Source: a virus (lineage: Duplodnaviria; Caudoviricetes). From it: a DNA stretch of 64,000 bases. Position numbers and translations under genes: made by a program. The notes below the pieces were generated by a model that worked only from the letters and a program-made list of their open reading frames with translations, was not told where the DNA came from and ran no database searches. The stretch spans positions 1 to 64,000 of IMG/VR virus record IMGVR_UViG_3300037484_000235. One strand, 5' to 3'. This document shows, piece after piece, positions 1 to 64,000 of this stretch. Numbering within the stretch: the stretch's first letter is position 1; every line of letters starts with the position of its first letter.

Positions 1-3
1 ACC

Positions 4-465
4 ATGTCCAAGCTCGATATAGCATTCAAGGCGCTACGCGCGCTCGGGTACATCGTTCGCAAGGATTTCAGCTGCTGCCAGGGCTGTGCTGGTGGCGAAA
101 TCGCCACTGAGATCGAGAACAAGATCGTGAAGGGCCGCGACGCCGGCAAGCCCTACAAGCTCCCCAAGGGCTTCATCTACTTCCACAAGCAGGACGGAGA
201 CGCCGTCCGAGACTACCGAAAGAACCCCAAGCGCTACGCCGGGCGCGTGCTCTACCTCCGCTTCGGTAGCATTCACACCGAGCGCTACGGTGAGGTCGGC
301 AACACGACCCAGAAGTGCGGATTCGACCTGTACAAGGCCCTTCGCGACGCAGGTGTCAACTCGGTTGAGTGGACCGGCAATCCGGAAGATACCGTCCAGG
401 TGCTCGTAGCCGACGCCTGTGATGACGTGGTGCGAGTCAACCTTTCATCTTACGGATCCCCATGA
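4..465 (+). CDS. DUF6891-like protein
   Basis: Motifs AFKAL..GYIVRKDFSCCQGC, GFIYFHKQD, LYLRFG and VEWTG match my recollection of DUF6891. Confidence 0.55.
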   Translation: MSKLDIAFKALRALGYIVRKDFSCCQGCAGGEIATEIENKIVKGRDAGKPYKLPKGFIYFHKQDGDAVRDYRKNPKRYAGRVLYLRFGSIHTERYGEVGNTTQKCGFDLYKALRDAGVNSVEWTGNPEDTVQVLVADACDDVVRVNLSSYGSP

Positions 466-836
466 TCAACACCCCGTGCTACTGCCTGGGCAGGTCCGTA
501 TTGCACCTCGCAACGCACGAGAGGGGATCTGAGTTCTGCGTACATGAGGTGCGTTTCGTCGCGGGCGAAGCCGGCGTTCAAGAGCTGCATGACGCGCCCG
601 TGTACAAGGCCGACCCTGCACGAATCCGACAGGCACTCGCCCTTCTCCAGGCCGTCGAGTTCATCGACACACAGCACGAACGCCTTCCCACGATTCGATA
701 CCGCAAGGGTGCCGTCGTGGTGGGGACAGAGGGGGCAGAGCACCTATCAAGCCGAGCACCCGGGGAAAGCCCGGTCTGGGCCCAGGACACCCTTGAGGAT
801 GCAATCCTCGCGCTTGCCAATCACTGTCGCTACTAG
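462..836 (+). CDS. hypothetical protein
   Basis: ATGA overlap with upstream gene. Confidence 0.65.
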   Translation: MINTPCYCLGRSVLHLATHERGSEFCVHEVRFVAGEAGVQELHDAPVYKADPARIRQALALLQAVEFIDTQHERLPTIRYRKGAVVVGTEGAEHLSSRAPGESPVWAQDTLEDAILALANHCRY

Positions 837-848
837 GGGAGACCTCAA

Positions 849-1055
849 ATGACTGACTGTGAACTCGTCGTGATGAAGCCGAATGGCCAAGAGGGGCAGA
901 CGACGCCCATCAAGCTGCATGAGGTCCCACTTCGGGGCGAAATCCTCAAAGTCGGCGGACACACATACATCGTCGATCGGCGACTCTGGGTCCTACTCGA
1001 TTTCTCTGTGCCTCCAATGGTGTGCCGTATCTTCCTCATCGACGCAGGCTACTGA
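849..1055 (+). CDS. hypothetical protein
   Basis: GGGAG upstream; tiles the operon. Confidence 0.65.
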   Translation: MTDCELVVMKPNGQEGQTTPIKLHEVPLRGEILKVGGHTYIVDRRLWVLLDFSVPPMVCRIFLIDAGY

Positions 1056-1059
1056 CCCG

Positions 1060-1314
1060 GTGACTGACGGTGGCCCCTATCGCCCGGTGCCTAAGGCCCC
1101 TGTGTGCCTCTACCCTCACTACGATGTGCGGGCAGCTACCTGGGGACGTGGCTTTCCCCGTGGGCTCTGGATGTGGAAGTGCGTGGGTTGTGGCCATGAG
1201 CAATCGTGGCTCGTGTGGAACGCTCGGTTCCTCAAACAGCAGTACGTTCGAGATGATCCCGAGTACCCAGGCAAGTACCGTCCAGGCCGCATTGGCGTAA
1301 GAGAGATACCATGA
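1060..1314 (+). CDS. small Cys-containing hypothetical protein
   Basis: GTG start within track ORF 883-1314; CxxC (CVGC); ATGA overlap with next gene. Confidence 0.5.
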   Translation: MTDGGPYRPVPKAPVCLYPHYDVRAATWGRGFPRGLWMWKCVGCGHEQSWLVWNARFLKQQYVRDDPEYPGKYRPGRIGVREIP

Positions 1315-1850
1315 GCCTTCCCAAGATTCGATACCTCCGCGATCCCCGCAATCCCAATCGGGTCATGACCCTCGTGACCGATCTCCGAGGCTCTAAGCTA
1401 TCCTGCGCATACGCAGTCAACACCCCACCCACCTGGAAGACAGAGCCCGGTCCGGTACCAGACTCGTACTTCACGTACCTCGTTCCAGGTGAGGTGTTCG
1501 ACCGTGAACAGGGTAAGAGGATCGCTCTCGGACGCCTCAGGAAGAAGCGGGCACATGATGCGCCATTCTCCCAGCGTCAGTCCCGTCGTTACGAGATGGA
1601 GTACTCGTCTTCAGAGAAGCCTATCATCACTGCTCTCACGCGCATTGCCGATGATCTGCGCACGGTCAACATTGTAGGCCGTCGAATCGCCAGACACGAA
1701 CTGGACCTGCTCCTTTGGGAGAAGGACATGCTTCTGTCGGGCTCACCTGTGCGTGACGGGAAGGAAGAGGGTCCCACCCATCCGACACAGCTCCCTGAGG
1801 GATCCAAGCCGAAGCTCACAAGGGTCCAGTCCTGTATGTGGAGCAGGTGA
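1311..1850 (+). CDS. hypothetical protein, paralog of 61769-62554
   Basis: Shares KIRY..D.RNP.RVMTLVT and FTYL.PGEVFDRE.GK.IALGRL with the distal copy. Confidence 0.8.
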   Translation: MSLPKIRYLRDPRNPNRVMTLVTDLRGSKLSCAYAVNTPPTWKTEPGPVPDSYFTYLVPGEVFDREQGKRIALGRLRKKRAHDAPFSQRQSRRYEMEYSSSEKPIITALTRIADDLRTVNIVGRRIARHELDLLLWEKDMLLSGSPVRDGKEEGPTHPTQLPEGSKPKLTRVQSCMWSR

Positions 1851-1951
1851 GAGTGAGTGCCTTGGCCCGTGCAAGACAGTAGAAGATCGTGGGGGCAAGT
1901 ACGGCCCGAAGTCCCGATCCTCGAAGAGGGAATCTTTCTGATTGACTTCTT

Positions 1952-1993
1952 GTTGCGTTGATCCAGTTGTGCGTTGATCGTTGTGCGTTGATC
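1952..1993. repeat. three tandem 14-bp repeats (GTTGTGCGTTGATC)
   Basis: Units at 1952 (variant), 1966 and 1980. Confidence 0.85.
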
Positions 1994-2010
1994 CCGATGT
2001 CTGTCACGTC

Positions 2011-2030
2011 CCGCGCGCGGCGCGCGCCGG
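2011..2030. repeat. overlapping GC-only palindromes
   Basis: CCGCGCGCGG at 2011-2020 and GGCGCGCGCC at 2019-2028. Confidence 0.8.
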
Positions 2031-2038
2031 ACCCCACA

Positions 2039-2071
2039 TCCCCAGAACCGCCTAAAAGTCGGTTCTGGGGA
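2039..2071. other. perfect 12-bp stem-loop
   Basis: TCCCCAGAACCG, 9-nt loop, CGGTTCTGGGGA; overlaps an alternative GGGGA-C-TCCCC at 2067-2077. Confidence 0.8.
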
Positions 2072-2168
2072 CTCCCCAATGTCGAAATTGCCATATTGAA
2101 CCCGTAACCAAAATGCGACCCCTGATTTCTTAATCGTTCTGGATACCTAGTTGTGGTAGAGTTTAGGT

Positions 2169-3041
2169 ATGACTCTGAGTGTGAATATCAAACGGGTCTT
2201 CCATGGGTGTGGGAACCTGGGTGGCCTCTACACGATCACATGCAGCGTGAGTGGTAGGTTCTACATTGGAAGCACCAGTCTATTCGAAAACAGGGTCAGG
2301 AGCCACTACTACGACTTGCGGAGAAATCGTCATGTTAACACCGCACTTCAATCAGACTTCAATCTCTATGGGGTCGATGCTTTTGTCTTTGAAGTTGTAA
2401 GGGTGATTCCGGATCCTGTGGCCCGAGCCAGGGCTGAAGAGAAGTGGATTCGGGAAATGTTTGGGGACGGTTGCTACAATGCCAGTTTTGCTTGTGGCCC
2501 TGTAATCTACACCCCTGAGATGCGCGCTAAAATGGCCGAAGCCCGTAAGGGAAAGAAACACTCTCCCGAGACACGATCCAGGATGCGAGAGTCTCGTCAA
2601 GCTCGAATCCCTCCGGAAACGGTTAAAAGGCTTGAGGATAAGCGACGGGCCATCGACGAGGCTGCAATCGAAAGAAGGATTGCGCAGAAGTTAGCTTGTA
2701 TTGAGCGTGAAGCCACAAGGTCCGCAGCTAAAGCTCTTGCCGAAGAGGCACGGCTGGCAGCCAAAGCGGAACGGGCAACCCTCCGAGAGACTGAGAGAGT
2801 AGCCAAGAGAGAACTCCGGCTACAGGCCCCACCAGCTTCCGGGTGGAAGCTTTCTTCGGACACAAGAGCCCGGATGAGCCTGGCCAAAAGTGGTGCACCC
2901 CGTGCTCCCTGGACGCCAGAGCGCAAGGCAGCTCGTAGTGCCCTCACCAAGGGCCGCCCAGCATCTGTACCAGCCGGTTGGAAACATACCCCTGAAACCC
3001 GTGCCAAGATGCGACATGCAATCTTACCCGAAAGAGTGTAA
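2169..3041 (+). CDS. GIY-YIG homing endonuclease with NUMOD3 repeats
   Basis: GLY-x10-FYIGST motif; repeated H(S/T)PETRxxM motifs. Confidence 0.85.
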   Translation: MTLSVNIKRVFHGCGNLGGLYTITCSVSGRFYIGSTSLFENRVRSHYYDLRRNRHVNTALQSDFNLYGVDAFVFEVVRVIPDPVARARAEEKWIREMFGDGCYNASFACGPVIYTPEMRAKMAEARKGKKHSPETRSRMRESRQARIPPETVKRLEDKRRAIDEAAIERRIAQKLACIEREATRSAAKALAEEARLAAKAERATLRETERVAKRELRLQAPPASGWKLSSDTRARMSLAKSGAPRAPWTPERKAARSALTKGRPASVPAGWKHTPETRAKMRHAILPERV

Positions 3042-3049
3042 GTCCCAGC

Positions 3050-3400
3050 ATGGCCAACCCAAACATCGAAGAGCAAGTCACAGCCGCAATCAAGTCCCGT
3101 ATCGCCGAGGTGATCGACCCGGCTATCATCCAGGCGCTTGCGGATGCGGAGATTGAACGGTTAATCAAGCCGGGTACCCGCTATGGGGCCCCCGAGCCGT
3201 CTCCCTTGGCGCAGTACGTTCACCGAGAGGTTTCGGAGCGGATTGCCGTGAAGGTCAAGGATGTGATTTCCTCTCCGGAGACTGAGGAGTTGATTTGCAA
3301 GATGGTGGCGGATCATCTTGCAGGTGAGAGTGGGGCTCCGGCCATTCGTGCGTGTGTCGCGGGCATGACTGAGGCATTTCTACGGAATGCAATGCGCTGA
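3050..3400 (+). CDS. hypothetical protein
   Basis: Tiles the operon; TGATG coupling with next gene. Confidence 0.65.
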   Translation: MANPNIEEQVTAAIKSRIAEVIDPAIIQALADAEIERLIKPGTRYGAPEPSPLAQYVHREVSERIAVKVKDVISSPETEELICKMVADHLAGESGAPAIRACVAGMTEAFLRNAMR

Positions 3401-3654
3401 TGTCTTTCAGGATTAAGCTGGATTCGGTGAATGCAACATGCACCACGAGCATCGCGCTGGGTCCGGTGCATACCACGCATCTCAGGGCTACCCCCGAGCA
3501 GCTAGCTGCTGCCTGGAACCGACCGCTAGCGGAGATTCGCAAGCGGATTACGCGCATGGGTCCAGAGCCAACACCCCGCAAGCTGGAGGCGTTCTGCCGG
3601 TGGCTACTGGCGGGCGGCATGCTTCACCCACCCACCGTGGCTTCCAACTATTGA
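3400..3654 (+). CDS. hypothetical protein
   Basis: Translationally coupled to upstream gene. Confidence 0.55.
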   Translation: MSFRIKLDSVNATCTTSIALGPVHTTHLRATPEQLAAAWNRPLAEIRKRITRMGPEPTPRKLEAFCRWLLAGGMLHPPTVASNY

Positions 3655-3738
3655 AATTTCCGGATTCAGTTTCCAAGATCAGAATCCACCCACAGTTTTC
3701 TCCCAGATTTTTCTGACCTCCATTTGGTAAAGGCCAGC

Positions 3739-4107
3739 ATGAGCACCCGTGACCCGCACTTCGAAAAGACCGTGGCCAGTGTCCGACCTCTGGAGGGTGG
3801 ACACATGCCGATCACACCTGAGCGCACGATGCTCTATGCCCTCACAACAATCTCTGGAAGTCTGGGGGATCGAACGCCTGCCATTTGCCGGAGCTTCGAA
3901 CGGGCAGAAGCCATTGTCCTACGCAACGAGGGGGACATCTGGGAGACGTGCTACTCGCTCTGCGTAGTGGAGAGCCTGCACCCGGACGAGCTGTACGGTT
4001 CACTCCGTGGTGAGCAGTACTGGTACGCCTGGGATTTGGCCAATGGGAAGTACGTACCGATTCACAAGCCCGAGGCGTACGAGGGCATCATCGGATTTTG
4101 CGAGTGA
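3739..4107 (+). CDS. phage-type hypothetical protein
   Basis: ATG at 3739; partial copy of both termini at 7747-7816. Confidence 0.7.
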   Translation: MSTRDPHFEKTVASVRPLEGGHMPITPERTMLYALTTISGSLGDRTPAICRSFERAEAIVLRNEGDIWETCYSLCVVESLHPDELYGSLRGEQYWYAWDLANGKYVPIHKPEAYEGIIGFCE

Positions 4108-4116
4108 GAGGTCAGC

Positions 4117-4356
4117 ATGATTACCAACGAAGAGTTCCTCCAACAGCAGGCAGAGTACCAGGCCGCCCGTGCAGTGGAGCGGGGTGAAGAGTTACTGCGG
4201 TTGGCCACCGAGCGCAGTGAGTGGCTGGCATTCGTGCGGGGAGAGAACCGCATCCAGATTGCAGCCATGCTGATCGCAAGTGGCAGACACAACGCAGGGG
4301 GCTTCAAGGCTGCATTTGCCGAGGCGGATGCCATCATCGAAGCGGGGAAATCTTGA
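4117..4356 (+). CDS. hypothetical protein
   Basis: GAGG upstream; tiles the operon. Confidence 0.65.
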   Translation: MITNEEFLQQQAEYQAARAVERGEELLRLATERSEWLAFVRGENRIQIAAMLIASGRHNAGGFKAAFAEADAIIEAGKS

Positions 4357-4940
4357 CCGGCGCACTCACGCAACGACTTCAGGAACTTCTCGACCAGAAG
4401 GACGTGGAGCTAGAAGAGATTCAAAAGAATCTCAACGAGAGCAACGAGGAACTCATCAGACTACGTGGGCTGGTAGCCACGCTCAAGGGTGGCTGGTGTG
4501 TTCCGAGCACTCGTCCGGGTACCGAGCACATGAGCCTGCCGGTGCCACGTCTGGAGGTGACGTGGCACCGGGTCCACGAGGACGGTGACTGGTCAGAATA
4601 CCGAGTCATTTATCAGCTCGTCACTAAGCACCTTCTCGGGCACCTCGTTTCGATCCCACTGGGGCTGACTACCTGCCAGAGCCTCATCCCGCGCTCCACT
4701 CCCCCATGGGATCCGGTTCCGCCCATTTTGGCAGCCCATTCGTATACCGGCCAGGAGATTCCAGGCCTATCGTGTGAGCTTCCTTTCCGCGATGGGGTGC
4801 ACATGCATCACGACGCAGGCCACCTTGGTCTTGAACTCTGGGCCGTACCCCCAGAAGGCGAGAGGCAGCCGTTCCGGCTCGACAACGAGCCACGGTATGA
4901 GCGTGCCTACCGCGACGGACAAGAGCATTGCCGCAAATGA
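4353..4940 (+). CDS. hypothetical protein with N-terminal coiled coil
   Basis: TTGA overlap start; heptad-like LQELLDQKDVELEEIQKNL. Confidence 0.6.
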   Translation: MTGALTQRLQELLDQKDVELEEIQKNLNESNEELIRLRGLVATLKGGWCVPSTRPGTEHMSLPVPRLEVTWHRVHEDGDWSEYRVIYQLVTKHLLGHLVSIPLGLTTCQSLIPRSTPPWDPVPPILAAHSYTGQEIPGLSCELPFRDGVHMHHDAGHLGLELWAVPPEGERQPFRLDNEPRYERAYRDGQEHCRK

Positions 4941-5236
4941 CGACCGTCACCAATGAGAAGCGGATTAGGGAAATCCACAAGTGGGGTCACGTGGATTGCG
5001 ACACCTGCGACCTCCTAGCCGAGATTACCTCTCTGCGTATCAAAGTCACGTTGCTCGAAGAGCGCCATACCCTCTTCGAGGAGTACACGCAAATGGCTAC
5101 CGAGGTGATTGCAGCGGCCGATGCCCTGAGAACATCGGGCCCCCACCCGCATTCAACATCATATGCTCAGCGTGCCGCTGAAAATCGTTACGACGTGATG
5201 CGTGCTGCACTCGCCCTTGCGGAGGACGCCGTATGA
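4937..5236 (+). CDS. hypothetical protein (VIAAAD/YD.xR helical family)
   Basis: ATGA overlap; EVIAAADALR...RYDVMRAAL. Confidence 0.65.
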   Translation: MTTVTNEKRIREIHKWGHVDCDTCDLLAEITSLRIKVTLLEERHTLFEEYTQMATEVIAAADALRTSGPHPHSTSYAQRAAENRYDVMRAALALAEDAV

Positions 5237-5282
5237 GGCCACTCACGATGACAGAGCATACTGATCCACGGGCATTCCGGAC

Positions 5283-6125
5283 GTGACTTCTCCGACTATC
5301 ATTCTTTCCCGTCGGTACTCAGACGATTCAAACACGATGCGCCGTGCGGCATTGGCTGAGGGTTGGGACGCCGTGCGCGTTCTGTCCTGGCTGCCACCTG
5401 AGGACATTGCCGAGCCCTTCATCTACGGGGAGACGATGTTCGCCGATGTCCTTGCCGAGGGCCTGGGCCTCGTGCTCTTGGAACCCGCCTGGGATTGGCT
5501 ACCGTCCCTGCCCGTTGAGTACCGATCGCGAGCTACTTGGCTCTCTACGCTGGGTGCAGCACGCACGCTGACGGACCGCGTCTTCGTGAAGCCCGTGGAC
5601 GAGAAGATTTTCCCGGCCCGTGTGTACTACGGTGGTGGCGATTTGCGAAATCCGCCGCAAGGTGATTTGCCGGATTCCACCCCCGTGCTGATTTCAGAGC
5701 CGGTGATTTTCGATTTGGAGGTTCGGGCCTTTGTCCTAGAGAACGAGGTACGGACGATGTCTGCATACCTGCGGAGTCCGGGAACGGTCGTCTTGAATGA
5801 CGAATGGGGCATGACTGACGAAGAGCGGGCAGCGGCCTCCGAGTTCCTGGCGGCCGTGCTCGCCCACGATGGGGCTGCCTCCGGTCCGGGGTTGCCTCCG
5901 GCCTGCGTGGTGGACGTGGGGCTCATCCGTGGACGTGGTTGGGCCGTGGTGGAGGCCAACCCCTGTTGGGCCTCTGGCCTCTACGGCTGTGACCCTCGGG
6001 AGGCGTTGCACACCGTCCGCCGGGCGAGTGTACCCCGTGAGCTTGATGGCGCACTCGGAGAAGGTGCTTGGTGGGGAAGGCATACCCCGCGCGCGTGTAA
6101 TCCTCTGGCATACTCCACGCGTTGA
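5283..6125 (+). CDS. ATP-grasp domain protein (DUF4343-like)
   Basis: FVKPVDEKIF, EVRAFV and VVDVG...WAVVEANPCWASGLYG motifs. Confidence 0.8.
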   Translation: MTSPTIILSRRYSDDSNTMRRAALAEGWDAVRVLSWLPPEDIAEPFIYGETMFADVLAEGLGLVLLEPAWDWLPSLPVEYRSRATWLSTLGAARTLTDRVFVKPVDEKIFPARVYYGGGDLRNPPQGDLPDSTPVLISEPVIFDLEVRAFVLENEVRTMSAYLRSPGTVVLNDEWGMTDEERAAASEFLAAVLAHDGAASGPGLPPACVVDVGLIRGRGWAVVEANPCWASGLYGCDPREALHTVRRASVPRELDGALGEGAWWGRHTPRACNPLAYSTR

Positions 6126-6559
6126 GATCAAGCGTAAGTGTGCAAAGTGCCATCCACAATCAGGACAGTATGAAACCACTCACAATGACCTTGGAGCAAG
6201 AGCAAACGGCTCGCACTGCGGATACCGGATGGGGTCCGGTAATTACCCATGCGCCGTCTGTGATAGACCGTCGGCTACTACTTGCCGAAGTGGACGCACT
6301 GCGCGAGTTGGTCGCTTTGCAGAGCAAGGCGATCGAGGCGGGTCACCTTGCAATTGAAGCCGGTCACCTCGCAGTACAGCAAATGGAGGTGGATCCTGAT
6401 GGTGAGAATCCTGCGAGTATCAGACTCCACCAAGACCACCTGAACAAGAGTCAGGTATTCAACTCAGCTCGCGTTACGCTGAGTCAGGTGTTCGACGCCG
6501 CCCACGCCACACTCGGTGTCCCAAGCCCATTTGGCAACGGGCAAGCGTCACCCCTCTAA
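6122..6559 (+). CDS. hypothetical protein with AIEAGHL duplication
   Basis: TTGA overlap; start may instead be ATG 6170. Confidence 0.6.
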   Translation: MRSSVSVQSAIHNQDSMKPLTMTLEQEQTARTADTGWGPVITHAPSVIDRRLLLAEVDALRELVALQSKAIEAGHLAIEAGHLAVQQMEVDPDGENPASIRLHQDHLNKSQVFNSARVTLSQVFDAAHATLGVPSPFGNGQASPL

Positions 6560-6567
6560 AGAGGCTC

Positions 6568-6831
6568 ATGAACAAGAGACAATGGGATACGGAACTTGCC
6601 AACAGCATACTCATCACTGAGATCACTTCGAGTGACGATCTCAAGCTTTACGCAGCGCCTCGCCGCCCTTCACTGAAACGGACGTGGGAGAAGTGGTGGA
6701 TTGTCGCCTTACTTCTCCTTGCCTCGTTCTTCTTTGAGGCCGGATTTGTTGCAGGGATGAAGTATCAAATCCGGCAGTCGGAGTCCAATAGGATTCGACC
6801 GGAACCCGGCTACACACATCGGAGCCTATGA
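6568..6831 (+). CDS. single-pass membrane protein
   Basis: Hydrophobic stretch WWIVALLLLASFFFEAGFVAGM. Confidence 0.65.
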   Translation: MNKRQWDTELANSILITEITSSDDLKLYAAPRRPSLKRTWEKWWIVALLLLASFFFEAGFVAGMKYQIRQSESNRIRPEPGYTHRSL

Positions 6832-7064
6832 CCCGTATGACGACCAGAATGACTATTATCATGGCTCTACGTGATGTGATCAACGCTGCTGATGACGTAC
6901 GTGATGCCTGCGAAGCACATACAGAACCGAAGTGGGAGGCGTATGACGCAGCGCGTTCCACGCTACAAATACTCCTACACCCTCTAGGGACTTGCGAGTG
7001 CTCTTCGCCTGGACTTAGTCCATGTGACTTCTGTGTTGAGCGTGCACAGGCAGGCGCACCATGA
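6828..7064 (+). CDS. hypothetical protein (helical family plus Cys tail)
   Basis: DVINAADDVR...AYDAAR; CEC...CDFC. Confidence 0.65.
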   Translation: MTRMTTRMTIIMALRDVINAADDVRDACEAHTEPKWEAYDAARSTLQILLHPLGTCECSSPGLSPCDFCVERAQAGAP

Positions 7065-7687
7065 CCATGGAGCCGATGACGGCGGAGAGGGAGGCTGAGA
7101 TCCGCCTCCTGGCAAGCAAGGCGACGGGCCATGTAGCGCCAGCACTCAAGGAGTGTCTCCAGGAGATAGACCTCATGCGCGCTGAGCCCTTGACGATGAT
7201 GGTGGAAGAAGAGGCGCTCCGCGCCCTGCTGTCGCGCGAAGGGGCTCCGAACGACCCACTCGCCCTCTCGGTGGGTTCTCTGCTCACTACCATCGACGCC
7301 TTGCGAGCCATTGTCTTGGGTCAGCGCAAGGTGATTGCAGCGGCGGATGCGATTCGCTTGATGTGCGGTGGCGACAGTGGCTACGCAATGGCGAACGGGA
7401 ATCACCGACTCGTCGCCTACGACGCCGCTCGCGCGACGGTTATCACGCCCGTCGAGCCGTTGACGTACTGGCTGATTGAATACCGGGAAGAAAACCGCAC
7501 GGTCGGGTTTCTCCGTGACCTGCGGCGCGGAGACGGCGGCTTCGATGTGTACTTGACGCGTGACCCGTCCAAGGCGCTGCGATTTGACGACGAGGTAGGA
7601 GCCAGACTCATCATCAACGACGAGGCGTTTGACCGCACAATACCGCACGCTGATCGGTTTTTCGTGGCCCCTCACTGCGGGAGTTGA
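7061..7687 (+). CDS. hypothetical protein (helical family)
   Basis: ATGA overlap; VIAAADAIR...AYDAAR. Confidence 0.7.
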   Translation: MTMEPMTAEREAEIRLLASKATGHVAPALKECLQEIDLMRAEPLTMMVEEEALRALLSREGAPNDPLALSVGSLLTTIDALRAIVLGQRKVIAAADAIRLMCGGDSGYAMANGNHRLVAYDAARATVITPVEPLTYWLIEYREENRTVGFLRDLRRGDGGFDVYLTRDPSKALRFDDEVGARLIINDEAFDRTIPHADRFFVAPHCGS

Positions 7688-7816
7688 TCGCAGCAGTGGG
7701 TGCCGACCTGGGGACGTAAGAAAATCAACTCTGTCGCATTCCGTCCAAGGACCCTGAGTTCGAAGAGACTCACCTTGGAAAGTGCCTACGAGGGCACCTA
7801 CGGATTTTGTGAGTGA
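7688..7816 (+). pseudogene. internally deleted remnant of a 3739-4107 paralog
   Basis: 7784-7816 matches 4075-4107 at 28/33 nt (AYEGTYGFCE* vs AYEGIIGFCE*); KDPEFEET at 7747 resembles RDPHFEKT in another frame. Confidence 0.5.
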
Positions 7817-7855
7817 ATCGTGTAATCCTATGTAACCCGCCCGTTAGCTAGGTGC
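7816..7855 (+). promoter_or_regulatory. bipartite promoter-like element
   Basis: AATCGTGTAA-N16-CGTTAGCTAGGTG, ATG at 7857. Confidence 0.8.
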
Positions 7856-7856
7856 A

Positions 7857-8057
7857 ATGACCAAGCATCGGACCCATCGAGTCACGAACTTCTACGTTCT
7901 GCTGACCCTTAAGGGCAGTGGATTCCGTACTGGGCTGCCATGTTTCGTGGAGGCACGTACGCGGCGCATTGCCATCAAGATAGCGAAGCGTGCGTCCCGA
8001 CAGGAGCCCGGACGCTGGGTGACCGAGATGGTAATGCGTTACACCGCTCCTGTGTGA
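7857..8057 (+). CDS. hypothetical protein
   Basis: Directly follows the element. Confidence 0.7.
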   Translation: MTKHRTHRVTNFYVLLTLKGSGFRTGLPCFVEARTRRIAIKIAKRASRQEPGRWVTEMVMRYTAPV

Positions 8058-8060
8058 ATC

Positions 8061-8291
8061 ATGCCCAAGCTCCCCTACCCTGGATGTAAATCTTCGACCC
8101 CCACCCACACCCGTGGCGGAGAACCCTGGACGTGTCGCTCGTGCGGGAAGGTGGCGTGTGCCCGGTGTGCGAAGTACTTCTGGCGTGGCCTTGCCGGGCA
8201 TGCGAAGCCCCAGGGTCAGGGATGGGTTCAGGTCGGGGAGCGTACGGGCACCTGTAGCAAGTGCCTTCGGGATTCGGCGCTCAAGGCGTAA
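8061..8291 (+). CDS. zinc-finger-like protein
   Basis: CRSC, CARC and CSKC pairs. Confidence 0.65.
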   Translation: MPKLPYPGCKSSTPTHTRGGEPWTCRSCGKVACARCAKYFWRGLAGHAKPQGQGWVQVGERTGTCSKCLRDSALKA

Positions 8292-8299
8292 GACCCACG

Positions 8300-8557
8300 A
8301 TGCACACCTGCGGTAAGCCGATGCCAATCCCTCCTTTCGACGCGAGCACCGTCACGCGAGAAGAGCTAGTCGCGTGGGTGGTCTACTGGTGGCCGAGCGG
8401 GAGTGGGCCGCTGGGCATGATGCAAATCATCGTGGCGATGCACGTTCAAATCGCAGAGCTTCGGGGATTTGCCCGTATCACACTTGCTGACGTGGAAGCG
8501 CTCTCCCATGCGGATGCCCTGGCCTACCTACAAAAGAAAGAGCTTGTCTCCCCATGA
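8300..8557 (+). CDS. hypothetical protein
   Basis: ATG at 8300; ATGA overlap with next gene. Confidence 0.55.
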   Translation: MHTCGKPMPIPPFDASTVTREELVAWVVYWWPSGSGPLGMMQIIVAMHVQIAELRGFARITLADVEALSHADALAYLQKKELVSP

Positions 8558-8847
8558 CGATTTACTACCACACGAAGTACGCGCTCACACAGGGGATTGT
8601 GGAGGTTCCGGAGACGGTCCGCACTGAGGTGAAGCCTGTTCCCGACGAGAGTGGTCGGAGCTACCTCTACATCTGGACCCAAGGGGGGTGGGGATACATG
8701 CAGCAGATTTCGCCGGGGGAGTGGTTCACGTCCCTGACGGAAGCCCAGAAGCATGCAGAGCACTTGCGAGCGAAGAAGATTGCTTCGGTCAACAAGCAAC
8801 TCACCAAGCTTCGGACCCAGGTCATTCGTCTTGTCGTGATTGGGTAG
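8554..8847 (+). CDS. phage-type hypothetical protein
   Basis: TKYALTQGI...EAQKHAE..R.KKIAS. Confidence 0.7.
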   Translation: MTIYYHTKYALTQGIVEVPETVRTEVKPVPDESGRSYLYIWTQGGWGYMQQISPGEWFTSLTEAQKHAEHLRAKKIASVNKQLTKLRTQVIRLVVIG

Positions 8848-8851
8848 AGCC

Positions 8852-9292
8852 ATGCTCGCACTTGAACCGCTGGTGTGGGGGGCCCTAATCGGTCTGTGTC
8901 TGGGAGGTTGCTCTGAGCTGCCTTCGGATGCGGACCAGCGGGTTCGGTGGACACCTTACCACGTGGGCGGCGGAATCTGGCTCCCACCGGAGCGCCAGCA
9001 GTTTCAGAGTGTGGCTGAGGGGGATTTTGCCACGTACGCGGAGGCATACGCCTATGTGCGGGATGCCTCTCGTCAGTACCCAACAGCTCAGTTTGGACTT
9101 TCCCGAATCGTAAGCTACCCGATTTGGCCCGGTGGTGTACTCATCGATCGTCCGCTCACGGAGGACGACACCCTTGAGTGGTGGAGCAACGGACACGTCA
9201 CTCTCCGCACGTTCCCCCCAAGTCGGGAATGTGGGGATGAGATTGCGGTAAGAGCGCATATCGTGCAGCACCGCTGTGAGGGAAATCCATGA
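8852..9292 (+). CDS. putative lipoprotein
   Basis: Hydrophobic N-terminus ending in lipobox-like LGGC (Cys20). Confidence 0.45.
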   Translation: MLALEPLVWGALIGLCLGGCSELPSDADQRVRWTPYHVGGGIWLPPERQQFQSVAEGDFATYAEAYAYVRDASRQYPTAQFGLSRIVSYPIWPGGVLIDRPLTEDDTLEWWSNGHVTLRTFPPSRECGDEIAVRAHIVQHRCEGNP

Positions 9293-9612
9293 TCAAGAGT
9301 AAGCCCGTGGGACCCCAGTACGAGAAGGCGGTAGTCGCTGCTATGGGAGAGTACAAGCGAACGAAGGACATCTCTGTGTACAAGGCTGCATTGCATGCGG
9401 CAGAGTGCGCGCAGGACGCTGCTATCGAGAGGGGTGGATTTCCTCTGGGTTACCGCTGTTCTACCGGTTTGCATACAGCAACCAAGCCGCATGTCGCGGG
9501 TCTGGTTCAGGCTCACGCAAATGCCGCTGTACGTGCCGGAGACGTCATCTGTCTAGGTCACGCAGTGCCTATCGACTCCGATGGATTAGAAGGGAGTGCC
9601 CATGCGAAGTGA
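9289..9612 (+). CDS. hypothetical protein
   Basis: ATGA overlap. Confidence 0.65.
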   Translation: MIKSKPVGPQYEKAVVAAMGEYKRTKDISVYKAALHAAECAQDAAIERGGFPLGYRCSTGLHTATKPHVAGLVQAHANAAVRAGDVICLGHAVPIDSDGLEGSAHAK

Positions 9613-10087
9613 AGCGGAAGTGCTTGAGCGTCTTGCGGGTCTGAAGTCGGATTTCTTCGGGGCGCAATGTGCGCAGTTGCTCTTTGGCATCTCGTTCGAG
9701 ACTGCAAAGGCCAATGGGCTTCTTCCAGAAGAGTATCTGAAGAAGATTGAGAGTGGGGAGAGTCAGAAGTGGGAAAAGACCACGGATGAACGCATTCAAA
9801 ATAGTATCGTAGGGTACTTGGATTTCGCGTGGGACAAAGCCACAGGTCACCGTGGACTCAGTGCATCCCGTTCCCTCGATCATTTCCGTGGTTGGTGCTG
9901 GCTCTTGGGAGACGATGAGGCGTTGTCATTTATCGATGACGACGCCAATTTCCCGCAGTATGGTGCCCCCATCCTGATGTACCTCTCGAAGCGTTTCGGA
10001 CACACGCCACCCAGTGGTGAAGACGCAAAGAACATGGCGCAGGGGCTTTCCTGTTCGCCCTATTGTGAAGACGGGTGCGGTGTGTGA
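9596..10087 (+). CDS. phage-type hypothetical protein
   Basis: YLDFAWDKATGHRGLSASRS...YGAPIL. Confidence 0.7.
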   Translation: MPMRSEAEVLERLAGLKSDFFGAQCAQLLFGISFETAKANGLLPEEYLKKIESGESQKWEKTTDERIQNSIVGYLDFAWDKATGHRGLSASRSLDHFRGWCWLLGDDEALSFIDDDANFPQYGAPILMYLSKRFGHTPPSGEDAKNMAQGLSCSPYCEDGCGV

Positions 10088-10233
10088 AGGACTGCCGACG
10101 ATGTTTGGGTCTGGGCTACAAAGGTCGCATGCGGGCTAGTGCCTGGTGTATTGAGACGTGTCCTAGGTGTCGTGGACTGGGCGTAGATCCCAGGCCCCAG
10201 ACCTTGCCCAAGAACCGCCGGAGGGTGGCATGA
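10084..10233 (+). CDS. 49-aa DnaJ-type zinc-finger peptide (not in ORF track)
   Basis: MKDCRRCLGLG...CPRCRGLG has two CxxCxGxG motifs; overlaps both neighbours by 4 nt. Confidence 0.7.
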   Translation: MKDCRRCLGLGYKGRMRASAWCIETCPRCRGLGVDPRPQTLPKNRRRVA

Positions 10234-10388
10234 TGCACAAGTGCGAGATGCATAACATTTGCGAGGGCTGCGCTCGTGAGTATGAGGAGCCTGCGCAGCA
10301 GTGCGACCTGTGTGGGCTCGACGGTCTCTGTCCGCGTTGCATAGGGGATTTGGATCACACCTGCGAGCAGGGAGCTGAGCGTGACTGA
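10230..10388 (+). CDS. small Cys-rich protein
   Basis: CEGC, CDLC and CPRC in 52 aa. Confidence 0.65.
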   Translation: MMHKCEMHNICEGCAREYEEPAQQCDLCGLDGLCPRCIGDLDHTCEQGAERD

Positions 10389-10704
10389 CAACATCATCCG
10401 GCCCCTTACGATGAGTGCGGAGCGAGAGGTTGCGGTTCGCGTGGGGTCCCATCTTGGGAACACGCATCCGAGTGGTGCCCTGGAAGACATCCGAGTGCTG
10501 CTTGCTGAGATTGACGCTTTGCGTGGTGTTGTACGTGCTGGGGACGAACTGTATATGGAAGCCTACGCAATGAAAAGGATGGGTGACCGTGCGTGCCACA
10601 ATGTGGTACTCAAAGAGTACAAGGCTGCCCGGCAAAGTCATTTGGACCAGCCCCAGATGACCCGACCGTTTCCCTCTTGGGAACCTTTTAAGCGCAAGCG
10701 ATGA
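10381..10704 (+). CDS. hypothetical protein (helical family)
   Basis: LLAEIDALRGVVRAGDEL...EYKAAR. Confidence 0.65.
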   Translation: MTDNIIRPLTMSAEREVAVRVGSHLGNTHPSGALEDIRVLLAEIDALRGVVRAGDELYMEAYAMKRMGDRACHNVVLKEYKAARQSHLDQPQMTRPFPSWEPFKRKR

Positions 10705-10716
10705 ATGAGGGAACAC

Positions 10717-10881
10717 ATGACGAATTCTAACGAGAAAAAGGATCCGTGCACGCCACGCAAATCGTCAGGCTGTCCTCGTGTACAACGGGGACTCAGCACG
10801 CGTAATGCCGTGGAGACAGCAATCGACCTGAGCAAGATGTCTGGTACGTGGGCACAGCTTCTTGGATGGGTCAGGTCATGA
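10717..10881 (+). CDS. 54-aa hypothetical protein (not in ORF track)
   Basis: GAGG upstream; its TGA overlaps ATG 10878. Confidence 0.45.
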   Translation: MTNSNEKKDPCTPRKSSGCPRVQRGLSTRNAVETAIDLSKMSGTWAQLLGWVRS

Positions 10882-11069
10882 GCAGCGGTAAGACCACAAT
10901 CGCACTACAAGCGATTACCGAATACCAGAGAAGGGGCGGTGTCGTTGAATACGTGGATACAGAGCATGTGCTTGATCTGGCTAGTGCTCAGCGAATGGGC
11001 GTCACCCTTGAGAGGCGACCCACTGTGATCATTGACGCCATTGCAAAGAAGAACACACATGGCCTGTGA
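10878..11069 (+). CDS. truncated RecA-like protein
   Basis: SSGKTTIALQAITEYQRRGGVVEYVDTEHVLD parallels RecA SSGKTTLAL...AQ..GG..AFIDAEHALD; only 63 aa. Confidence 0.7.
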   Translation: MSSGKTTIALQAITEYQRRGGVVEYVDTEHVLDLASAQRMGVTLERRPTVIIDAIAKKNTHGL

Positions 11070-11541
11070 TATCCATTGGTTTGTCGAGAAGCGAGTCGAT
11101 GGCGCCTGGACTTGTGTATGGCCGGAGTGCTATGCAGATCGAGAAGAGGTCAGGGAAGAACAGCAGGTAGATTTCCCTGGACGGTGGGTCTCTGGAAACG
11201 AGCACTGGCGTCTCATTGACGAGATGCTTCATAGTGCTCTGCGACCCAATCGAAACTACTCACTGTTTGCGATTCTCGCAGATGTACGCAACGATTCACA
11301 CCTGGAGCCCATCTGCGCTCCGCGAGGTTTTCCCCCGGATGCCTCCCCATTCCCACAGTGGGAGTCCAGGCGTATGGGTGATGATGGCCACAGTCACTCC
11401 TACTTCGCACTACAAGAACTTCTGGATGCTAACTGGGCTCAAAGTACGTACGTGGGGGATTTCACCGATGTGACCCTGCCTGCATTGCAGGAGCTAGGCC
11501 CTGTAGAAAACATCCGGGTTGTGTTCTTCTTCGATAACTGA
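11059..11541 (+). CDS. phage-type hypothetical protein (CDIH family)
   Basis: MACDIHWFVE...RNYSLFAILADVRN...PRGFP. Confidence 0.75.
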   Translation: MACDIHWFVEKRVDGAWTCVWPECYADREEVREEQQVDFPGRWVSGNEHWRLIDEMLHSALRPNRNYSLFAILADVRNDSHLEPICAPRGFPPDASPFPQWESRRMGDDGHSHSYFALQELLDANWAQSTYVGDFTDVTLPALQELGPVENIRVVFFFDN

Positions 11542-11580
11542 GATCCCTATGATGCCCCCTAGCGAAGCGCTGGACGCACG

Positions 11581-11895
11581 GTGAACCTAGTGAAAATCAT
11601 CCTGATGGCGCTCGTCATGTTCTTCTCGGTGACGGGTACGTTGCACATCATCATGATTTATCGGCGCACCGTACGGGAAATAAGGCCCTCGTTCCGTGGT
11701 GGTTTTCGATTGGTAGACATACCTGGTCTCGTTATGATAGCCATGATACCTGGTGTACTGCTCTTGTTTTTGCCTCGGTTCACTGAGAGGAGCACTCTCC
11801 TCAGTGTAGTTGGATTTCTCTTGGAGAGAGGATCCATTACACAGAATCAGGCAAAGGAGTATCTTCTGACAAAGAGCATAAGGTGGACCCCATGA
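11581..11895 (+). CDS. membrane protein
   Basis: Two hydrophobic segments. Confidence 0.6.
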   Translation: MNLVKIILMALVMFFSVTGTLHIIMIYRRTVREIRPSFRGGFRLVDIPGLVMIAMIPGVLLLFLPRFTERSTLLSVVGFLLERGSITQNQAKEYLLTKSIRWTP

Positions 11896-11934
11896 CTGAT
11901 CCTGGGCACCGCTAAAATCCGGAGACCTAGATAG

Positions 11935-12165
11935 ATGGCACACACAGATAACGGTAAAGAGTTCGCTCTTGGCAAGCTGGCAGAGCGCAAGGGTAACCGG
12001 CCAAAGCAGATCGACAACAGCAGTTTGTATGCGGGGAGTCCTATGTACTTCTACTGTCAAGCGTGTGGCCATCTTTCAGATACCAAGCCAGAAGACTACA
12101 ACACGGCAGTTCGATTACTGTGTGAAGAGTGCCAAGCGCTGAAGGACTTGGATTGGCTCGGGTGA
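11935..12165 (+). CDS. zinc-ribbon protein
   Basis: CQAC and CEEC pairs. Confidence 0.65.
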   Translation: MAHTDNGKEFALGKLAERKGNRPKQIDNSSLYAGSPMYFYCQACGHLSDTKPEDYNTAVRLLCEECQALKDLDWLG

Positions 12166-12170
12166 AAACC

Positions 12171-12458
12171 ATGACACGAATTCGTTGTGACCAATGCAAT
12201 CGGTTCAGAGACCCCCGCCATCTCAAGGCGCTCCTGGGTGGTAACTTGGACGATGCTCTCTGCAATGAAGAGATCATCGTTTGCAAATCCAGTAAGGCGT
12301 GTGACCAAGCCAAAATATCTCGATCAGATCCGGGAAAGTTGCTTCGAGTCTTGCGCATGAGGATCGAGAGGCTTCTCCATCGACCTAGCGTGCTAGGGGA
12401 CAAGACCTTGTATGCCAGGTTGCGCCTGGCTTACGCCAGGTCCGACCCGGAATCATGA
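12171..12458 (+). CDS. hypothetical protein
   Basis: ATG at 12171; CDQC motif. Confidence 0.55.
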   Translation: MTRIRCDQCNRFRDPRHLKALLGGNLDDALCNEEIIVCKSSKACDQAKISRSDPGKLLRVLRMRIERLLHRPSVLGDKTLYARLRLAYARSDPES

Positions 12459-12569
12459 AATCCTTCAGAGCCCACCCGTTACAGGAATGAGAGGCGAAAC
12501 GACATGTGACCCCTCGTAACGCAATCCTGATACGGGCGTTAAAGGTGTACAAGGGAAGAGGGCCATCAA

Positions 12570-12806
12570 ATGACGACCAAGCAAGTGATTCTGGACAACG
12601 GCAAGGGCCAGGGCGCATACGGTTTGGCGGATAGCTGGACAGAAGCCATCGCCAATGCTCGTGGTCATTGGCGATGGAACTTCAGCACACAGAAGCCGAC
12701 CCGTGTACGTCGGTTGGAGTTGGCTGCGTCCGGAGCAATCGTGGGCCAGTCACCGGAGACGCCGTTCGTCTCGTGGGCTGCTCTCGAACGTGAGGCACAA
12801 ACATGA
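12570..12806 (+). CDS. hypothetical protein
   Basis: ATGA overlap with next gene. Confidence 0.6.
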   Translation: MTTKQVILDNGKGQGAYGLADSWTEAIANARGHWRWNFSTQKPTRVRRLELAASGAIVGQSPETPFVSWAALEREAQT

Positions 12807-13075
12807 ATAGACGAGTGTACAATTTTTGCTCGGGTCTTCGAGGCAGCTTTGAATTCCGGAGGAACGCTACGTTGCACGCCCACGACGTGGAGATGACCAA
12901 GGTGCCTATGACACCGACCGACGCACAACTTCGAACGGCGACGATGAATACCCGTCTCGTAGAGGCTCAGGCGTGGCAGACGGCCATTGAGGTGCTTGAC
13001 GATGCGGAGCGTGCTGAGGTTGAGGACGAACGCAGGATGTACGAACACGAGCTTGGGAAGCGCTCAATCGTGTAA
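12803..13075 (+). CDS. hypothetical protein
   Basis: Stop codon supplied by the AATCGTGTAA box (ends ...IV*). Confidence 0.65.
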   Translation: MNRRVYNFCSGLRGSFEFRRNATLHAHDVEMTKVPMTPTDAQLRTATMNTRLVEAQAWQTAIEVLDDAERAEVEDERRMYEHELGKRSIV

Positions 13076-13104
13076 TTGGGTGCACGCCGCTCGTTACACT
13101 GGTG
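13066..13104 (+). promoter_or_regulatory. bipartite promoter-like element
   Basis: AATCGTGTAA-N16-CGTTACACTGGTG, ATG at 13121. Confidence 0.85.
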
Positions 13105-13120
13105 GAAAGAGGAACACACC

Positions 13121-13453
13121 ATGGCACTACGAGTCGGAATTCTTCGCAACGCAGGTGGCATCGACAGTACAAAGGGCGGCGTCACGAGCCTGAAGCAGGG
13201 CGCGACGAGCTGTATTCTGCTCGGTGTTCCGGGCCCGATAAGCGACGCCCTCACGGATGACGATGTGAGCCCCAACGAGATTGTGCTGACCCTCGTACGG
13301 CGCACGATTTGCGGCAAGGAGTACATCCACGCTGTCCCTCGTCGTGCACCCATCAGCCACCCCATGTTCGGTGGGAACTTCATCCACTCAAGTGACTCGC
13401 GCTTCGCTGACATCTGCCCGTATCCAATCCCGGTTCACGACCGTTTCGAGTGA
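13121..13453 (+). CDS. phage-type hypothetical protein
   Basis: MFGGNFIHSSDSRF...PIPVHDRFE; follows the element. Confidence 0.75.
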   Translation: MALRVGILRNAGGIDSTKGGVTSLKQGATSCILLGVPGPISDALTDDDVSPNEIVLTLVRRTICGKEYIHAVPRRAPISHPMFGGNFIHSSDSRFADICPYPIPVHDRFE

Positions 13454-13468
13454 AGGACAACACACGTC

Positions 13469-13723
13469 ATGGGTGACCCGATGATGACTGAGGCGCAGTT
13501 TGAACGTATCACTGATGACAAGCCGTGGCTGCGCTTTCGTACGCCCCGCCGTGATCAGGGGCAAATCGTTGAGCATTCTTACGCAACAGATCTTCAGGAC
13601 TGCCTGTGCTGGGAGCGCGTCGAAGACCGCTCCGATCGCAGCGTGAGGTATGCCTCCCGCCCGCTCTCTGAGTCTGAGATCGATCGTGAGGAGTGTTGTG
13701 AACTTGGGGATGGTTCATGGTGA
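13469..13723 (+). CDS. hypothetical protein
   Basis: Tiles the operon. Confidence 0.6.
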   Translation: MGDPMMTEAQFERITDDKPWLRFRTPRRDQGQIVEHSYATDLQDCLCWERVEDRSDRSVRYASRPLSESEIDREECCELGDGSW

Positions 13724-13843
13724 TCACAGCTTTAGCAACTGGGCGCCTCGCAGGCCAACTCCATGCAGGAAGCGTTCATCATGGAGCGTGGTTGGCTTTT
13801 CTTCGGAACGGCCTCCTCGTAACTTACGGGGGTAAGGAACATC

Positions 13844-14614
13844 ATGGGACGTGAAATCAAGCGGGTAGCTCTGGACTTCAAGTGGCCTCTGGGCGAGATC
13901 TGGGAGGGGTTCAAGCCCCCTCCAAATGGAAAGGGCGATTGCCCCAACTGCGTCGACAGCCAGGGGGACTCGTCAGGCTATGGGCGCATGGGGATGGCAA
14001 TTCACTCCCTTTCGGACTACCACCACAACCGTGGCCGGGGAACTGGGATTCTCCCGGCGGATGGTGCTCAGTACGATGAGGCAGATCTGCTCATCCTTCG
14101 GGCATTACGCCTGAGTGTGGACGGCAAGAGAGGGCTTCTTCCACGAGAGGAGCAGTCTCTCCCCTACACCTACGGGTTCGGTCGCTCAGGCATGACGAAT
14201 CCACGTACGATGACGTATCACCTGATGCTGCACCTCGCTGAGAGCCTGGGGCTACCTAAGGAGGTCTTCCTCTGCAAGATCTGTAAGGGTGACGGGGACG
14301 TTGTGGTAGACGCAGCGCAGCACGCTCTGCGGGAAGCGTGGGTAAAGACCCCGCCGCCCTCGGGTGAGGGGTGGCAGATCTGGGAGACCGTGAGCGAGGG
14401 CTCCCCCGTGTCACCGGTTTTCCCCACGAGTGAAGAGCTTGCTGTCTTCATGAGCACGAGGGGAACCAAGTGGGACAAGCCTGTGTCTCTGGAGGCTGCT
14501 CAGGCATTCATCCGTAGCGGTTGGGCCCCGAGCGGAATGATCCTAGATGGACAGATGAGCACGGCGCTCGACATCCCACTTGTGTGCGATCTGTTCAACG
14601 CTCGTACCTCTTGA
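13844..14614 (+). CDS. phage-type hypothetical protein with zinc-finger segments
   Basis: MGREIKRV; CPNC and CKICKGDG; PPSGEGWQIWETVSEGSPVSPVF. Confidence 0.75.
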   Translation: MGREIKRVALDFKWPLGEIWEGFKPPPNGKGDCPNCVDSQGDSSGYGRMGMAIHSLSDYHHNRGRGTGILPADGAQYDEADLLILRALRLSVDGKRGLLPREEQSLPYTYGFGRSGMTNPRTMTYHLMLHLAESLGLPKEVFLCKICKGDGDVVVDAAQHALREAWVKTPPPSGEGWQIWETVSEGSPVSPVFPTSEELAVFMSTRGTKWDKPVSLEAAQAFIRSGWAPSGMILDGQMSTALDIPLVCDLFNARTS

Positions 14615-14654
14615 ATCGTGTAATTCCATCCCCCCACTCGTTACCTGGGTGAGG
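14614..14654 (+). promoter_or_regulatory. bipartite promoter-like element
   Basis: AATCGTGTAA-N15-CGTTACCTGGGTGAGG, ATG at 14662. Confidence 0.85.
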
Positions 14655-14661
14655 GAAGACC

Positions 14662-14910
14662 ATGGACAACGAAAAGCTCATCGCGCATGCTCGAAACCAG
14701 GTGAAGTCGGCCCGCATGGCGTTCAATTGGGCCAGTACCACTGCTGGCTGGTGTGATCGCACCGTGATCTTGATCGGTCATGTCTGTCCTGAGTCTGCGT
14801 CTGCAAAGGACGCAGACACTGCTGCTCGGGAAGCGATGCACGCTGCGTCCGCAAGCCTGGGGGTGGCTCTGGATTTCCTAGAGTCACTGGGAGCGAGTGA
14901 ATTACCATGA
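14662..14910 (+). CDS. hypothetical protein
   Basis: Follows the element. Confidence 0.7.
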   Translation: MDNEKLIAHARNQVKSARMAFNWASTTAGWCDRTVILIGHVCPESASAKDADTAAREAMHAASASLGVALDFLESLGASELP

Positions 14911-15146
14911 AGAAGATCACACCACAACTGGGATGGGTCTGCAATCTCCCAGAGGTCGGAACGGTTCGTTTAGCGTACTCCGAAGAGCTGACTCTGATCG
15001 AGCGAATCTCAGAGCTGGACAAGAAGCGCAAGGCTCTTCTTTCTGATCTTCGTGAGAAGCGCGTAGAGACCCTCAAGTTCGTAGGCAAGGATTGGACGGC
15101 AGGAGAGATTGCCGATGCCATTGCTGCCACGAAGCCGACCGAGTAG
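14907..15146 (+). CDS. hypothetical protein
   Basis: ATGA overlap. Confidence 0.65.
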   Translation: MKKITPQLGWVCNLPEVGTVRLAYSEELTLIERISELDKKRKALLSDLREKRVETLKFVGKDWTAGEIADAIAATKPTE

Positions 15147-15154
15147 AGTCTTCT

Positions 15155-15346
15155 ATGAAGACAGCTAAAAGGACAGCCGTACTGACTGCTCTATCGGCAG
15201 AGATCACCGCCTGCCAGAATCAACATAGTGATGACTGTGAGTGCTGGCTGGATAGCCTTGAGAAGGCTACGTCGGACGCCTACGATGTTATCGAGACAGA
15301 GCGCGCCGAGGAGAAGGAAGCACACGGAATCCCGTGGAACAAATGA
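15155..15346 (+). CDS. hypothetical protein
   Basis: ATG at 15155. Confidence 0.6.
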   Translation: MKTAKRTAVLTALSAEITACQNQHSDDCECWLDSLEKATSDAYDVIETERAEEKEAHGIPWNK

Positions 15347-15573
15347 TCATGTCCAATCCCCATCAAAAATTCTACGACCAGCAAGCCAAGCGCCGGGAAA
15401 TCAACCAGACGTTCCTGGATGCCCGTCGGGTAGCGATGTCCCTCAAGGAAGCCGCTCACGCCGCTCGTGGGATGGGCCCAGAGACTGTTTGTTCGTGCGA
15501 TGCCTGTCAGGTATGGCTCAACACCGTGGACGCAGCCACTAAGGCGTACAACGCAGCGATTGCCGCTCTCTGA
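15343..15573 (+). CDS. hypothetical protein
   Basis: ATGA overlap. Confidence 0.65.
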   Translation: MIMSNPHQKFYDQQAKRREINQTFLDARRVAMSLKEAAHAARGMGPETVCSCDACQVWLNTVDAATKAYNAAIAAL

Positions 15574-15589
15574 GTGGCTGTGGTACAAA

Positions 15590-15778
15590 ATGGGATTTCC
15601 TCCTGGGGCTCGTGTTTTGATTGACGGAGAGGTGGAGGCCTTGGTGAGCCAACACTTCCCTGAGGGTTCGTCTTCTCACTGGTTCCCCCACTACGTTCTG
15701 AACGTAATTGATGGGGACAGCGGGGTTGCGGTGTCTACCAAGCGGGTAGGCGTAGAATGGCGCAAAAAGATCGTGTAA
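15590..15778 (+). CDS. small SH3-like hypothetical protein
   Basis: FPPGARVLID...; stop supplied by the box (ends ...IV*). Confidence 0.6.
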   Translation: MGFPPGARVLIDGEVEALVSQHFPEGSSSHWFPHYVLNVIDGDSGVAVSTKRVGVEWRKKIV

Positions 15779-15810
15779 TCCCTCTCCCGGTATGCGTTAC
15801 CAGGGTGAGG
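15769..15810 (+). promoter_or_regulatory. bipartite promoter-like element
   Basis: GATCGTGTAA-N16-CGTTACCAGGGTGAGG, ATG at 15820. Confidence 0.85.
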
Positions 15811-15819
15811 GTCTTCCAA

Positions 15820-16026
15820 ATGAATCACAATGTACCGAAGTACACAGCAGTCAACGCGCCGCTCGGCATGAGTGACAGCCGCAAGGCTCATGTCACGGGT
15901 CCAGATCTCAACGGTCGCATCCGTCCCGTAGCTTCCTTCTGGTCCTATGCGGAAGCGGTGTCTTGGGCGGCAGATCGCAACAAGCGGCAGGCCATGGCCA
16001 TCGCCACTGTGGAAGCGAGTCTGTAG
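15820..16026 (+). CDS. hypothetical protein
   Basis: Follows the element. Confidence 0.7.
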   Translation: MNHNVPKYTAVNAPLGMSDSRKAHVTGPDLNGRIRPVASFWSYAEAVSWAADRNKRQAMAIATVEASL

Positions 16027-16028
16027 TC

Positions 16029-16262
16029 ATGGGAACCACTGACAAGTGTGCGGTTGCGGTCAGGGCCCTCGAAGAAGCCGGATACGAAGCTGTGTCCTAC
16101 TCCGGACGTGGCATGTACGGAGAGAAGTGCGTCGGGGTTCGAGTGGGCAGTGCTATCGAGGCTGGGGAACTGACGGCTGTGGTGGGGCACCGACCGACCA
16201 CAGACAGCATGGGGATGGGCGTCATTGCCTACTGGCCCGCGATTTCGTGGGTAGAGGAGTAA
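16029..16262 (+). CDS. hypothetical protein, paralog of 56736-56999
   Basis: YSGRGMYG...AGELTAVVGHRPTTDSMGMGVIAYWPAISW. Confidence 0.8.
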   Translation: MGTTDKCAVAVRALEEAGYEAVSYSGRGMYGEKCVGVRVGSAIEAGELTAVVGHRPTTDSMGMGVIAYWPAISWVEE

Positions 16263-16270
16263 AGGTTTCA

Positions 16271-16744
16271 ATGGCGAAAAAGACATCACCTCCGCCTGAA
16301 GTGCCGGAAGTGCCCGATGACCTGACGGACATTGAGTGCACCGCAGAGAACAATCTCTATGTGGAGTGGGGCGAGGACAGATCTCCTCTGGATCATGAGT
16401 GCCTTGAGATGGTTGCTGAGCTTCGTCGGCTTCGCCCGATCGCAAAGGCAGCTGAAAAGCTCCGACCGTTTCTACGGGAGCCTCTTAGAGGGACTGAGGA
16501 GTTCAAGGCCATCCTGAGTTTGAAGCGGGCTTTTACCAACAGCCAGAAGCTCAAGCGTGACAAGGCTATCGCTGACCGGGATGCGGCTCTTCTCCTACAC
16601 GTCAAGGCCCTGAAGAAGGCAAAGCGGTGTGCAAAGGTGTTTGGTCTTGGGCAGAAGCGCTCGGACCCCACACACGCGACAGCCTGCACCCTGCCAAAGG
16701 GTCATGTCGGGGACTGTTCGGGTTTCCGCAACTGGGTTCTCTAG
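16271..16744 (+). CDS. hypothetical protein
   Basis: ATG at 16271; C-terminal CTLPKGHVGDC. Confidence 0.65.
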   Translation: MAKKTSPPPEVPEVPDDLTDIECTAENNLYVEWGEDRSPLDHECLEMVAELRRLRPIAKAAEKLRPFLREPLRGTEEFKAILSLKRAFTNSQKLKRDKAIADRDAALLLHVKALKKAKRCAKVFGLGQKRSDPTHATACTLPKGHVGDCSGFRNWVL

Positions 16745-16752
16745 AGGGCAGC

Positions 16753-17148
16753 ATGGGACAAAGCACTGATGCGATGATGGGATGGGGGATTGCGTACGCA
16801 AGCGAGGGTGGTTGCGATTACGATGCCATCGAAGCGGCCACAAACCGACTGAAATCCGAGGGCATCGACGCCGCAATTCACACCCATTGTTCTGGCGACT
16901 GTCCGATGCTGGCGATCGTGATTCCGAGCACATACCGAAGGGCATGGCGGGGATCTCCGAAAAGGTGTGACGACCTGTTCGCCCTGATCCAACGTGAAAC
17001 TTGGGGCGCAAACATTCACCGTGCGCTGGAGGTCTACCTCGAAGAACTCGCGAAGACCGAGGCGGTTGAGTTCATCAAAGAGTACCGCAAGGACTATGCG
17101 ATTGAACCAGGCCAACTCGGCTGGTACCTCTTCTCGGATTGGTCGTAA
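16753..17148 (+). CDS. hypothetical protein
   Basis: ATG at 16753 after GAGG. Confidence 0.65.
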   Translation: MGQSTDAMMGWGIAYASEGGCDYDAIEAATNRLKSEGIDAAIHTHCSGDCPMLAIVIPSTYRRAWRGSPKRCDDLFALIQRETWGANIHRALEVYLEELAKTEAVEFIKEYRKDYAIEPGQLGWYLFSDWS

Positions 17149-17152
17149 GTCC

Positions 17153-17512
17153 GTGTCCGACTTCGACTACTCCAAGCTCACGGACCTCGATCGAAGGTTC
17201 ATCCTCGCGAGCGTGCAGGCTTCGGCGCTTCGAAGCGCTGTTGGACTGGCCCTTCTCGCTGAGGGTCTTGAACCCACTGAGGAGTCTGTCGTGTATGTGG
17301 CAAAGCGGATGGTGGAGGTGGATGGTCGCTCACTGCGTGACGAGGTGTACGCCCTGAAGTCCCAGGCACAACGGATCACCAGTCAGGCTACTGACGTGGC
17401 CTTCCAGCCCAAGTCCAAGTGCCCCCGATGTGGGTCCACGAACATCGTGGATGTCAGTATGGGTTACACCTTCGATTGTGCGGGTTGCGGGCACAGTTGG
17501 CCAATCGTGTAA
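17153..17512 (+). CDS. hypothetical protein with C-terminal zinc ribbon
   Basis: CPRCGS...CAGCGHSW; stop supplied by the box (ends ...IV*). Confidence 0.65.
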   Translation: MSDFDYSKLTDLDRRFILASVQASALRSAVGLALLAEGLEPTEESVVYVAKRMVEVDGRSLRDEVYALKSQAQRITSQATDVAFQPKSKCPRCGSTNIVDVSMGYTFDCAGCGHSWPIV

Positions 17513-17544
17513 TGGACTGTGTTCCCGAACGTTACACAGGTGAG
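17503..17544 (+). promoter_or_regulatory. bipartite promoter-like element
   Basis: AATCGTGTAA-N17-CGTTACACAGGTGAG, ATG at 17554. Confidence 0.85.
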
Positions 17545-17553
17545 AAATCTACG

Positions 17554-17919
17554 ATGACCAACAAGGGCCGATGGTACGAGAAGTTCAGTGTCGGGGACCA
17601 TGTCTCTGTTCGGACCTATCTGAACGGCAAGGAACAGTGGGCTGAAGGCACCGTCACCCAGATTCCCGCCCGAGTGACCTGGGATCCCAAACGCATTCGG
17701 GGGGAGTTCGTGGTCAAGAGCCTTGGCTCTGAGATCCGGGTGATTCGGGCAGGGGGTGTTCGCCCTGCCCCGCAGGATCCCCGCCTCGCTGTCGTTCTGC
17801 GTGTCTGTTGCAGTCTTAGGGAACACGGCTCCGAGAGCCACACGCAAGACTGCCACTTTCGGGTGGCGGAGACTCCCGGATGGCCACCCAACTACTTCCA
17901 CGGAACGCCAAACTGCTGA
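17554..17919 (+). CDS. SH3-like hypothetical protein
   Basis: FSVGDHVSV...WAEGTVTQ; follows the element. Confidence 0.65.
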   Translation: MTNKGRWYEKFSVGDHVSVRTYLNGKEQWAEGTVTQIPARVTWDPKRIRGEFVVKSLGSEIRVIRAGGVRPAPQDPRLAVVLRVCCSLREHGSESHTQDCHFRVAETPGWPPNYFHGTPNC

Positions 17920-17925
17920 CCCCCC

Positions 17926-18168
17926 ATGCCTACCGAACCCACCAATTCAGTCCCAGTGTACGACACGCTCCGATACGTGGACGTCGGAATGAAGGTGCTT
18001 GCACCCTATGATGAGAGGCACCGCATCCGCTGTGTGGTGACTGTCGCGGCGGGGTACCACGCTCGTGTCTGCAATCCGAAGTACGAGTTCGAGAAGTGGT
18101 TTCACATCGATGACCTTCGCATTGAGCCAGTGGATGAAACCCTTCAGGCACATGGGGCACCACGTTGA
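17926..18168 (+). CDS. hypothetical protein
   Basis: TTGA overlap with next gene. Confidence 0.6.
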   Translation: MPTEPTNSVPVYDTLRYVDVGMKVLAPYDERHRIRCVVTVAAGYHARVCNPKYEFEKWFHIDDLRIEPVDETLQAHGAPR

Positions 18169-19004
18169 TCCGCCTGCATGAATCACAACGTCGATACGCC
18201 GAGAGTGAGTGCAGTGCATGCCTCGCCGACGGGCGCCCTGCGTGGCACCCTGGAGTCGTCGAAATAGACGTGGATAGCGAGGGGAAAGTGCCGAAATTCT
18301 GCCCCGGGTGTCTGCGCGCAGCACTCGCCGTATCAGAGGCCAGATTCAACCCATCGGCATTCCCACGCACGGGTATGTCTTTCCTGGAAGGGTTGGGTTT
18401 TGGGGAGCTGATCGATTGGCTCAATCAGGCTTTGAGAGGTGTTGAACCGCTACCCGTAGTTAGCGAGGAGACCCCGGAAGAGTCCATCTTGAGATTTCTC
18501 CCCATGCTCAAGCCTAGGACACAACAAGACGTCAAGGAGGCGTGTCTTCTGCTTGTCCACCGATTTGCATACAGGACTGGCGGTACATGCACTGAGGACG
18601 ATAGTGTGGCCTCGATGCTCCGCCTTGGTCAGAGGCTTCTATTGCCTAATCCATTTGCGGAACGCTTGTATGACATCGTACAAAACAAGGCGTTCTTCGC
18701 TACGCTTCCGGTTGCACAACAGAAGGTCGTGGTGTGTACGCTCTTTGATACCTGTACACCCCTGCCTGCATCCTTCTGGGTAGAACTTGCAAGTCGAGAT
18801 ATCCACTCCTTCGGGGTCATAGCATTCTCGGGTCTGCTGCGTGTGGATGTGGGTGAGGCACTGAAGCTACTGTCTTTGATCCCTAACGATGAGGCTGTGG
18901 TGGATCAGATTTACGTAGTGTTGGATGCTGAGCCCTCTACTACAGAGAGCATCACGCGTAAGGTGGATCTCTGGTCGATGATAGGTGGTGACACACGTGG
19001 CTGA
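18165..19004 (+). CDS. hypothetical protein (N-terminal CxxC pairs, helical C-terminus)
   Basis: 279-aa ORF; CSAC and CPGC. Confidence 0.7.
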   Translation: MIRLHESQRRYAESECSACLADGRPAWHPGVVEIDVDSEGKVPKFCPGCLRAALAVSEARFNPSAFPRTGMSFLEGLGFGELIDWLNQALRGVEPLPVVSEETPEESILRFLPMLKPRTQQDVKEACLLLVHRFAYRTGGTCTEDDSVASMLRLGQRLLLPNPFAERLYDIVQNKAFFATLPVAQQKVVVCTLFDTCTPLPASFWVELASRDIHSFGVIAFSGLLRVDVGEALKLLSLIPNDEAVVDQIYVVLDAEPSTTESITRKVDLWSMIGGDTRG

Positions 19005-19977
19005 TCAAAGAGATGGTGGCATTGCTTGGACCGAGGAAACTTGGAATCCAACACGTGGATGTAGCCGTGTGAGTTCCGGTTGTAAGCACTGCTATGCTGA
19101 GATCGTAGCAGCACGGTTCTCGGGTCCAGGCCAGCCCTACGAAGGCCTTGTTCGCCTGAGCCCAGAGGGCAAAGGGTTGCCTCAGTGGAATGGCGTGATG
19201 CGCCCCGTACCCGACCACCTGGAAGATCCTTTGCGCTGGACTCGCCCACGTCGAGTGTTCGTGAACTCAATGAGCGATCTCTTCCATGAGGCACTCACAT
19301 TCCCCCAGATTGCCGCAATCTTCGGTGTAATGGCGGCCTCATCACGCCACACATTTCAGATCTTGACGAAGCGCCCAGAACGAGCTGCTGACTTCTTCGC
19401 TTGGGCGGAGAGTCGTGGCGAAGATGGCCGGAGCATGTTCCCCAACGATGATGCAGGGTGGCGAATCCGCCAGTGCATGCACGTCGAAGCCCGGCGGGCA
19501 GGGGCAGATCTCAATGCCAAGGACAGGCAGAACCATGGGGGTCCGTGGCCTTTGCCCAACGTGTGGATTGGCACTAGCGTTGAAAACCAGGAGACGGCTG
19601 ACGAGCGGATCCCTCATTTGAAGCGGGTCCCGGCCGTTGTGCGCTTCGTCTCCTACGAGCCTGCGATTGGCCCTGTCGATTTCTACCCACTATTGGAAGC
19701 GGGCATCGACTGGGTCATTATTGGAGGGGAGAGCGGGAAGGACGCGAGGCCATTTGACATGTGGTGGGCTAACACCACCGTGGATGCGTGTCGTGCCTTT
19801 GGAGTTGCGTGTTTCGTGAAGCAGATGGGGTCGCAGACGGTGACTCCCGTCGAAGATCCTGAGGCCAGCAACTACGGTGAGCGGCTGCCCATCAAGTTTT
19901 CCCACTACAAGGGAGGTCACATGGAAGAGTGGCCGTTGCACCTCAGGATCCGTGAGTTTCCTATGGTGATGCAGTGA
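18997..19977 (+). CDS. DUF5131 / phage Gp37Gp68 family protein
   Basis: TWNPTRGCSRVSSGCKHCYAE, VFVNSMSDLFHE, SYEP, DWVIIGGESG and FVKQMG motifs. Confidence 0.9.
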   Translation: MADQRDGGIAWTEETWNPTRGCSRVSSGCKHCYAEIVAARFSGPGQPYEGLVRLSPEGKGLPQWNGVMRPVPDHLEDPLRWTRPRRVFVNSMSDLFHEALTFPQIAAIFGVMAASSRHTFQILTKRPERAADFFAWAESRGEDGRSMFPNDDAGWRIRQCMHVEARRAGADLNAKDRQNHGGPWPLPNVWIGTSVENQETADERIPHLKRVPAVVRFVSYEPAIGPVDFYPLLEAGIDWVIIGGESGKDARPFDMWWANTTVDACRAFGVACFVKQMGSQTVTPVEDPEASNYGERLPIKFSHYKGGHMEEWPLHLRIREFPMVMQ

Positions 19978-20294
19978 TTGTCGTGAAGGTAGAGATGTGG
20001 CCCGGTGGGGTTGAAGAGAGGTCACGGGAGCTGGTACGGATGTACATAGCCAACGAGGGCACGTCTGGTAATCCGAAGCGTGGGAACTATCTCGCTGCCG
20101 TGATGAGACGTGGTGAGGTAAGGGCTCCGTGGAAGCACGGATACAAACGGAATGAAACGGCGAATCCTATCCGTACAGGTCACGTCAAGGGGCACCCACG
20201 TTTGTCTCAACACGTCCTACATCTCATCCGGAAGTGCATCGAGGCATGTTTTGAGGGCAAGCCTCAAGAGACAGAAGACAACTCAAGTGCGTAA
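19974..20294 (+). CDS. hypothetical protein
   Basis: GTGA overlap. Confidence 0.65.
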   Translation: MIVVKVEMWPGGVEERSRELVRMYIANEGTSGNPKRGNYLAAVMRRGEVRAPWKHGYKRNETANPIRTGHVKGHPRLSQHVLHLIRKCIEACFEGKPQETEDNSSA

Positions 20295-20343
20295 GTGAGA
20301 TTTGAACCGGACTCATTAGGGTCTTGGAAGAGAGGAAACCGAC

Positions 20344-21105
20344 ATGACAATGATCAAGCGTGGGCAGGCCGTTAAGGCCACAGTTTTGCACAATGCGTCC
20401 GTGAAGCCACAGGTTGCACAACTGGTTCGAAAGGAGAGGGCCAAGAGGGGAATTTCCCAATCGACACTCGCCAAGCTTCTGGGAATCAAGAACGCTGGTG
20501 CACAGAACACGTTGTCTGTGTGGGAGAGGGGACTTTACAACCTGTTCTTCAGTTCGCTCCAGAAGGCCATTCTTGCCAAGTTCTTAGGCATGGGCCTGAC
20601 AGAACTCAACAAGCTTCTTCAGCAGGACACAGCGTTCTTCGCCAATCGGAAGACTGGCGGGAAGAGCAAGAGGACCAATGGCAAGTCGAAGTCGGTACCT
20701 ACCCCACGTCGATCCCGCACCACTTCCCCTAAGAGTGCCGCGAAGGCCTCCGTGACTCAGATCAAGCCTGCTTCTGGGACCAGGATCGATTTGGCGCCAG
20801 GTACGTCACTGCCAATCACGACCTCCAAGGTATCCGTGGACGCTAACAGTCTGCCGAAGCCAAGCTTTGGCCTAGAGACTCCGGACAAGAAGGTGGACAA
20901 GAAGGTTGACTCCAAGATCAAGAGGGCAGAGTCTAGCAGGCGCGCAATCAGCCCCGTGCGCTTGTTGGGGGCTCTCGTACGGAATGAGCCAACCCTGGTG
21001 ACAGCGGATCCAGAGGCCATTTTCCGTGTCGTGCATCGTCTTCGGATGGTAATGCAGATCATGGGATTCCCGTCCTCGGAAATCGACCGGATTCTCCGGC
21101 GTTGA
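20344..21105 (+). CDS. XRE-family HTH regulator with K/S/T-rich linker
   Basis: RKERAKRGISQSTLAKLLG...TLSVWERG. Confidence 0.75.
   Translation: MTMIKRGQAVKATVLHNASVKPQVAQLVRKERAKRGISQSTLAKLLGIKNAGAQNTLSVWERGLYNLFFSSLQKAILAKFLGMGLTELNKLLQQDTAFFANRKTGGKSKRTNGKSKSVPTPRRSRTTSPKSAAKASVTQIKPASGTRIDLAPGTSLPITTSKVSVDANSLPKPSFGLETPDKKVDKKVDSKIKRAESSRRAISPVRLLGALVRNEPTLVTADPEAIFRVVHRLRMVMQIMGFPSSEIDRILRR
20884..20906 (+). repeat. 12-bp tandem repeat (DKKV x2)
   Basis: GACAAGAAGGT at 20884 and 20896. Confidence 0.7.
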
Positions 21106-21779
21106 AAGACGCGCACCCCATGCCCCTCGCCGCTGCGAAGATCAACCAGATCCTCGACTACTACGAACGTAAACTGAGAGATCTGTACGCAGAGCTGGAC
21201 CCCAACACACGACCACCGGGCTACATTGCACTCAGTGCAAAGCGTCATACGGGGGAGTGCAAGAAGACCTCCGAGGAGCACGAGCACATGCTCTATTGCA
21301 TTGTGACTCTTCGGGAGATGTTGGGGTCCACCGAAGATAATCGCGAAAAGGTGATGCGTTGGCTTGGGTTCCTTCAAGGAGCCTTCTGGGCAGACGGTGT
21401 GTTTTGTGTGACTGACCTCATGTTTCACAACACCATGCCCGTGAGTGTACCACAGCCCAAAGCTGCAAGTCGACCCAAGAGGAAGGCCTCTGTCCCGGCC
21501 ACTTCTGCCAAACCACCTGGTCGAAAGACATTCAAGAACATCGGATTCGACCACCTGGGGGACATGCCCTCCGGAGTTTTCGTAACGTTTACGAGTATCA
21601 ACCAGAGGGAAGAGGACGCCTTGCCAGTGTTCACCGTCTGTGGTGCGTACCGTACGGATGAGACAGGTCTCGTGAAGCGGCGTATCGTGTGCGTGCGCCA
21701 GGCGGCTTTTGGATCCGCGAGGGCCGATGCTTGGGTTCCAGTCACTGACAAACTCAACCTGTGTGAACAGATTGAGTAG
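21102..21779 (+). CDS. hypothetical protein
   Basis: TTGA overlap; EKVMRWLGFLQG motif. Confidence 0.7.
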   Translation: MKDAHPMPLAAAKINQILDYYERKLRDLYAELDPNTRPPGYIALSAKRHTGECKKTSEEHEHMLYCIVTLREMLGSTEDNREKVMRWLGFLQGAFWADGVFCVTDLMFHNTMPVSVPQPKAASRPKRKASVPATSAKPPGRKTFKNIGFDHLGDMPSGVFVTFTSINQREEDALPVFTVCGAYRTDETGLVKRRIVCVRQAAFGSARADAWVPVTDKLNLCEQIE

Positions 21780-21867
21780 GGATAAGGAACGTGGACCCAG
21801 AAGCTTCGGTCTGCCAATATCGATCGACACGCACTAGAAATCCTGGGCCTCAATATAAGTCGGACCA

Positions 21868-22260
21868 ATGAACAAACGCATCCGTAAGAAGAAGCATCTG
21901 GGTGAGTTTCGGCAGCTCGGTTTCCATGTGGCAGCACGGTACCTTGCATCGGTGTCGGAAGAGCAGCTGGACAAGCTTGACGAGAGTTTGATCCTCTTCG
22001 TCGAGTCACGTGACTTGACCATCGGAGGTGGGGTAGGGGTGGAGCCTTCCGCTTTCATTACGCGGGCCTGGTGCCGCAAGAACAGCTGCCACAAACACCC
22101 CCTTGGTGCAAAGCGTAATGCTCAAGTAACCGATGTGGACAGAGAAGCAATTGAGCTATGGTTCAAGGCTCAGGGTGCTATAGATTCTAAGGCAGGTCCG
22201 CTCATCGACGCGAACTACAGCTCGGAAGCTGAATCGGACGCAGCCATGCCAACGCTATGA
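21868..22260 (+). CDS. yggL: YggL (DUF469) 50S ribosome-binding family protein
   Basis: RIRKKKHLGEFRQLGFHV and SEEQLDK parallel YggL RLRKKMHIDEFQELGFSV and SEEQIDK. Confidence 0.8.
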   Translation: MNKRIRKKKHLGEFRQLGFHVAARYLASVSEEQLDKLDESLILFVESRDLTIGGGVGVEPSAFITRAWCRKNSCHKHPLGAKRNAQVTDVDREAIELWFKAQGAIDSKAGPLIDANYSSEAESDAAMPTL

Positions 22261-22273
22261 ATCAGGAGCAAAG

Positions 22274-22465
22274 ATGGCTCGTGTAATCCCGACTCCCTAT
22301 GCCCGTTACACCCACTCTTGTGGGGCTACCGTCGAGTTTGATCTTGCGGATCTCAGTCACGACCATCCGGGAGATCCGGCCTATGTCGTGTGCCCCGCTT
22401 GCGGTGGACGCGTCATCTCAAAGCTCCTACGGTGGCGTAAGCCAAAGCCCGGTGAGTTGAAGTGA
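22274..22465 (+). CDS. zinc-ribbon protein
   Basis: HSCG...CPACG; AGGAG upstream. Confidence 0.7.
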   Translation: MARVIPTPYARYTHSCGATVEFDLADLSHDHPGDPAYVVCPACGGRVISKLLRWRKPKPGELK

Positions 22466-22477
22466 GGACACACTGAG

Positions 22478-22753
22478 ATGCCAATCCACAAGATCATCGT
22501 TCAAGAGACCATCCTCTTCGAGCTTGAGGTAGAGGCTCCGGACGAGGGGGTCGCACTCTGCTTGGTGGATGAGGGAAAGAGATTCCCAATCGTCCACAAG
22601 CGGGTGATCCGCCACGAGACGATATGCAAGTTCCCCCCTGCGTCCTTTGCGGAGTCCGTGCAAGAGGCGAAAGAGGAGCTTGTACGCAGGGACAGAATCG
22701 TCGAAGCTTATGACGTAGTCACCACCCCTCAGGAAGAGATTGGGCCATCATGA
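22478..22753 (+). CDS. hypothetical protein
   Basis: Tiles the operon. Confidence 0.6.
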   Translation: MPIHKIIVQETILFELEVEAPDEGVALCLVDEGKRFPIVHKRVIRHETICKFPPASFAESVQEAKEELVRRDRIVEAYDVVTTPQEEIGPS

Positions 22754-22971
22754 GTGAACCACGTCGCCACAGGGAACCTATAGATTGGATCGAGGTAGTC
22801 TGTTTCGTCTTTTTCATCGGATTCTCTGTCTCCATTATGAGAGATTGTTGGCGAACCAGCAGTTACATTGAGCTGTGTGCTGACGCTTGTGAGAATACTG
22901 GGGTACAGAGTGCCACCGCACAGCGTTGTGAGTGTCTTCCCCGACGCGGACAGACGCCCGCACACCCATGA
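22750..22971 (+). CDS. single-pass membrane protein with Cys-rich tail
   Basis: TM segment, then CADAC...CEC. Confidence 0.65.
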   Translation: MSEPRRHREPIDWIEVVCFVFFIGFSVSIMRDCWRTSSYIELCADACENTGVQSATAQRCECLPRRGQTPAHP

Positions 22972-23201
22972 CTGAGTACGACCCACAGACCTGCATCACT
23001 GCCGGTGAGCTTCGAGCAAGCGGGATCAAAATCCCTCAGGACATCCCAGATTGTGGGTGGGTACCCCGGTGGGCCTTAGTCCCGATTCCCGGATCCGCCG
23101 TTGTAACTGAGAGGGAAAAGGGCTGCCCCCTCAGTGTCAGGTTCTCCCTCACGACCACGGTCCCATTCCAGTGGATTACGATGTCATGCACCGTGCCGTA
23201 G
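22968..23201 (+). CDS. hypothetical protein
   Basis: ATGA overlap. Confidence 0.6.
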   Translation: MTEYDPQTCITAGELRASGIKIPQDIPDCGWVPRWALVPIPGSAVVTEREKGCPLSVRFSLTTTVPFQWITMSCTVP

Positions 23202-23461
23202 GTTACCTGTGCACCTTCTCCACTTTGGATGACCTTCCAAAGAGGTCTCACAAGGATCGTTTGGCTGTGCTCAAGGCACTCAGCAAGGTTCGCAAGTTCT
23301 CGATCTTCGAGGCCACTTCAACAAAGGCTCTTGCCAAAACATTGGCACAACTTGGGTTCGACGGTCTTTACAAGACCGTCGGTGGGGAGTACCCTTGGAT
23401 CGAAATCGAAATCACAGAGGCCGGACAACGTTTGATTGCGGAGTCCGAACCCGGAAACTAG
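23171..23461 (+). CDS. hypothetical protein (possible winged helix)
   Basis: FSIFEAT...GGEYPWIEIEITEAG; start uncertain. Confidence 0.55.
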   Translation: MDYDVMHRAVGYLCTFSTLDDLPKRSHKDRLAVLKALSKVRKFSIFEATSTKALAKTLAQLGFDGLYKTVGGEYPWIEIEITEAGQRLIAESEPGN

Positions 23462-23470
23462 GTCGAACAC

Positions 23471-23863
23471 ATGAGCGATGAACGAGTCAACTATCCTGCC
23501 CACTACAACATGGGTGGATCCAAGGGTGAGGATGGGACCGCCCAGTACGAGACGATCAAAGTGATTGAGGACTGGGGCTTGGGGTTCAAGCTGGGTAATG
23601 CCCTCAAGTACATCTTGCGGGCTCCTCACAAGGGCACTGAGCTGCAAGATCTTTCGAAAGCGCGGTGGTACCTTGACCGGCACGCCCGTTGTGGGAAGAG
23701 TGGGCCCAACGAGCCAGAGCGCACGATGCTCCCACCTGTGGTAGCCGATGCTTGGAACCTTCCGATTGGACTTGCCAACGTGATTCGAAGCATTCACTTC
23801 TTCGACTCACGCGAAGCGCTTGTGTTTCTCGACGAGTACATATCCGCTCGGAGCCAGCGCTAA
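23471..23863 (+). CDS. DUF3310 family protein
   Basis: VNYPAHY...ETIKVIE..GLGFKLGNALKYILRAPHKG..LQDLSKARWYLDR. Confidence 0.85.
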   Translation: MSDERVNYPAHYNMGGSKGEDGTAQYETIKVIEDWGLGFKLGNALKYILRAPHKGTELQDLSKARWYLDRHARCGKSGPNEPERTMLPPVVADAWNLPIGLANVIRSIHFFDSREALVFLDEYISARSQR

Positions 23864-24195
23864 TGACCCCGGTGGATATCAGGCAACTCCTGACTGTCGG
23901 AGACGTCTTCCTGGTTCAGGGGGACGAGTGGATCATCACAGAACGGTCCGGAAACGATCTCCGTGCGGTGCTCTACGCCTCTTTACCTGGGACTGCAAAC
24001 CCCGGGGAGACGCCAGAAGCGTATCGCCTACGAGAGGCACTCGAAGACGCATCCCGCCGGGTTAAGGCCAGTCCCTCGTGGCTCAAGTCCATCTATGATC
24101 AGAACCGAGCTATTGTGGCGCAGATTCGCGCAGAGAACGCACCTGTCAACCCCTCTGGCCGTGAATCTTCCCATCATCACCCACGTACAGGTTGA
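23863..24195 (+). CDS. hypothetical protein
   Basis: TAATG coupling; last gene of the + arm. Confidence 0.55.
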   Translation: MTPVDIRQLLTVGDVFLVQGDEWIITERSGNDLRAVLYASLPGTANPGETPEAYRLREALEDASRRVKASPSWLKSIYDQNRAIVAQIRAENAPVNPSGRESSHHHPRTG

Positions 24196-24805
24196 ACTTT
24201 CCGAAGCGCTCAGAGGCGGCCTGCAACTCACGTGAGTGGCCGTCCCAGTAGTCATCGGAGAATCCAGCACCGTGGCCGTTGCGTGACAGCCAGAAATTCT
24301 GTCCCGCCTTCGTCTCATCTTTGTTGGTGTACTCGAAGTTGCCGTGCTGGAACTGTTGAAATCTATCGCAGTCCCGTATCATCTGGCGCTGGGTATCTAA
24401 GTCAATGTCCCGGATTCCGTACTTAGAGTCCATGGGCCTCCCCTCGTCGTCAGTAGAGGACCACAGAGCCGTCTCGAAGTACTCCTTCGTGAATGGGTCC
24501 ATCGTACCAGCCATTTTGGTGGACTCCCTGAAGATTCGAGGTCTTCGCTTCTTCGCTTCTTTGGTAGCCTCTTCCAGCGTATGGAAGTCGCCAAGATGTT
24601 GTTCCCCACCCTCAACGATTGCAGTGACATGGTATGGTTGGACCCCCTTGAATAGGTAAATCAGCCACCCATTAACCCCATCTACAAGCTCAGGTTCAGA
24701 ATATCTCCCAGTCGGAGCCGCTGTCTTCTCAAGCAGGGGCAACAGGTGTGGGCGCAGCTCGGGCTTCTGGTGGGCGAGTCGGATGATCCGAGACCTGAGT
24801 GTCAT
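24146..24805 (-). CDS. modular protein with LIRLAH..PELR leader
   Basis: MTLRSRIIRLAHQKPELRPHLLPLLEKTAA; C-terminal FTKEYFETALWSS...GQNFWLSRNGHGAGF domain. Confidence 0.8.
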   Translation of the reverse strand: MTLRSRIIRLAHQKPELRPHLLPLLEKTAAPTGRYSEPELVDGVNGWLIYLFKGVQPYHVTAIVEGGEQHLGDFHTLEEATKEAKKRRPRIFRESTKMAGTMDPFTKEYFETALWSSTDDEGRPMDSKYGIRDIDLDTQRQMIRDCDRFQQFQHGNFEYTNKDETKAGQNFWLSRNGHGAGFSDDYWDGHSRELQAASERFGKFNLYVGDDGKIHGQRG

Positions 24806-24855
24806 GGTAACCTAGCTTGTCTATACAATCGGAAGTGACAGGAGCACGCGTCCCC

Positions 24856-25638
24856 ATGTCTAACCTTCGCAGCAGCCTCATCCGCCTTGCTCACGCCCAG
24901 CCGGAGCTTCGGGCGGACCTGATCCCCCTACTCAAAGCAGCGGGTGACACCGGCAATCTTGACACATGGGTGAAGACTTATGAGGAGCAACTCCTAAAGG
25001 CGGTGCGCGAACACCCCGAGGAGTACGCCTACGGGGAGGATAAAGTACCCTCTGTAGCCGCAAAGATGGCCGTAGCCTTTGAAAAAGGAACCTTCAACCA
25101 CGACGGCAGGGCAATCAAAGCCACCTGTCGTGCTCTCGGAATCAAGCACACCCGAACGGCAATCAAAGCCTACATCAGTGGCTCAGACAAGACGGCTGGT
25201 TGCGAGAAGCTCCCAGAGGGAGGGATGCGCGACAATTGTGAGAAGAAGGTCGAAGAGGGCAAGGACAAGCCTGAGAAGAAGGCTACTGGCACTGTCATCG
25301 TCAACAAGGTAGTCAAGATCCATGTCCAACTCACTAAGACAAATGAGATCATTGATCCAGAGTCATTTGAGAGTCCAGAGGACGAGGATACTGGTACCCG
25401 ATACTTCGAAGTCATTGGAAACATGTTCCTGGACTTTGGCGGACCTTCTACCAATGAGAAGATCCGATTCACAGCTCAGGTAAACTACTTCGGTGGGTCT
25501 ACCGCAGATTTCTCAGTAGCTGGCTTTGAGACCATGAAATCAGTAACAGGAAGTGGTGCGGACCCCCTCCTTGGGATACTGCGCAATGCTCTTGAAGAGG
25601 CTCTCTACAAGAGCGGTCGGTCCCTCTTGTTGTCCTGA
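24856..25638 (+). CDS. modular protein with LIRLAH..PELR leader
   Basis: MSNLRSSLIRLAHAQPELRADLIPLLKAAG; divergent from 24146-24805. Confidence 0.8.
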   Translation: MSNLRSSLIRLAHAQPELRADLIPLLKAAGDTGNLDTWVKTYEEQLLKAVREHPEEYAYGEDKVPSVAAKMAVAFEKGTFNHDGRAIKATCRALGIKHTRTAIKAYISGSDKTAGCEKLPEGGMRDNCEKKVEEGKDKPEKKATGTVIVNKVVKIHVQLTKTNEIIDPESFESPEDEDTGTRYFEVIGNMFLDFGGPSTNEKIRFTAQVNYFGGSTADFSVAGFETMKSVTGSGADPLLGILRNALEEALYKSGRSLLLS

Positions 25639-25907
25639 GCACGCCACTTCTTGTGGTGTGATTGCAAGGGTCTCTTGTCTTTGGGTAGCAGCGGGTACTG
25701 AGTGCCTGCCGACCAGAATCCACGTCCTGTGAACCTCTCGATGCAGAGCAACAGCTCTTCGGGGTTCGCGTGTGGGTCCATCATGTCCAGATCGTCAATG
25801 TCTGGCTCATCGTAGTTGATAACCTGTGTAAGGGCTTGCTCCGATGCGGGGTCAACTAGGGCAATTCCACGAAGAACAACAATGGGGGCCCGTTGCAGGA
25901 CAATCAT
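25605..25907 (-). CDS. hypothetical protein
   Basis: End of the - arm. Confidence 0.5.
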   Translation of the reverse strand: MIVLQRAPIVVLRGIALVDPASEQALTQVINYDEPDIDDLDMMDPHANPEELLLCIERFTGRGFWSAGTQYPLLPKDKRPLQSHHKKWRAQDNKRDRPLL

Positions 25908-25909
25908 TG

Positions 25910-26389
25910 TTAGAAGCCAGGCTCAGTCATCTCGGGCTGGGGTTGGTCGGGACTTAGACCCAGCATCTGATTTGCCTTGTGGAGAGCACGTTCGCTTTTC
26001 AGAAGATTCCGAAGGTGACTGGTTGCATCCTCCCTGGAGGATGCCAGCTGGTTTTTGAGTGTGGCAATCTCCGCTTCTGCACTCTCGGCCTGATCCAGAG
26101 CCGCTTCGAGTTGTGCCTCAAGCGAGGGCTCTGAATTGTCTGTCTCCGGCTTGCGGACAATTCTAGACTCTCGGCTGGGGATTTCCGTAACCCGAAGCAT
26201 CACCCGAGACTCAATCATGATGGCAGTCGGGCTGATCCCACCACGATCTACAACGTGGACAGTGCGGCGCAACGCCTCCAGGTCAACGTCGTCTGCAATC
26301 TGATATACAACCGGGTTCCTCAGGTTCAGACTCTTTGCGACAACACCTCTCGGCAAATCCATAGCTCGTACAATATCACCGATCTTCAT
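25910..26389 (-). CDS. hypothetical protein with coiled coil
   Basis: LEAQLEAALDQAESAEAEIATLKNQL. Confidence 0.65.
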   Translation of the reverse strand: MKIGDIVRAMDLPRGVVAKSLNLRNPVVYQIADDVDLEALRRTVHVVDRGGISPTAIMIESRVMLRVTEIPSRESRIVRKPETDNSEPSLEAQLEAALDQAESAEAEIATLKNQLASSREDATSHLRNLLKSERALHKANQMLGLSPDQPQPEMTEPGF

Positions 26390-26425
26390 TGTCTCCCACC
26401 TTTCGTTCCAGGGGCCCCAAGAGCC

Positions 26426-26938
26426 TCAAGGAATCTGTTTAGCCCACAGTGCACGTATCTCTGCAATGAGTCGTGGGATGTCCGTACGGGCACCCGCGAT
26501 GAACTGGGCATTGTCCGCGTCAAAGTCAAACGCCACACCGACTTCGCTGATACGACCCTCACCGATGTTACCCAGGAAGTCCGAGTTGTCAGGGGTCGGA
26601 CGCGAGCCCCAGATCACCACGTCATCTGGCTGCTCAACGTCAGCACGCCACGGCCCCAGAGTAGCCTTGTTGACTCGGGCCTCGATTGCCAAAAGCTCCT
26701 CTTCCGTGATGGTTGAGTCGGGGGCTGACGTGAAAGACCCTCCCTGTTGGAGGAACAGGAGGACGGCCGCAGCATGGATCCTCTCACCTTCTCGAACATC
26801 TCGTGATTGGGTTGCACGCTCGCGAGCGATGGTCAAAGGCCCCCACGCACTCTTTTTGTAACCAGGTAGGTCAACGGCCTTCGACCACAGACCGTGGAAT
26901 GTCAGCCACCCCTCGTCAATCTCAGTCTCGTCACTCAT
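26426..26938 (-). CDS. Ead/Ea22-like domain protein
   Basis: ATLGPW...DNAQFIAGARTDIPRLIAEIRAL. Confidence 0.55.
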   Translation of the reverse strand: MSDETEIDEGWLTFHGLWSKAVDLPGYKKSAWGPLTIARERATQSRDVREGERIHAAAVLLFLQQGGSFTSAPDSTITEEELLAIEARVNKATLGPWRADVEQPDDVVIWGSRPTPDNSDFLGNIGEGRISEVGVAFDFDADNAQFIAGARTDIPRLIAEIRALWAKQIP

Positions 26939-27368
26939 GGCGCTGTCCCCCGGAATCGGAATCCATCCCAGCCAGGAATCCAGCTCGGGCCAAAAGGGAT
27001 TCTGAGGCGACCGCTGCTGCATGACCCACTCGTGCAGGGGGCTCCCAGTCGCCTGGCGTGGCGCTCAGGGCCGTGAGAAACACTTTCTGCCACCACTCGT
27101 CCCGCTCACGCAGGAACGGTCTAGCGGCCTCCTTGGCGCTCTGGGTGAGTTGTTCGGCAATGAGTACCCTCCGGTCACAGTCCGCAATCCGGGATTGTGC
27201 TTCCCGGATGTAGATCTCAGCCTTGGCTTTGACTTCTCGAACTTCAGCCTCAGCCTTGCCGACAGCTTCGAGAGATTTGCGCTCGGCGTCTTCCGCCCTG
27301 GCGATGGCCTCCCTAGCTGACAGCTCGGCTGTCTCGGTACGAGCCTGCAAGTCCTTGAATGTCGACAT
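26931..27368 (-). CDS. coiled-coil protein
   Basis: A/E/R-rich heptads. Confidence 0.65.
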   Translation of the reverse strand: MSTFKDLQARTETAELSAREAIARAEDAERKSLEAVGKAEAEVREVKAKAEIYIREAQSRIADCDRRVLIAEQLTQSAKEAARPFLRERDEWWQKVFLTALSATPGDWEPPARVGHAAAVASESLLARAGFLAGMDSDSGGQRHE

Positions 27369-27382
27369 GCCTGACTTACGCT

Positions 27383-27817
27383 TTATCCAATGGTGTCAAT
27401 CACACCGGGACCAGTCATGGCCCGCACGAAGCGCTCCGCCATCTTCCACCCACGTTCTGTGGGTTCGAAGCGGGCGATCGGGGACTTGTACTTCTTCCCG
27501 CTCTCGAAGAAATGGGGATCAACCAGCTTCTGCTTGAGTAGTTTCTTCAAGGTCAATCCCTCGAACACGAGAAGCTTGGCTCCTTCGTAATTGGTGCAGT
27601 CCGGATACTTCAATCCCACAATGAGGAACTTGCCGTGCTCCGAGGCCCTTAGCACCTTCCAGTTCTTAGGATCCGGGTTTCCGCCCGTGCGTGTGGGGGT
27701 TTCTACGCAGGTGTTGATGAAGGCTCTGCCGCCCTTCAACCCACCGATCTTGGTGTTGCTTGTTTCAGCAGGGATGCTGCTATTTGACATGATCATTCCA
27801 CCAAGTCCCATACACAC
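27383..27817 (-). CDS. phage-type hypothetical protein
   Basis: NPDP.NW...YPDCTNYEG.KLLVF...DPHF...SPIARFEPT..GW. Confidence 0.75.
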   Translation of the reverse strand: MCMGLGGMIMSNSSIPAETSNTKIGGLKGGRAFINTCVETPTRTGGNPDPKNWKVLRASEHGKFLIVGLKYPDCTNYEGAKLLVFEGLTLKKLLKQKLVDPHFFESGKKYKSPIARFEPTERGWKMAERFVRAMTGPGVIDTIG

Positions 27818-27829
27818 CTCCCACTGGGT

Positions 27830-28129
27830 TCAGTTTACGTCCACGAAATCTAGGGCACACACACAATCGAATCCACTCTGGCTACCATCCGCAAGGAAGT
27901 GCCCTCGCAATTCGACTACAGAGGTATTTGGGCGTGTTTGATTTGCACCCCTACAGTAGCCCTCGCAAGTGGACTGTTGAAGGGTCCCTTTGACCACCGC
28001 ATTGGGCTGAGCCTCCGGAGGTGGATCAAAGTGAGAGAAGGCATTTAGGACAAAGGAGAAGAGCACTGCTACCGTAACCACAACCACCAGGGTCACAATC
28101 GCCCAACCCAAGATTTTGAGTGCTTGCAT
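27830..28129 (-). CDS. single-pass membrane protein with Cys-rich tail
   Basis: N-terminal TM; CEGYC...CVC. Confidence 0.65.
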   Translation of the reverse strand: MQALKILGWAIVTLVVVVTVAVLFSFVLNAFSHFDPPPEAQPNAVVKGTLQQSTCEGYCRGANQTRPNTSVVELRGHFLADGSQSGFDCVCALDFVDVN

Positions 28130-28134
28130 AGGCT

Positions 28135-29052
28135 TCACTTGGAGGCTCCATGTTGTGCGGTTACCATGGCACACAAGGTGTGAAAGTACTCAATAGGAAA
28201 CTCCTGTTTCATTTTGTTGATATCCTTGTGTACCCACTGCACGTTCCCCTCAATGTACCCTAATTTGCTGTTTATCCGGTCAACGGAAGCATCGTTTTTA
28301 TTCCTTGTGCGGAGGCTGAATGGAATTGGCATTCCAGTGAGCACACACCGTCCCTTTTGTGCTTCGTACAGAGACCACAGATACTCTATGGTGACTTCGA
28401 ATGGTATGGCCCTCACCTGCGCCCCTCTTCGGATACGACCAAAGAATGTCGTTGATAATAGTCCCACACCTGACCATGCACCTCGTGGTGCGCAACCACA
28501 GTTGTTTGTCTTGTTGATGGACAACAAATCTGGGCGCACCCTTACCTCATTACCACAGGAACATTGACAGATGGCTTTGTACTTCGCGTCTGTTGTGAAT
28601 CCCATAACAGTCAGTTTGTCGAACACATCACCTACGGACACGGAGCGTAGGCCATCCCAACGCTTACGGGTGTTGTTAGAGAGCAGACTCCGAATCTCCG
28701 GCCTGGACTTTAACGCTTTACACAGCGGGTTGAGTTCCCCATTGAAGTCAGCGTGATTCTCAGACATCCGGATCTTGGCCTCATCTGTATGTTTTCTCCC
28801 GAAAAATGGATTTCTCTCTCCGGAACTCGCCTCGGACAACTCCTTGCGCCTCTCATTTGAGACCTTGTGCCCCTTACTCCACAGCCCGCATCCGGATTGC
28901 TTACACGTTAAGGATGCGGCCATCTTGGTGGACTCAGATACAAGAGGCATACCCGGGAAGCGCACACGAAACGTTGGGACATCCAAATCGTGCTTACGTA
29001 TGTGGCTCATCAGTGACTTGAAATCACTTTTACATATAGGACATGTGATCAT
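28135..29052 (-). CDS. HNH-type homing endonuclease with zinc finger and NUMOD3
   Basis: CPIC..F..L..HIR.H; NPFFGRKHTDEAK; SVDRINS..GYIEGNVQWVHKDIN. Confidence 0.75.
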   Translation of the reverse strand: MITCPICKSDFKSLMSHIRKHDLDVPTFRVRFPGMPLVSESTKMAASLTCKQSGCGLWSKGHKVSNERRKELSEASSGERNPFFGRKHTDEAKIRMSENHADFNGELNPLCKALKSRPEIRSLLSNNTRKRWDGLRSVSVGDVFDKLTVMGFTTDAKYKAICQCSCGNEVRVRPDLLSINKTNNCGCAPRGAWSGVGLLSTTFFGRIRRGAQVRAIPFEVTIEYLWSLYEAQKGRCVLTGMPIPFSLRTRNKNDASVDRINSKLGYIEGNVQWVHKDINKMKQEFPIEYFHTLCAMVTAQHGASK

Positions 29053-29085
29053 ACCCTACGAAGGTATAGGGGGATCAACCGGTCT

Positions 29086-30036
29086 TCATTTGGAGACTTG
29101 AGAGGCCCAGAACATCTCTTGGGCCTCTACACACAGGTCATTGAGCTTCCCTATATCGGGGGTCTTTCGAAGAGTGGATTCGGTGTAGAGTACCTGCATT
29201 GCGGCATCTTCTCGTTCAGCCCATGAGATCAGGTCGTCGTACTTCATCTCGCCTCGTCGGATAGCGAGCAGCTCGGCTGCGTCTGGGCGTTTCACGATCA
29301 CACCCTTACCCTCTAGGATCTCCCGACACATTTTCAGGAGACGGACTAGGTGTAATCCGTGCTTCCCGTCAAATCCAAAGGCCCGCTCCATCTCGGAACG
29401 CTTTGGATTACGATTGGCTTTCCAGTTCTCGTGCTGATTCCACCGATCAAGTGCAGCCTTGTACTGCTTTTCCTTTTGGACAAGTTCCATGACATTGGGG
29501 GAAACTTCGATGTCTTCAATGACCATCTTGTCAAAGGCCCCCATCATGTCACTCGTGATCTTCATTGTGGCACTGAGTCCGAACTCCTCTCGGGTTGGTC
29601 TGTGGGTTGGTGGATTGAGAACATATCCCCTATGCGTACGAATCCTTTTGAGTTGAGCCATCGCGTATCCGCTAAATGTGTGGCGTGCCTTCTTCGAGAT
29701 GAAGAGATCCCGGTTGTCTCGGAGGAGCTTGCCCGCTGGGTGCAGCATACGGATATCGGACTCGTCTACGAACAGAGTCTCGATGATGTTCGGATTGCAG
29801 TCCGCAGCAAGGTTGCAGAACTTGCGGATGTCGTAGACAACCGAGTCGAGATCTGGATGGCCGTTCTTGGGGTTTCGTTCACACTGCTCGAACGTATACG
29901 CGAAGCCCTGGACGTGGCTACGAGGGGCGACGGCAAAACCACGGACGTCTACATCTGACTCGGGCGTAGAGGTGCCGTAGGCGTGCGAGCCATAGGTGAC
30001 TAGGTAAACGGTGTGTTCGTCAATGTCGAAGTTCAC
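29086..30036 (-). CDS. DNA polymerase beta-superfamily nucleotidyltransferase (RlaP/Nuc-transf-like)
   Basis: GSHAYGTSTPESDVDVRG, CNPNIIETLF and KHGLHLVRLL motifs. Confidence 0.85.
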   Translation of the reverse strand: MNFDIDEHTVYLVTYGSHAYGTSTPESDVDVRGFAVAPRSHVQGFAYTFEQCERNPKNGHPDLDSVVYDIRKFCNLAADCNPNIIETLFVDESDIRMLHPAGKLLRDNRDLFISKKARHTFSGYAMAQLKRIRTHRGYVLNPPTHRPTREEFGLSATMKITSDMMGAFDKMVIEDIEVSPNVMELVQKEKQYKAALDRWNQHENWKANRNPKRSEMERAFGFDGKHGLHLVRLLKMCREILEGKGVIVKRPDAAELLAIRRGEMKYDDLISWAEREDAAMQVLYTESTLRKTPDIGKLNDLCVEAQEMFWASQVSK

Positions 30037-30467
30037 TTGGGCTCGTTTTCGTAGGTCGTGGGCTTCCAGATCGCTTGCTCATATCCCTTACGCGCTTGGG
30101 AGAGGGTATGAAGATGTTCGAAGACCCCTGGGGTGTTGTGTCTGCTTGCCTTGAGGCCGATTTCAACGATTGCTTTTTCAGCCGCAGCGTTGAGGTCGTC
30201 TGCCGCCTTGAGGGAGTCTTCCATCCTCTTGCGTGTGGCAACAAGAAGCTGGATCTGATCCGCGCAGTCCCGAATCAGTTCGTCCTTCTGTCTCACCAGG
30301 GCCTCACTCTTGAGGAGTAGGAGGTTTGCGTCCTTGAGGCGGTCAAGCTTGGCGAAGACCTCCCCAATGGCAGCCTCCATCTTGGAGATCGGACCACCAG
30401 GGTCAGCGTTCAGATCGAAGCGCGACGCTTGGATCAGGTCGGAGAGTTCCTCTTGAGATACCATCAC
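30033..30467 (-). CDS. coiled-coil hypothetical protein
   Basis: GTGA overlap. Confidence 0.6.
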   Translation of the reverse strand: MMVSQEELSDLIQASRFDLNADPGGPISKMEAAIGEVFAKLDRLKDANLLLLKSEALVRQKDELIRDCADQIQLLVATRKRMEDSLKAADDLNAAAEKAIVEIGLKASRHNTPGVFEHLHTLSQARKGYEQAIWKPTTYENEPK

Positions 30468-30727
30468 ACAACCTCGTGCTTCGCGTCGAGCGCATCGAGG
30501 TCGCCGCCAAGGGCACGGTAGGCCGAACGCATGTGTCCAATGATGATCTGGTCATCGGATGCCATCACCTGAATCAGAGCCGTGTACAGGTGGTTACGGG
30601 CATCCACCTGTACCGTCTCCAGACGCTTCATCTCCCCGATCACTTCGACGAGAACATCCTCGTCAGGGTGGTAACCCTCCGTCAACGTGCACAGTTCGGC
30701 TTTGCGGGTGTGGGTCATGGGAGTCAT
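30464..30727 (-). CDS. hypothetical protein
   Basis: Follows the element. Confidence 0.65.
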   Translation of the reverse strand: MTPMTHTRKAELCTLTEGYHPDEDVLVEVIGEMKRLETVQVDARNHLYTALIQVMASDDQIIIGHMRSAYRALGGDLDALDAKHEVV

Positions 30728-30734
30728 GTTGGTT

Positions 30735-30776
30735 CCTCGTCTAGGTAACGGATAGTCCCTACCCCATTACACGATT
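30735..30776 (-). promoter_or_regulatory. bipartite promoter-like element
   Basis: AATCGTGTAA-N16-CGTTA on - strand. Confidence 0.85.
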
Positions 30777-31126
30777 CGTCGAGCACAGGGAGGCCGGTGA
30801 CTACGATCGTCGGTCTTTTCTCCGCAGTCGGAACACAGGTCATCCGCCGTTCGGAGCTGGAACGTGTGATGAAAGGCCCCACAGTAGTCGCACTTCTCTG
30901 TTTCCCAGTCGCTGTTCATATCCCGCATCCGATGGTTACCCTCACGCAGGGACGTTCCTTGCTGGTCCGTTCGAGTGAGGCGCTCCTCAGCGTCCCCAAA
31001 GAACCGAATCAGATTTGCCATTGCTTCACGGGTCAGTTCTGGAGTTGTGTATTTGTCCACACCTCCGGACCACTCTCGATAGCGAGGACCATCCGGCGTG
31101 TTCTTTCGTTCAATCCATCGAGCCAT
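30767..31126 (-). CDS. hypothetical protein with zinc finger
   Basis: CDYC and CSDC; stop supplied by the box (ends ...IV*). Confidence 0.65.
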   Translation of the reverse strand: MARWIERKNTPDGPRYREWSGGVDKYTTPELTREAMANLIRFFGDAEERLTRTDQQGTSLREGNHRMRDMNSDWETEKCDYCGAFHHTFQLRTADDLCSDCGEKTDDRSHRPPCARRIV

Positions 31127-31820
31127 TGGAAAGTCCTTGGGTGCGGAGAACCCTGAATGTAGTGGTGTCGGTCTCGTTGATCCTTACCACTATGATTTGT
31201 ATCGTATCCCCTACGCGAATATGAGTGCCTGGGGGGTCTGTGTCTTCAGACTTTACGGAGTAGCTCTTATGGTTGCGACCAAAGCGGTCCAACCAAGGGC
31301 CGATGACACTTATGAGAAAGACAGAGTTCGAAGGACTCTCTGTTGGAGCTGATGCGAACGGGAATGGATCTGAAGGGTCATCTCCGTAATCCAGAAATGT
31401 GTCAGATACAATGCCCTCAGAGATCAAACCGTTGTGAGCGGACTTGACCCCAAACCGTGCACAGTGATCGATACATCGGACCCACTCAGACTCATCCACT
31501 CCAGGTGGCACATGAGAACGCAACACAGCTAGTGATTGCTGATGTGATCCTATCGCTTTCCTCTCTTCTGCGATGGAGTGGAAATGCCACCAGAATCCAA
31601 CCACACCAATTATTGCGAGAGCAACAAGGGTGACGGAGATGACCTTCGTCCACCAGACTACTCCGGTCAACTTCTGGCTCCACCAGATCCGACGTTCCCT
31701 TTTGAGTTCCCTCTCCCGCTTCTTTGTCAGCCCATTGGCGCGCTCCTCTGCCTCTCGAAGTTGTTGTTCAAGAACTTCGTTCTTGGCTTGCAGGTGGTCC
31801 TGCTGGTTCCGGAAGCTCAT
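31110..31820 (-). CDS. membrane-anchored protein
   Basis: N-terminal coiled coil, then TM VISVTLVALAIIGVVGFWW. Confidence 0.7.
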   Translation of the reverse strand: MSFRNQQDHLQAKNEVLEQQLREAEERANGLTKKRERELKRERRIWWSQKLTGVVWWTKVISVTLVALAIIGVVGFWWHFHSIAEERKAIGSHQQSLAVLRSHVPPGVDESEWVRCIDHCARFGVKSAHNGLISEGIVSDTFLDYGDDPSDPFPFASAPTESPSNSVFLISVIGPWLDRFGRNHKSYSVKSEDTDPPGTHIRVGDTIQIIVVRINETDTTTFRVLRTQGLSNGSMD

Positions 31821-32110
31821 GTTGGTGTACCAGTCGGGAGGTCTAGAATCTTCTCGCAGAAGTCACACTGATGTGACCCCTTCTCTCGAACATCATCCCG
31901 AAGAACAAGCTCGTGCATCAAGGCTAGCTTCGACCCCTCAAGGACATCCTGGCGGCTATCTCCGATTGCCGATAGGATGAGCTTCCCATGCAAGTAGGTC
32001 TCGCATTTCCACCGACCTAATCCGAATGACTCGTCCCCAAGATCCCCATCATCTCGGGCAACGATCAGACGGGAGTCCGCAAGAATCAGGTTCTCGTAGA
32101 CCTGCCTCAT
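31817..32110 (-). CDS. hypothetical protein
   Basis: ATGA overlaps on both sides. Confidence 0.6.
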   Translation of the reverse strand: MRQVYENLILADSRLIVARDDGDLGDESFGLGRWKCETYLHGKLILSAIGDSRQDVLEGSKLALMHELVLRDDVREKGSHQCDFCEKILDLPTGTPT

Positions 32111-32565
32111 ACCCCACCTTCTGTCGCACCACCGTGCTGTGGACAAGCCACCTCTCGGACTACAAGGTGGCAGGTGCATCCTTCAAGGTAGTCACCATTC
32201 TCAGGTCGGGACACGTTGCACAAGGCATCCCACGCAGCCAGTAGCCCACGCTCGATTCCAGACAGCCGATCCCCGGCCTCTTCCCAAGTCACAGAATAGA
32301 CTTGGAGCTTGGCCCAAAGACCCGGCGCGTACTCCCCCGTGATGTCAAATTCCACAGTCGTGTAATCTACATCCACAGTCGGAATCCGAGTCTCACTCAC
32401 GGTCGCGTGGACGGAAAGTTTGTTGTTCAGTATGCAAACAGGGTTCCCGCACTCATCACGAGATTCACCCTCATCTGCACGGCGGACTCTCTTCCAGAAG
32501 GTACGCTCATGTTCATTCTTCCAGCCCCTGTTCGCAAACATGGCCTCAATCTCTTCGTACTTCAT
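32107..32565 (-). CDS. hypothetical protein
   Basis: Tiles the operon. Confidence 0.65.
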   Translation of the reverse strand: MKYEEIEAMFANRGWKNEHERTFWKRVRRADEGESRDECGNPVCILNNKLSVHATVSETRIPTVDVDYTTVEFDITGEYAPGLWAKLQVYSVTWEEAGDRLSGIERGLLAAWDALCNVSRPENGDYLEGCTCHLVVREVACPQHGGATEGGV

Positions 32566-32867
32566 TTCGACACCTCACTCGGTGGGATAACGGAGAGGGT
32601 GCTTTGGTGAAGCATCACCACCTCTTCGACGGAGCACTTCTCACACCGGACTGTCCGAAGGCCAGGACAGGCCAGGTCTGGCTGAACCCAGAATCTAACG
32701 TCCTGCGGGGGGCTCGTAGGGGAAGCCGCTCTCACATGACGAACGGTCCCGTCAAACACAAAACGAGTCCCCCCGAATTTCAGTTGTGCACCCGAGAGGG
32801 CACTTAGGGGGTCGTTAATCTGAATGACGGTTACCCGGACTCGGGTGCCTTTGGTCACGTAGGTCAT
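32562..32867 (-). CDS. hypothetical protein
   Basis: ATGA overlap. Confidence 0.6.
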   Translation of the reverse strand: MTYVTKGTRVRVTVIQINDPLSALSGAQLKFGGTRFVFDGTVRHVRAASPTSPPQDVRFWVQPDLACPGLRTVRCEKCSVEEVVMLHQSTLSVIPPSEVSK

Positions 32868-33124
32868 GTGGTCTTTCGGTGACGGCGATAGAACTCCAGG
32901 AGGGTCCACAGCCCGTCATCATGGAGAATGCCACCAAGCTGGAGCATCTCCTCTCGTGCCCTGGAGTCGCCCATACCACCGGCAAATCGGCGGGTCGCAT
33001 CGTCGTACCCCTGGACGATCACCTCCAATTCGGCGAGCTTCACTAGATGTTCAGCCTCCAGCACCTTCTCGCGTGCCAGGCGCTCTATTTCTTCTCGTGC
33101 GGCCCGTGCCTTTGTCATTGCCAT
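32864..33124 (-). CDS. hypothetical protein
   Basis: Follows the element. Confidence 0.7.
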   Translation of the reverse strand: MAMTKARAAREEIERLAREKVLEAEHLVKLAELEVIVQGYDDATRRFAGGMGDSRAREEMLQLGGILHDDGLWTLLEFYRRHRKTT

Positions 33125-33133
33125 GGTAGATCT

Positions 33134-33175
33134 CCTACCTGTGTAACGGGGTGGGCTAGGGGGATTTACACGATT
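33134..33175 (-). promoter_or_regulatory. bipartite promoter-like element
   Basis: AATCGTGTAA-N17-CGTTACACAGGTAGG. Confidence 0.85.
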
Positions 33176-33278
33176 GTCGGATAGCGGTGACGGACCAATA
33201 TAGGACTATGACGGAGAACGCCAGAATCACCCCGGCAATCCAATCGAGGCCATTGTATCTATCGAACCAGTCTATCAC
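33156..33278 (-). CDS. 40-aa membrane peptide (not in ORF track)
   Basis: MIDWFDRYNGLDWIAGVILAFSVIVLYWSVTAIRQSCKSP; GTGA overlap. Confidence 0.55.
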   Translation of the reverse strand: MIDWFDRYNGLDWIAGVILAFSVIVLYWSVTAIRQSCKSP

Positions 33279-33430
33279 TCGTCGTCTTCCTCATCCCCAT
33301 AGGAGCCCGGCGCACAGCACTCTTTGTCTGGTTCGCATTGGGCCTTTACGCATTCATCACAGAAATCCCCAGGTTCTCCGATTGTCGTCTCGAAACAATC
33401 TCGGCACCCACAGTGAATATATCCCGTCAT
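33275..33430 (-). CDS. 51-aa Cys-rich acidic peptide (not in ORF track)
   Basis: 8 Cys; tail GDEEDDE; overlaps both neighbours by 4 nt. Confidence 0.65.
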   Translation of the reverse strand: MTGYIHCGCRDCFETTIGEPGDFCDECVKAQCEPDKECCAPGSYGDEEDDE

Positions 33431-33825
33431 CGGTAGGCACTCAGCCAGCTGGCAATCTCGGAGATGGTCTTGCCCGTCAAGTCAGCGGTGTGGTCCTCGA
33501 AGGTTGAGGTGTTTGTTGCCCCACCCTCGACCGTGCACCCGTCTGAGTCGAACACGATCTCAATGGCCCATGGCCCGTTGTCCCATTCCGCCTGGACACC
33601 TCCAGTCGGCGTTGGGAAGATGCCTGGGGCACCGATGTCCGGGTGTGCAGCGAGTAGGGCGAAGAGCACCTCACGCGAGCGACTGAGTGCGGCACCGGAA
33701 GGTGCATCTCCATAGCCATCAAGCCAGCCTGGCTTCAGGAGGTCATAGCCATCATTAAGCCAGCCTGGCTTCAGGTCTCCCAGTTCCTTGATGCGTGCCT
33801 CCAATGCTTGTAGGGTCAGGGTCAT
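33427..33825 (-). CDS. hypothetical protein
   Basis: GW.DGYG.AP...IFPTPTGGVQAEW. Confidence 0.7.
   Translation of the reverse strand: MTLTLQALEARIKELGDLKPGWLNDGYDLLKPGWLDGYGDAPSGAALSRSREVLFALLAAHPDIGAPGIFPTPTGGVQAEWDNGPWAIEIVFDSDGCTVEGGATNTSTFEDHTADLTGKTISEIASWLSAYR
33711..33775. repeat. in-frame tandem duplication (LKPGWL(N)DGY x2)
   Basis: CATAGCCATC(ATT)AAGCCAGCCTGGCTTCAGG at 33711 and 33744. Confidence 0.85.
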
Positions 33826-34088
33826 CGGTAGATCGGCCGTGTGCTAGGTTGTACATCCTCAGGGGACACCGTTGGGGCGAATCCACGAAGACGCAGGCCA
33901 CCAGTCTTCGTGACGCTCTCGACGACGTACGCTTCGTTCGGGTGCATGTACACTGAGGCTTTTCCCATGAAGAATCCGACCCGCCTCTTCTTGGCCTTGT
34001 GCTCGTCACGGTCAATCGCTGCTTGACGCTTCACGTCGGCAAGTCGGCACTCCACTTTGTCTCCAGGACGAAAATCGGTTTGGGTCAT
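33822..34088 (-). CDS. SH3-like hypothetical protein
   Basis: FRPGDKVEC; ATGA overlap. Confidence 0.6.
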   Translation of the reverse strand: MTQTDFRPGDKVECRLADVKRQAAIDRDEHKAKKRRVGFFMGKASVYMHPNEAYVVESVTKTGGLRLRGFAPTVSPEDVQPSTRPIYR

Positions 34089-34294
34089 TCTGGGCTCCCA
34101 TCTTCACTGACGTACACGTCCGTCCGGACCGTTAGATCAGCACCCACAGGGAATTTTGAGGCCCTGACCCCGGCCACAACCGGAGACCTCGCGCCGAGTG
34201 ACGACACCCAATAGTGATTTCCGTCCCACATCTCACAGATGTACTGCTTGCCGAGCCACAGCCCGATCCCAGCGGCGATCATTTCATCGGTCAC
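34085..34294 (-). CDS. hypothetical protein
   Basis: 4-nt overlaps with neighbours. Confidence 0.6.
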   Translation of the reverse strand: MTDEMIAAGIGLWLGKQYICEMWDGNHYWVSSLGARSPVVAGVRASKFPVGADLTVRTDVYVSEDGSPE

Positions 34295-34626
34295 TTCGGC
34301 ACCAGGAACATTGGATCGGTGATCCCCCGGGTCTGCTCATTGAAGGTGCTCTGCTGGGAGTCGAACCGAGCCATGAGGGAGGTATGTACCCCACTCACCA
34401 TCATCTTCTGGTGCCAGTCCGGGGGGTAGTCGTAGCCACGCCGGAGCTTGATGGCATCGCAGGTCGCTCGGAACTGTGCGTAGTTCTCGCAGGCGGTGAG
34501 TGCCTGGAACTCCTCGGGGGTCATGTTCGTTTCACGGGGGAGCGGACCACCGAGATTCTTTGCAATCTCTGGCGCTGCAATGTACCGGAGGTCTCGGAAG
34601 TTCTGCGTATCTTGGGGGGTGTGCAT
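34291..34626 (-). CDS. hypothetical protein
   Basis: Tiles the operon. Confidence 0.65.
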   Translation of the reverse strand: MHTPQDTQNFRDLRYIAAPEIAKNLGGPLPRETNMTPEEFQALTACENYAQFRATCDAIKLRRGYDYPPDWHQKMMVSGVHTSLMARFDSQQSTFNEQTRGITDPMFLVPK

Positions 34627-34639
34627 GGGTCTTTCCTAA

Positions 34640-34882
34640 CTACGGGCGGAGCGTGAAGGCGTTGACAGAGAAGATCTTGGTGGGCTTCTTCACAGCCCAG
34701 ATCTCCACGCGAGAAGGGCCGCAGCACTCACAGTCAGTGACCACCTTGTGTCGGAATTCATCCCCAAGAACATTGGAGAGGTTCCAGAGATTCTCAACAC
34801 GAGCCAGTCTGGCGCTCAGCATGAAGGGGAACTCCGCCTTGCGGAAGGCTCGGAACACACGACGCTTTTCATACTTTCCCAT
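34640..34882 (-). CDS. hypothetical protein
   Basis: GAGG upstream. Confidence 0.6.
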   Translation of the reverse strand: MGKYEKRRVFRAFRKAEFPFMLSARLARVENLWNLSNVLGDEFRHKVVTDCECCGPSRVEIWAVKKPTKIFSVNAFTLRP

Positions 34883-34891
34883 TGGTTCCTC

Positions 34892-35242
34892 CTAGATGTC
34901 CCGACTGAGCGTGTGACGGTTTTCTTCTTCGTCGAGGGCTCGATCGACGCTGGCGTACATGAGTTCCTGAGACGAGTAGGCTTCTGAGCCGTAGCGGGGG
35001 GCCGTTTCCGCCCAGTGGCCTGAGTTCCTCGGATCCGTGCCCGCAGCCTTGATGTTGGAGAACAGGCGGGCCATGCGTGGAGGCAAGGCGTAGCCCTTGC
35101 GCACCTCCCGGTAGAAGTGGTTCCACCGGCGGCCATCCGGGCTCTCGGCAACGATGTAGTGGAGAAGGGAGAATTCGTCCTCACCAAATTCAGTCAGGCC
35201 GACCTTGACCAAGTCGTTGCGGGCGAAGTACACGAACTTCAT
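34892..35242 (-). CDS. hypothetical protein
   Basis: ATGA overlap. Confidence 0.65.
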   Translation of the reverse strand: MKFVYFARNDLVKVGLTEFGEDEFSLLHYIVAESPDGRRWNHFYREVRKGYALPPRMARLFSNIKAAGTDPRNSGHWAETAPRYGSEAYSSQELMYASVDRALDEEENRHTLSRDI

Positions 35243-35418
35243 GACGTGATCTCCTCGGGGGTGCGGTCGATGATCTTGGCAGCCATGTAGGCGAGCCAGA
35301 TCGCTTCGGGGGTGGCAGACGTGGAGAAGTGCTCCGCAATCTCTGGGCCCGTAAGACCCTGGCAGACCGCCGCGCGTACGCGGTTGATGAGCTTCTCTGT
35401 GTCGTTCGTGGTGTCCAT
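35239..35418 (-). CDS. 59-aa hypothetical protein (not in ORF track)
   Basis: MDTTNDTEKLINRVR...; immediately after the element. Confidence 0.7.
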   Translation of the reverse strand: MDTTNDTEKLINRVRAAVCQGLTGPEIAEHFSTSATPEAIWLAYMAAKIIDRTPEEITS

Positions 35419-35459
35419 CTCACCTATGTGACGGGTGGGTAGAGGAACATTACACGATT
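35419..35459 (-). promoter_or_regulatory. bipartite promoter-like element
   Basis: AATCGTGTAA-N16-CGTCACATAGGTGAG. Confidence 0.85.
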
Positions 35460-35472
35460 GCCAAACCGATTT

Positions 35473-35814
35473 CTATGTGCGCCCGCCGTCGTCCGACCAC
35501 TGGCCCAGCTCCCGGAGACTGAGCTTGGCTTCGTCGTGGTGCCAACAAAACACGCAAGAAGGCCGACCGTTGCCTGTAGGCACACCTCTCGTGCAGAAGC
35601 CAGCAGGATCCACACGATGCATGGTCCCGTCCGCAATTATCGCAGGCGGGTAACTTGTGCCCAGATCGAAGAACAAGGGCATCTCGAAGGTTATCTTGAA
35701 GGGTGATGGTCGTGCTCGGCTTTTAAGGGTCACCAAACTCAGGTCCCGACGATCTTCCCTGGGCCAAGTCCAAACGAAGTCGGACACCAATTTCCCGTCA
35801 GGGTAGTCCGTCAT
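35473..35814 (-). CDS. hypothetical protein
   Basis: Tiles the operon. Confidence 0.55.
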   Translation of the reverse strand: MTDYPDGKLVSDFVWTWPREDRRDLSLVTLKSRARPSPFKITFEMPLFFDLGTSYPPAIIADGTMHRVDPAGFCTRGVPTGNGRPSCVFCWHHDEAKLSLRELGQWSDDGGRT

Positions 35815-35816
35815 GA

Positions 35817-36296
35817 TCAGTACTGGTAGCGACTTCGGTTCTGCGGGGGTTCGATGCCCTCCGCACGAAGACGATCCAAGTTCTCCGGTGTGTTGCAGAT
35901 CTTCTCGAACACCTCGAACACGCCGCCACTCTTGCCGTCCGCCGAACAGCTGAGTCCCTGGTCATCCCGATTCTTGTTGGGGGCGTTCCCTGGGTACTGA
36001 TTGGCTGCTATGAGGATGAGCAGGCGAGGCTCGACAGGAACCCCCGGGAAGAGTGGGGTGGTCGGTTCGTAGACGCCGAGAGAGAATGTGAACCCATACC
36101 CGTGACTGAAGATGGTCGCAGGGCACCCCAACTGAATTGCTTCCCGTACGGTCTTCCACTCCTCTTCCGTAAGTGGGCGTGTTTCCGTGTAGATGCCATG
36201 AGGGCGATGATGAGGGCGCCCACTAAAGTAGTCCACTGTGGGGGTGCTGGTGTGGATGTCCTTCCACAGGGCGAGCAAGGTCTCAGCTGTGTTCAT
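35817..36296 (-). CDS. hypothetical protein
   Basis: ATG 36296 overlaps the upstream stop. Confidence 0.65.
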   Translation of the reverse strand: MNTAETLLALWKDIHTSTPTVDYFSGRPHHRPHGIYTETRPLTEEEWKTVREAIQLGCPATIFSHGYGFTFSLGVYEPTTPLFPGVPVEPRLLILIAANQYPGNAPNKNRDDQGLSCSADGKSGGVFEVFEKICNTPENLDRLRAEGIEPPQNRSRYQY

Positions 36297-36655
36297 GGGT
36301 CTAGATCCTTGAGTTTCTGAGCCAGTTCCCGATAGCGCTCTACCCCCATCACACCCATCGGACTCAAAGGTTCCTTTCCAGAGTCCGAGTTCTTGGGGGT
36401 ATCCCCCGAGACATAAGGAAACTCCAATTGCCCCCACCGTGGGTCGGACTCGGGTAGCAACACTACGAATGCCCGGAACCCCTCCCCATCCGCCGCAGTC
36501 GACTCGAAGGCACAGTTGGGAGCTACGCCTTGGAGTAGCACATCGCAGGCGTCTCTCAGACGCGTGAGCGCCACAGAGTCGCCTATGATGTACACCTCCT
36601 CATGTTCTCGGAAAGGAGCGTAGACGTGCAGCGAATTAGGGAAGGTTCGGTCCAC
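36293..36655 (-). CDS. phage-type hypothetical protein
   Basis: LHVYAP..EHEEVYIIG...DGEGF. Confidence 0.65.
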   Translation of the reverse strand: MDRTFPNSLHVYAPFREHEEVYIIGDSVALTRLRDACDVLLQGVAPNCAFESTAADGEGFRAFVVLLPESDPRWGQLEFPYVSGDTPKNSDSGKEPLSPMGVMGVERYRELAQKLKDLDP

Positions 36656-36660
36656 GGATT

Positions 36661-37341
36661 CTACCTTGTTGCAACCGCCCGCTCTTCGGAGGCGAGAGGC
36701 CGACGACGGAACGAGTGGTTGATTGAGTGCACATTCGCGATGCGCAGGAATCCGGGCTCATCATGCTTGAGCATGAGTGCCTGACTCAGCATCGTGTCCG
36801 CATCCGGAACCCCGTCTCGGGGGTGCGCACAGAGGGACCTGACGACCTTTCCGTTTTCGTCAAGGACATCCACGTTCGCGCTCCGCCCACGGTTGATCCG
36901 GTACTTCTTGCCGGACTTCGAGCAGAGCATGAACCAGTCCTGGTTGGTGAGCTGGGCCCGTTGTTCGTCCGTCAGGTGCGCTCGAAGTAGGGCTTCTGCT
37001 CGCCCGTCGGCTGCGGCGCGTTCACTGGCCCGGAGTGCATCCTTGACTGCCCACTCCTGGCGCCGAAGCTCATCGCGTGCAATCCGTTCCGTACGCTGGG
37101 CGTCAGTCTCTGGTGCGCGGGGTGCCGCTGCTGAAACGTAGGACTGAACCCAAAGTGGCCAGATACCACTTGTGCCAGCACTTGTAACGGAGAGCGTCTG
37201 GGAATTCCAGGCGTTCCACACAAGGCTATTTGTAGTATTGGTACAAGCCGTTGTGGAGGAGTCCAACCACCCCTTCCATATAAGAAGTGGTTTGGGGCTG
37301 TACACAGCCTCCGTCGGTGCCGTTATGACCGACGTGGGCAT
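36661..37341 (-). CDS. partner of the ubiquitin-like protein, unknown function
   Basis: ATG 1 nt after the upstream TGA; RAEALLRAHLT..Q...YRI.RG...LCAHP...DTMLSQALML. Confidence 0.75.
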   Translation of the reverse strand: MPTSVITAPTEAVYSPKPLLIWKGWLDSSTTACTNTTNSLVWNAWNSQTLSVTSAGTSGIWPLWVQSYVSAAAPRAPETDAQRTERIARDELRRQEWAVKDALRASERAAADGRAEALLRAHLTDEQRAQLTNQDWFMLCSKSGKKYRINRGRSANVDVLDENGKVVRSLCAHPRDGVPDADTMLSQALMLKHDEPGFLRIANVHSINHSFRRRPLASEERAVATR

Positions 37342-37342
37342 T

Positions 37343-37648
37343 TCAACCACCGGCCATTGGCGGGACAAGTACGACGCGTCCGGCCTTGGGGTCGAACTCG
37401 GTCATCTGGTCCCCGTTGACCCCCTTCTCATCGGTGCGGAAGGCGAGGTATCCCTTTGCCCGAAGGTCATCGAAGCTACGACGAGCATCGTCGCATTCGA
37501 TGACCTTCGTTGGATCCCAGATCTTTTTCACGTCCCCAGAGAGCCCCATCGTCTCGAAGACGAGGTTACCCTCTCGGACGAGAGCCTGTAGCGCATCCTC
37601 GTTGAGGACTTCCTTGGTTCCATCGTGCCGCTGAATCTCGAAATTCAT
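37343..37648 (-). CDS. putative ubiquitin-like (MoaD/ThiS-type tail) protein
   Basis: C-terminus VVLVPPMAGG*, comparable to MoaD FFPPVTGG. Confidence 0.6.
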   Translation of the reverse strand: MNFEIQRHDGTKEVLNEDALQALVREGNLVFETMGLSGDVKKIWDPTKVIECDDARRSFDDLRAKGYLAFRTDEKGVNGDQMTEFDPKAGRVVLVPPMAGG

Positions 37649-37718
37649 CTGTGTATGTCTTTCTGTTGTCCCCCTAAGGGAGAACCTGTGCTGCCTTACG
37701 CTTTACCGTCAAGAAGTC

Positions 37719-38102
37719 TCACCCTTCTCCAAGAATTCTCTTCGCCATGAAGCGAAGGTGAATTGCAGAACTTTCAAATCGATCTGGACTGACCCAACGG
37801 TAGTGGATGGAACTTGCACCATGGTAGGGGCCGCGCGAGACCTTCGGTGCGTCTTCAACCCGAGCATTGTTCTTTGCAGCGTAGCTGCGCCACTGGCGCT
37901 CACAGTCCGCTAGGGACTCTTCAATCCCGATGCCCTGCCAAATGGCAACATAGAAGAGCCGTTGGATACGTGGCATCTCTGAGTCGGCCTGATCTGCCCC
38001 AGACATGGATTTGATCATGTACTCGTGCTGCTGCCCAAGTTGGCGCATCTGAACGAAGAGCTGCTCCTCTTGTGCCTCGGTGATGCCCGGACCTCGAATC
38101 AC
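37719..38102 (-). CDS. hypothetical protein
   Basis: GTG 38102 overlaps the upstream TGA. Confidence 0.6.
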   Translation of the reverse strand: MIRGPGITEAQEEQLFVQMRQLGQQHEYMIKSMSGADQADSEMPRIQRLFYVAIWQGIGIEESLADCERQWRSYAAKNNARVEDAPKVSRGPYHGASSIHYRWVSPDRFESSAIHLRFMAKRILGEG

Positions 38103-38233
38103 GGCAGACCTCCCTTGGTTCGTTTGGTGAGCTTGTCGCTGAACGTGAGGCCAACCTTCTTGGGGGCGTGCATGCGTGTTCCGACAAAGTATCCGACCGT
38201 GAATCCAACGATGACTACGAGCGCGTACCCCAT
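38099..38233 (-). CDS. 44-aa membrane peptide (not in ORF track)
   Basis: MGYALVVIVGFTVGYFVGTRM..., followed by a basic tail. Confidence 0.6.
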   Translation of the reverse strand: MGYALVVIVGFTVGYFVGTRMHAPKKVGLTFSDKLTKRTKGGLP

Positions 38234-38673
38234 CACTGTTCGTCCCCGTCCTTACGTGACAGAGCCCCCTCATGTTCGTCCTTGAGACGCCGCAACGCCC
38301 ACGCATCGATTGCGGCGAAGAGGGCGGAGCGGACACTTTCTACGTGCGCCACGTCATCCGGGGCGAATCGTGATGCCTGCGCTTGTGTACACGCACCAGC
38401 ATGGTCACGCACCGCCGCCACGATTTCTGCATCGTTTTGCGATCCTACCACCCATGAAACCCCAGAGCACAAATCCCCGTAATTCTTGTGATCTCGGGGC
38501 ATGTCGCAGGTCACCCCAGGGAAACCGGGAATCGGATCCCCACAAAGGTCGTCTCTCTCGTAAAGACGACGATGCACGTCGACCGGTTCAGCACACAAGT
38601 CGCAAGTGTCGTAATCCTTTCCACGCCAGGGCTGGAATCGATGCGGAGCATACACTCTGTTTTCATTCGTCAT
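38233..38673 (-). CDS. hypothetical protein
   Basis: TGATG coupling; CDLC and CDMPRDH. Confidence 0.6.
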   Translation of the reverse strand: MTNENRVYAPHRFQPWRGKDYDTCDLCAEPVDVHRRLYERDDLCGDPIPGFPGVTCDMPRDHKNYGDLCSGVSWVVGSQNDAEIVAAVRDHAGACTQAQASRFAPDDVAHVESVRSALFAAIDAWALRRLKDEHEGALSRKDGDEQ

Positions 38674-38869
38674 AGTCAGGTTCCCGATGAGAGAGGAGTG
38701 CACCGCAGATAACACCAGTGAAGGCAACTAGGATAGTCGTGATAATCCACCCAGCCCCACCATCTGGGAGATCACTGAATCGTGCCGTGGGTCCTAGAAC
38801 GATGAGTGCCACTACTGCGGGAAGCGTCACCGAAGTCATGGGAATTGCAAATGACAGAAATCGTCTCAT
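38663..38869 (-). CDS. two-TM membrane protein
   Basis: Two hydrophobic segments in 68 aa. Confidence 0.6.
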   Translation of the reverse strand: MRRFLSFAIPMTSVTLPAVVALIVLGPTARFSDLPDGGAGWIITTILVAFTGVICGALLSHREPDYDE

Positions 38870-39174
38870 AGGCTTACACTGCGACGCCAGGAATCCATGA
38901 AGGAAGCCAGATTGAGTATGCCCACGGGGTTGGCCGAGTGCACCAGGAACATGGGAACGGCCTGCACCCCATCCCAGTACTCGTTCGCCAGCCACTTGAG
39001 AAAGTCCATGGCCCGATCCTCACCACCGAGGTCGTGATCCAGAGACATGAGCGCGGGCATCCCCCGCTCCGAGACCAGAGCCTTGGCTGCCTCAGTCGAA
39101 CGGGCAACCGTCCAGGGTGTCACGTCCATGGGAGAGGGATCCCTCAGGTCATCCAGGTACAAACTCCAGGTCAC
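38866..39174 (-). CDS. cyclic-phosphate-processing receiver-like (cREC) protein
   Basis: LYLDDLRDP, ARSTEAA, MSLDHDLG and VHSANPVG. Confidence 0.8.
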   Translation of the reverse strand: MTWSLYLDDLRDPSPMDVTPWTVARSTEAAKALVSERGMPALMSLDHDLGGEDRAMDFLKWLANEYWDGVQAVPMFLVHSANPVGILNLASFMDSWRRSVSL

Positions 39175-39530
39175 TGAGTCTTCCACTCTTCTACGAACTT
39201 ACGCATGTCCCGCTCTGCTTCCCACGAACCCGTGAGGTAGCGGACGGTGTGCGGTGGGTTGTTCGGGTACATCCGCTTGGCTTCCACCAGAACGTCCATA
39301 CCGTTCTCGTGACCGACGATGTTGAAATCGAGGTACATCACCTCGGGCGGTCCATAGCACTGGAGGTAGAACACGGCCATGTCGTAGCTGGTGGCCCACA
39401 AGAGAAGCGGAATCTCTTCCTGCTTCGTTTCGATCCCGTAGGGCATTGCCCCGTTGGGACCTTCCATGTTCGAGGGGAACGAGCGCGGGGTGCACACATC
39501 ATCCAGGAAGAGCTGCCACTTGATGCGCAT
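39171..39530 (-). CDS. divergent cREC-like protein
   Basis: LFLDDVCTP, ATSYDMA and MYLDFNIVG align with the neighbour. Confidence 0.6.
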   Translation of the reverse strand: MRIKWQLFLDDVCTPRSFPSNMEGPNGAMPYGIETKQEEIPLLLWATSYDMAVFYLQCYGPPEVMYLDFNIVGHENGMDVLVEAKRMYPNNPPHTVRYLTGSWEAERDMRKFVEEWKTQ

Positions 39531-39553
39531 GGTGAGTGCCTTACACCTCTCGC

Positions 39554-39742
39554 TCAGCCCGGAGGAATGAACGTCTTGGTGTCCTGTCCGAAGGGACGAT
39601 GAATCAGAGCGCCGGGATAATCGTCCCGTACGTTTTCGAGGACGATGCGGGCCTCCCCGATGTCCTTGCATCCGATTCCAGCGAAGCGGCTGTCGTACAC
39701 CACGAAGTACGTGGTCTTGATCGTTTCGGTCTTGGTCGTCAT
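39554..39742 (-). CDS. hypothetical protein
   Basis: Follows the element. Confidence 0.65.
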   Translation of the reverse strand: MTTKTETIKTTYFVVYDSRFAGIGCKDIGEARIVLENVRDDYPGALIHRPFGQDTKTFIPPG

Positions 39743-39756
39743 TGGGTTCCTACCTT

Positions 39757-39798
39757 CCTCACTTAGGTAACGGGTGGGGGCCCACGATTTACACGATT
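39757..39798 (-). promoter_or_regulatory. bipartite promoter-like element
   Basis: AATCGTGTAA-N16-CGTTACCTAAGTGAGG. Confidence 0.85.
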
Positions 39799-39898
39799 CG
39801 TTTTCTTCCTATGGGCGTAAGGTGAGTGTCTCCCTCCTACGGCTGTCCACTGCCCCCCCAGTTCCGGACGGCCAAGTTGAGGAGGGGGACGTTTCTCT

Positions 39899-40576
39899 CT
39901 ATGGGGGCCCAAGCCTGGTAGCAAGAGATGGTGCGTAGGGCTTTGCCGTACGCACCAGGTAGCCAGGTGCCCACGGATCAAGATCACAGGCAAGTCTGTA
40001 GACATCCGTCTCGGCGCAACCCTCGAACTGGGTGAGCCACTTACGTGCATTCTCCGGGGTGTACCTGGTATCCCCCCTTGAAATCGACTCTTCTATGAAT
40101 TCCCGAATCACGATGAGAGCAAGATCTCGCGGTAAAATGTACTCACATCGGGTTTCGTCATAGGATTCCCGTACATGGGTCACTGCGGGTCGACCATCCT
40201 GGAGGATGTATAATGTGACCTTCGTAGAGACCCCCGTCTCTTTGTTCCTCGGTAGGATTTCCTTGGTAGCACCTTCAAGAACATCTCGCATCGGATGTTC
40301 AGTAGATATGCAATCGTGACCCACGAGGTGTTTCGCCTCCCGCACATCGGAATCTTCCTTGGGTTCCCGAACACGTGCCTTGTGACCCATAGGGCACGGT
40401 CTTAGATTGGTGCATCTTTCGCCTGTGGAAAGTAGGACGTTGCATACAATGGTGCACCTCTCACACTCGACGCCCCAGTCTCCCTTCTTACCGACGAGCC
40501 TGCCGCCATTCGCAGCAACATATACGTCGCACCTTCGACATAGCCCCGCGTAGGAATTTGATCTTTTCTTCATCAC
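39899..40576 (-). CDS. hypothetical protein with N-terminal Cys motifs
   Basis: CRRC, CERC and CTNLRPCPMGH. Confidence 0.6.
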   Translation of the reverse strand: MMKKRSNSYAGLCRRCDVYVAANGGRLVGKKGDWGVECERCTIVCNVLLSTGERCTNLRPCPMGHKARVREPKEDSDVREAKHLVGHDCISTEHPMRDVLEGATKEILPRNKETGVSTKVTLYILQDGRPAVTHVRESYDETRCEYILPRDLALIVIREFIEESISRGDTRYTPENARKWLTQFEGCAETDVYRLACDLDPWAPGYLVRTAKPYAPSLATRLGPP

Positions 40577-40612
40577 CCGGGTAACGGATGAAGGAGATCA
40601 CTTTTCACGTTT
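40571..40612 (-). promoter_or_regulatory. degenerate bipartite element
   Basis: AAACGTGAAA (8/10)-N16-CGTTACCCGGGTGATG. Confidence 0.55.
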
Positions 40613-40636
40613 CACGGTCTATCAGACTCACAGGTC

Positions 40637-40888
40637 ATGGGTCTTGCGTTTTCAGCTGCTGGAAGGATCGCATTTGAGGTAGTGGTACACCCCACGGCCA
40701 TCGGATTGAGCCGCTTCTCGCAAGCGGTTTTCCGAACTGGGGCTCGTGTATCCCACACGACCAGGGTGTCTTCCAGAGAGTACAAAGCGATTGTGTGGTT
40801 GAGAGTTGTGTCTGTGCCAATGTTCAAGAGCTTGTGCAAGCCTGCGTCCTTCGAGTTCATTGCCACACGAGACGTGACGCGTGGATGA
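40637..40888 (+). CDS. hypothetical protein
   Basis: Start of a small + island; weak support. Confidence 0.35.
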   Translation: MGLAFSAAGRIAFEVVVHPTAIGLSRFSQAVFRTGARVSHTTRVSSREYKAIVWLRVVSVPMFKSLCKPASFEFIATRDVTRG

Positions 40889-40917
40889 AGATACAGGTGT
40901 AAGGTGCAGAAGAAGTC

Positions 40918-41184
40918 ATGCATGGGTACCCCATAAACTTCAATGACCCAAGATACTCGAACAGGGTGTGTGGGTCTTGTAACTGTCAGACAGGGTGCTG
41001 CGCCAATCAAGCGCTTCTGAAGCGGATAGGGGATAATGCATATCTCCGCCAGAGACTTGCTCTTTGGGAGGGGATTATTGTTGGATCACATCCTCCTCCA
41101 TCAGAGCCACGAAAGAATCGGAAAGAACGCCGCTTGAAGGAGCACCTGTCTCGGTGTGGTCCACCTGCAAAAAGGCGTTGGTGA
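40918..41184 (+). CDS. Cys-rich basic hypothetical protein
   Basis: CGSCNCQTGCC. Confidence 0.5.
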   Translation: MHGYPINFNDPRYSNRVCGSCNCQTGCCANQALLKRIGDNAYLRQRLALWEGIIVGSHPPPSEPRKNRKERRLKEHLSRCGPPAKRRW

Positions 41185-41238
41185 CGTGGTATGAAAGCCC
41201 CGTTTTCAAGGCTCTATCCTGCGCTTAGGTAGGCCCCC

Positions 41239-41520
41239 ATGAGCAGCAGTAAACCCCAGTCAATTCCGGTCCAGATCAACAACGTCGTGGACATCCGATT
41301 TGCCAGGGTCAAGAAACTATCCAGAGCATTCTTTGCAGACTTGAACTCGGCAGTCCCAGATGACAGATTGGTGCCAATGGCATTTGAGTTCATTGAGACA
41401 CTCAGGGGCTCAGGACAAGTACCCACAGCGCCAGTTAAGAGGGTCATCCTCAAGCACGCGATGCTAGTAGCACTTCTTGACACGCTTCGGAGTGAGAAGG
41501 TGCGCCGGAATCGACCTTAG
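41239..41520 (+). CDS. hypothetical protein
   Basis: Converges with 41517-41819. Confidence 0.55.
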   Translation: MSSSKPQSIPVQINNVVDIRFARVKKLSRAFFADLNSAVPDDRLVPMAFEFIETLRGSGQVPTAPVKRVILKHAMLVALLDTLRSEKVRRNRP

Positions 41521-41819
41521 TCGGTGAGGTACTCCCACAGACACCCATCGAAATGGACCCTTCGATTGATCTCTTCCCAGAGGGCGTACAACGCAGGTTC
41601 ACTACCTAGGATTTTGGCAGCAAAGTTGGAGTTGAGAACTGGACCTTCGGGGGTCCACAACACCAGAATGTCTTTCCCACCAAGATCTGAGATCTTGTCT
41701 GGGTGATCTGCAAAGTAGGTCAGGAGCCATCGGATGCGGTCAGCACGAATTTCCTGCTTCTGGTCCCTGGATTGCTCACCTGCTTCCGCAATCCCATCCA
41801 TCCATTCTTTTGTGCTCAT
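41517..41819 (-). CDS. hypothetical protein
   Basis: ATGA overlap. Confidence 0.6.
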   Translation of the reverse strand: MSTKEWMDGIAEAGEQSRDQKQEIRADRIRWLLTYFADHPDKISDLGGKDILVLWTPEGPVLNSNFAAKILGSEPALYALWEEINRRVHFDGCLWEYLTD

Positions 41820-42016
41820 AGCGCCAACTCCACTGCATGTTCCAGGGCACGAATGCACTCAGTGCACTTGGTATCCACGAATAGATCCAGCCCCCATCCG
41901 TGCTTGGCCAGAAGTCCACATTCCGCTTTTCTATCATGGTTCACGGCGTGCAGCTTCCAGCCAGTTTGAGCTGCTGAGTGACTGTTGCGTGGGTTTGTAG
42001 TACGCCACTTAGTCAT
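41816..42016 (-). CDS. hypothetical protein
   Basis: WKLHAV...AECGL...KCTEC. Confidence 0.6.
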   Translation of the reverse strand: MTKWRTTNPRNSHSAAQTGWKLHAVNHDRKAECGLLAKHGWGLDLFVDTKCTECIRALEHAVELAL

Positions 42017-42602
42017 GAGACCGCTCAAAGGGACGGAGTTTCAGTTCCTCGCCAACTAGCGCCCGAAGGCGACGGAGTTTTAACTCGTCACTGACTAGCT
42101 TGTCGTGGAGTTTGAAATCGTCCTGAGTCCAATACCGGACTCGATTGTAATCAGGGATCTTACCCCTTAGGTGTTCCCATGCTTTTTGTAGAGTCCACCT
42201 GATTGGTTTCCGTCCTGTTCTCAACCAGGGCCAGTTCTTGGGGTCTGATTGTTGAACACACCATCTGTTCGATCCACTGGGGATACCTCTCCATCGCCTT
42301 TGACGTGGAGACTTCCTAAGGGACTCAGATTGAGCCAGGCTCCTGGCTCTACATACTTCACAATGGTACGGAGCATACAGTCCTGTGTTCCCTGGCTGGT
42401 TGCACCCTTTGCAGCGCACTGTTCCACACACCCGATCAAGATGGGCCAGAGCCTCATCCGCAAGATGGACGAACCCTCCTTGGCGAGCTAGCTTCTCAGC
42501 TTCGTAGATGAGTTCCCTGTCCCCAGAGCGGATGGCTGCCGTCACCGTCTCCCGGATGGGAACGATGCTTCTAGTGCCACGGTATTTTCGTACTGGGTCC
42601 AC
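42009..42602 (-). CDS. hypothetical protein with zinc finger
   Basis: CKGC and CEVC; GTG 42602 assumed as start. Confidence 0.55.
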   Translation of the reverse strand: MDPVRKYRGTRSIVPIRETVTAAIRSGDRELIYEAEKLARQGGFVHLADEALAHLDRVCGTVRCKGCNQPGNTGLYAPYHCEVCRARSLAQSESLRKSPRQRRWRGIPSGSNRWCVQQSDPKNWPWLRTGRKPIRWTLQKAWEHLRGKIPDYNRVRYWTQDDFKLHDKLVSDELKLRRLRALVGEELKLRPFERSHD

Positions 42603-42609
42603 CGGTACT

Positions 42610-42954
42610 TTAGGACGCCTTGTGCATCTCGATGAACGCGATGAGGGCGTCTGCGCGCTCCGACTTCTGAGGGCCGGAGACATCGACACCCTTGATGTTC
42701 TTGTAGCGGACCTCGAAGTACCCGTTCATCAAGGCCACGACATTGGCGTTCGGATAGCCACAGATGGTCCGCGCCTCAGCTCGAAGAGATTCGTACCTTT
42801 CCCAGTAGCCCGCAGGCCACTTCTTCGCAGTCTCGTCCTTGTCCTTGTGGCTCCAGTTGCCGTTGGTGTCGTCATCCTCGTGGAGGGTGTGTGCGAAGCG
42901 TTCGTCGTTCAGAATTGAGTCGTTCATGATTGTCTCGGGGTCGTTTCTTCTCAT
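42610..42954 (-). CDS. hypothetical protein
   Basis: Downstream of the divergent element. Confidence 0.65.
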   Translation of the reverse strand: MRRNDPETIMNDSILNDERFAHTLHEDDDTNGNWSHKDKDETAKKWPAGYWERYESLRAEARTICGYPNANVVALMNGYFEVRYKNIKGVDVSGPQKSERADALIAFIEMHKAS

Positions 42955-42991
42955 GTGGCCAAATCTTGGACACGATTACCTTACGCTCAGG

Positions 42992-43023
42992 GAACGATTA
43001 GGCGAGGAATAATTTACACGATT
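42992..43023 (-). promoter_or_regulatory. bipartite element, leftward half of a divergent pair
   Basis: AATCGTGTAA-N17-CGTTC. Confidence 0.7.
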
Positions 43024-43034
43024 CGCAATTCCAG

Positions 43035-43076
43035 AATCGTGTAAATCGCCTGCGCTCCGCCGTAACTGTGGTGAGG
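43035..43076 (+). promoter_or_regulatory. bipartite element, rightward half of a divergent pair
   Basis: AATCGTGTAA-N16-CGTAACTGTGGTGAGG, ATG at 43083. Confidence 0.85.
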
Positions 43077-43082
43077 GTACCC

Positions 43083-43337
43083 ATGTCGTCCACCGAAGCA
43101 GAGATCAATGACGCAATCGAGGCGCTCACGTCCCCCGCACGGGAGAGACGATTGGCGGCTAGTCTTGACATGCGTGGCCTATGTCCGGCTGACTGCTACT
43201 GGCAAACGGAAGAGGAGCAACAGGCCCTGGACCGGCTGCAACTAGAGCTGATCCGAGTGCAGCCGACCACAGAACAGATTCGGGAGCGCGTCGCTCAGAA
43301 ACGTGCTGCCAGGTTGGCATCTGGAGAAAAGTCATGA
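43083..43337 (+). CDS. hypothetical protein
   Basis: Follows the element. Confidence 0.7.
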   Translation: MSSTEAEINDAIEALTSPARERRLAASLDMRGLCPADCYWQTEEEQQALDRLQLELIRVQPTTEQIRERVAQKRAARLASGEKS

Positions 43338-43642
43338 GCTGGTACCACTTTCACTGCAATTCAGGCGCCGGACACCAGTCGTTCCACGAGACCTACAGGT
43401 GGATCGATGCCCCCAATAAAGACGACCTGGAGTGTTACTGGGAAGATTGGGTCCGGGATGGGTACTGGCATGATGCCATTGGCGGAATCGACAAGGTCAA
43501 ATCTCTGCCGAAGGAGTGGCATGAGCGTCTAGTCGACAAGTACAAGAACAGAATCCTGCACAGCCGAGAGATGCTTGTTCTACTGGGTAAGACGCCAGTG
43601 AGGGCACCAAAGCGGGTGGCACGCAAGGAGAAGACGCCATGA
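43334..43642 (+). CDS. hypothetical protein
   Basis: ATGA overlap. Confidence 0.65.
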   Translation: MSWYHFHCNSGAGHQSFHETYRWIDAPNKDDLECYWEDWVRDGYWHDAIGGIDKVKSLPKEWHERLVDKYKNRILHSREMLVLLGKTPVRAPKRVARKEKTP

Positions 43643-44043
43643 AGAGTCTGGTTTCGTTTCCCTTGACGAATCCACCGGATGACTTTCTCACGTGGTCCGT
43701 CAAAGGAGAGTCGGGCTGGTCGGATGAAAAGCTGTTCGTCGAGGCACGTGCCTGCGCTTGGGAGGGTGATGTAAAGGCGGCCGTTGTTGTGAACAACGGC
43801 CAGATTCTCGAAGTCTGTGACGCCTCTACCTTGTCCCTCTTCCAGCTTGCCCTCACCCTCCTCACTTGTGAGGCTTGCAACGGCTGTGAGCTTTGCTGCA
43901 TGGAGGGTGAATGTCAAGGTTGTGGGCAATGTGAGGTTTCCGACTTCGATGACACCATGGATGGTGACGCTGGTTCCGCGCTTTCCTCAGCAGGATTTGG
44001 GACGGACGAAGACTATGGCGGCCCCTGTGACTTCGAGTCATAA
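43639..44043 (+). CDS. Cys-rich acidic protein
   Basis: CEACNGCELCC..GECQGCGQC, then MDGDAGSALSSAGFGTDEDYG. Confidence 0.7.
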   Translation: MKSLVSFPLTNPPDDFLTWSVKGESGWSDEKLFVEARACAWEGDVKAAVVVNNGQILEVCDASTLSLFQLALTLLTCEACNGCELCCMEGECQGCGQCEVSDFDDTMDGDAGSALSSAGFGTDEDYGGPCDFES

Positions 44044-44257
44044 GCTCGACTACCGGGACCAACTGCGGCCACGAAACAAGGAAGACCTATTGGCTGCACT
44101 CGTGGGACTCATTGGGGACTTCATGTACCCGAGTGATGTAGAGGAGGCTCTCATCATGATCGAAGTGCTCTGCCGTCATCACTACGTCGATGGCTACAAC
44201 TCCGCCACCAAACAGTTTGGGATCGGGCGGGAGTTCTTCAAGGAAGACCTGAAGTAA
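44027..44257 (+). CDS. hypothetical protein
   Basis: Tiles the island; start uncertain. Confidence 0.5.
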   Translation: MTSSHKLDYRDQLRPRNKEDLLAALVGLIGDFMYPSDVEEALIMIEVLCRHHYVDGYNSATKQFGIGREFFKEDLK

Positions 44258-44321
44258 CATCTGGTGTATGGTGTGTTTGAAAGGTTCGCCCCCTGTAAAA
44301 TAGGGCGTGAATTGAAACACC

Positions 44322-44855
44322 ATGACTGACGCCGATGACCGATCCACAAATGACGACCTGACTGATGACTACGACCCCAACGACTTAGGGGATCTCCAGT
44401 GTGGTATGATTTCATCCACAAGATCAGCGGTGTGTATTCTGAATCCTGGACATGGGGGTATGCACCGTGTCTTTTCCGTTACAACCCACAGTTTTGGACC
44501 CAGGAAGCCTATCCCATTTCCGGATCTGGAAAACATTAACCCAGGAATCCGAGAGACAGTCAGGCTCCTAAATCAGAATGGCTTCCGGACTACAGATAGT
44601 GGTGACGGAAAGACAGGTGACTATTCGTGTGACCGTCCCTACCCATACGTGTCGATTGCTTCAACCCGTGCGGGGTTGATCCAGGATGCAGACGACATCG
44701 CCTTTCTGTTCTCTGAGCACGGTGTTCAAGTCGGAGAACTCACCGAAGAGGGTGAAGGCCCCTACATCCAGGCGATGTACACCCCTCAGGTAAAAAACTG
44801 CGCAATCATCGACATTCAGAATGTCGATGACAAGCTGTTGGGGCTCGTACCCTAA
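44322..44855 (+). CDS. hypothetical protein with TYW3-like motif
   Basis: INPGIRETVRLLNQNGFRTTDSGDG. Confidence 0.55.
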   Translation: MTDADDRSTNDDLTDDYDPNDLGDLQCGMISSTRSAVCILNPGHGGMHRVFSVTTHSFGPRKPIPFPDLENINPGIRETVRLLNQNGFRTTDSGDGKTGDYSCDRPYPYVSIASTRAGLIQDADDIAFLFSEHGVQVGELTEEGEGPYIQAMYTPQVKNCAIIDIQNVDDKLLGLVP

Positions 44856-46459
44856 CCCTTGGTGACGTGCCCATCGTAGAAGTGGAAGAAGACCGGGACC
44901 CTCTCGATCCCCAGCTCCGCCGCAATGGCCAGTCGATGATTCCCTTCACCAACCTTGACTCCGCCTTTACGACCGATTTGGAGGTGCACGGTGCTCCCCT
45001 TCTTCCATCCTCGGCTGTTCATACTGTCCATCAGCTCGTCCCATTCATGTGGTTCCAGACGAGCCTTGTCCCGAGTCCAAACGTACTCCCTGTAGGGTAG
45101 TAGCTCAGACAGACGGACCATCACGGGCATGTCGTCCTCGTACATCTTGTCCCCGAGCTTTTGCCAGTTCGCAATCACGTCTCCCAGGCCCGTGTAGTTG
45201 GAGTAGTACCCAGCGGTACGACCACCATGTGTAACAGTGCCCAACGCCGCCCGCACGGCGTCCTGCAAACGGTCTGGTTGGAAGGCGAGCATTGGTGTGC
45301 TCAGCATCGCCTCGCGAGCTAGAGGGGCCAGTGCGCCCCGGTCTCGGCCCTGTAGGTTGAACTCTGTGATGAGGGCCGTGTTGTCGATCGGTGGCTTCTT
45401 GAGCTTCTCGAAGAACTCGTCAGCCTCATCGCTGATCATCCCCGTGGTGATTTCCCGGAGTCTGACTTGTTGAGGCTTCGTCAGGAAAGCTACGGGCTGC
45501 GACCCAAGCCCAAGGTCTGCCAGATCCAGAAGCAACGCCACCGCACGGTTCCCGTTGCTGAACTGCTTTGCCATGTACGAGGCAAACGGAGCCTCACTTT
45601 GGATCATTTCCGAGAGGGTCTCGATCAGGCCCAGGTGAGCCATTGTGAGAAGGGCCCCACGTGCATTAGGGGTGTCCAGAATGTCTTGCACCAAGATCGT
45701 GGCAATCGCCTCCCATGGCATCTTCTTCATCTTGGGGGCGTTACGCCGGACACTGGCCGCAACCTCATCGGTCAGATCAAGCTCGTACTTGATCGAGAAT
45801 TTAATCAGTCTGAGCATACGTGTTGGATCGTCGGAGAATGTTCGGTCCGGATCCAACGGTGTGTGGAGCATTCGCTCTTCGAGGTGCTGCACGCCAAGAC
45901 CCGTAAGGTCGATGACTTCTGCGTAGTCAGGTCCGTTTGCTAGGTCGAGCAGTCTCCAGAGCAGAGAATTGAGCGTGAAGTCGCGTCGATTTATATCCTC
46001 TTCGATGGTGGCTGGTTGGACATCGGTGGGCTTGTAGCCTTTTCCTTTCCCTTCGGCTCCACCGTAGGACTCTTTGCGCGCATTCGCGATTTCCAGAATT
46101 TCACCCTTCAGCGAGTGGCCCTCAAGTTCCCATTCTCCCTTAATTGTCAGTATGACAACCCCATACTGATTGGTTGTGAGATTCGTTGGGGCTGGGATAG
46201 CCTTGGCCAGTTGATTTGCAAACCACTCTGAGTTCTTGCCGAGCGCGATGGAATCTACGACGACGTCCAAATCATTGATTGGGTACTTGGATCCACCAGG
46301 GTCCATCATGAAGTTACGCACGGCCCCACCAACCACGTAAACGTGACTAGCCACACCCAATTCGATTGCTGTGCGAGACAAGAACTTCATCAGCGCCACT
46401 GAGCGTGCATGCGACCCAGCGTTGAGAAAGCGAGTTGCGACTTGAGATGCTTGATCCAT
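44852..46459 (-). CDS. class II CCA-adding / poly(A) polymerase family enzyme fused to a ParB-like domain
   Basis: YVVGGAVRN, DLDVVV, DINRRDFTLNSL and FSDDPTRMLRLIKF; C-terminal GEGNHRLAIAAELGIERVPV. Confidence 0.85.
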   Translation of the reverse strand: MDQASQVATRFLNAGSHARSVALMKFLSRTAIELGVASHVYVVGGAVRNFMMDPGGSKYPINDLDVVVDSIALGKNSEWFANQLAKAIPAPTNLTTNQYGVVILTIKGEWELEGHSLKGEILEIANARKESYGGAEGKGKGYKPTDVQPATIEEDINRRDFTLNSLLWRLLDLANGPDYAEVIDLTGLGVQHLEERMLHTPLDPDRTFSDDPTRMLRLIKFSIKYELDLTDEVAASVRRNAPKMKKMPWEAIATILVQDILDTPNARGALLTMAHLGLIETLSEMIQSEAPFASYMAKQFSNGNRAVALLLDLADLGLGSQPVAFLTKPQQVRLREITTGMISDEADEFFEKLKKPPIDNTALITEFNLQGRDRGALAPLAREAMLSTPMLAFQPDRLQDAVRAALGTVTHGGRTAGYYSNYTGLGDVIANWQKLGDKMYEDDMPVMVRLSELLPYREYVWTRDKARLEPHEWDELMDSMNSRGWKKGSTVHLQIGRKGGVKVGEGNHRLAIAAELGIERVPVFFHFYDGHVTKG

Positions 46460-46495
46460 GAGGGCTCCACCCAATGCAGAAAATAGACGGCTTCG

Positions 46496-46687
46496 CTAAG
46501 GCCGTGGCTTGGAACGACGTACGCGAGGTCTAGAAATACCAATCTGCTCGATGAGATCACTAGCCTTGCGGAATTCGCACTCCAGGCACGAGCACGTATC
46601 CCCACATCCCATACTCTTCGTTGTTGCAGCGTTTCGAAGTCGCAGCACTTCTCTTGCGGCACGGATTTTTTCTGCCAGACTCATCAT
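46496..46687 (-). CDS. hypothetical protein
   Basis: CGDTCSCLEC. Confidence 0.55.
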   Translation of the reverse strand: MMSLAEKIRAAREVLRLRNAATTKSMGCGDTCSCLECEFRKASDLIEQIGISRPRVRRSKPRP

Positions 46688-46926
46688 GGACCCATCCCCA
46701 CAAAGGAATTAGGCCCGTCCACAATGGCTTCGGTCTCTCTTCCTGTTGGGCTTAGCAGACGGAGACGGACACACAGTCGACCCCACCAAGGATGCTTTTC
46801 TTCCGCCGAGAGAATCTTGTAGGGCACTAGGATCATTTTGAAATCCGGTGGGTACCACTCTGGCATGTCTAGGGTCTTACCTACCACATAGCGTCTAGAT
46901 GGGGTGTCCCTGTATGGATGGGTCAT
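46684..46926 (-). CDS. hypothetical protein
   Basis: ATGA overlap. Confidence 0.55.
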   Translation of the reverse strand: MTHPYRDTPSRRYVVGKTLDMPEWYPPDFKMILVPYKILSAEEKHPWWGRLCVRLRLLSPTGRETEAIVDGPNSFVGMGP

Positions 46927-46934
46927 ACGAGGGA

Positions 46935-47261
46935 CTATTCTGGAGTGTCAATCGACCGATATTCCACAGGTCGGCCTTTGGACTCAGCACGCTCAATACC
47001 GAACCTCATCCCACGTGAGATGCCACGGTCTGTGTAGACGACCGTGGCATCCGCTTTCAATCCCCACGCAAGACCCGCTTCGATACCCCTGGTGCGCTCT
47101 TCCAGAATGAGGTCATCAAGGACGCCATCCTGTGTGTAGAGCAGGTGGCTTGCAAAGGGGGCCTCACCACGTAGAAGGGAATCTCGCATGCACCGTCGTG
47201 CATAGAGCTTGTTCGCCTCTACGTCACCTGCAAATGGACTCTCAAGGATGACGAGTCTCAT
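46935..47261 (-). CDS. nucleoside deoxyribosyltransferase-like (DUF4406-like) protein
   Basis: VILESPFAG...GEAPFASHLLY...YTDRGISRGM. Confidence 0.6.
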   Translation of the reverse strand: MRLVILESPFAGDVEANKLYARRCMRDSLLRGEAPFASHLLYTQDGVLDDLILEERTRGIEAGLAWGLKADATVVYTDRGISRGMRFGIERAESKGRPVEYRSIDTPE

Positions 47262-47328
47262 GCTGCAAGTCTGTGTTCTGGGCTTGCCACAGCCAAGTAG
47301 ATACTAAGAGGGGGCGAGAATACTAGAC

Positions 47329-47868
47329 TCATTTGGAAATACCATCCTCTAGATTACGGGAAGCCGTGACGCCGACCTGATCCTGATACTTGGAACTCGT
47401 CCCATAGGGTTTTTCGGCGCTGCCTAGAAGAGCATGAAAGCTTACCTGACAGATCGAGTCCCCCTCTTGAAGCTCCACTGGCGGTCCCGCGATATCTAGC
47501 TCCAGGGTGATGTTCCCGGCAAATCCAGGGTCAATGAACCCAGCTGTGGCATGAATCCTAAGACCGACACGACCCCAGGATGAGCGGCCGTCAACTCTGC
47601 CTACAAGATCTCTGGGCATCACGATACGTTCCCGGGTCCCAATCAGATAGAGCATACCTGGTTTTAGAACCCAGGATCCAACGGGAACAAGTTCCGAGCG
47701 TCCTGGTCGCAATGCCACTCCGTAGGGCGCAGTAACCCTACATAGTGGGCCCACGATTGTCAGGTCTACAGACGCCGGTTGAACCCTCCCCTCGATCTCC
47801 AGGGCCCTGTGGTGGTCTGGAAACAGGGTTGGGAGTAACAGCTTGATCTGAGAGTCCTGAAGAATCAT
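47329..47868 (-). CDS. dcd: dCTP deaminase
   Basis: VQPASVDL, GRSSWGRVGL, AGFIDPGFAGNITLE, ICQVSF and KYQDQ. Confidence 0.9.
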   Translation of the reverse strand: MILQDSQIKLLLPTLFPDHHRALEIEGRVQPASVDLTIVGPLCRVTAPYGVALRPGRSELVPVGSWVLKPGMLYLIGTRERIVMPRDLVGRVDGRSSWGRVGLRIHATAGFIDPGFAGNITLELDIAGPPVELQEGDSICQVSFHALLGSAEKPYGTSSKYQDQVGVTASRNLEDGISK

Positions 47869-47925
47869 GTGCGTTACGATACCACCAGACTTGAGAGATT
47901 GAATGGCGGCACTGGGGCCCCTGCT

Positions 47926-48660
47926 TCAATACTCTTTTCTGGGATACCTGCCACCGTTCTCAATGGCCACGACCTGAGCCTGAGCCGCATCATACAGGCG
48001 CAGACCCTCGACGTGAGCGGGCCAGTCCCGTGCGGGGTTACACCCCTGCACTCGGTCTGCGGCACGCAGGGACTCAACTGCCATGCTTGTGCAGTCCCCT
48101 GGGCTAGGGCCATAGCGACTGACGATCTTCTGGGGGCCCCTCAGTTCAGGAGGGCAGCAGATGTAGAGATCTGCACGAGCGTAGAACTGCCTGCTTACCA
48201 CCCTGCCAATAGCATCCACACTGACCTCGGGGACAGCATCCGGCGTGTACCGTCCGAGGAACTGGCACTCTTTGCAGGTGTGTGGGTACTCCGGCACGGG
48301 CCGTGGCGTGCAGGGCGGATGACGTCGAGCGTAGTCATCGAGGATGGCATCGGCCTGCTTGGGGGTCAGGCGGGTAGGGTTGGGGCTCTCTGTGAACTCT
48401 TCGGGGGTGAACCGGAAACCGCCTGGCATCACATCGATTGTTCCAGGTGGTAAGCCCTCGATTGTGGTTGTACCACCCACCACCGGGCGCAGCTCCCCAT
48501 CTTCGGTGGCGTGAGCATAGAGCGCGTCAATGACCACATCGATTTCGGCAAGGGCCCGGACCTCTAGAGCCTCTTGAATGTCACCAGGCGGAGTAATGCG
48601 CATCGCCTCGCCATAGGCTCGAATTGCTTCCTTGAGATTACGGGCAGTCATACGATCCAC
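47926..48660 (-). CDS. hypothetical protein with H.C..C.FLG domain
   Basis: YPHTCKECQFLGRY...DLYIC...VSRY, shared with 51720-52001. Confidence 0.7.
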   Translation of the reverse strand: MDRMTARNLKEAIRAYGEAMRITPPGDIQEALEVRALAEIDVVIDALYAHATEDGELRPVVGGTTTIEGLPPGTIDVMPGGFRFTPEEFTESPNPTRLTPKQADAILDDYARRHPPCTPRPVPEYPHTCKECQFLGRYTPDAVPEVSVDAIGRVVSRQFYARADLYICCPPELRGPQKIVSRYGPSPGDCTSMAVESLRAADRVQGCNPARDWPAHVEGLRLYDAAQAQVVAIENGGRYPRKEY

Positions 48661-48875
48661 TTACCCCTGATTTTCGAAGCGTGGAGTACGCATCGACGCT
48701 CGCCTGGATTCTTGCCCACCTCGTAAATTGCGAATCGAACCACCGCGTGAGTGTGGATGATGTTCGAGAGTTCGTGTAACGCGTCCACGATGGTGTCCGC
48801 GTCTCTACTGGCGTCCCCCTGATTTTTCATGGTCCATACGACCTCGAAGTGATCCTTCTTACGGGCGGTAGTCAT
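48648..48875 (-). CDS. hypothetical protein
   Basis: Tiles the operon. Confidence 0.6.
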   Translation of the reverse strand: MTTARKKDHFEVVWTMKNQGDASRDADTIVDALHELSNIIHTHAVVRFAIYEVGKNPGERRCVLHASKIRGKWIV

Positions 48876-49206
48876 GTGTGATCTTCCCCTTTCTCAGGCG
48901 TTCGGTGAGGGCCCCTGCGATGAGGGCCTGGCGGATGGTCTTCCCCACTTCGGCCTCGATGGTGTCCCGCTCACCTCGGGATACCAGGAAGTCCTTGGTC
49001 CATCGGCCTCGGCCAGTGCGATATTCGAAGCGGACTAGAAACAATCCATCAGCCTTAGAGGGTGCGACTCGCAGACGTCGCCACTCACCTGAGGTAGGTG
49101 AGGGCTCCGGATTGTCTCGCAAGGTCTCTCGCACGCGGTTGAGTCCCCAGACCAGAAAGACCAGGACTAGCCAGCCCGTGACTGCGATGAAGAAAAAGAC
49201 CGTCAT
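48859..49206 (-). CDS. membrane-anchored protein
   Basis: N-terminal TM. Confidence 0.6.
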   Translation of the reverse strand: MTVFFFIAVTGWLVLVFLVWGLNRVRETLRDNPEPSPTSGEWRRLRVAPSKADGLFLVRFEYRTGRGRWTKDFLVSRGERDTIEAEVGKTIRQALIAGALTERLRKGKITHDYRP

Positions 49207-49218
49207 GCTTTGACCTGC

Positions 49219-49410
49219 TTATTTCACGTTTTCAAGCTGAGCGACAAGCGCCATGACGTCTTCTAGAACACTGGCTGCTACAAGAGAACGATTCACGTAT
49301 GGGTTCGCATGAGGAACCCCACTAAGATGCTCCTCATCGCAAGCATCTGCGATTTTCATGAGCCGTTCACGTTCGACGAGCAATTTCTTGATCAAGTCAG
49401 ACTTGGTCAC
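49219..49410 (-). CDS. hypothetical protein
   Basis: GTGA overlap. Confidence 0.6.
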   Translation of the reverse strand: MTKSDLIKKLLVERERLMKIADACDEEHLSGVPHANPYVNRSLVAASVLEDVMALVAQLENVK

Positions 49411-49634
49411 ACGTCCTCGACTCGGATTACGACCCGCACGATGCGCACGAGGGGGCCCAGAGGGTGTCCACTCAGAGCCTTTTCGGCCTCTGCCAGATTT
49501 GAGAATCGGTAGGAATCCACTGCGTCATCAATCCACTGATGTGGACGTGAGTCCCCCTCTGGATTGATGAAGGAGGCATTGAGATAGCCCCTCTCGTAGA
49601 GACGCAGGGTGTACCACACCCACTGAGTGGTCAT
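49407..49634 (-). CDS. hypothetical protein
   Basis: ATGA overlap. Confidence 0.6.
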   Translation of the reverse strand: MTTQWVWYTLRLYERGYLNASFINPEGDSRPHQWIDDAVDSYRFSNLAEAEKALSGHPLGPLVRIVRVVIRVEDV

Positions 49635-49870
49635 TTGAGATTGGCCTCATGATCTCGCTTGAGCAGGATCATGATCTTCGAGCGGGCCTCACGGAAGGCA
49701 ACAGACTCCCCCTTGGCCTCACCCCAGTTGAAGAGCATGGTCTCCCGGGCAGGGCCCTTCGCTCGCTTGGCAGCCAGTTCAAACCCGGTAGCTGCCTTGA
49801 GGTTGTGCTCCGCCTCATCCAGTAGCTCGTTGGCGATGGCCTCCAGCTTCATTCGTGTGCTCAGGTCCAT
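49631..49870 (-). CDS. hypothetical protein
   Basis: GGAG upstream of ATG 49870. Confidence 0.6.
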   Translation of the reverse strand: MDLSTRMKLEAIANELLDEAEHNLKAATGFELAAKRAKGPARETMLFNWGEAKGESVAFREARSKIMILLKRDHEANLK

Positions 49871-49877
49871 TAGCGTG

Positions 49878-50063
49878 TTACTCCCTTGCCTGGGGTGTGG
49901 GATAGACACATCGGCATTCTACAGGGGCCGGACTCATCTTTGGATCCAAGGAGAGCTTGATCATGGCCACCGCAATCGCGAAGAGGGAGATGGAAATGAG
50001 AAAGAGGAAGAAGAAAACGGTGCTCGAATCCTCGATTGCCACCGTCTTGGGTGTGGTCAGCAT
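49878..50063 (-). CDS. single-pass membrane protein with CxC tail
   Basis: VFFFLFLISISLFAIAVAMI...CRC. Confidence 0.6.
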   Translation of the reverse strand: MLTTPKTVAIEDSSTVFFFLFLISISLFAIAVAMIKLSLDPKMSPAPVECRCVYPTPQARE

Positions 50064-50284
50064 GGTGCGATCTCTCGCCGGAAATACACACCATGCCGAT
50101 TGAGAGGTGTGTACGGCTTGTCCAACACTGGACGGTTGTCGACGGGCTTGGGGGCCTTCGAAGCCTTGTCCAACTTCACAACGTAGAGCATCGCCCCACG
50201 GTCGATGGGATGAATAGTGGAAATCACGGTCCCCGTCCCTCGTGGTGTACTCACAGTGGAACCAATCGATAGTCGTGTCTTCAT
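50057..50284 (-). CDS. SH3-like hypothetical protein
   Basis: IGSTVSTPRGTGTV...YVVKLD. Confidence 0.6.
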   Translation of the reverse strand: MKTRLSIGSTVSTPRGTGTVISTIHPIDRGAMLYVVKLDKASKAPKPVDNRPVLDKPYTPLNRHGVYFRREIAPC

Positions 50285-50613
50285 GGGGTCTCTCCGCAGG
50301 CCGGGCAGTTGTCTCGAAACTCCAGGAGGTCACCACAGTGCGAGCACACGGGCTCTACAGGCGGCACGAAGCCCTGGCAGGCTGCGATGAGTCCCACGGC
50401 CTCTACGACGCGTATAACGCTTCCCAGGCGCAGTACGACGTACGTGCGGACGTTGGACAGGTGTCCCGCCACGATGACGATGGCATCGCCTTCGTCGAAC
50501 ACCCAGGCTTGGGTTTCAGCCCAAGAGCCTGTGCGGGGGTCTCGGTAGCGCACATCTCGTGTAGCTGAGGAAATCTCAGAGTGCTTGACCAGTCGGAGAT
50601 TGGTAGGTGTCAT
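50281..50613 (-). CDS. hypothetical protein with zinc ribbon
   Basis: CSHCG...CPACG. Confidence 0.65.
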   Translation of the reverse strand: MTPTNLRLVKHSEISSATRDVRYRDPRTGSWAETQAWVFDEGDAIVIVAGHLSNVRTYVVLRLGSVIRVVEAVGLIAACQGFVPPVEPVCSHCGDLLEFRDNCPACGETP

Positions 50614-50840
50614 GACGTGCTCTTGCAGTACTCTCCGACCGACATGCCTGCACGGATTGCGGCACGGGCCGTTGCCGCCACAAGCTCGAACCACAGCTTG
50701 CGCACAATGCGGGCCTCGTGGTCTGCCTGGTCCGCTACACGACTCGCCTCACACTCAGGACAGGTGGTGAAGTTGTGCGATGCGCCGACTACAGCTACAT
50801 GCGCCAGTGAGGGATTCGGCGTGATGACAGGGGTGTTCAT
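50610..50840 (-). CDS. hypothetical protein
   Basis: Follows the element. Confidence 0.7.
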   Translation of the reverse strand: MNTPVITPNPSLAHVAVVGASHNFTTCPECEASRVADQADHEARIVRKLWFELVAATARAAIRAGMSVGEYCKSTS

Positions 50841-50845
50841 GATGT

Positions 50846-50887
50846 CCTCACCTGTGTAACTGGCGAGACTCAGCCGATTACACGATT
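50846..50887 (-). promoter_or_regulatory. bipartite promoter-like element
   Basis: AATCGTGTAA-N16-AGTTACACAGGTGAGG; 39/42 identical to 55256-55297. Confidence 0.85.
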
Positions 50888-51090
50888 CAACGGGCCTTCT
50901 TTTGGAGGCAGTCCCTCAGCCGGGCATCCGCTTCCAGGTAGGCAGCAAAGGCCGCCCCCACGTCCTTGAGGAGAGGTTGAATCTCCGGATCCTCGGGAGT
51001 CACGGAGGCAGCCAGGAAATCAGGACGTACCGCATCCGAAAGGAAAAGAGCACTGAAGTGGGGGGTATCCATGGTGTTAGGGCGGGTCAT
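50887..51090 (-). CDS. hypothetical protein
   Basis: ATGA overlap. Confidence 0.55.
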   Translation of the reverse strand: MTRPNTMDTPHFSALFLSDAVRPDFLAASVTPEDPEIQPLLKDVGAAFAAYLEADARLRDCLQKKAR

Positions 51091-51269
51091 GCGCAGGGCT
51101 CTACTCGTGCAGTGAAGGACCGTCCGAGGCGTACCAGGGCGTTCTCTGCGCCTCGCAGCGTGCGGTAGACTCGTGCGGAGTACCCGCCGGGCCCGATGAG
51201 GTGTGTCCACTCCCCTGTGGTAGCGAGCACCAGTGCTGGATTCACCGTGGAGCGCAGGATGTAGATCAC
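51087..51269 (-). CDS. hypothetical protein
   Basis: GTG 4 nt after the mini-pilin stop. Confidence 0.6.
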   Translation of the reverse strand: MIYILRSTVNPALVLATTGEWTHLIGPGGYSARVYRTLRGAENALVRLGRSFTARVEPCA

Positions 51270-51273
51270 TTGC

Positions 51274-51390
51274 TTACCAGAACTTTGCGATGAAGTGATA
51301 GAGGACCATGGCAATAGTGCTGAAGACTGCCACAGCGACTACGATGGACAGAAGCTCCACCAGTGTGAATCCGGAGTTTCGCTTGATCAT
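51274..51390 (-). CDS. 38-aa type IV prepilin-like peptide (not in ORF track)
   Basis: MIKRNSG|FTLVELLSIVVAVAVFSTIAMVLYHFIAKFW; first gene after the element. Confidence 0.8.
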   Translation of the reverse strand: MIKRNSGFTLVELLSIVVAVAVFSTIAMVLYHFIAKFW

Positions 51391-51405
51391 TGGATGTGTG
51401 TTCCT

Positions 51406-51478
51406 CTCACCTAAGTAACGAGTGGGGCCTTGTGGATTACACGATTTCGGAGGATTTCGCGCAGTGGATTACACGATT
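51406..51478 (-). promoter_or_regulatory. bipartite element with an extra upstream box
   Basis: AATCGTGTAATC at 51435-51446 and 51467-51478; N16 to CGTTACTTAGGTGAG. Confidence 0.85.
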
Positions 51479-51711
51479 CAGTGACGGCAGAGATTGGCAA
51501 GCCTCAGGATTGCGGCCTGAAGGTCAAGTCCATGCCCCTGGCCATCTGCCTCCTCGTTTCGCGCTACTACAAAACCCCCGCGTCCAGCTACGAATCCACC
51601 AGTATGGTATGCGATCATAGGGAGGGTACGAGAGGCCGACACGTCGATGTCCTCGATGGCCTTGAGCAAGGCCAGGGCATTCTTGATTCTTTCCGCAGTG
51701 GGCTTGGTCAT
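51478..51711 (-). CDS. hypothetical protein
   Basis: GAGG upstream. Confidence 0.6.
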   Translation of the reverse strand: MTKPTAERIKNALALLKAIEDIDVSASRTLPMIAYHTGGFVAGRGGFVVARNEEADGQGHGLDLQAAILRLANLCRH

Positions 51712-51719
51712 GGGTATCC

Positions 51720-52001
51720 TCAGGTCCCGGAGAGACCGGCGTCCTTCGCAATCAGGTAGGCAACTCGTAGTGCTCGGTTGGAGGCGTCCATGTGGTCGGC
51801 ACGGGTGTCCTGGGTGAGGCTCTTCGCGAAGACCATCCCAGAGACGTAGTCGGGACCGTCTGAGCTGTGCCGGGCGATGACCGTGCTGCCGGTAGCTTGC
51901 TTGCAGTGGTAGAGGTCATGCTTCTCGTACGTTCCGAGGAACGTGCAGACTTCGCAGTCGTGATCGAACTTGGGGTTCCCCGTGTCAGGTAGCTTTTTCA
52001 T
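51720..52001 (-). CDS. H.C..C.FLG domain protein
   Basis: FDHDCEVCTFLGTY..HDLYHC...VIARH. Confidence 0.7.
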   Translation of the reverse strand: MKKLPDTGNPKFDHDCEVCTFLGTYEKHDLYHCKQATGSTVIARHSSDGPDYVSGMVFAKSLTQDTRADHMDASNRALRVAYLIAKDAGLSGT

Positions 52002-52123
52002 GGCACCCCCATGACTTTCTGGAGAGCAAGAATGACGACCTCTACCAGCATCACGACCAGGATGAAGCCGAGCACCATCCCGAATCCGATCTCTATCTTG
52101 AGCATCAGCGTCTTGATTTTCAT
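51998..52123 (-). CDS. 41-aa membrane peptide
   Basis: Long hydrophobic run; ATGA overlaps on both sides. Confidence 0.6.
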   Translation of the reverse strand: MKIKTLMLKIEIGFGMVLGFILVVMLVEVVILALQKVMGVP

Positions 52124-52410
52124 GCCGTCTCCGAGTGTCGTGCGAACCAGTCCTTGAGCCAGAGCCACCGACCCGCATTGGCATGGGTCGAGGCCGCCTG
52201 CTTGGCTTCCTTGCGGCTGTTGAACGTGCCGTTTTGGAGGACCCCATCGATCCGAAGTCTCCACTTGCGAGTGTAGCCCGTCTCGACGCCCCACGTAGTC
52301 TCAATGAGGTAGGGGCCGCAGACTCGGGCATCACCGTCTTCGACCGAGACGACAGGGATGCGCTCCCAGACGAGCTTGGGGTACGAGCGAACGGCTGGGA
52401 TGGTGGTCAT
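52120..52410 (-). CDS. hypothetical protein
   Basis: Follows the element. Confidence 0.7.
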   Translation of the reverse strand: MTTIPAVRSYPKLVWERIPVVSVEDGDARVCGPYLIETTWGVETGYTRKWRLRIDGVLQNGTFNSRKEAKQAASTHANAGRWLWLKDWFARHSETA

Positions 52411-52419
52411 GGTGGTTCT

Positions 52420-52460
52420 CTCACCTGTATAACGGGCGAGTGGACCGGGATTACACGATT
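52420..52460 (-). promoter_or_regulatory. bipartite promoter-like element
   Basis: AATCGTGTAA-N16-CGTTATACAGGTGAG. Confidence 0.85.
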
Positions 52461-52511
52461 TCGGTCACTCCGTGTCTTCCGGCCAGGGATTGATCTGAAT
52501 TCCACGCACCC

Positions 52512-53051
52512 TCACTGAAATACAACCCCGCCGTGATCCCCAGCGTTGATGAGGGATACCTCCCACTTCTCGCACCACCGAAGGAACGCATCCCCGTGGC
52601 TATATGGGACCAAGCCAATCGAACTTGTGGCTTCTCCCATAGGCAGGGCGTTGGCGTAGCTGCGGATGACCCCAGCATGCTCTGCGAAGTCACGGGCAAG
52701 ACTCACGCAGTGGTCTCCACCAATCACACCCTCGCAGTCAGACATGGCAATCAGCCAGCCGAATGCCCGTTCGAAGACACTCGGGTCCGTCCATGTGAGA
52801 TGGTTGAACGCTGTGCAATCCATGCCGTGGATTGCCTGGGTAAGATGATCTCTCATCCTGGAATGACCCATGTAGGAGATGCTCGCGCCAGGCCAACGTT
52901 TCTCGGCCGTATAGAGCCCCGTCACCAAGCCCCCAGCGTTGCGGACGAAGTTGGGGTTGACGTAGACCCATACCTGGCCGTCGACTTCATTGAAGTGGTC
53001 AGTTGCCCGAGCCAACTGGAGTCCGCTGTACACCGTTGTGTCTAGTCCCAT
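52512..53051 (-). CDS. phage-type hypothetical protein
   Basis: MGLD...SDCEGVIG..C..LA.DF. Confidence 0.7.
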   Translation of the reverse strand: MGLDTTVYSGLQLARATDHFNEVDGQVWVYVNPNFVRNAGGLVTGLYTAEKRWPGASISYMGHSRMRDHLTQAIHGMDCTAFNHLTWTDPSVFERAFGWLIAMSDCEGVIGGDHCVSLARDFAEHAGVIRSYANALPMGEATSSIGLVPYSHGDAFLRWCEKWEVSLINAGDHGGVVFQ

Positions 53052-53062
53052 GACGTGTTCTC

Positions 53063-53311
53063 TTACTCGATTTCGATTTTGGTGCGCTTGGCATCGTAAG
53101 CATATGCCGCCTGTGTGATCGCCAAGTTACCTACGGAGCACGCGACTCGCAGGTCATCAGCTGCCTTGAGGGCGTCAAAGACTGCATCCAGGTCATTGTA
53201 GACATTGAACTCCCTACGCTGGGCCTGTGCCTTCTGTTTGATGGTGCGTCCAACCGACTCCGTGGCGAAGTACTTACGGATGATGGCTCGAAACTGATTG
53301 TGTGTTGTCAT
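53063..53311 (-). CDS. hypothetical protein (helical family)
   Basis: LKAADDLR...AYDAKR. Confidence 0.6.
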   Translation of the reverse strand: MTTHNQFRAIIRKYFATESVGRTIKQKAQAQRREFNVYNDLDAVFDALKAADDLRVACSVGNLAITQAAYAYDAKRTKIEIE

Positions 53312-53365
53312 GCGATGCGCTCGTTGGTGGTCCCAGGCTTGATGAGACCATGAGGACTACACGAT

Positions 53366-53815
53366 TCACCAGAGATCTTCCGAGTAGAGAATCTTTCCGA
53401 TGGGGTAGCCTGGGTCTCTCAAAGGCTGCTTTGCGGCCTTGGCAAGCTTAGCCGCTACCCCACGCGTCACATACCGCCCGTGACTTGTTACGAAGCCCTG
53501 GCTCCTGCCCTGAACATTGAGAGAGTGCAGCCCCAAATGGAACAGTCGCTGCCGCATGATTGTGTCGTGTCGACCGGGGCGTCTAATGCTCCAAATCTCC
53601 CCATCGATACGCATGGCCGCTTGAAAGACAGTCTCTACTTCCCCAGGAAGCACGGGGTGCTCAAGCATTTCCCCCACGGGTGTGCGGCTCAAGAGCAGGG
53701 TGCGACCGCATCCCGCACAGGCGCCGCAGTAGCCATGGTCTACAGCCGGGCCCGTGTTGCCCGTGCCCGAACAGTGCAGGCAGGGGATGCCATAGGTCTT
53801 CAGGTAGGGGTTCAC
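53366..53815 (-). CDS. DnaJ-type zinc finger plus LYSEDLW domain
   Basis: CLHCSGTG, CGACAGCG; QGFVTS.GRYVTR...LYSEDLW. Confidence 0.7.
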   Translation of the reverse strand: MNPYLKTYGIPCLHCSGTGNTGPAVDHGYCGACAGCGRTLLLSRTPVGEMLEHPVLPGEVETVFQAAMRIDGEIWSIRRPGRHDTIMRQRLFHLGLHSLNVQGRSQGFVTSHGRYVTRGVAAKLAKAAKQPLRDPGYPIGKILYSEDLW

Positions 53816-54135
53816 AGCATAGCCTCTATCACCAGGGCCCTGAGATCCACCTTGGAGAAACCATTGGGGGCAACGACGTATACACCCTCAGGGGTCTCCA
53901 GCAGGTCACCCACCGAAGTCGAGCGCGGGCTCTGGAGGGTCAGCATCTTCACACCGTCCGCCTTGGACCAATCCGAATCAATGTGCTGGCTGGCCTTGAA
54001 GGCATCTCCAAGAGATGGAACCTCCAGAACGGCCACCGCATCGAAGTTCACGAGAGGCGCGACCTCACCGCACGAGACAGCCCAGCGAACGTTCCTACTC
54101 GCATCCGACCGAAGGTGAAAGACTGTGACTCGCAT
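53812..54135 (-). CDS. hypothetical protein with YodL-like motif
   Basis: RSTSVGDLL...YVVAPNGF; follows the element. Confidence 0.55.
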   Translation of the reverse strand: MRVTVFHLRSDASRNVRWAVSCGEVAPLVNFDAVAVLEVPSLGDAFKASQHIDSDWSKADGVKMLTLQSPRSTSVGDLLETPEGVYVVAPNGFSKVDLRALVIEAML

Positions 54136-54142
54136 GTGTGTT

Positions 54143-54184
54143 CCTCACCGGTGTAACGCTTGGCCTACCATCGATTACACGATT
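54143..54184 (-). promoter_or_regulatory. bipartite promoter-like element
   Basis: AATCGTGTAA-N16-CGTTACACCGGTGAGG. Confidence 0.85.
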
Positions 54185-54193
54185 GCGTGTACG

Positions 54194-54511
54194 TCACTTA
54201 CACCTGATGATGGAGACTTTCACCAGACGGCCGAATGACGCACGCTGCGTACGTGCAATCGAGCGGGCGAGGTCCATCCGCTGCCTTCGCTTCTCGCGGA
54301 AGATGAGGCGCCAGGGCTTGTCGATGATGAGTTTGTTGATCTCCTCCTGGACGCGCTGCTCCCGCTCGGCATCGGTCATCAGGTCGGACCACATCGCCAC
54401 CGACGCTCGCCGGATTGCCGTGATGCGGCAATGCAGTTCCACATCACGGCTCTGCTCCGCCCTCTTGAGTTGACGCGCCCACCGACGGCGCTTCTTCGAC
54501 GCAATGCTCAC
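54194..54511 (-). CDS. basic hypothetical protein
   Basis: GTGA overlap; Arg-rich. Confidence 0.6.
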   Translation of the reverse strand: MSIASKKRRRWARQLKRAEQSRDVELHCRITAIRRASVAMWSDLMTDAEREQRVQEEINKLIIDKPWRLIFREKRRQRMDLARSIARTQRASFGRLVKVSIIRCK

Positions 54512-55248
54512 AGACAGGGGTCCCCGCAGTTAGCACAGCCCCCATTGATACCGCGTCGTTCGTTGTTGCAGCACGCCGCATCGGGCTTGTTCGGGTCGTT
54601 CTGAGCGTCAAGGGCTTCTTGCCCCGTCAGACGCGGGTTGTACTCGTTGTACACCTGACGGTACGTACCATCCGCCTGTAGAACGTACCCGTCGGACTCC
54701 AGATCTGCATGCAGCAGATCACGGTCCTGCTTGCGCATCGCAAGCACATAGGGGTGGGTGTCCATATTGCGGCGAAGCCACCCCTCATGGTGCTCCCCCG
54801 CCCCAAGTCGTCCCTCCCCACTCCCGTGCCGCCCTGCAAAGAAGCTGAGGGCCCGGCGCAGCATCTTCTCCTGGTCTGCCAGGAACGAGAGGGCGTCATC
54901 CCGGGTCTGACCCCGCACAGGACACACAGCCATGCGTGCTGCATCCACCACGGCCCACAGCTGCTCCCAGACCTCCGGGTGACAGTCTGGACGCTCTGGC
55001 CCCGCACCGGCCTTCACCTTCCCGTAGGTGGCAAGGGAGGGACCGTCGCCGTTCGTGAGATCACCAAGCCGTGCAAGGAGCGCGGCCTTCGCCGTGGCAG
55101 CTCGCTCCACCTTCTCCGCAGGGGTGAGTGCCCGGTGCCGCCAGCACTTGCCGTCGTACTTGCCAGGCAGCTTGCACCCGTCGGAGATGGTGCCTCGCCC
55201 CACATGCTCCATGCAGTCGGGAACAGTCTTCTTCTTGGTCTTAGTCAT
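54508..55248 (-). CDS. hypothetical protein with Cys motifs
   Basis: Follows the element; C-terminal ACC...GGCANCGDPC. Confidence 0.7.
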   Translation of the reverse strand: MTKTKKKTVPDCMEHVGRGTISDGCKLPGKYDGKCWRHRALTPAEKVERAATAKAALLARLGDLTNGDGPSLATYGKVKAGAGPERPDCHPEVWEQLWAVVDAARMAVCPVRGQTRDDALSFLADQEKMLRRALSFFAGRHGSGEGRLGAGEHHEGWLRRNMDTHPYVLAMRKQDRDLLHADLESDGYVLQADGTYRQVYNEYNPRLTGQEALDAQNDPNKPDAACCNNERRGINGGCANCGDPCL

Positions 55249-55255
55249 GTATCTT

Positions 55256-55297
55256 CCTCACCAGTGTAACGGGCGGGACTCAGCCGATTACACGATT
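55256..55297 (-). promoter_or_regulatory. bipartite promoter-like element
   Basis: AATCGTGTAA-N16-CGTTACACTGGTGAGG. Confidence 0.85.
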
Positions 55298-55311
55298 GCC
55301 CTAGGTCGTAT

Positions 55312-55536
55312 TCATCGACCCCTTGCTGACACACCATTGAGCAGATCGGCTGCTTCACGGAGTGATTCCGCATGGTGGTAGTTTGAGTTCTCGTCACGAT
55401 CCGCTTGGTTCAGGAGGCGTTCCTGTGCAGCAAACACACCCATCTGCCACGCTTCGTGGAGAGCGCGACGGAACTCGCGCTTTGTCTTCGGTAGCGTCGC
55501 TAGTGCGTCGCCGTACTTGGGTAGCGGCTTGGTCAT
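55312..55536 (-). CDS. hypothetical protein
   Basis: Single gene between two elements. Confidence 0.7.
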   Translation of the reverse strand: MTKPLPKYGDALATLPKTKREFRRALHEAWQMGVFAAQERLLNQADRDENSNYHHAESLREAADLLNGVSARGR

Positions 55537-55543
55537 GGGTTTT

Positions 55544-55585
55544 CCTCACCAAGGTAACGGATGGCCTTTTGCGAAGTACACGATT
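55544..55585 (-). promoter_or_regulatory. bipartite promoter-like element
   Basis: AATCGTGTAC-N16-CGTTACCTTGGTGAGG. Confidence 0.8.
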
Positions 55586-55587
55586 CC

Positions 55588-56367
55588 TCAGGCTGTGCTC
55601 TTCTCGATGAAGAGCACGCAGGTGTTGACGAGGGTGCCGCTCTCCCGGAATGACCCAGGGTGCAAGTCGGTGATTGTGCCCCCCGCCTCACTCACCCAAG
55701 TACGGAACTCCGCATGCCGCCGATCCTGACGGAAGAGAACGCTAGAGGGCAGGACACACACGAGGATGCCACCTACCTTGAGGAGTCGGTACGCGAGCCG
55801 AGCGTGGTCAAGATGATCATTCAGGTTGATCTTGCAGAACGGGGGGTTCATCACCACACGATCGAACTCAGGCGTGAATACGCTGCCCCCAAATCCCATT
55901 TCCATGAAGTCATCGATCGGAGACACATCACATACGTCAGGGAATGTCTTGACGAGGTGGTGCCGCATCTTCTGATCGCGCTCAATGGCCCACACCTTCC
56001 CGGCGCCAGCTGCGATCAACGCACGTACGATGTTTCCAGTTCCAGCACTGGGCTCTAGACAGATGTGTCCAGATTCAACTCCTGCCATGCCCACCAGTTC
56101 GATTGCTAGCTGAGGCGGTGTAGGGAAAAACCCGATGTCCTTGTGCGTCGTGACCTCACCCATGAGGATGGCTTGATCAATGCGTTCTGCCGCATCCCCA
56201 TCAAAGACGTGGGCCTTGGCCTTGCGTTCCCACTTGCCACCTAGGGCTGTGAGCACTTCGTTCACCTTGGTGTAGAGTTTGCGGTCTAGTTGATCAACAA
56301 TGACCGCTTGATTTCCTACGCACTTGACGGTCGACAGGACGATCTGGACTTCGGGAGAGATCTTCAT
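55588..56367 (-). CDS. SAM-dependent N6-adenine DNA methyltransferase-like protein
   Basis: FFPTP, LEPSAGTGNIV (motif I), VVMNPPF (motif IV), F.ESGT.VNT. Confidence 0.85.
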   Translation of the reverse strand: MKISPEVQIVLSTVKCVGNQAVIVDQLDRKLYTKVNEVLTALGGKWERKAKAHVFDGDAAERIDQAILMGEVTTHKDIGFFPTPPQLAIELVGMAGVESGHICLEPSAGTGNIVRALIAAGAGKVWAIERDQKMRHHLVKTFPDVCDVSPIDDFMEMGFGGSVFTPEFDRVVMNPPFCKINLNDHLDHARLAYRLLKVGGILVCVLPSSVLFRQDRRHAEFRTWVSEAGGTITDLHPGSFRESGTLVNTCVLFIEKSTA

Positions 56368-56739
56368 TTAGCTGCGTGCTCCAGGATACCGTATGTTGTA
56401 CTTCGTCATGAACTTCGCACGGGACTCTTTGGCTTCCTTTTCGAAGGTCTCCGCTAGTTTTCGAAGAAGGAAGGCCTCATCGGTCTTGCCGTCTGCGAAC
56501 GACTTCCCAGATAGCTCACGGAATCGGGGCCAGAAGTCTTCTTGCATAGAGACCTGGCCCAGTTCGAAGTTCTTAGTCCTCAGGGTTTCGAGAGGGTCCC
56601 CCTCAGACTCATCGCCTAGATCCCCGTTGAGAGCGTTGTTGTGAAAGCCAATCGGACACACGAAATTGACGCAGTGTTCGTAGCTCTGTTCCTCGCACAC
56701 CAAACACTTGGAACTCTTTCCGTCTTTTGCTTTGCTCAC
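56368..56739 (-). CDS. hypothetical protein
   Basis: GTGA overlap; CLVC...C..FVC. Confidence 0.6.
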   Translation of the reverse strand: MSKAKDGKSSKCLVCEEQSYEHCVNFVCPIGFHNNALNGDLGDESEGDPLETLRTKNFELGQVSMQEDFWPRFRELSGKSFADGKTDEAFLLRKLAETFEKEAKESRAKFMTKYNIRYPGARS

Positions 56740-56999
56740 GTTGGTACCTCTTCCAGGGGCCATGAAATTGCAGGCCAGTAGGCAACGACTCCCTTGCCCA
56801 TATTGTCAGTAGTCGGGCGGAACCCAACCACTGAGGTAAGTTCGCCGGCCTCCACGTTGCTGTGCACGCGGACTGATACACAGAGCCCACCATGCATACC
56901 ACGACCAGAGTAGGGCTCAGGCTCGTATCCTGCGGTATCGAGTGCCACGATGACGGCTTCCAAATCGGAAGCGCGTCCCACATAAAAACGCCTGGTCAT
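56736..56999 (-). CDS. hypothetical protein, paralog of 16029-16262
   Basis: YSGRGMHG...AGELTSVVGFRPTTDNMGKGVVAYWPAISW. Confidence 0.8.
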   Translation of the reverse strand: MTRRFYVGRASDLEAVIVALDTAGYEPEPYSGRGMHGGLCVSVRVHSNVEAGELTSVVGFRPTTDNMGKGVVAYWPAISWPLEEVPT

Positions 57000-57196
57000 C
57001 TGTAGCCTCTGTCGGATAGCTCTTTTCGTACGGACTTCACGGCCTTTAGCCGTGTCTTGTAGGTCTCTTTAGGGACTTCTCGTGTTCCGTCTTCTGTTTC
57101 CGTAAGCCACTCGTATTGACCACAGAGAGACTCTTCCAGGTATGCCTCTAGGCGTCGAAGAACGAAGCGACGTGCTTCTTGGTACTCAGTGCTCAC
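56996..57196 (-). CDS. hypothetical protein
   Basis: 4-nt overlaps with neighbours. Confidence 0.6.
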   Translation of the reverse strand: MSTEYQEARRFVLRRLEAYLEESLCGQYEWLTETEDGTREVPKETYKTRLKAVKSVRKELSDRGYR

Positions 57197-57612
57197 CTGG
57201 TTACCGTTGATTCAGGCGGCGTTGTTTTCCAAGTGTCTCCAGTTGAAAGGTCGGCAATCTTGACCAGATCGGTGGATCGAGCAATGATTCTCTCAAGTGC
57301 AGCTCGCGGGTCATTAGTGTGACCATCTCGGATGTTCATGGCGTCCATCTTGATGCTCTGGGCGCACGAGATGACCTGCATCATGGGAGTATCCTGCTTG
57401 AACACAGGTCCCTCTTCCGGCAGGTCCATCCACTTCTCCCAGTGGACTTCAAGTGCTCGTAGCAGGTGCTGACCCGCCCCGTTCCGCAGTAGAATAGCGA
57501 TTCGAGAGGAGAGGGGGAGTTGCTCCATCCACCGAGTCTTGTCTTCTCTGGTGAGCATGTGCTCGACCAGTTCGATGCTGTGGTGTCCGAAGCCCTTCTT
57601 ATTGGTGGTCAT
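57193..57612 (-). CDS. hypothetical protein
   Basis: ATGA overlap. Confidence 0.6.
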   Translation of the reverse strand: MTTNKKGFGHHSIELVEHMLTREDKTRWMEQLPLSSRIAILLRNGAGQHLLRALEVHWEKWMDLPEEGPVFKQDTPMMQVISCAQSIKMDAMNIRDGHTNDPRAALERIIARSTDLVKIADLSTGDTWKTTPPESTVTR

Positions 57613-57929
57613 GACGATTTGAATCTGAGTGTGATGGGATCCGTGATCGAGTCCCACTGGTCGTCCAGCCTGTTGAGAAGGGCGCACCGAAGGCACTTAC
57701 GATCTCTCTGACGATTGGTGTCCGTGCACCGGTAGTCGTGCTGCACAATTCCCAGGATGGTCTTAGGATTCTCCAGGAAGAGCACGAGGAAGGCACTCTG
57801 GGCGGCAGCCTCCTTGGCTTCAAGCGCAAGGCGCTCCGCCTTCTCCCGAGCCTCACGATCATCGTTGCGGCGCTTGGCCTCAGCGAAGATCTCCACGTCG
57901 GTGAACTTCTTGATGTCAGCCACGGTCAT
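57609..57929 (-). CDS. hypothetical protein
   Basis: Coiled coil, then H..RC...CLRC. Confidence 0.6.
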   Translation of the reverse strand: MTVADIKKFTDVEIFAEAKRRNDDREAREKAERLALEAKEAAAQSAFLVLFLENPKTILGIVQHDYRCTDTNRQRDRKCLRCALLNRLDDQWDSITDPITLRFKSS

Positions 57930-58203
57930 TGATCTCCCTCTGGGCAGTGGACAGCTCGACCGCAGATTCCAGCGCCAACACAGCCTCATCATGCAGGTAC
58001 CTGGGCATCACGCCGAGTCCCTCTTCCACGATCAGCTCCAGGGCTTCCTGCATCTTCAGCATGCGTTCGCGCTCTTGCTTGGTCATCATGGGGGTGTCCA
58101 GTACTTCGGTTGGCCACTCAATGGACGTCGCTGTGCAATCTGCCTTGGGGCCAATCTTGCGTGGTACTCGGAGCGTCTTCGTCCTGGGCTTCTTTTCGGT
58201 CAT
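57916..58203 (-). CDS. hypothetical protein
   Basis: Tiles the operon. Confidence 0.6.
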   Translation of the reverse strand: MTEKKPRTKTLRVPRKIGPKADCTATSIEWPTEVLDTPMMTKQERERMLKMQEALELIVEEGLGVMPRYLHDEAVLALESAVELSTAQREINDRG

Positions 58204-58211
58204 GACAATTC

Positions 58212-58433
58212 TCAGCGTCGATGGGGGTAATACATTCGAAGATACTTCTCAGAGATGCGCCATGGTTGAACGCTTCTTGGGGGTGGATTTACGCTCTCCA
58301 CCAGAAGCATCCCTTGCTCGTTGGGCTCGTACTCCGGGAATTTCCCACAAGTTCCTACGATGATCACACCGGATGAGGAATCCACTCCTGGCTCCCATCT
58401 TTGACCAACCTGGAGTTCCTCAGGATCCGTCAT
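58212..58433 (-). CDS. hypothetical protein
   Basis: LQVGQRW; ATGA overlap. Confidence 0.6.
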   Translation of the reverse strand: MTDPEELQVGQRWEPGVDSSSGVIIVGTCGKFPEYEPNEQGMLLVESVNPPPRSVQPWRISEKYLRMYYPHRR

Positions 58434-58699
58434 CGCTTGGACATCCTAACGGGTGATTTCTTCTTGACGGGCATCCCGCCGCGAATGGTGAGCACCTTGC
58501 CGTGTAGGTTGCTCAGAGCTTCAATCGGCGTGTCCCCCTGTGCCTGTGTGTTGACGATGTTCTGCCAACCCGCGCTGGACAACACGGTGTAGCCAGCGTA
58601 CCAAAACAGGACACCCTTCTTGTCGATCACAGGACCGAGCTTTACCCGACGGCGAGTCATCCAGGCAAACCACTCAGCCTCAGTCTTGGGTGTCTTCAT
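58430..58699 (-). CDS. hypothetical protein
   Basis: ATGA overlap. Confidence 0.6.
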   Translation of the reverse strand: MKTPKTEAEWFAWMTRRRVKLGPVIDKKGVLFWYAGYTVLSSAGWQNIVNTQAQGDTPIEALSNLHGKVLTIRGGMPVKKKSPVRMSKR

Positions 58700-58887
58700 G
58701 CCTTGTATCCCCTTGCCTTGTATCCCCTTGCCTTGTACGCCTTTAGATCAGCTTTCAGAATGCAGATGCTGCAAGTCCCGCATTCGTCTTCGCACTCACG
58801 GAGCCCTACGACCATTTCTGCGGAATAAATCAGATTCCACAGGAGGTCTGCCTTGGTCTTGCGAGGGGTCTTCGTCTTGGTCGTCAT
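58696..58887 (-). CDS. hypothetical protein with YKARG repeats
   Basis: Follows the element. Confidence 0.7.
   Translation of the reverse strand: MTTKTKTPRKTKADLLWNLIYSAEMVVGLRECEDECGTCSICILKADLKAYKARGYKARGYKA
58699..58738. repeat. 15-bp tandem repeat (about 2.7 units)
   Basis: TGCCTTGTATCCCCT x2 plus TGCCTTGTAC. Confidence 0.85.
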
Positions 58888-58894
58888 GGGCTTT

Positions 58895-58936
58895 CCTCAC
58901 CTAAATAACGGGTCAGCCCCCAGGGATTACACGATT
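58895..58936 (-). promoter_or_regulatory. bipartite promoter-like element
   Basis: AATCGTGTAA-N16-CGTTATTTAGGTGAGG. Confidence 0.85.
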
Positions 58937-58982
58937 CCGGGCCTGTGTAACGAACGGACCCATTCCACCCAAACCAGCGGAT

Positions 58983-59243
58983 TCACCGCCCTTTCATTCG
59001 CTGGCCATGCCGCTTGCGTTGTTCACGTTCAATGCGCTTTCGTTCGTGGGTCTTGCCCTGGGGTCCTACCGATTTGCCCTTGTTGTAACACCACTTAGGC
59101 AGAGTGGGAGGCATCGGAAGATCCTCGTGCTGCACTGGTCGCACTTCGAGCAGTATCACTGGATCGTTGCGATGCTGACGCAGCAGCTCGGCCTGAAGAG
59201 CTACTTCGGCAACCATGAGTAGGACAGTCTTGGGGCTTCTCAC
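58983..59243 (-). CDS. hypothetical protein
   Basis: Tiles the operon. Confidence 0.5.
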   Translation of the reverse strand: MRSPKTVLLMVAEVALQAELLRQHRNDPVILLEVRPVQHEDLPMPPTLPKWCYNKGKSVGPQGKTHERKRIEREQRKRHGQRMKGR

Positions 59244-59246
59244 GGG

Positions 59247-59516
59247 CTAGTCCTTCGGGAAGTCGAATTTGTCGACTGTGGCTGCCTTCCAGGCTCGAAG
59301 TTCCTCAAAGTCACGAAGCTCGTACTCCGTGACCTGGCCCGGGTAGATGTCCGAGATGTATAGGCGCTGGCCGTAGCAATCCACAACCCAATCTCCCACA
59401 CGGAACTCCCGGCGAACCTTGCGAAGCTCTTCTGCGACGAGCTTTTGGAGAGCGAGGGTCAGTTGGTCTGCCACCTTGGAGGGGAGTTCGTCTGGGATGT
59501 CTAGTGTGATTTTCAT
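59247..59516 (-). CDS. hypothetical protein
   Basis: FRVGDWVVD SH3-like tail. Confidence 0.6.
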   Translation of the reverse strand: MKITLDIPDELPSKVADQLTLALQKLVAEELRKVRREFRVGDWVVDCYGQRLYISDIYPGQVTEYELRDFEELRAWKAATVDKFDFPKD

Positions 59517-59884
59517 GCGGGGGTCTTTCGGTCTTGAGCGTGCTGGAAGGCTGTCTCAGGGCTTGCCTGCTCCAAAAGGTTGTTCCATGCCTCAGCAGCG
59601 ACCCTTGCCCTCTTGTTCGCCTCGAACGCAAGAGAACGCAGTCGCAAGTAAGCCGCATGCGCTTCTCGCAAACGAACGAGCATCTCAGCGTCGCACTCAC
59701 GCTTGTACTCAGTAGCTGCGCCCAAGGCGTCCTCAACCGTGGGACGGGCCCCACCCCGTTCATTGGCCGCAGCCGCAGCCTGGAACCCTGCCAGGACGTC
59801 TGGGTGGTCACTGGGGGGTACGTATCCGAACGAGACCCAGACCTTCCAGCCGGTGATAAACGCGGCGCGTTGGCAGGTGTTCAC
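59513..59884 (-). CDS. hypothetical protein
   Basis: 4-nt overlaps with neighbours. Confidence 0.6.
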   Translation of the reverse strand: MNTCQRAAFITGWKVWVSFGYVPPSDHPDVLAGFQAAAAANERGGARPTVEDALGAATEYKRECDAEMLVRLREAHAAYLRLRSLAFEANKRARVAAEAWNNLLEQASPETAFQHAQDRKTPA

Positions 59885-60114
59885 GACTCGCTCCCCGGGC
59901 CCCAGCGGTGGTCACAGGCGCAGCACCGGAACTCCTGGCGTGAGCCCTGGCACCCGTTGTCCTCAGTGTCCTTGCACCCGCAAGAGGGGCACTCGGAGCC
60001 CTCAGCTTGGCGCACAGACTTTGCGAGTGATCGGAGCTGGATCTGACGCTCCAGGTCCGTGAAGGGAGCAAGCAGGATACCGAGAGTGATTTGATCGATG
60101 GTCTTGGGGGTCAT
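59881..60114 (-). CDS. zinc-ribbon protein
   Basis: CPSCG...CCACDHRW. Confidence 0.65.
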   Translation of the reverse strand: MTPKTIDQITLGILLAPFTDLERQIQLRSLAKSVRQAEGSECPSCGCKDTEDNGCQGSRQEFRCCACDHRWGPGSES

Positions 60115-60347
60115 GGGGCCTCCGGATGAAATGTGAGGTTGCTTGGACCAGCGTAATAGCCACTCTTGTATGCCTGCACCGCGTACCCACGCTCGTAACC
60201 AATGAGTCGGTCCGTAGGCCAGCCGTGCTCTACGGCCCAAGTTCGCGCCGCAACGAGCGTTGGCCAGTAGTAAATGCCGCGATGCGTCTTTAGCGTGTCG
60301 TCCATAGTTCTCCTGAGTGGCGCTACATCACACACGCGGTGAGCCAT
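60111..60347 (-). CDS. hypothetical protein
   Basis: Downstream of the element after a 70-nt leader. Confidence 0.6.
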   Translation of the reverse strand: MAHRVCDVAPLRRTMDDTLKTHRGIYYWPTLVAARTWAVEHGWPTDRLIGYERGYAVQAYKSGYYAGPSNLTFHPEAP

Positions 60348-60417
60348 GATCCCAAGGGTCGCCCTTGCTGGCCCTGGGTAGCGCCGTTCCTAGCGGTTCG
60401 TGTGCGGTGTAGCGTCT

Positions 60418-60458
60418 CTCACCTAGGTAACGGTTGAGCCCACCAGGATTACACGATT
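60418..60458 (-). promoter_or_regulatory. bipartite promoter-like element
   Basis: AATCGTGTAA-N16-CGTTACCTAGGTGAG. Confidence 0.85.
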
Positions 60459-60463
60459 ACAGG

Positions 60464-60757
60464 CTATCGATCGTAGAACCTCGCGTTTGGGTTCTCACGA
60501 AGGAAATCACCAAGTTCTTTGATCTGCTCCTCAACCCACTCGGGTTTGCCCTCGAAAACTGCTGTGTTCCAGGGCTGCTTGACCCAATCCGGTTCTGGCC
60601 AAAGATTGCGAAGCCACTCACAGTAGGCTGCGTAGCGGGCCTGAGTCGTCGTGTGGGAGAGGATGCGGTAAGTCACCTCTGTAGGTGTCTGCGCCAAGCC
60701 CATCGTCTTGCGATGCTTGCCATGTGCGCCGTTATCGACCCCCAGATTCATACTCAT
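60464..60757 (-). CDS. hypothetical protein
   Basis: LAQTPTEVTYRIL. Confidence 0.65.
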   Translation of the reverse strand: MSMNLGVDNGAHGKHRKTMGLAQTPTEVTYRILSHTTTQARYAAYCEWLRNLWPEPDWVKQPWNTAVFEGKPEWVEEQIKELGDFLRENPNARFYDR

Positions 60758-60761
60758 GGTG

Positions 60762-60947
60762 TTAGCGTCCAGTCTCGTTGTCTACGACCGTCTCGATGGT
60801 GTCCCCACCTTCGGGAGTCTGCGCCACACGCACCGCCACACACTCTTGGCAGCACCAAATGACCAGACGCCCTTGACCGCTCTTGGTCTCTAGCTCGGGC
60901 CGACGACCCCAGCGGTGGGTCACGCAGAACTGCTTGATCGTGGTCAT
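60762..60947 (-). CDS. hypothetical protein
   Basis: ATG 60947 follows the element; C.TH...CCQEC. Confidence 0.65.
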   Translation of the reverse strand: MTTIKQFCVTHRWGRRPELETKSGQGRLVIWCCQECVAVRVAQTPEGGDTIETVVDNETGR

Positions 60948-60952
60948 GATGT

Positions 60953-60994
60953 CCTCACCTGTATAACGGTCGGGGACCAGAGGATTACATGATT
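60953..60994 (-). promoter_or_regulatory. bipartite promoter-like element
   Basis: AATCATGTAA-N16-CGTTATACAGGTGAGG. Confidence 0.8.
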
Positions 60995-61002
60995 CAGGAC
61001 CA

Positions 61003-61156
61003 AATCCACTCCTACAAGCTGCCCTCGACCCCAGCTCCACCCCCGGCCTAGGATGGGGGCTTCTTTGACTGGTAGGTTAGGTCGTGATTGCAATCACACC
61101 TACTGCGGCTTTTGCATGCCGGAGCCCATTTCGAGAGCAGCTTGTAGAAGTGGATT
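61003..61156 (-). ncRNA. candidate structured non-coding RNA
   Basis: 26-bp terminal inverted repeat (24/26; both mismatches are G-U pairs on -); nested stems; 14-bp palindrome at 61084-61097. Confidence 0.6.
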
Positions 61157-61173
61157 CTTAGCGCTGAGGGACC

Positions 61174-61395
61174 TCATGACTTCCTCAGCTTTGCCAGCTC
61201 GGTTTCCATCCGGTCCCCGAATGCAGCCGCTTCCTTGAAGAGGATTCCAAGATCCCCGGGGATCTGCTCACCCACCTTCTCAAAAGGAACGGATTGCAGT
61301 TGCCGAACGGCTTCTTCAAGATTTCGTCGCATATCGCGCACGATACGTTCCCGTTCGTTTAGAGGCAGACCCTCCCATGTCGTAGAGGTGCTCAT
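61174..61395 (-). CDS. hypothetical protein
   Basis: GAGG upstream. Confidence 0.65.
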   Translation of the reverse strand: MSTSTTWEGLPLNERERIVRDMRRNLEEAVRQLQSVPFEKVGEQIPGDLGILFKEAAAFGDRMETELAKLRKS

Positions 61396-61400
61396 GGCCC

Positions 61401-61706
61401 TCAGGTGTCCTCTCGCATGCCACCACGAAGGCGGTCTGCTACGTCTTCGAGGCCCCGTCGGAGACTCGGTGGCATCTCCGTGCCCTCGATCATCTTGAGC
61501 GCCGACTCACAGATGTTCTTGAAGCGGGCCCGTGCGCTCTTGCCCGTGGACTTGGGCAGCCCGTAGGCCGTTGCCGCATGGCAGTCCGCCAGGTAGAGGG
61601 CGATGCTCTTCCAGTGAGCGGCCTCCTGCTCCGCCGTGGTGACGGCTGCGCTCAGGCGGTCGATGCGCTCGTTGCTGGTCTCAGGCTTGGTGAGATCGTG
61701 GGTCAT
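61401..61706 (-). CDS. hypothetical protein
   Basis: Follows the element; YLADCHAATA. Confidence 0.7.
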   Translation of the reverse strand: MTHDLTKPETSNERIDRLSAAVTTAEQEAAHWKSIALYLADCHAATAYGLPKSTGKSARARFKNICESALKMIEGTEMPPSLRRGLEDVADRLRGGMREDT

Positions 61707-61716
61707 TTGACGGTTC

Positions 61717-61769
61717 CCTCACCTGTATAACGGGTGAGGGCCAGACGATTACACGACGATTACACGATT
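61717..61769 (-). promoter_or_regulatory. bipartite element with a tandem box
   Basis: GATTACACGAC-GATTACACGATT (11-bp period); N16 to CGTTATACAGGTGAGG. Confidence 0.85.
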
Positions 61770-62554
61770 CATCGGCGAGGATACTGCGGGCGAGGGATCT
61801 TCCCACCCCCAGCAAGCAGGTCCATGGGCACCTCTGTGCCGAACTTGCTTCCACCAGTGATCCGCACGAATCCCGGAGGTAGACCCGGATCTCGGTGCAC
61901 CCGGCCAAGGGCCTGTGTCACATCCCCCAGAGGCATTCCAGGAGTCCGACGCACCGTGGACTTGTCCGACGGACGTACCGGGCGCTCCTCATTGCGGATG
62001 ATGGTCTTCGTGACCCCGGCCCGCATCGCAGCCTCAAGCTGGTCCATGACGGCCATGCGCCCCGCTCGGGACTGAGGTGGTGTAGGCGCAATCTCAGGCA
62101 CCTTGCAGCGGCCACAACACGGGCCGAGGTGCTCGTCTTCTGCTGCATTGCACTCAGGCTCCGCAGGTTGGCCAAAAGGGAGTGCTTCCAGTTCGTGCCG
62201 GGCGATGCGGCGGCCCACGATGTTGACCTGGCGCAGGTCAGTGGCAATAGCCGTGAGAGCGAGTACAAGAGGGTGAGTCTCCCCGTCGAAGTGCTCCACG
62301 TAGCGGCTGCGTTCGACCTTGAGACGTCCAAGAGCAATCTTCTTGCCCTTCTCACGATCGAACACCTCACCTGGGATGAGATACGTGAAGAACGTGTCTG
62401 GCAGGGGCCCAGGCTCAGTTACCCAGTGCGGGGGCTTGTTGACGGAGTACGCGATGTAGAGCGACGAGCCCTTGATTTGAGTCACGAGGGTCATGACTCG
62501 GTCTGGATTGCGCAGGTCTTGGATGTATCGAATCTTGGTATTTGGAGTAGTCAT
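61769..62554 (-). CDS. hypothetical protein, paralog of 1311-1850 with C-terminal extension
   Basis: KIRYIQDLRNPDRVMTLVT...PGEVFDREKGKKIALGRL. Confidence 0.8.
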   Translation of the reverse strand: MTTPNTKIRYIQDLRNPDRVMTLVTQIKGSSLYIAYSVNKPPHWVTEPGPLPDTFFTYLIPGEVFDREKGKKIALGRLKVERSRYVEHFDGETHPLVLALTAIATDLRQVNIVGRRIARHELEALPFGQPAEPECNAAEDEHLGPCCGRCKVPEIAPTPPQSRAGRMAVMDQLEAAMRAGVTKTIIRNEERPVRPSDKSTVRRTPGMPLGDVTQALGRVHRDPGLPPGFVRITGGSKFGTEVPMDLLAGGGKIPRPQYPRR

Positions 62555-62577
62555 TGTGTTCTCTACGCTCTTTGAAG

Positions 62578-63216
62578 TCAAGATTTGTGCTTCCAGTCAG
62601 CGAAAAGCGTGAGCCACTCTTCGAATGGTACAAAGCGATCGTACGTCCACCATCCACCAGCCTCGTTTGCGTAGTCCATCAAACTAGCCAGCTCCCTCTC
62701 AGTTACGAGACCCATTCCGTACTTAAGGTCTCCACTGCCACAGGCGGCTTCCCACAGATCGGATTCAATCTCCGAACTCCAACCAGCGCACCACGTCTCT
62801 TCAGAGATTTCCCGAATACGGCTATCCAGGAGAAGTGCAGCATTCTGGTTCCGTGCCTCACGTAATGAGGCCTCACGTGCGCCCATACGATTCTTCTGGA
62901 TCTCAGCATGTCTAGCGAGACCATCCTCAGCGATCACACGTTGTGTCGGCCAACACATATCGCAACAATCTGACGGCTGCCACACCATCACATCCTGTTC
63001 TTCCGGGATGTTGTCGGACCAACGGTCGTAGAATTTACCGCAGTGCTTACACGTGCAGCATTGTTCGGCGTGCGCACGGCTACCCTCGGCATATCGAGCC
63101 ACGTTCTCATCTGTATTCGAGGTCATGCACGTGCCTGCACCTCCGATGTGACGACACTTGCTGCACACCCAAGCATAGGTCACACCATCTGGTCCGAACA
63201 ATCGGAACGCTTCCAT
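62578..63216 (-). CDS. hypothetical protein with zinc fingers
   Basis: CSKC, CKHC and CDMC; ISEETWCAGW. Confidence 0.7.
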   Translation of the reverse strand: MEAFRLFGPDGVTYAWVCSKCRHIGGAGTCMTSNTDENVARYAEGSRAHAEQCCTCKHCGKFYDRWSDNIPEEQDVMVWQPSDCCDMCWPTQRVIAEDGLARHAEIQKNRMGAREASLREARNQNAALLLDSRIREISEETWCAGWSSEIESDLWEAACGSGDLKYGMGLVTERELASLMDYANEAGGWWTYDRFVPFEEWLTLFADWKHKS

Positions 63217-63219
63217 CTT

Positions 63220-63642
63220 CTACCCCTTTGTCCAAGTCCAAACGTACGAGGCTGTCTTGAATCCAGCGCTCCGAACCCGCTTCTTCTTGAAACCATTTTT
63301 CTCGTAGAACCTCTGTTGGTCTTCTGGGTTTGCCCCATACCCACCCGGCACAACATGTACCTTTGTGGCACCCATCGAGACTGCCTTCTCCAGTGCGAGA
63401 TTCAACAGTGTGGACCCGATGCCCTTGCCCCTTACCTCTGGAGATCCTTGCACTATAGCCCTAGCTACCCACCAGTCCTCAGGGCCCCCGAGAGTGTCTA
63501 GGTCGACAGTCCCACGATTCATCCCGGCATACCAGGAAGCTGAGCAGGATTGTCCATGCCCTTGGACGACAACCTTGCCTGGTGGGAGACTCGGGTTTGC
63601 GAGGAGTAGTGTTTCGGACTCCTGGGTCTGTTGCGTTACCAC
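63220..63642 (-). CDS. GNAT-family acetyltransferase
   Basis: VRGKGIGSTLL (motif A), then RFYEKNGF. Confidence 0.85.
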   Translation of the reverse strand: MVTQQTQESETLLLANPSLPPGKVVVQGHGQSCSASWYAGMNRGTVDLDTLGGPEDWWVARAIVQGSPEVRGKGIGSTLLNLALEKAVSMGATKVHVVPGGYGANPEDQQRFYEKNGFKKKRVRSAGFKTASYVWTWTKG

Positions 63643-63649
63643 GGGTGAT

Positions 63650-64000
63650 TTACTCTTCCGGTACCAAATCTGTCTTGCCAGTCAGGTAGTCGAGAAGATC
63701 GAGACGCCCACCGTAATTGGCCCGGATCGTCTTTCTTCCGAGAAATCTATGGGCATAGATCCTGTGCCACCCGTCAATAATCACTGGGATGGGGTAGACA
63801 TTACCCCCATCACACACGTTGTCCACGCTGATGGGATCTTCAAGGCCCTCTGGATTTAATAATATCCAACGGATTCTGGCGACGTGCCATCTTCGGTAAG
63901 CTGGGATCTCTGGGTCATCCGGCCGAGTGGTGTGGTCCCCTGCGCCGAGGACCCCGATGTCCTTGTTTGATGCCTTGCTGACAGATCTGAGTGTGAGGCG
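63650..64000 (-). CDS. ParB/Srx-like protein, 5'-truncated by the window edge (not in ORF track)
   Basis: Open frame to the edge; DPISVD...PVIIDGWHRIYAHRFLG. Confidence 0.7.
   Translation of the reverse strand, partial: RLTLRSVSKASNKDIGVLGAGDHTTRPDDPEIPAYRRWHVARIRWILLNPEGLEDPISVDNVCDGGNVYPIPVIIDGWHRIYAHRFLGRKTIRANYGGRLDLLDYLTGKTDLVPEE

Follow-up and report, generated by a model that had tools for sequence, protein, structure and literature searches.

The window, that is, the whole stretch of DNA analysed, comprises 64,000 nucleotides (positions 1 to 64,000) of the virus record IMGVR_UViG_3300037484_000235, and the source of this record is a tRNA-rich jumbo phage. Positions 44852-46459 of the minus strand hold one intact gene, whose 535-aa product (P0001) consists of three parts, a nucleotidyltransferase (NTase), a linker and a 111-aa C-terminal domain with a predicted ParB/sulfiredoxin (Srx) fold. 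All of them are encoded in a single intact frame, as expected from the first-pass annotation, which had described a fusion gene at this position. The features of the locus are the following:

46465-46472, minus strand: Shine-Dalgarno-like GGTGGAG, read from the sequence, with a 5-nt spacer to the ATG
44852-46459, minus strand: whole coding sequence of the NTase-ParB/Srx fusion P0001, 535 codons plus the TAG stop at 44852-44854
46424-46444, minus strand: N-terminal peptide QVATRFL (residues 6-12), an occurrence of the repeatedly found motif RVAxR[F/Y/H]L; the surrounding stretch has low model confidence and is probably flexible
45866-46342, minus strand: class II nucleotidyltransferase head domain (residues 40-198), assigned from Pfam, PHROG, PDB relatives and motifs
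46256-46330, minus strand: motif A, GGAVRN...DLD, within the head domain
45965-45988, minus strand: motif B, RRDFTLNS, within the head domain
45230-45865, minus strand: all-helical neck, body and tail of the NTase (residues 199-410), including motif D
45809-45832, minus strand: motif D, DDPTRMLR, within the neck, body and tail region
45188-45229, minus strand: inter-module linker (residues 411-424) with GGRTAGYY at 45203-45226 (residues 412-419), low AF2 confidence
44855-45187, minus strand: minimal ParB/sulfiredoxin-fold domain (residues 425-535, 111 aa), assigned from its predicted fold and conserved residues
44933-44947, minus strand: EGNHR motif (residues 505-509) of the ParB/Srx domain

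The open reading frame including its upstream extension covers 44852-46474 on the minus strand, and the supported start is the ATG at 46457-46459. The public gene call for the same product (P0002, 484 aa) begins at Met52, a start by which motif A loses its GG and the protein its conserved N-terminus, and the start previously placed at position 46459 is therefore preferred. For P0003, truncation by the contig end was considered and rejected, since a genuine stop codon is followed by a further 148 nt.

A short N-terminal leader and a junction at GGRTAG had also been noted earlier, and both were recovered, the leader being kept in homologues and the junction falling in the linker, which according to the model is probably flexible. 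The full-length AF2 model (pTM 0.39) is too poor for any statement on contacts between the modules. The peptide RVAxR[F/Y/H]L was found at the start of P0001 and of two more of this phage's proteins, and in relatives it flanks modules at both ends. Other identities proposed for RVAxRFL were discarded. It is not the C-terminal end of DUF5661, which is a separate element (...IAMDHLTEIPDYYTRL...), nor a Tat signal, because a single Arg is followed directly by F-L with no hydrophobic core after it, and other copies of the motif lie inside proteins or at their C-terminal ends.

The nucleotidyltransferase part

The Pfam profile PolyA_pol (PF01743) matched residues 40-198 with 52.1 bits against a cut-off of 23 (E-value 1.1e-13), and P0001 obtained 55.2 bits with this profile in a genome-wide search. 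The protein also matches PHROG 2244 'tRNA nucleotidyltransferase' (E-value 3e-24), and a PDB search returned tRNA CCA/A-adding enzymes as the closest solved structures to the NTase part. The class II motifs, previously listed as complete, are all present, A as GGAVRN...DLD at residues 44-65 (with D63-L-D65), B as RRDFTLN at 158-164 and D as DDPTR at 210-214. Motif D thus reads DDxxR and not the canonical EDxxR, with an Asp in place of the first Glu that is invariant in 10 homologues, which leaves some doubt about the nucleotide specificity. The NTase is a member of an extensive phage family of proteins of about 405 aa, in which end-healing modules have been exchanged (2H in 17 of the 120 best matches), HD, HAD_SAK_1, InPase, DUF5661 and DUF5872 being further modules carried by its relatives. 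When the whole of P0001 was compared by tblastn with 50,697 GenBank phage records, only the NTase half gave matches, at no more than 34% identity.

A role of the fusion protein in tRNA 3'-end repair or maturation is well supported, and we infer that the specificity of the NTase is for CCA. Alternatively, the NTase might put tails on RNAs of the phage or the host, as a poly(A) or oligo(C) polymerase or by adding only A or only CC, with a ParB/Srx module that supplies or senses the nucleotide. CCA-, CC- and A-adding enzymes of class II and poly(A) polymerases look alike in the head domain and cannot be distinguished by sequence, PDB matches to A-adding enzymes and to poly(A) polymerases had similar E-values, and the invariant departure of motif D from EDxxR would also suit a tailing activity. 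Such an activity is nevertheless regarded as improbable, because PHROG, the source annotations and the best PDB matches point to tRNA nucleotidyltransferases, large phage tRNA arrays and RNA-end-healing modules accompany the family, and CCA-adding enzymes have already been reported in jumbo phages (PMC7824862).

The C-terminal domain and its predicted fold

Pfam gave no match on the C-terminal 136 residues (400-535) at E-values up to 10, so that the identity of the domain had to rest on its fold. An AF2 model of the C-terminal domain, obtained with an alignment of 56 homologues, reached a pLDDT of 95.6. The top 50 Foldseek rows all belong to the ParB/Srx superfamily (best E-value 7e-4, probability 1.0, TM about 0.5), as does every row with Z of at least 5 listed by VIA-align, whose top Z-scores were 8.1, 8.0 and 7.9. 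The top structures are named ParB, Noc, KorB, Srx, SerK and SbnI, and include M. xanthus ParB (Z 8.1) and A. thaliana Srx (Z 7.9, with 85 of the 89 Srx residues aligned). Structural neighbours in Atlas are named 'ParB N-terminal domain-containing protein', and PF02195 is found in 12-35% of their cluster members. The second domain, which had been called ParB-like from its letters, is therefore modelled as a true ParB/Srx fold, this superfamily being the only one matched.

Across the 56 sequences, G484 and G506-N507-H508-R509 are invariant and E505 is nearly so (at least 90%), R457-E458-Y459, W473-D474 and K502 being also nearly invariant in the family. The phosphate-binding motif G-x-H-R occupies the beginning of the helix that follows strand 3 and aligns with DGVHR of SbnI, which was the sole match, exactly on GxHR, when the profile of the 56 homologues was run against PDB sequences, with an E-value of 0.2 that is not significant alone. 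The ParB_N profile (PF02195) matched neither residues 400-535 nor any other part of the phage record, and the solo protein of one relative obtained 19.7 bits with it against a gathering cut-off of 26.3. HTH_ParB had no Pfam match in P0001, which ends 26 residues past EGNHR, residue 111 of the model being aligned to about residue 121 of M. xanthus ParB. The HTH DNA-binding domain, box III and ParA partner of a canonical partition ParB are thus not features of P0001.

Recurrence, partners and loss of the fusion

An exhaustive HMMER search collected 338 clusters of the domain family at 50% identity, exclusively from metagenomic viruses. A word-indexed search with region 405-535 yielded 5 proteins only, an undercount with respect to these 338, and tblastn of the domain against the 50,697 GenBank phage records gave no match. 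Fusions with a CCA-type NTase form eight protein clusters, to which one fused IMG/VR ORF not cross-matched to them is added. The domain order of P0001 is found in P0011, P0079, P0085, P0115 and P0170, the reverse order in P0242 and P0272, and the fused IMG/VR loci are L029 and L037/L041. In the NTase tree the fused forms appear at no fewer than three places, and in the ParB-domain tree they fall into six groups. The fusion of a CCA-type enzyme with a ParB/Srx domain is real and rare, as anticipated in the first-pass annotation, yet it is recurrent and has arisen in independent events. In the loci L045-L047, the distance between an NTase gene and a solo ParB-like gene is 4.5 kb.

The reverse-order P0242 is encoded in an operon with Metallophos, HD, AAA_33 kinase, RNA ligase and RlaP, which judged by its gene content is a textbook RNA-repair operon. 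Metallophos, HD and kinase being already provided there, a healing role of the ParB-like module would be redundant in this operon. Among the partners of the domain, HAD_SAK_1, 2H, AAA_33 and DUF5661 are akin to RNA repair, and the others are VanY/M15, PcfJ, topoisomerase IB, C39 and M91 peptidases, PARP/ART, Tad6 and SAM lyase. Since one and the same domain joins 2H, HAD_SAK, kinase, topoisomerase IB, peptidase and ART modules, P0001 is of the polyvalent "Swiss-army-knife" type, in which unrelated modules are carried on one phage polypeptide and shuffled among relatives. The repair of tRNA 3' ends damaged by host defences had been put forward for the fusion. An RNA-repair setting is independently supported by the P0242 operon and the HAD_SAK_1, 2H and AAA_33 partners, and the selective reason may be either host-defence damage or the maturation and upkeep of the phage's own 46 tRNAs.

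Of these 46 tRNA genes, 37 encode their CCA and 9 do not, and the record also contains a tmRNA and an RlaP gene (29086-30036). The gene of P0001 is located among small accessory genes, adjoining dCTP deaminase and not among structural genes, and it carries the single copy of the ParB-like domain in the record. RNA ligase (PF09414, PF09511), RtcB, 2H and AAA_33 were not found in the record; these absences are weak because its completeness is no more than about 57% and no match was given anywhere by the control for PF09511. The polyvalent-style architecture, the shared N-terminal peptide and the presence of P0170, a 2970-aa relative (NTase, ParB-like domain and Topo IB) encoded near capsid genes, are indirect hints towards a possible delivery with the virion.

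In the nearest relative, which is 83% identical, the NTase is intact and the ParB-like part is a pseudogene, with a TAA nonsense codon at the junction (in the linker) and two frameshifts, and a second close relative is devoid of the module altogether. The module is thus dispensable, an optional add-on that is not integral to the CCA enzyme, and the intact fusion, the fresh pseudogene and the clean deletion in three close relatives constitute a natural experiment on its worth. The decay of this segment could also be taken to mean that it is a functionless passenger of a recent recombination, or that the long reading frame is an assembly artefact. This is very unlikely, because the segment in the window is open and has kept every invariant and nearly invariant residue of the family, at least five other intact fusions come from unrelated samples, and no second copy of the domain exists in the record.

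The loss of the module without harm to the NTase gene is also in agreement with two independent effectors that share a chain only for joint synthesis or for packaging and injection, as has been proposed for polyvalent proteins. The NTase would then tend tRNA ends, and the target of the ParB/Srx module would not be tRNA; this module might be a DNA nickase or NTPase under NTP control, or act on a nucleotide signal. This is consistent with the very diverse partners of the domain, which include topoisomerase IB, peptidases, ART and Tad6, with the position of P0170 beside capsid-region genes, and with the solo form in replication and recombination gene clusters (between resolvase, primase and SbcCD in six IMG/VR loci), and a precedent is known from PMC5512222, in the DdrB-like ParB domains that belong to polyvalent proteins with a predicted injection. 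However, the fusion to CCA-type NTases recurs independently in both domain orders, with the reverse form in an RNA-repair operon, the gene in the window is not among structural genes, and neither an HTH nor any other DNA-binding part belongs to the domain, so that independent effectors are a serious but rather unlikely explanation.

Proposed mechanism and comparison with known systems

The preferred reading, for which we see about an even chance, is a two-module protein of polyvalent type that combines a CCA-adding NTase with an optional accessory ParB/Srx module working in the same pathway. Module 1 (residues 1-410) would be a template-independent, CCA-adding tRNA nucleotidyltransferase of class II, which uses CTP and ATP to rebuild or complete the CCA at the 3' terminus of the tRNAs of host and phage, D63 and D65 binding metals, RRDFTxN reading the ribose and DDPTR serving as the amino-acid 'template'. 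Module 2 (residues 425-535), a sulfiredoxin-sized ParB/Srx member in which GxHR (as EGNHR) and a conserved acidic residue are kept, may bind an NTP, either CTP or ATP. Such a module could act before CCA synthesis by processing tRNA 3' ends that are blocked or abnormal, or gate the NTase through NTP-dependent self-association; both the NTP binding and the coupling between the modules are what we infer. The 46 tRNA genes, 9 of them without CCA, the tmRNA and the RlaP gene were counted in favour of this two-module reading. Against it were counted the 37 tRNA genes with their own CCA, the DDxxR form of motif D, the redundancy of a healing role in the P0242 operon, the link to an NTase in only about 6 of the 40 viral loci, the promiscuous partners, the DNA context of the solo form and the inactivated or absent module in close relatives. 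A bolder proposal, to which little probability is assigned, is that the ParB/Srx module is a new NTP-dependent RNA-end enzyme that frees tRNA 3' ends from blocks or wrong extensions before the CCA is rewritten by the fused NTase. Examples would be a 3'-phosphate, a pyrophosphate or extra nucleotides added by host CapRel or MenT/AbiE-type toxins, and RVAxR[F/Y/H]L would be a sorting or processing signal shared by a set of phage cargo modules.

The CCA-adding enzyme of E. coli, Cca, is a class II-type enzyme with a C-terminal HD phosphohydrolase domain. P0001 shares with Cca and with the jumbo-phage CCA enzymes the head domain, the motif order, the helical body and tail, a second, C-terminal domain that handles phosphates or nucleotides and the association with tRNA-rich jumbo phages. 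It differs from them in the ParB/Srx domain in place of HD, in the DDxxR form of motif D and in a family-specific N-terminal helix and peptide.

ParB/Srx domains include CTP switches on DNA, ATP-dependent phosphotransferases and disputed nucleases, and to our knowledge participation in RNA repair is not documented for any of them. The domain of P0001 represents a branch of this superfamily that has no name, is confined to viruses and was fused to CCA-type enzymes on several separate occasions, once in an RNA-repair operon. The fusion is a concrete lead, and one that is cheap to test, to a new activity in the conflict of phages with defences that target tRNA. With the N-terminal CTPase domains of ParB, Noc and KorB the domain has in common the predicted fold (Z 8.1 with M. 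xanthus ParB), the block order L-P...R, helix-G, G-E-x-x-R helix and V-P-V strand, and the conserved Glu before Gly, comparable to GERR; in contrast to them, it ends ahead of the box III (ENLQR) helix, has no HTH or dimerisation domain, and is missed by Pfam ParB_N, which remains below threshold on its relatives. Sulfiredoxin and the free serine kinases SerK and SbnI, which are minimal ParB/Srx phosphotransferases, are similar to it in size and agree with it in predicted fold and G-x-H-R placement, but it has an Asn at the catalytic Cys of Srx, lacks the C-terminal domain of SerK/SbnI and is only 13-19% identical.

'Swiss Army Knife' RNA-repair proteins were reportedly described by Burroughs and Aravind in 2016. 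The polyvalent phage proteins of Iyer et al. 2017 (PMC5512222) contain a ParB domain of the DdrB-like family, whereas the domain family of P0001 is undetected by any Pfam model, and the combination of a CCA-adding enzyme with a ParB-type domain is mentioned neither in that study nor in PMC7824862. With both of these groups P0001 shares the shuffling of modules on one chain, the confinement to phages, the rapid evolution by module gain and loss, and a common set of partners, namely 2H, HAD_SAK_1, InPase, kinase, ART, peptidases and a ParB-type domain.

The nucleotidyltransferase gene and its phage

The gene was analysed from the following ORF call:

44852..46474, minus strand, flagged ORF

Its start was placed at the ATG at 46459, which follows GGTGGAG with a 5-nt spacer, matches where the closest homologues begin and yields a protein of 535 aa (P0001). 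The public call (P0002, 484 aa) begins at Met52 of P0001, omitting window 46306-46459 (-), and has probably been mis-started, because a protein starting there would lack the two Gly of motif A as well as the conserved N-terminal residues and helix.

P0001 belongs to the class II nucleotidyltransferase (NTase) family, with residues 40-198 matching the Pfam PolyA_pol head domain (E 1.1e-13) and a match to PHROG 2244 'tRNA nucleotidyltransferase' (E 3e-24). The class II motifs proposed in the first-pass annotation are present in canonical order within the NTase module (residues 1-410), as GGAVRN...D63xD65, RRDFTLN (158-164) and DDPTR (210-214), with the first residue of motif D being Asp, invariant in ten aligned homologues, instead of the canonical Glu. 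Among solved structures, the best matches were S. pombe Cca1/Cca2 and the A-adding enzymes of Thermotoga and Aquifex; the CCA-adding enzyme of Bacillus and poly(A) polymerases from bacteria came next. Going by what is established for the family, the module most likely acts like other class II enzymes. A tailing enzyme instead of a CCA-repair enzyme, a reading that the poly(A) polymerases among these relatives would favour and the PHROG match would not, seems improbable. The family is large and found in metagenomic phages (531 of the scored candidates have E <= 1e-3), and its core of about 405 aa bears N- or C-terminal additions in many members, including 2H phosphoesterase (17 of the 120 best matches), HD, HAD_SAK_1, inorganic pyrophosphatase, DUF5661 and DUF5872, with many further extensions unrecognised. 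CCA-adding enzymes of jumbo phages have been reported previously (PMC7824862).

The linear source record (252,521 bp, 56% G+C, about 57% complete by CheckV), whose first 64 kb make up the window, contains 46 tRNA genes (102336-116928) and a tmRNA (168034-168418, tag ANDNSYALTAIAA), all outside the window, and therefore belongs to a tRNA-rich jumbo phage. CCA is encoded in 37 of the tRNA genes and missing from nine, so the enzyme, the only PF01743 gene product of the record, could both mature this minority and repair trimmed ends. Related and neighbouring window genes are the following:

28135-29052, minus strand, NUMOD3-motif protein adjoining the RlaP gene
29086-30036, minus strand, RlaP-family RNA-repair nucleotidyltransferase (E 8e-24)
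44322-44855, plus strand, convergent 177-aa gene without Pfam match, with a 4-nt overlap at the NTase stop codon
46935-47261, minus strand, DUF7768 protein
47329-47868, minus strand, dCTP deaminase-like protein

RNA ligase, RtcB, 2H, AAA_33 and canonical ParB_N were not found in the record, absences that carry little weight because it is incomplete.

Fold of the C-terminal domain

Sequence models are nearly blind to the C-terminal domain (residues 425-535): Pfam gave no match at E values up to 10, and in PHROG only ParB-like families matched, weakly (E 3e-4 to 4e-3). When 1.84 billion representatives were searched exhaustively with HMMER, 338 homologues emerged at E <= 1e-3 (177 at E <= 1e-10), some of them solo proteins with 120-200 aa and many others fusions. 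In a 56-sequence alignment, G484 and G506-N507-H508-R509 are invariant and E505 is nearly so, as are positions including R457-E458-Y459, W473-D474 and K502.

An AF2 model built with this alignment (pLDDT 95.6, pTM 0.86) retrieved in Foldseek only ParB/Srx superfamily structures among the top 50 (KorB, 1VK1, Noc, sulfiredoxin, ParB, SerK, SbnI and PadC), the best with E 7e-4, probability 1.0 and TM ~0.5. All 32 VIA-align rows listed with Z >= 5 belonged to the same superfamily, including M. xanthus ParB with CTPγS (Z 8.1) and A. thaliana sulfiredoxin (Z 7.9, 85 of its 89 residues aligned, rmsd 2.9). A profile search of PDB sequences matched SbnI at its DGVHR motif, with E 0.2 only. Among the ESM-Atlas structural neighbours (TM 0.72-0.81) are clusters named 'ParB N-terminal domain-containing protein', of whose members PF02195 catches just 12-35%. 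The same Pfam model, ParB_N, scored a sub-threshold 19.7 bits on one related virus's solo homologue and does not match P0001 itself. The agreement of these fold comparisons indicates that the domain is a true but divergent and minimal ParB/Srx-fold member, which bears out the ParB-like assignment made earlier from the sequence.

Distribution, gain and loss of the fusion

The order NTase then ParB-like domain was found in the window protein, P0011, P0079, P0085, P0115 and P0170, the last being 2970 aa long and including a topoisomerase IB as well. P0242 and P0272 have the two parts the other way round, and their NTase comes from another clade (28% identity). The 40 strong IMG/VR loci that contain the domain include three fused forms (two sharing an identical 657-aa ORF) and three phages, nearly identical to one another, in which a solo copy lies upstream of an NTase gene at a distance of 4.5 kb. 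All these cases are metagenomic, the second domain is named in none, and tblastn gave no match to it in 50,697 GenBank phage records. No fusion of a CCA-adding enzyme with a ParB-type domain is described in the Aravind-group papers PMC5512222 and PMC7824862. Fused forms lie at three or more separate places in the NTase-core tree and, in the ParB-like-domain tree, in six groups that have solo or otherwise fused proteins as nearest neighbours; as far as a short domain and trees without branch support indicate, the two parts seem to have been joined on several occasions.

The window's NTase core is 82-83% identical to P0003 (417 aa, the nearest relative, at 83%) and P0004 (409 aa). The P0004 locus shares the window's neighbours, an upstream dCTP deaminase and a convergent gene (58% identity to that at window 44322-44855), and holds no trace of the ParB-like domain. 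The P0003 gene terminates '...GRTAGY*', because precisely the codon for the second Tyr of GRTAGYY has changed from TAC to TAA, as seen in two independent assemblies; the DNA past the stop still codes SNYTGLGDVIANWQKL..., with about 83% identity to the window, and the longer contig has two 1-nt deletions in this segment.

L072:1900-2122 and L073:1650-1821, ParB-like pseudogene of the nearest relative, with stop and deletions

This remnant shows that the fusion was already present in the common ancestor of the window phage and the P0003 phage. The P0003 lineage is losing the domain while its NTase stays intact, so that the former is dispensable for the latter. The decay could hint that the domain is only a passenger or an artefact, but with the window copy an open frame that keeps the family's invariant residues this is very doubtful.

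Role of the ParB-like domain and of a recurrent peptide

ParB, Noc and KorB bind NTPs, with CTP-gated self-association, and Srx, SerK and SbnI carry out ATP/ADP-dependent phosphotransfer. Reports of nuclease and NTPase activity exist for the fold as well (PMC5512222). Nucleotide binding may be kept in P0001, because the GxHR motif and the preceding Glu are retained.

An RNA-repair role is favoured by the P0242 operon (Metallophos, HD, AAA_33 kinase, the ParB-like-NTase fusion, RNA ligase, RlaP and DNA ligase), by the partners found in 54 other multidomain proteins (HAD_SAK_1 and 2H the commonest recognisable, three each, with further LigT and tRNA_lig_CPD matches, AAA_33 and DUF5661) and by RlaP, TROVE and RF-1 neighbours elsewhere. 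The domain is predicted, with even confidence, to be an accessory in the tRNA-end pathway that processes the end or gates the enzyme. A broader or DNA-directed role is favoured by fusions to VanY/M15, PcfJ, Topo IB, C39 and M91 peptidases, PARP/ART, Tad6 and SAM lyase, by the P0170 gene lying near capsid-region genes, and by solo genes between resolvase-like genes, primase and an SbcCD fusion in six IMG/VR loci, a conserved block that places the family in a DNA replication/recombination setting:

L030:4887-10625 (also L023, L032, L033, L034 and L038), RuvC/resolvase-like, resolvase-like, ParB-like, primase and SbcCD-fusion genes

An independent effector that only shares a chain with the NTase is a weaker candidate, rather unlikely beside the accessory role. 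DUF5661 is a recurrent small inter-module element of both NTase and ParB-like multidomain proteins:

P0046:420-469, P0096:448-496 and P0102:304-355, DUF5661 (...GIEVEQEHL...IAMDHLTEIPDYYTRL...)

The N-terminal leader noted in the first-pass annotation exists (QVATRFL, residues 6-12) but is not exclusively N-terminal, being one copy of a recurrent R-V-A-x-R-[F/Y/H]-L that elsewhere recurs internally and at C-termini. In NTase homologues it stands before the core, after it or, in some, at the extreme C-terminus (P0011 residues 10, 417 and 556; P0027 residues 7, 414 and 825), and in many unrelated proteins just before the ParB-like domain, frequently with (A/G)xYY after it; the linker GRTAGYY is a shortened version of this arrangement. 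Both copies in P0001 sit in low-confidence stretches of the AF2 model. A position-weight scan of the whole record gave 13 matches (3.3 ± 2.5 in shuffled ORFs), with the motif at about residues 5-12 in the NTase, L008 and L009; in other viral loci it is rare (5 matches, 1.5 expected), two of the five being NTase N-termini. Other bearers in the record are the following:

77401-78180, plus strand, L013, 259-aa C39-like cysteine peptidase, KVATRFV at about residue 185
100234-100704, plus strand, L008, 156 aa, starts MQPSARRVAARHLAA..., weak M78/M48-type metallopeptidase signature
121503-122846, minus strand, L009, 447 aa, starts MVPSAIRVSQRFIEA..., same N-terminal peptide as the NTase
153591-156965, plus strand, L010, 1124-aa polyvalent protein, HAD_SAK_1 (25-162), topoisomerase IB (199-398), RVSTRYL at about residue 492, about 700 residues without assignment

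The peptide could mark a module boundary, serve in docking or act as a processing/packaging signal; that L013 processes its bearers is pure speculation. It is distinct from DUF5661, and its appearance does not fit a Tat signal.

Compared with known systems, the C-terminal domain is of the same size class as sulfiredoxin, stops short of box III of ParB and has no HTH. P0001 does not belong with the partition ParBs, and its architecture follows that of the phage polyvalent, or Swiss-Army-Knife, proteins.

Follow-up and report, generated by a model that had tools for sequence, protein, structure and literature searches.

The 38-codon open reading frame (ORF) at positions 51,274 to 51,390 of the window, i.e. 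the whole 64,000-nucleotide stretch of DNA analysed here, is an early gene of a huge phage. Its product is a two-part membrane micro-protein, in which a pilin-type address is followed by a conserved C-terminal tail, HFIAKFW, that runs directly into the stop codon. The HFIAKFW-stop ending characterises a large family of phage membrane peptides of 30-60 residues, found described nowhere in the literature or the family databases searched. Judging from sequence, the peptide would most likely interfere with pilus or secretion machinery, or with entry across the inner membrane. The window is the first part of a 252,521-bp IMG/VR virus record with a judged completeness of 57%, so the source genome is a fragment of a huge phage.

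The frame lies where a preliminary description of this DNA had placed a 38-residue ORF, and runs on the minus strand from an ATG at 51390-51388 to a TAA at 51276-51274. It translates to MIKRNSGFTLVELLSIVVAVAVFSTIAMVLYHFIAKFW, which is split at the predicted cleavage site into the leader MIKRNSG and the mature peptide FTLVELLSIVVAVAVFSTIAMVLYHFIAKFW; the exact 38-residue protein from the same contig is present in a public protein collection. The ORF is almost certainly a real gene and a member of the HFIAKFW-tail family, because of both its score against a leave-one-out family profile and the recurrent promoter and ribosome-site module upstream of it. The profile, built from 187 family members with the window sequence excluded, gives the window ORF 47.5 bits (E 6.9e-13), compared with 5.4 bits for the next best of 6,988 six-frame genome segments. 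The alternative of a frame open by chance, or of one that is not translated, has only the short length of the ORF in its favour, and is extremely improbable in view of the profile E-value, the hundreds of relatives of equal length and end, the purifying selection acting on those relatives, and the canonical promoter and ribosome-site module directly upstream. No close relatives of the window region were found in viral contigs with the neighbouring 179-aa ORF and the CCA-type enzyme as queries, and megablast of 5 kb of the region against cultured phages gave no match; the evidence for conservation therefore stands at the level of the family.

Table 1. Features of the mini-prepilin locus (window coordinates).
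Feature	Position	Strand	Basis or remark
Promoter box 1, distal copy, AATCGTGTAATCC	51466..51478	minus	Overlaps stop codon of upstream gene; no CGTTAC box after it
Promoter box 1, proximal copy, AATCGTGTAATCC	51434..51446	minus	Part of complete module
Promoter box 2, CGTTAC, 13 nt after box 1	51415..51420	minus	Genome-wide context of box 1
Ribosome-binding-like element AGGTGAGAGGAA, 10 nt before ATG	51401..51412	minus	Same element type at other modules
Mini-prepilin gene, 38 codons plus TAA	51274..51390	minus	ORF translation, profile scores
Leader MIKRNSG, with the predicted prepilin peptidase site after Gly-1	51370..51390	minus	Sequence, family statistics
Mature residues 1-24, FTLVELLSIVVAVAVFSTIAMVLY, pilin alpha1N-like transmembrane helix with Thr2 and Glu5	51298..51369	minus	Profile match to pilins, AlphaFold2
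Invariant C-terminal tail HFIAKFW, stop codon immediately after	51277..51297	minus	Family conservation
Second small ORF of transcription unit, 60 codons, GTG start	51087..51269	minus	No family match
Third small ORF of transcription unit	50887..51090	minus	ATGA overlap with second ORF

The box 1 motif AATCGTGTAATCC has 25 matches in the window with at most two mismatches (1.03 expected), and its strand tracks gene direction, being plus before about 25 kb and minus after. Genome-wide, a CGTTAC-like box follows box 1 at 27 of 36 motif sites, and is itself followed by a ribosome site of the AGGTGAGG type (AGGTGAG-type) and an ATG; the spacing of 13 nt between box 1 and CGTTAC was counted base by base at three sites only (boxes 51446, 52460 and 54184). 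The arrangement AATCGTGTAATCC-spacer-CGTTAC-AGGTGAGG-ATG is a phage-specific promoter-like module. Module sites span window positions 7816-61769 and occur elsewhere in the genome at 65158, 82444, 84459, 85298 and 108535, with a concentration in the first 65 kb. The module is not sigma-70-like, and at the site at 60458 no ATG follows it. Scans of the mini-prepilin region found neither a sigma-70 promoter nor an Rfam family. The “double-box promoter” of the preliminary description holds insofar as there are two copies of AATCGTGTAATCC, but only the proximal copy has the full module, the distal one being a bare extra copy. The accompanying statement, that the gene is placed first behind the promoter, is essentially right, its ATG being the first start codon downstream of the complete proximal module. 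The three small ORFs of the transcription unit are tightly coupled, with the GTG of the second lying 4 nt past the mini-prepilin stop (junction at window 51267-51276) and the second and third joined through their overlap (window 51087-51090); TGGTAAG is a possible ribosome site for the second. The next promoter box after the third ORF is at 50875-50887.

Class III signals consist of a hydrophilic leader ending in Gly or Ala and 20-25 mainly hydrophobic residues, often with Glu at position 5 (PMC10191384). The window peptide has both such a leader and such a hydrophobic stretch: a basic, hydrophilic leader of seven residues is followed by Gly-1, Phe+1, Thr+2, Glu+5 and a hydrophobic helix. The chain ends 31 residues past the predicted cleavage site, with no globular head and no alpha1C, and so does not have the lollipop build of type IV pilins (alpha1C on a globular head). 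All features listed in the preliminary description (basic leader, Gly-1, Phe+1, Glu+5, helix, no head) are found in the translation, and the class III signal recognised there is real, with complete sequence features and Glu+5 kept across the family. The HMM match that it proposed as a check came out divided, since Pfam PF07963 (N_methyl) scores just under its cut-off (20.5 against 21.2 bits) and NCBIfam TIGR02532 above (17.0 against 16.3 bits). No other class III-like motif occurs in any of the six reading frames of the 252,521-bp genome. The processing motif of Flp/Tad pilins is G/xxxxEY; with G/FTLVEL, and no EY at +5/+6, the window peptide was rejected as a Flp/Tad (type IVc) pilin.

No prepilin peptidase gene was found in the 252 kb of phage DNA at hand. 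The candidate explanation that the phage supplies its own enzyme was discarded on that account, and a host enzyme is therefore needed. Removal of the leader by host prepilin peptidase is probable on the strength of the sequence features, and the family-level conservation of the class III signal would fit prepilin peptidase processing together with some pilin-like step after cleavage. The hint of a piliated host in the preliminary description is a weak one: a host peptidase is required, but the enzyme is present in nearly all bacteria.

The turning point of the analysis was a tblastn search of cultured phages, which hit a 37-codon ORF, left without annotation, in vB_AdhS_TS3, a T5-like phage of Aeromonas. 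The TS3 peptide, with the leader MKRAKG and the mature part FTLIELIFCILALGLLGGGGYVVIHFIAKFW, ends in the same HFIAKFW-stop as the window peptide. This C-terminal module, H-F-I-A-K-F-W-COOH, is the most conserved part of the peptide and had been missed in the preliminary description. Searching viral contigs with a degenerate DNA pattern for the heptapeptide identified 11 more loci with short ORFs so ending (10 distinct peptides), on contigs with a G+C content of 36 to 62%; viral contigs that carry the tail range from 8 to 481 kb. An exhaustive search of 1.84 billion representatives with a profile made from 11 HFIAKFW-ending peptides returned 540 at E<=1e-3, nearly all of 36-45 aa and with matches extending to the final residue of the protein, so that the family comprises at least 540 clusters at 50% identity. 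A word-index search for the family gave 371 at E<=1. By comparison, the pattern with its stop matched four times in 185,579 bacterial and archaeal species genomes, where about three matches are expected by chance; the family is all but missing from bacterial chromosomes. Two of the four look real, and lie in Patescibacteria and Uhrbacteria (candidate-phyla-radiation) bins, possibly on co-binned phage contigs.

Gly-1 is present in 204 of the 214 members that were fetched. Position +1 is F or Y in 197 of these 204 and Glu is at +5 in 195 (96%); Thr+2 was among the criteria by which the 204 were selected. An alignment of 141 rows has G-1, T+2, H, K and the terminal W as invariant columns. The C-terminus H-F-[IVL]-x-K-[FY]-W followed by a stop is the rule in the 214 fetched members, and the window ORF conforms to it. 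The consensus leader of the family is MKxQxG, and Pro22 is absent according to the per-position profile. The mature peptide is fixed at one of two lengths: 179 members have 34 residues, and 19, the window and TS3 peptides among them, have 31. With 38 residues and a single transmembrane helix directly before the tail, the window peptide is within the length range of the family (about 30-60 residues). Between two T5-like phages, pN is 0.12 and pS 0.65, and the tail codons differ synonymously only; the HFIAKFW family is under purifying selection. Pfam, NCBIfam, PHROGs and the ESM Atlas hold nothing for the tail or for its prepilin-type and plain-anchor members, the only holin match in PHROGs being one at E 0.26, for a non-prepilin relative. 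A full-text literature search for the HFIAKFW motif found no paper, and broader searches found no description of the family. We considered the tail as a mimic of outer-membrane-protein C-termini and rejected it after a by-eye comparison: the DegS Y-x-F and BAM beta-signal motifs require an aromatic residue where the tail has Lys.

The tail is carried on two types of membrane anchor. Whole-peptide searches favour prepilin-type members; the proportions of the two types were taken from samples chosen by the tail only. Among metagenome contigs chosen in this way, 22 peptides are prepilin-type and 37 have an ordinary N-terminal anchor without the class III motif, while the counts are 6 prepilin-type to 4 plain-anchor in viral contigs and 1 to 1 in genome contigs. 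The full prepilin signal is thus found in about 40% of tail-chosen members and is missing from about 60%. The two forms are discrete, with one near-intermediate only in the metagenome sample, and nearly every member of the prepilin form keeps Thr2 and the membrane-buried Glu5. The conserved core is a transmembrane helix plus (Y)xxxHFIAKFW-COOH, of which the pilin signal is one anchor form. As most tail-chosen members are without the prepilin signal, the core activity of the tail needs no pilin features and may be unrelated to pili. The term “headless pilin mimic”, used in the preliminary description, accordingly suits the prepilin half of the molecule but describes that half only, given that the invariant tail is also borne by non-prepilin anchors. 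Two huge phages (viral records of 209,766 bp and 480,838 bp) have one prepilin-type and one plain-anchor copy each, and their plain-anchor copies share the N-terminus M[KN]DFD.. At another viral locus, two plain-anchor tail peptides stand in tandem.

Members of the family are found in T5-like, T4-like, N4-like, lambda-like and huge phages. In T5-like phages the gene adjoins the pre-early genes A2 and dNMPase, and the vB_AdhS_TS3 copy (OP820700.1, 7483-7596) falls between two annotated CDS, in a stretch that has no annotation. The T4-like Aeromonas phage Ahp1 (Ahp1_CNU-2021) has its copy in the tRNA region, annotated as a hypothetical protein (QIW87140.1). A plain-anchor gene of the N4-like Stenotrophomonas phage C121 (C121_12; UKL14745.1, hypothetical protein) is 3.1 kb from the left end, and in a Paraburkholderia prophage the gene is part of an early operon, between repressor and recombination genes. 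The window gene lies behind its promoter module in an array of small genes. With the window counted, the gene belongs to an early region or has a promoter module upstream of it in four of the five contexts that could be placed. No neighbour gene was found to be conserved across the family loci; from this, and from the varied phage contexts, we conclude that the gene is a stand-alone one, passing from one type of phage to another. A peptide from a T5-like phage contig begins with the same 12 residues (MKRQQGFTLIEL) as a solved MSHA major pilin (PDB 9lab_B), and leaders in the family may copy the host's own major pilin.

In the AlphaFold2 model of the window peptide (pLDDT 86.9), a single helix extends without a break from mature residue 3 to the last residue but one. 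The family profile aligns with pilins of known structure (MshA, Geobacter PilA-N and PilA) over positions 1-27 only, and the tail has no match among solved structures. By the positive-inside rule, the leader would be cytoplasmic and the tail would lie at the periplasmic surface. Conservation along the helix body is periodic, the observed moment being reached by only 70 of 5000 shuffles, and mature positions 17, 20 and 21 repeatedly hold small residues; together these patterns hint at packing against another helix. A complex prediction for Aeromonas TapD (LEP4_AERHY) with a T5-like phage member had a score of 0.00, which we count neither way.

The mechanism that we favour, tentatively and as something a little short of probable, has two parts, delivery by the prepilin address and a block at the envelope by the tail. 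Soon after infection, the peptide would enter the inner membrane, its N-terminus facing the cytoplasm and its C-terminus facing outwards, and host prepilin peptidase would cut the leader and methylate Phe1. The 31-residue helix would then act as a pilin stalk and be drawn to a type IV filament machine, be it a pilus, a type II secretion system or a DNA-uptake pilus. The tail, at the periplasmic face of the membrane, would there act on a conserved host component. The outcome would be a block of the machine or of envelope traffic, for example the exclusion of other phages. Beyond a real early gene of two-part build, these steps are what we infer; the route of insertion is assumed, since co-translational targeting needs a chain longer than 38 residues. 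Poisoning of pili or type II secretion, leading to superinfection exclusion, as put forward in the preliminary description, is plausible from the sequence features.

The two-part mechanism is favoured because Glu5, which is costly in the membrane, is near-universal. Strom and Lory reportedly found in 1991 that Glu5 is dispensable for cleavage and needed for methylation and assembly. In the pilus filament it forms a salt bridge (PMC10191384). The large plain-anchor branch is the main objection to targeting of pilin machinery. In addition, type IVa pilins have Pro22, and since the family is without it, entry into the filament may not be possible. It is somewhat unlikely that HFxxKFW-COOH serves many phages as a warhead directed at a single conserved host component on the periplasmic side of the inner membrane, and that the prepilin branch has captured the host pilin signal as an address; host prepilin peptidase and the pilin-sorting route would then carry a viral inhibitor into the type IV filament machine.

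Several other functions have to be weighed against this two-part mechanism. The tail could be an effector with a target other than the pilus, either another conserved component or a lipid on the outer side of the inner membrane, and might for instance block DNA entry by other phages; the prepilin signal would then be just one convenient route to a short peptide that keeps its N-terminus inside and leaves no stub in the cytoplasm. This is what one would expect from the ordinary anchors in about 60% of tail-defined members, from plain-anchor C121_12 in the N4-like Stenotrophomonas phage, from the presence of one copy of each type in the two huge phages, and from a tail more conserved than the rest of the peptide. 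We nevertheless regard it as unlikely, as a mere topology device leaves unexplained why Thr2 and the membrane-buried Glu5 are near-universal in the prepilin branch, and the finding of only one near-intermediate in the tail-chosen metagenome sample argues that the signal is not decaying. The near-universal Glu5 also bears on a second possibility, that the peptide is a sink or inhibitor of prepilin peptidase, i.e. an abundant PilD substrate or bound product that starves pilins and pseudopilins of processing. Glu5 is conserved though said to be unneeded for cleavage, and relatives without the signal cannot be PilD substrates. The complete class III signal, with a leader like those of major pilins, is in keeping with such a sink, the phage promoter module would permit strong expression, and the conservation of PilD across hosts could explain an invariant partner surface. 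The active sites of PilD are, however, at the cytoplasmic face (PMC10191384), on the other side of the membrane from the predicted periplasmic location of the tail. The simple PilD titration of the preliminary description leaves the invariant tail unexplained, and the sink in any form seems improbable.

If the peptide instead formed a self-assembling pore or depolarised the membrane in the manner of a holin or viroporin, the class III signal and the tail would serve oligomerisation, and the recurrent small residues at mature positions 17, 20 and 21 and the periodic conservation of the helix body would reflect helix-helix packing. A foreign partner helix fits the periodic conservation equally well, the genes are in early or pre-early regions and not in lysis cassettes, and PHROGs gave no significant holin match, all of which makes a pore quite improbable. 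Alternatively, the peptide could become a subunit of the pilus and, having no head, mask or thin out the sites to which pilus-binding phages attach, an idea in print for 60-residue phage PilA stubs (PMC12952977) and one with which alpha1N mimicry extending to Glu5 agrees. It is nonetheless very improbable here: the 31-34 mature residues are all hydrophobic or interfacial, so that the gap at the filament surface would expose the core, Pro22 is missing, and relatives that are not pilin-like have the tail as well.

As phage receptors, virulence factors and routes of gene transfer, type IV pili, type II secretion and DNA-uptake pili are of major importance, and a natural peptide of 31-34 residues that entered or blocked these machines would serve as a compact probe and inhibitor. 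If the warhead reading is true, it would define a new class of two-part, host-processed anti-envelope micro-proteins. A single odd ORF has led to hundreds of lineages that form one family, whose motif is sharply defined and open to testing, and the split between prepilin-type and plain-anchor members is a natural experiment on what the pilin signal contributes. Three cultured carriers, the Aeromonas phages vB_AdhS_TS3 and Ahp1_CNU-2021 and the Stenotrophomonas phage C121, make experiments possible. Phage genes of 30-40 codons, which are often skipped by annotation, as in the unannotated TS3 copy, can rank among the most conserved.

Among known systems, the window peptide resembles type IV pilins and pseudopilins (MshA, PilA, GspG) in its basic leader running to Gly, the F-T-L-V-E start with Thr2 and Glu5, and the alpha1N helix, and the leader of solved MshA, MKRQQG, resembles the family consensus. 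It differs from them in having no alpha1C, head or Pro22, in its invariant non-pilin tail, and in being encoded by a phage without adjoining assembly genes. Truncated PilA-like proteins of about 60 residues have been described from six virulent Pseudomonas phages, with incorporation into or inhibition of the pilus proposed without tests (PMC12952977, Cell Rep 2026). These too are phage-encoded headless peptides of virulent phages with a prepilin-type N-terminus, but the tail family has far more members, spread over many types of phage. A probable example, vB_PaeM_G1 orf026, has 59 residues, a hydrophilic C-terminal half and no HFIAKFW tail; its similarity to the tail family is limited to about residues 1-26, and it belongs to a different family. 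The window peptide was rejected as a P-PilA stub of about 60 residues, as it is without the hydrophilic, alpha1C-like half of about 30 residues.

P-FimU proteins are phage copies of the minor pilin FimU that alter the pilus and exclude pilus-binding phages (PMC12952977). The likeness lies in the phage-encoded mimicry of a pilus subunit. P-FimU is a full-length folded pilin of temperate phages that replaces one defined host subunit, whereas the window peptide is headless and its relatives are in early regions of mostly virulent phages. The pilin stalk of Geobacter PilA-N (Geopilin domain 1), the shortest in nature, is a helix-only pilin and among the best PDB profile matches; in the Geobacter pilin, stick and head are two proteins (PMC10191384). 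It differs from the window peptide in its 61 residues, in being a host protein with a separate head protein, and in having no HFIAKFW tail. Likeness to small phage exclusion proteins of the inner membrane such as T4 Imm, which are early, membrane-inserted and act at the envelope, is by analogy only, as there is no sequence relation to the window peptide. The idea of a phage pilin stub is already in print; the HFIAKFW tail family is the new part.

Follow-up and report, generated by a model that had tools for sequence, protein, structure and literature searches.

The window analysed here, a stretch of 64,000 nucleotides from an uncultivated huge phage, is the first 64 kb of an IMG/VR virus record of 252,521 bp, which has a G+C content of 56% and an estimated completeness of about 57%, and whose relatives are other records of 220-250 kb. 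Around 61 kb the window is occupied by small minus-strand genes that are tightly packed, with overlaps or gaps of a few bases, and that have no Pfam or PHROGs match. Two conspicuous gaps stand out among these packed genes, and one of them, at 60948-61173, holds the element described in this report (61003-61156). Read along the minus strand, the locus begins with a promoter box near 61758 (61718-61758, score 43.3), followed by a 101-aa gene (gene101, 61401-61706), a 73-aa ORFan (gene73, 61174-61395), 17 nt that separate the stop of gene73 from the element, the element itself, and directly 3' of it a further promoter box (60954-60994, position-weight score 50.9) that drives a 61-aa gene (gene61, 60762-60947). 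As the first-pass annotation of this DNA had noted, the element fills the gap between the gene stop at 61174 and a minus-strand promoter box whose scoring window starts at 61002. Given the order of the genes between the boxes, the element would be the tail of a two-gene unit that abuts the next promoter, with gene101 as the first gene of that unit and the box at 61718-61758 as the presumed promoter of gene101, gene73 and the element. The product of gene61 has no homologue among 5.8 billion proteins, and no relatives of the flanking proteins of 73, 270 and 61 aa were found in IMG/VR.

The promoter boxes share a consensus composed of aATCGTGTAAT, N14-15, CCGTTAC, N3 and GGTGAGG, with an ATG a few nucleotides further on. 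A scan of the first 113 kb of the record returned 32 hits that reach the score cut-off, each in the orientation of the gene that follows it; sites at 60418-60458, 58896-58936 and 52420-52460 are among them, and some boxes are duplicated in tandem (51486/51454, and 61766). Two relatives of the phage (G002 and G003) lack such a box. The remaining boxes of the 50-62 kb early region abut coding sequence, with nothing like the element there, and genome-wide no second box is preceded by anything comparable. Elsewhere the phage uses canonical hairpin-plus-U terminators, for example before a box near 102.3 kb. A second large non-coding gap lies nearby on the minus strand at 60310-60428, where a promoter-driven structured leader runs without an ATG for about 120 nt.

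The element is bounded by two arms, 61003-61028 and 61131-61156, that are complementary at 24 of 26 positions around 102 nt, exactly as first described. With loops of up to 300 nt allowed, no other inverted repeat of the 252,521-bp record is as long, the runner-up reaching 17 bp, and by an analytic estimate about 5e-5 such repeats would be expected by chance per genome. The two mismatched positions (pairs 9:146 and 21:134 in minus-strand numbering) read C-A on the plus strand and U-G in a minus-strand RNA, so that the earlier claim that they become wobble pairs on the minus strand only was borne out. The minus-strand RNA is predicted to fold at -87.6 kcal/mol (z -6.9) and the plus-strand RNA at -77.1 kcal/mol (z -5.4), and none of 200 shuffled sequences folds as well as the element. 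Its G+C content equals the genome mean.

Within the closing helix P1 (5' strand 61131-61156, RNA positions 1-26; 3' strand 61003-61028, RNA positions 129-154; mean pair probability 0.98), the favoured core consists of four helices, P2, P2a, P3 and P4, which include two further minus-only G-U pairs. P2 is formed by GGCUCC (61121-61126) and GGAGCU (61033-61038) on the minus strand, with a probability of 0.99 in the window and 0.87 in the homologous locus L114 described below. It is followed by the mini-hairpin P2a (61107-61120, GGC / AUGCAAAA / GCC), which is invariant between the two full homologues, and by the hairpin P3 (61078-61102), which has the apex UUGCAA and is built on a 14-bp palindrome at 61084-61097. 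P3 has an alternative outer register with 61072-61077; the palindrome, TAGGT at 61078, GTAGGT at 61072 and ACCTAC at 61098-61103, on which the two registers depend, all lie where the first-pass annotation had placed them. A single-stranded linker of 17 nt (61061-61077, ACCUACCAGUCAAAGAA), with one change between the homologues, leads to P4 (61039-61060), a hairpin with a C-rich/G-rich stem (pair probability 0.97) and a 10-nt loop that contains CCUAGG and differs at one position in L114. Over P1, P2, P2a, P3 and P4, pair probabilities in the window range from 0.64 to 0.99. An inner stem CUCCGGC/GCCGGGG, proposed earlier, is indeed complementary, yet it is not favoured, as its pair probability in the ensemble is about zero; imposing it on the fold carries a penalty of 14 kcal/mol for the window and 8 kcal/mol for the homologue, and it was rejected on energy. 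In a near-identical strain (run X5) position 61106, in the unpaired junction between P2a and P3, is changed from C to T, possibly an error, as it is seen in one low-depth contig (290 nt, depth 3.5).

In a search of Rfam, no real family match for the element was obtained at E values up to 10 or at the gathering score. The best hit, to a plant miRNA-precursor model, scores 30.7 bits against a gathering score of 230 and reflects a generic long hairpin; the window as a whole has no hit at the gathering score. On the 3' side P1 is followed by UGGUCCUG, with no U tract, and a terminator scan finds no terminator on the minus strand there.

Homologues of the element are few. Megablast and blastn searches of annotated phage records gave no match to it, and scans of IMG/VR for patterns taken from the arm and the core found nothing. 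An arm-derived 18-mer yielded 46 single hits in 596 Gb of genomes, which is at the chance level of about 35 expected by estimate, and 116 hits in a metagenome collection of 241 M records. When all fetched 18-mer loci were compared by BLAST, the element was found in L114 only, at 91% identity over 157 nt; another locus, L167, proved to be from the same phage as L114. A covariance model (R1) run on three related huge-phage records and on all fetched loci recovered the two known copies only. A partial third homologue is represented by a contig of 171 nt (run X2) that aligns to 61005-61078 with 85% identity. Where the relative of gene101 is more distant (amino-acid identities of 73%, 64% and 53%) the genes at the site overlap and the element is absent, and contigs with distant homologues of gene73 or gene101 have neither the gap nor the element. 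In the 252-kb record itself the element is single-copy and has no sequence similarity to the rest of the genome.

L114 is a syntenic relative, in that its gene251 and gene102 align to gene270 and gene101 of the window at 78% nucleotide identity, and gene101, the syntenic anchor common to both loci, matches its counterpart at 79% of aligned residues (80% by BLASTP). Both full copies of the element have the identical syntenic position and orientation after gene101, and the element is co-oriented with the genes in both loci. Of gene73, absent in L114, an ATG and 11 codons are left, and a 20-nt copy of the upstream half of the promoter sits before the element. The exact 20-nt direct repeat (L114:1861-1880 and L114:1465-1484) flanks the gene101 homologue and looks like the scar of a cassette exchange at promoter boxes, as occurs with the PeSL cassettes discussed below. 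The next gene in L114 starts 45 nt after the element, reached through a degenerate box with no intact one, and differs from that of the window: its product (L114:2-1255, minus strand, protein P0014) exceeds 418 aa, has no Pfam match and consists of an N-terminal domain of about 90 aa followed by short D-A-T/A-T-R-type repeats, of which there are dozens. Similarity between L114 and the window begins and ends only a few bases from the stem base, beyond which the flanking sequences are different; at the outer end of the 61003-61028 arm, homology with both L114 and the X2 contig ends after 2-4 nt. The X2 flank at its one covered element end is unrelated to the window and has no promoter box.

Several other features were noted in the record and its relatives. 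L114:2392-2605 and 3184-3586, directly upstream of the gene270 homologue, match genome positions 1321-1534 and 872-1281, and a 161-aa paralogue of gene270 is found near 1.3 kb. The genes matched lie at about 1 kb in the record, so that some 60 kb separates in one phage what adjoins in the other. The second-longest inverted repeat of the genome (106407-106509, plus strand; L173:6407-6509) is situated between two tRNA genes of a tRNA and Ro60 island, and closes a 115-nt RNA-like hairpin (-59.7 kcal/mol, z -7.5) that is a candidate Y-like RNA; the 18 kb at 100001-118000 (L173) contain 40 tRNA genes by Rfam, all on the plus strand. An 864-aa ORF at 163032-165626 (L174) combines a LAGLIDADG endonuclease domain at residues 154-311 with a CGNR zinc finger at its C-terminus; it may represent an intein or the insertion of a homing endonuclease. 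In a related huge phage (G003:C1:70351-70578; L193:10351-10578) an 18/19 inverted repeat surrounds 190 nt (fold z -4.0). A small ORF of 68 aa, equipped with a strong ribosome-binding site, begins inside this repeat and continues beyond the 3' arm; this is a different kind of repeat-bounded cassette.

Comparison of the window with L114 indicates that the element is under constraint. The two copies differ at 17 of 154 columns (K about 0.11), and the flanking orthologues have dS values of 0.43 and 0.60 and a dN of 0.13. By this sequence comparison the element appears to evolve 4-5 times more slowly than the silent sites of its neighbours; at the silent rate 50-64 differences would be expected, against at most 17 observed, and a binomial estimate puts the probability of so few far below 1e-6. 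Lateral exchange of the module after the phages diverged could mimic such constraint. Unpaired columns are more conserved (3 of 52 differ, 94% identity) than paired ones (14 of 102), which implies that the core is constrained in sequence as well as in shape, a pattern that is unusual for a purely structural RNA. A small protein was rejected as the explanation, since no reading frame is conserved between the copies: the sole frame open across the element in L114 has a TAA in the window, 8 of 35 residues change in the plus-strand frame, and the differences between window and L114 have no 3-periodicity.

The changes that have occurred are largely compatible with pairing of the minus-strand RNA. 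The L114 copy folds with a z of -5.35 and forms the same helices, the register of P3 being shifted after the loss of a bulged G (G74). In the window all 51 pairs form on the minus strand (47 Watson-Crick and 4 G-U) versus 47 of 51 on the plus strand, and in L114 the respective counts are 46/50 and 42/50. Wobble sites are accordingly biased, with eight minus-only and one plus-only (one-sided p about 0.02), a ratio that becomes 5:1 (p about 0.1) when the count is limited to helices that follow from DNA symmetry; a C-to-T mutation pressure acting mainly on one strand could be a contributor. P1 retains 23 of its 26 minus-strand pairs in L114, and its six changed pairs comprise one compensatory change (2:153, A-U in the window and C-G in L114), two wobble exchanges, including 21:134 (U-G to U-A), and three disruptions. 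In the interior, C36U, A56G and A72G all yield G-U, with the C36 change in P2 retaining a U-G pair, and the changes fit the minus-strand fold throughout except for one terminal G-U that is lost.

The third sequence adds to this picture for P3. Beyond 61078 the X2 contig carries a different hairpin with the same UUGCAA apex, and pair 61:72 is U-A in the window, U-G in L114 and C-G in X2, while pair 63:70 is A-U, A-U and G-C. Over the three sequences, 3 of the 7 pairs of P3 change on both sides, and 95% of the cells are paired, versus 19-57% with slid partners. Among the X2 positions listed, three substitutions, at 61036 (T>G), 61039 (A>T) and 61044 (C>G), would break pairs 34:121, 97:118 and 102:113, respectively, unless their partners have changed as well. 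Collecting homologues and examining their covariation, as had been proposed at the outset, thus recovered homologues and compensatory pairs, but the covariation did not reach significance, because there are two full homologues and one partial one; 63 of 500 and 228 of 500 shuffles reach the values observed for these two to three sequences.

The element behaves as a discrete module, with statistically exceptional structure, strong conservation, no coding capacity and preserved minus-strand pairing. The original view is sustained in so far as this is a discrete, structured, non-coding element whose evolution fits an RNA read from the minus strand, given the constraint relative to silent sites, the wobble bias and some compensatory pairs, and the sequence evidence makes it probable that the element is a structured RNA that has a function and lies outside the described families. 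With two to three copies known, the comparative support is thin.

The reading that we favour, with a probability of roughly 0.45, is that the element is an RNA module of the minus strand that ends a two-gene operon and in which the stem would serve as a stalk for RNase III-type processing or for stability. Judging from gene orientation, the stretch from 61156 to 61003 would be transcribed as a self-contained non-coding module at the end of the unit that starts from the box near 61758. P1 would close a core of about 100 nt, made up of the four helices and conserved single-stranded loops, and would act as the stalk for a double-strand-specific RNase, presumably the RNase III of the host. A point against this reading is that no RNase III gene is present in the 252-kb phage record. 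RNase III needs roughly two turns of helix, and the uninterrupted 26-bp helix is longer than this, which makes P1 a plausible, predicted substrate. The near-continuous double-stranded RNA of about 20 bp required for an RNase III site is available both in the window (26/26) and in L114 (23/26), if, as the orientation of the genes suggests, the helix lies within a transcript. Cleavage or binding at P1 would separate the upstream mRNA from the transcription unit that comes next, and would also leave or release the core as a discrete RNA protected from exonucleases. The sequence-constrained loops of the core would bind a partner, and the core may work in trans. A search for targets within the phage gave 52 complementary 13-mers with at most one mismatch, which is the chance level (about 43 expected by estimate).

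An unlikely alternative is that the element is mobile DNA, either MITE-like, with the arms as terminal inverted repeats for a transposase acting in trans, or cassette-like, with the unit shuffled by recombination at promoter boxes, the RNA hairpin being a by-product. It would account for 26-bp terminal inverted repeats on a 154-bp unit without a conserved ORF, for dimensions that match those of the Neisseria Correia elements (26-bp repeats, 153-157 bp; PMC2649163), and for homology that stops a few nucleotides from the stem base in L114 (both ends) and X2 (the one end covered). The same locus lacks the element in more distant relatives, the 20-nt duplicated promoter fragment lies right beside it in L114, and lateral spread would give 89% identity without constraint. 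Recurrence with target-site duplications, by which the first-pass annotation would have recognised a MITE, was looked for and neither was found: the element is single-copy in 252 kb, the arm 18-mer gave one true copy among chance-level single hits, and the flanks (CTAAG / TGGTC in the window, CCCA / TGGTT in L114) contain no direct repeat. The two full copies, moreover, share position and orientation after gene101, and neither a wobble bias nor covariation in P3 would be expected of repeats bound by a transposase. A search of the record that covered serine recombinases, tyrosine recombinases and reverse transcriptases found none of them; an inverton or a transposon dependent on a resolvase or tyrosine recombinase was set aside on the same ground.

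It is likewise improbable that the element is purely a cis-acting 3' element of the mRNA, i.e. a terminator, an insulator or a block to 3' exonucleases that gives no independent RNA product. Its location between the last gene of the unit and the next promoter box, the great stability of its hairpin, and the existence in T4-like phages of PeSLs, composite cassettes of a stem-loop and an early promoter (PMC4122927), would all suit such a role. P1, however, lacks a U tract after it, the other boxes of the 50-62 kb early region do without such an element, and 52 unpaired positions at 94% identity would be needless for a simple hairpin. A terminator would also silence the next gene of L114, which has no intact promoter box. 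The fact that this gene follows the element without an intact box, together with the absence of a box from the X2 flank, makes read-through with processing likelier than termination; read-through into the downstream gene of L114, as its arrangement suggests, fits an intercistronic RNA and not a terminator.

It is in our estimate quite unlikely that the site functions as DNA, be it as clustered palindromes to which proteins bind, as a cruciform or origin, or as a segment that inverts between the 26-bp repeats upstream of the promoter at 60994. Nested palindromes (GCATGC, the 14-bp palindrome and CCTAGG) do lie within a long inverted repeat directly upstream of the box, and the supposed loops are more conserved than the supposed stems. 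Yet the central palindrome is interrupted in the DNA of L114 (13 of 14 positions) while the pairing of its RNA is kept through a U-G pair, and in X2 the arms of the palindrome are replaced by other bases that are still complementary, which is unlike the evolution of a sequence-specific operator. L114 also keeps the element although the promoter after it is degenerate. A span of 102 bp is short for inversion, and the record contains no recombinase of the resolvase or tyrosine type; the G+C content of the element does not depart from the genome mean and there is no turn in GC skew at 61 kb, the latter having led to the rejection of a replication origin.

More speculative, and doubtful at present, is an extension of the processing model in which the element is a portable ncRNA cassette of huge phages that moves by recombination at its boundaries. 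Cleavage of the stalk would excise the core of about 100 nt from the mRNA tail. Acting in trans, the core would, for example, divert a host defence that senses RNA or is guided by RNA, in the manner of a sponge or decoy, or would scaffold the phage's own factors for RNA repair and quality control (Ro60, a CCA-adding enzyme and tRNAs). The decoy role offered as an example in the first-pass annotation gained no support from the analysis. The invariant palindrome-centred loops (GCAUGC, UUGCAA and CCUAGG) would allow multimerisation or the capture of a partner.

It is very improbable that the element resembles a Y RNA and pairs up with the Ro60 protein (Rsr) of the phage, which would then bind in the long stem. 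Y RNAs measure 80-130 nt and do combine a large internal loop with a long terminal stem (PMC4201824), but the motif proposed for bacterial Ro60 on the 5' strand of that stem, GNCGAAN0-1G (PMC4201824), is absent, the window having CUCGAAAUG and L114 having CUCAAAAUG with its G mutated. ARAGORN finds no tRNA-like domain at 59-63 kb, and in Rfam neither tRNA nor Y-RNA models match, even with E values of up to 10. The element, which resembles nothing else in the genome, lies at 61 kb, about 50 kb from the tRNA and Ro60 island (about 100-118 kb). The analogy to a retron drawn in the first-pass annotation did not survive, as there is no RVT_1 match in 252 kb, with control genomes positive, and in neither of the full homologues does the gene downstream carry a reverse-transcriptase domain of Pfam; an inverted repeat does flank the element, as a1/a2 arms would, and is not diagnostic of a retron when no reverse transcriptase is present.

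The model of a processed RNA module can be set against several known systems. The Correia elements of Neisseria (CREE, or nemis) are repeats whose hairpin in mRNA is bound or cut by RNase III, and they are intergenic and co-transcribed, as the present element would be, with 26-bp inverted repeats around a conserved core and a total length of 153-157 bp (PMC2649163). They differ in being multi-copy (at least 100 per genome), in having a TA target duplication and in being confined to Neisseria, whereas the element is single-copy, is without a duplication and occurs in phages. We take its sequence to be unrelated to the CREE consensus. The T7 R sites, lambda sib and the processing stalks of rRNA are long helices that flank or end a functional unit within a longer transcript, and they share with the element an intercistronic or 3' position and a helix length sufficient for RNase III. 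The T7 and lambda hairpins, in contrast, are about 50-60 nt long and lack a conserved multi-helix core such as that of the element, whose cleavage is a prediction and would depend on an RNase III that is not phage-encoded here.

In the PeSL cassettes of T4-like phages a stem-loop is followed by an early promoter among small variable genes, and neighbours are swapped at the motifs (PMC4122927). The element resembles them in its flanking repeated promoter box, in the 20-nt duplicated box fragment and in the gain or loss of a gene; PeSL stem-loops, however, are small terminators found at many junctions, whereas the element is 154 nt long, unique and highly conserved internally. With Y RNAs of the YrlA type it has in common a long terminal stem, a branched interior and residence in a phage with Ro60, but it has neither the Ro60 motif nor the tRNA-like domain and is not beside rsr.

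In summary, the locus holds a real, unusual and conserved element with no Rfam family or known relative, which is most likely a structured RNA. Much non-coding sequence in huge phages is unexplained, and their RNAs have rarely been characterised; here, as far as the two copies allow the rates to be compared, is an element that appears to be constrained as strongly as the amino-acid-changing sites of its neighbours and that belongs to no Rfam family. While two or three copies are known the scope of either of the following outcomes is modest, and at 154 nt the element is compact enough for direct tests. If it were instead a mobile inverted-repeat cassette, it would extend Correia-type elements to phage genomes. 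If the stalk is indeed an RNase III site that frees a stable core, the element would be a defined ncRNA of a lytic phage matured from the tail of an mRNA, and would represent a candidate trans-acting factor in the early gene region.
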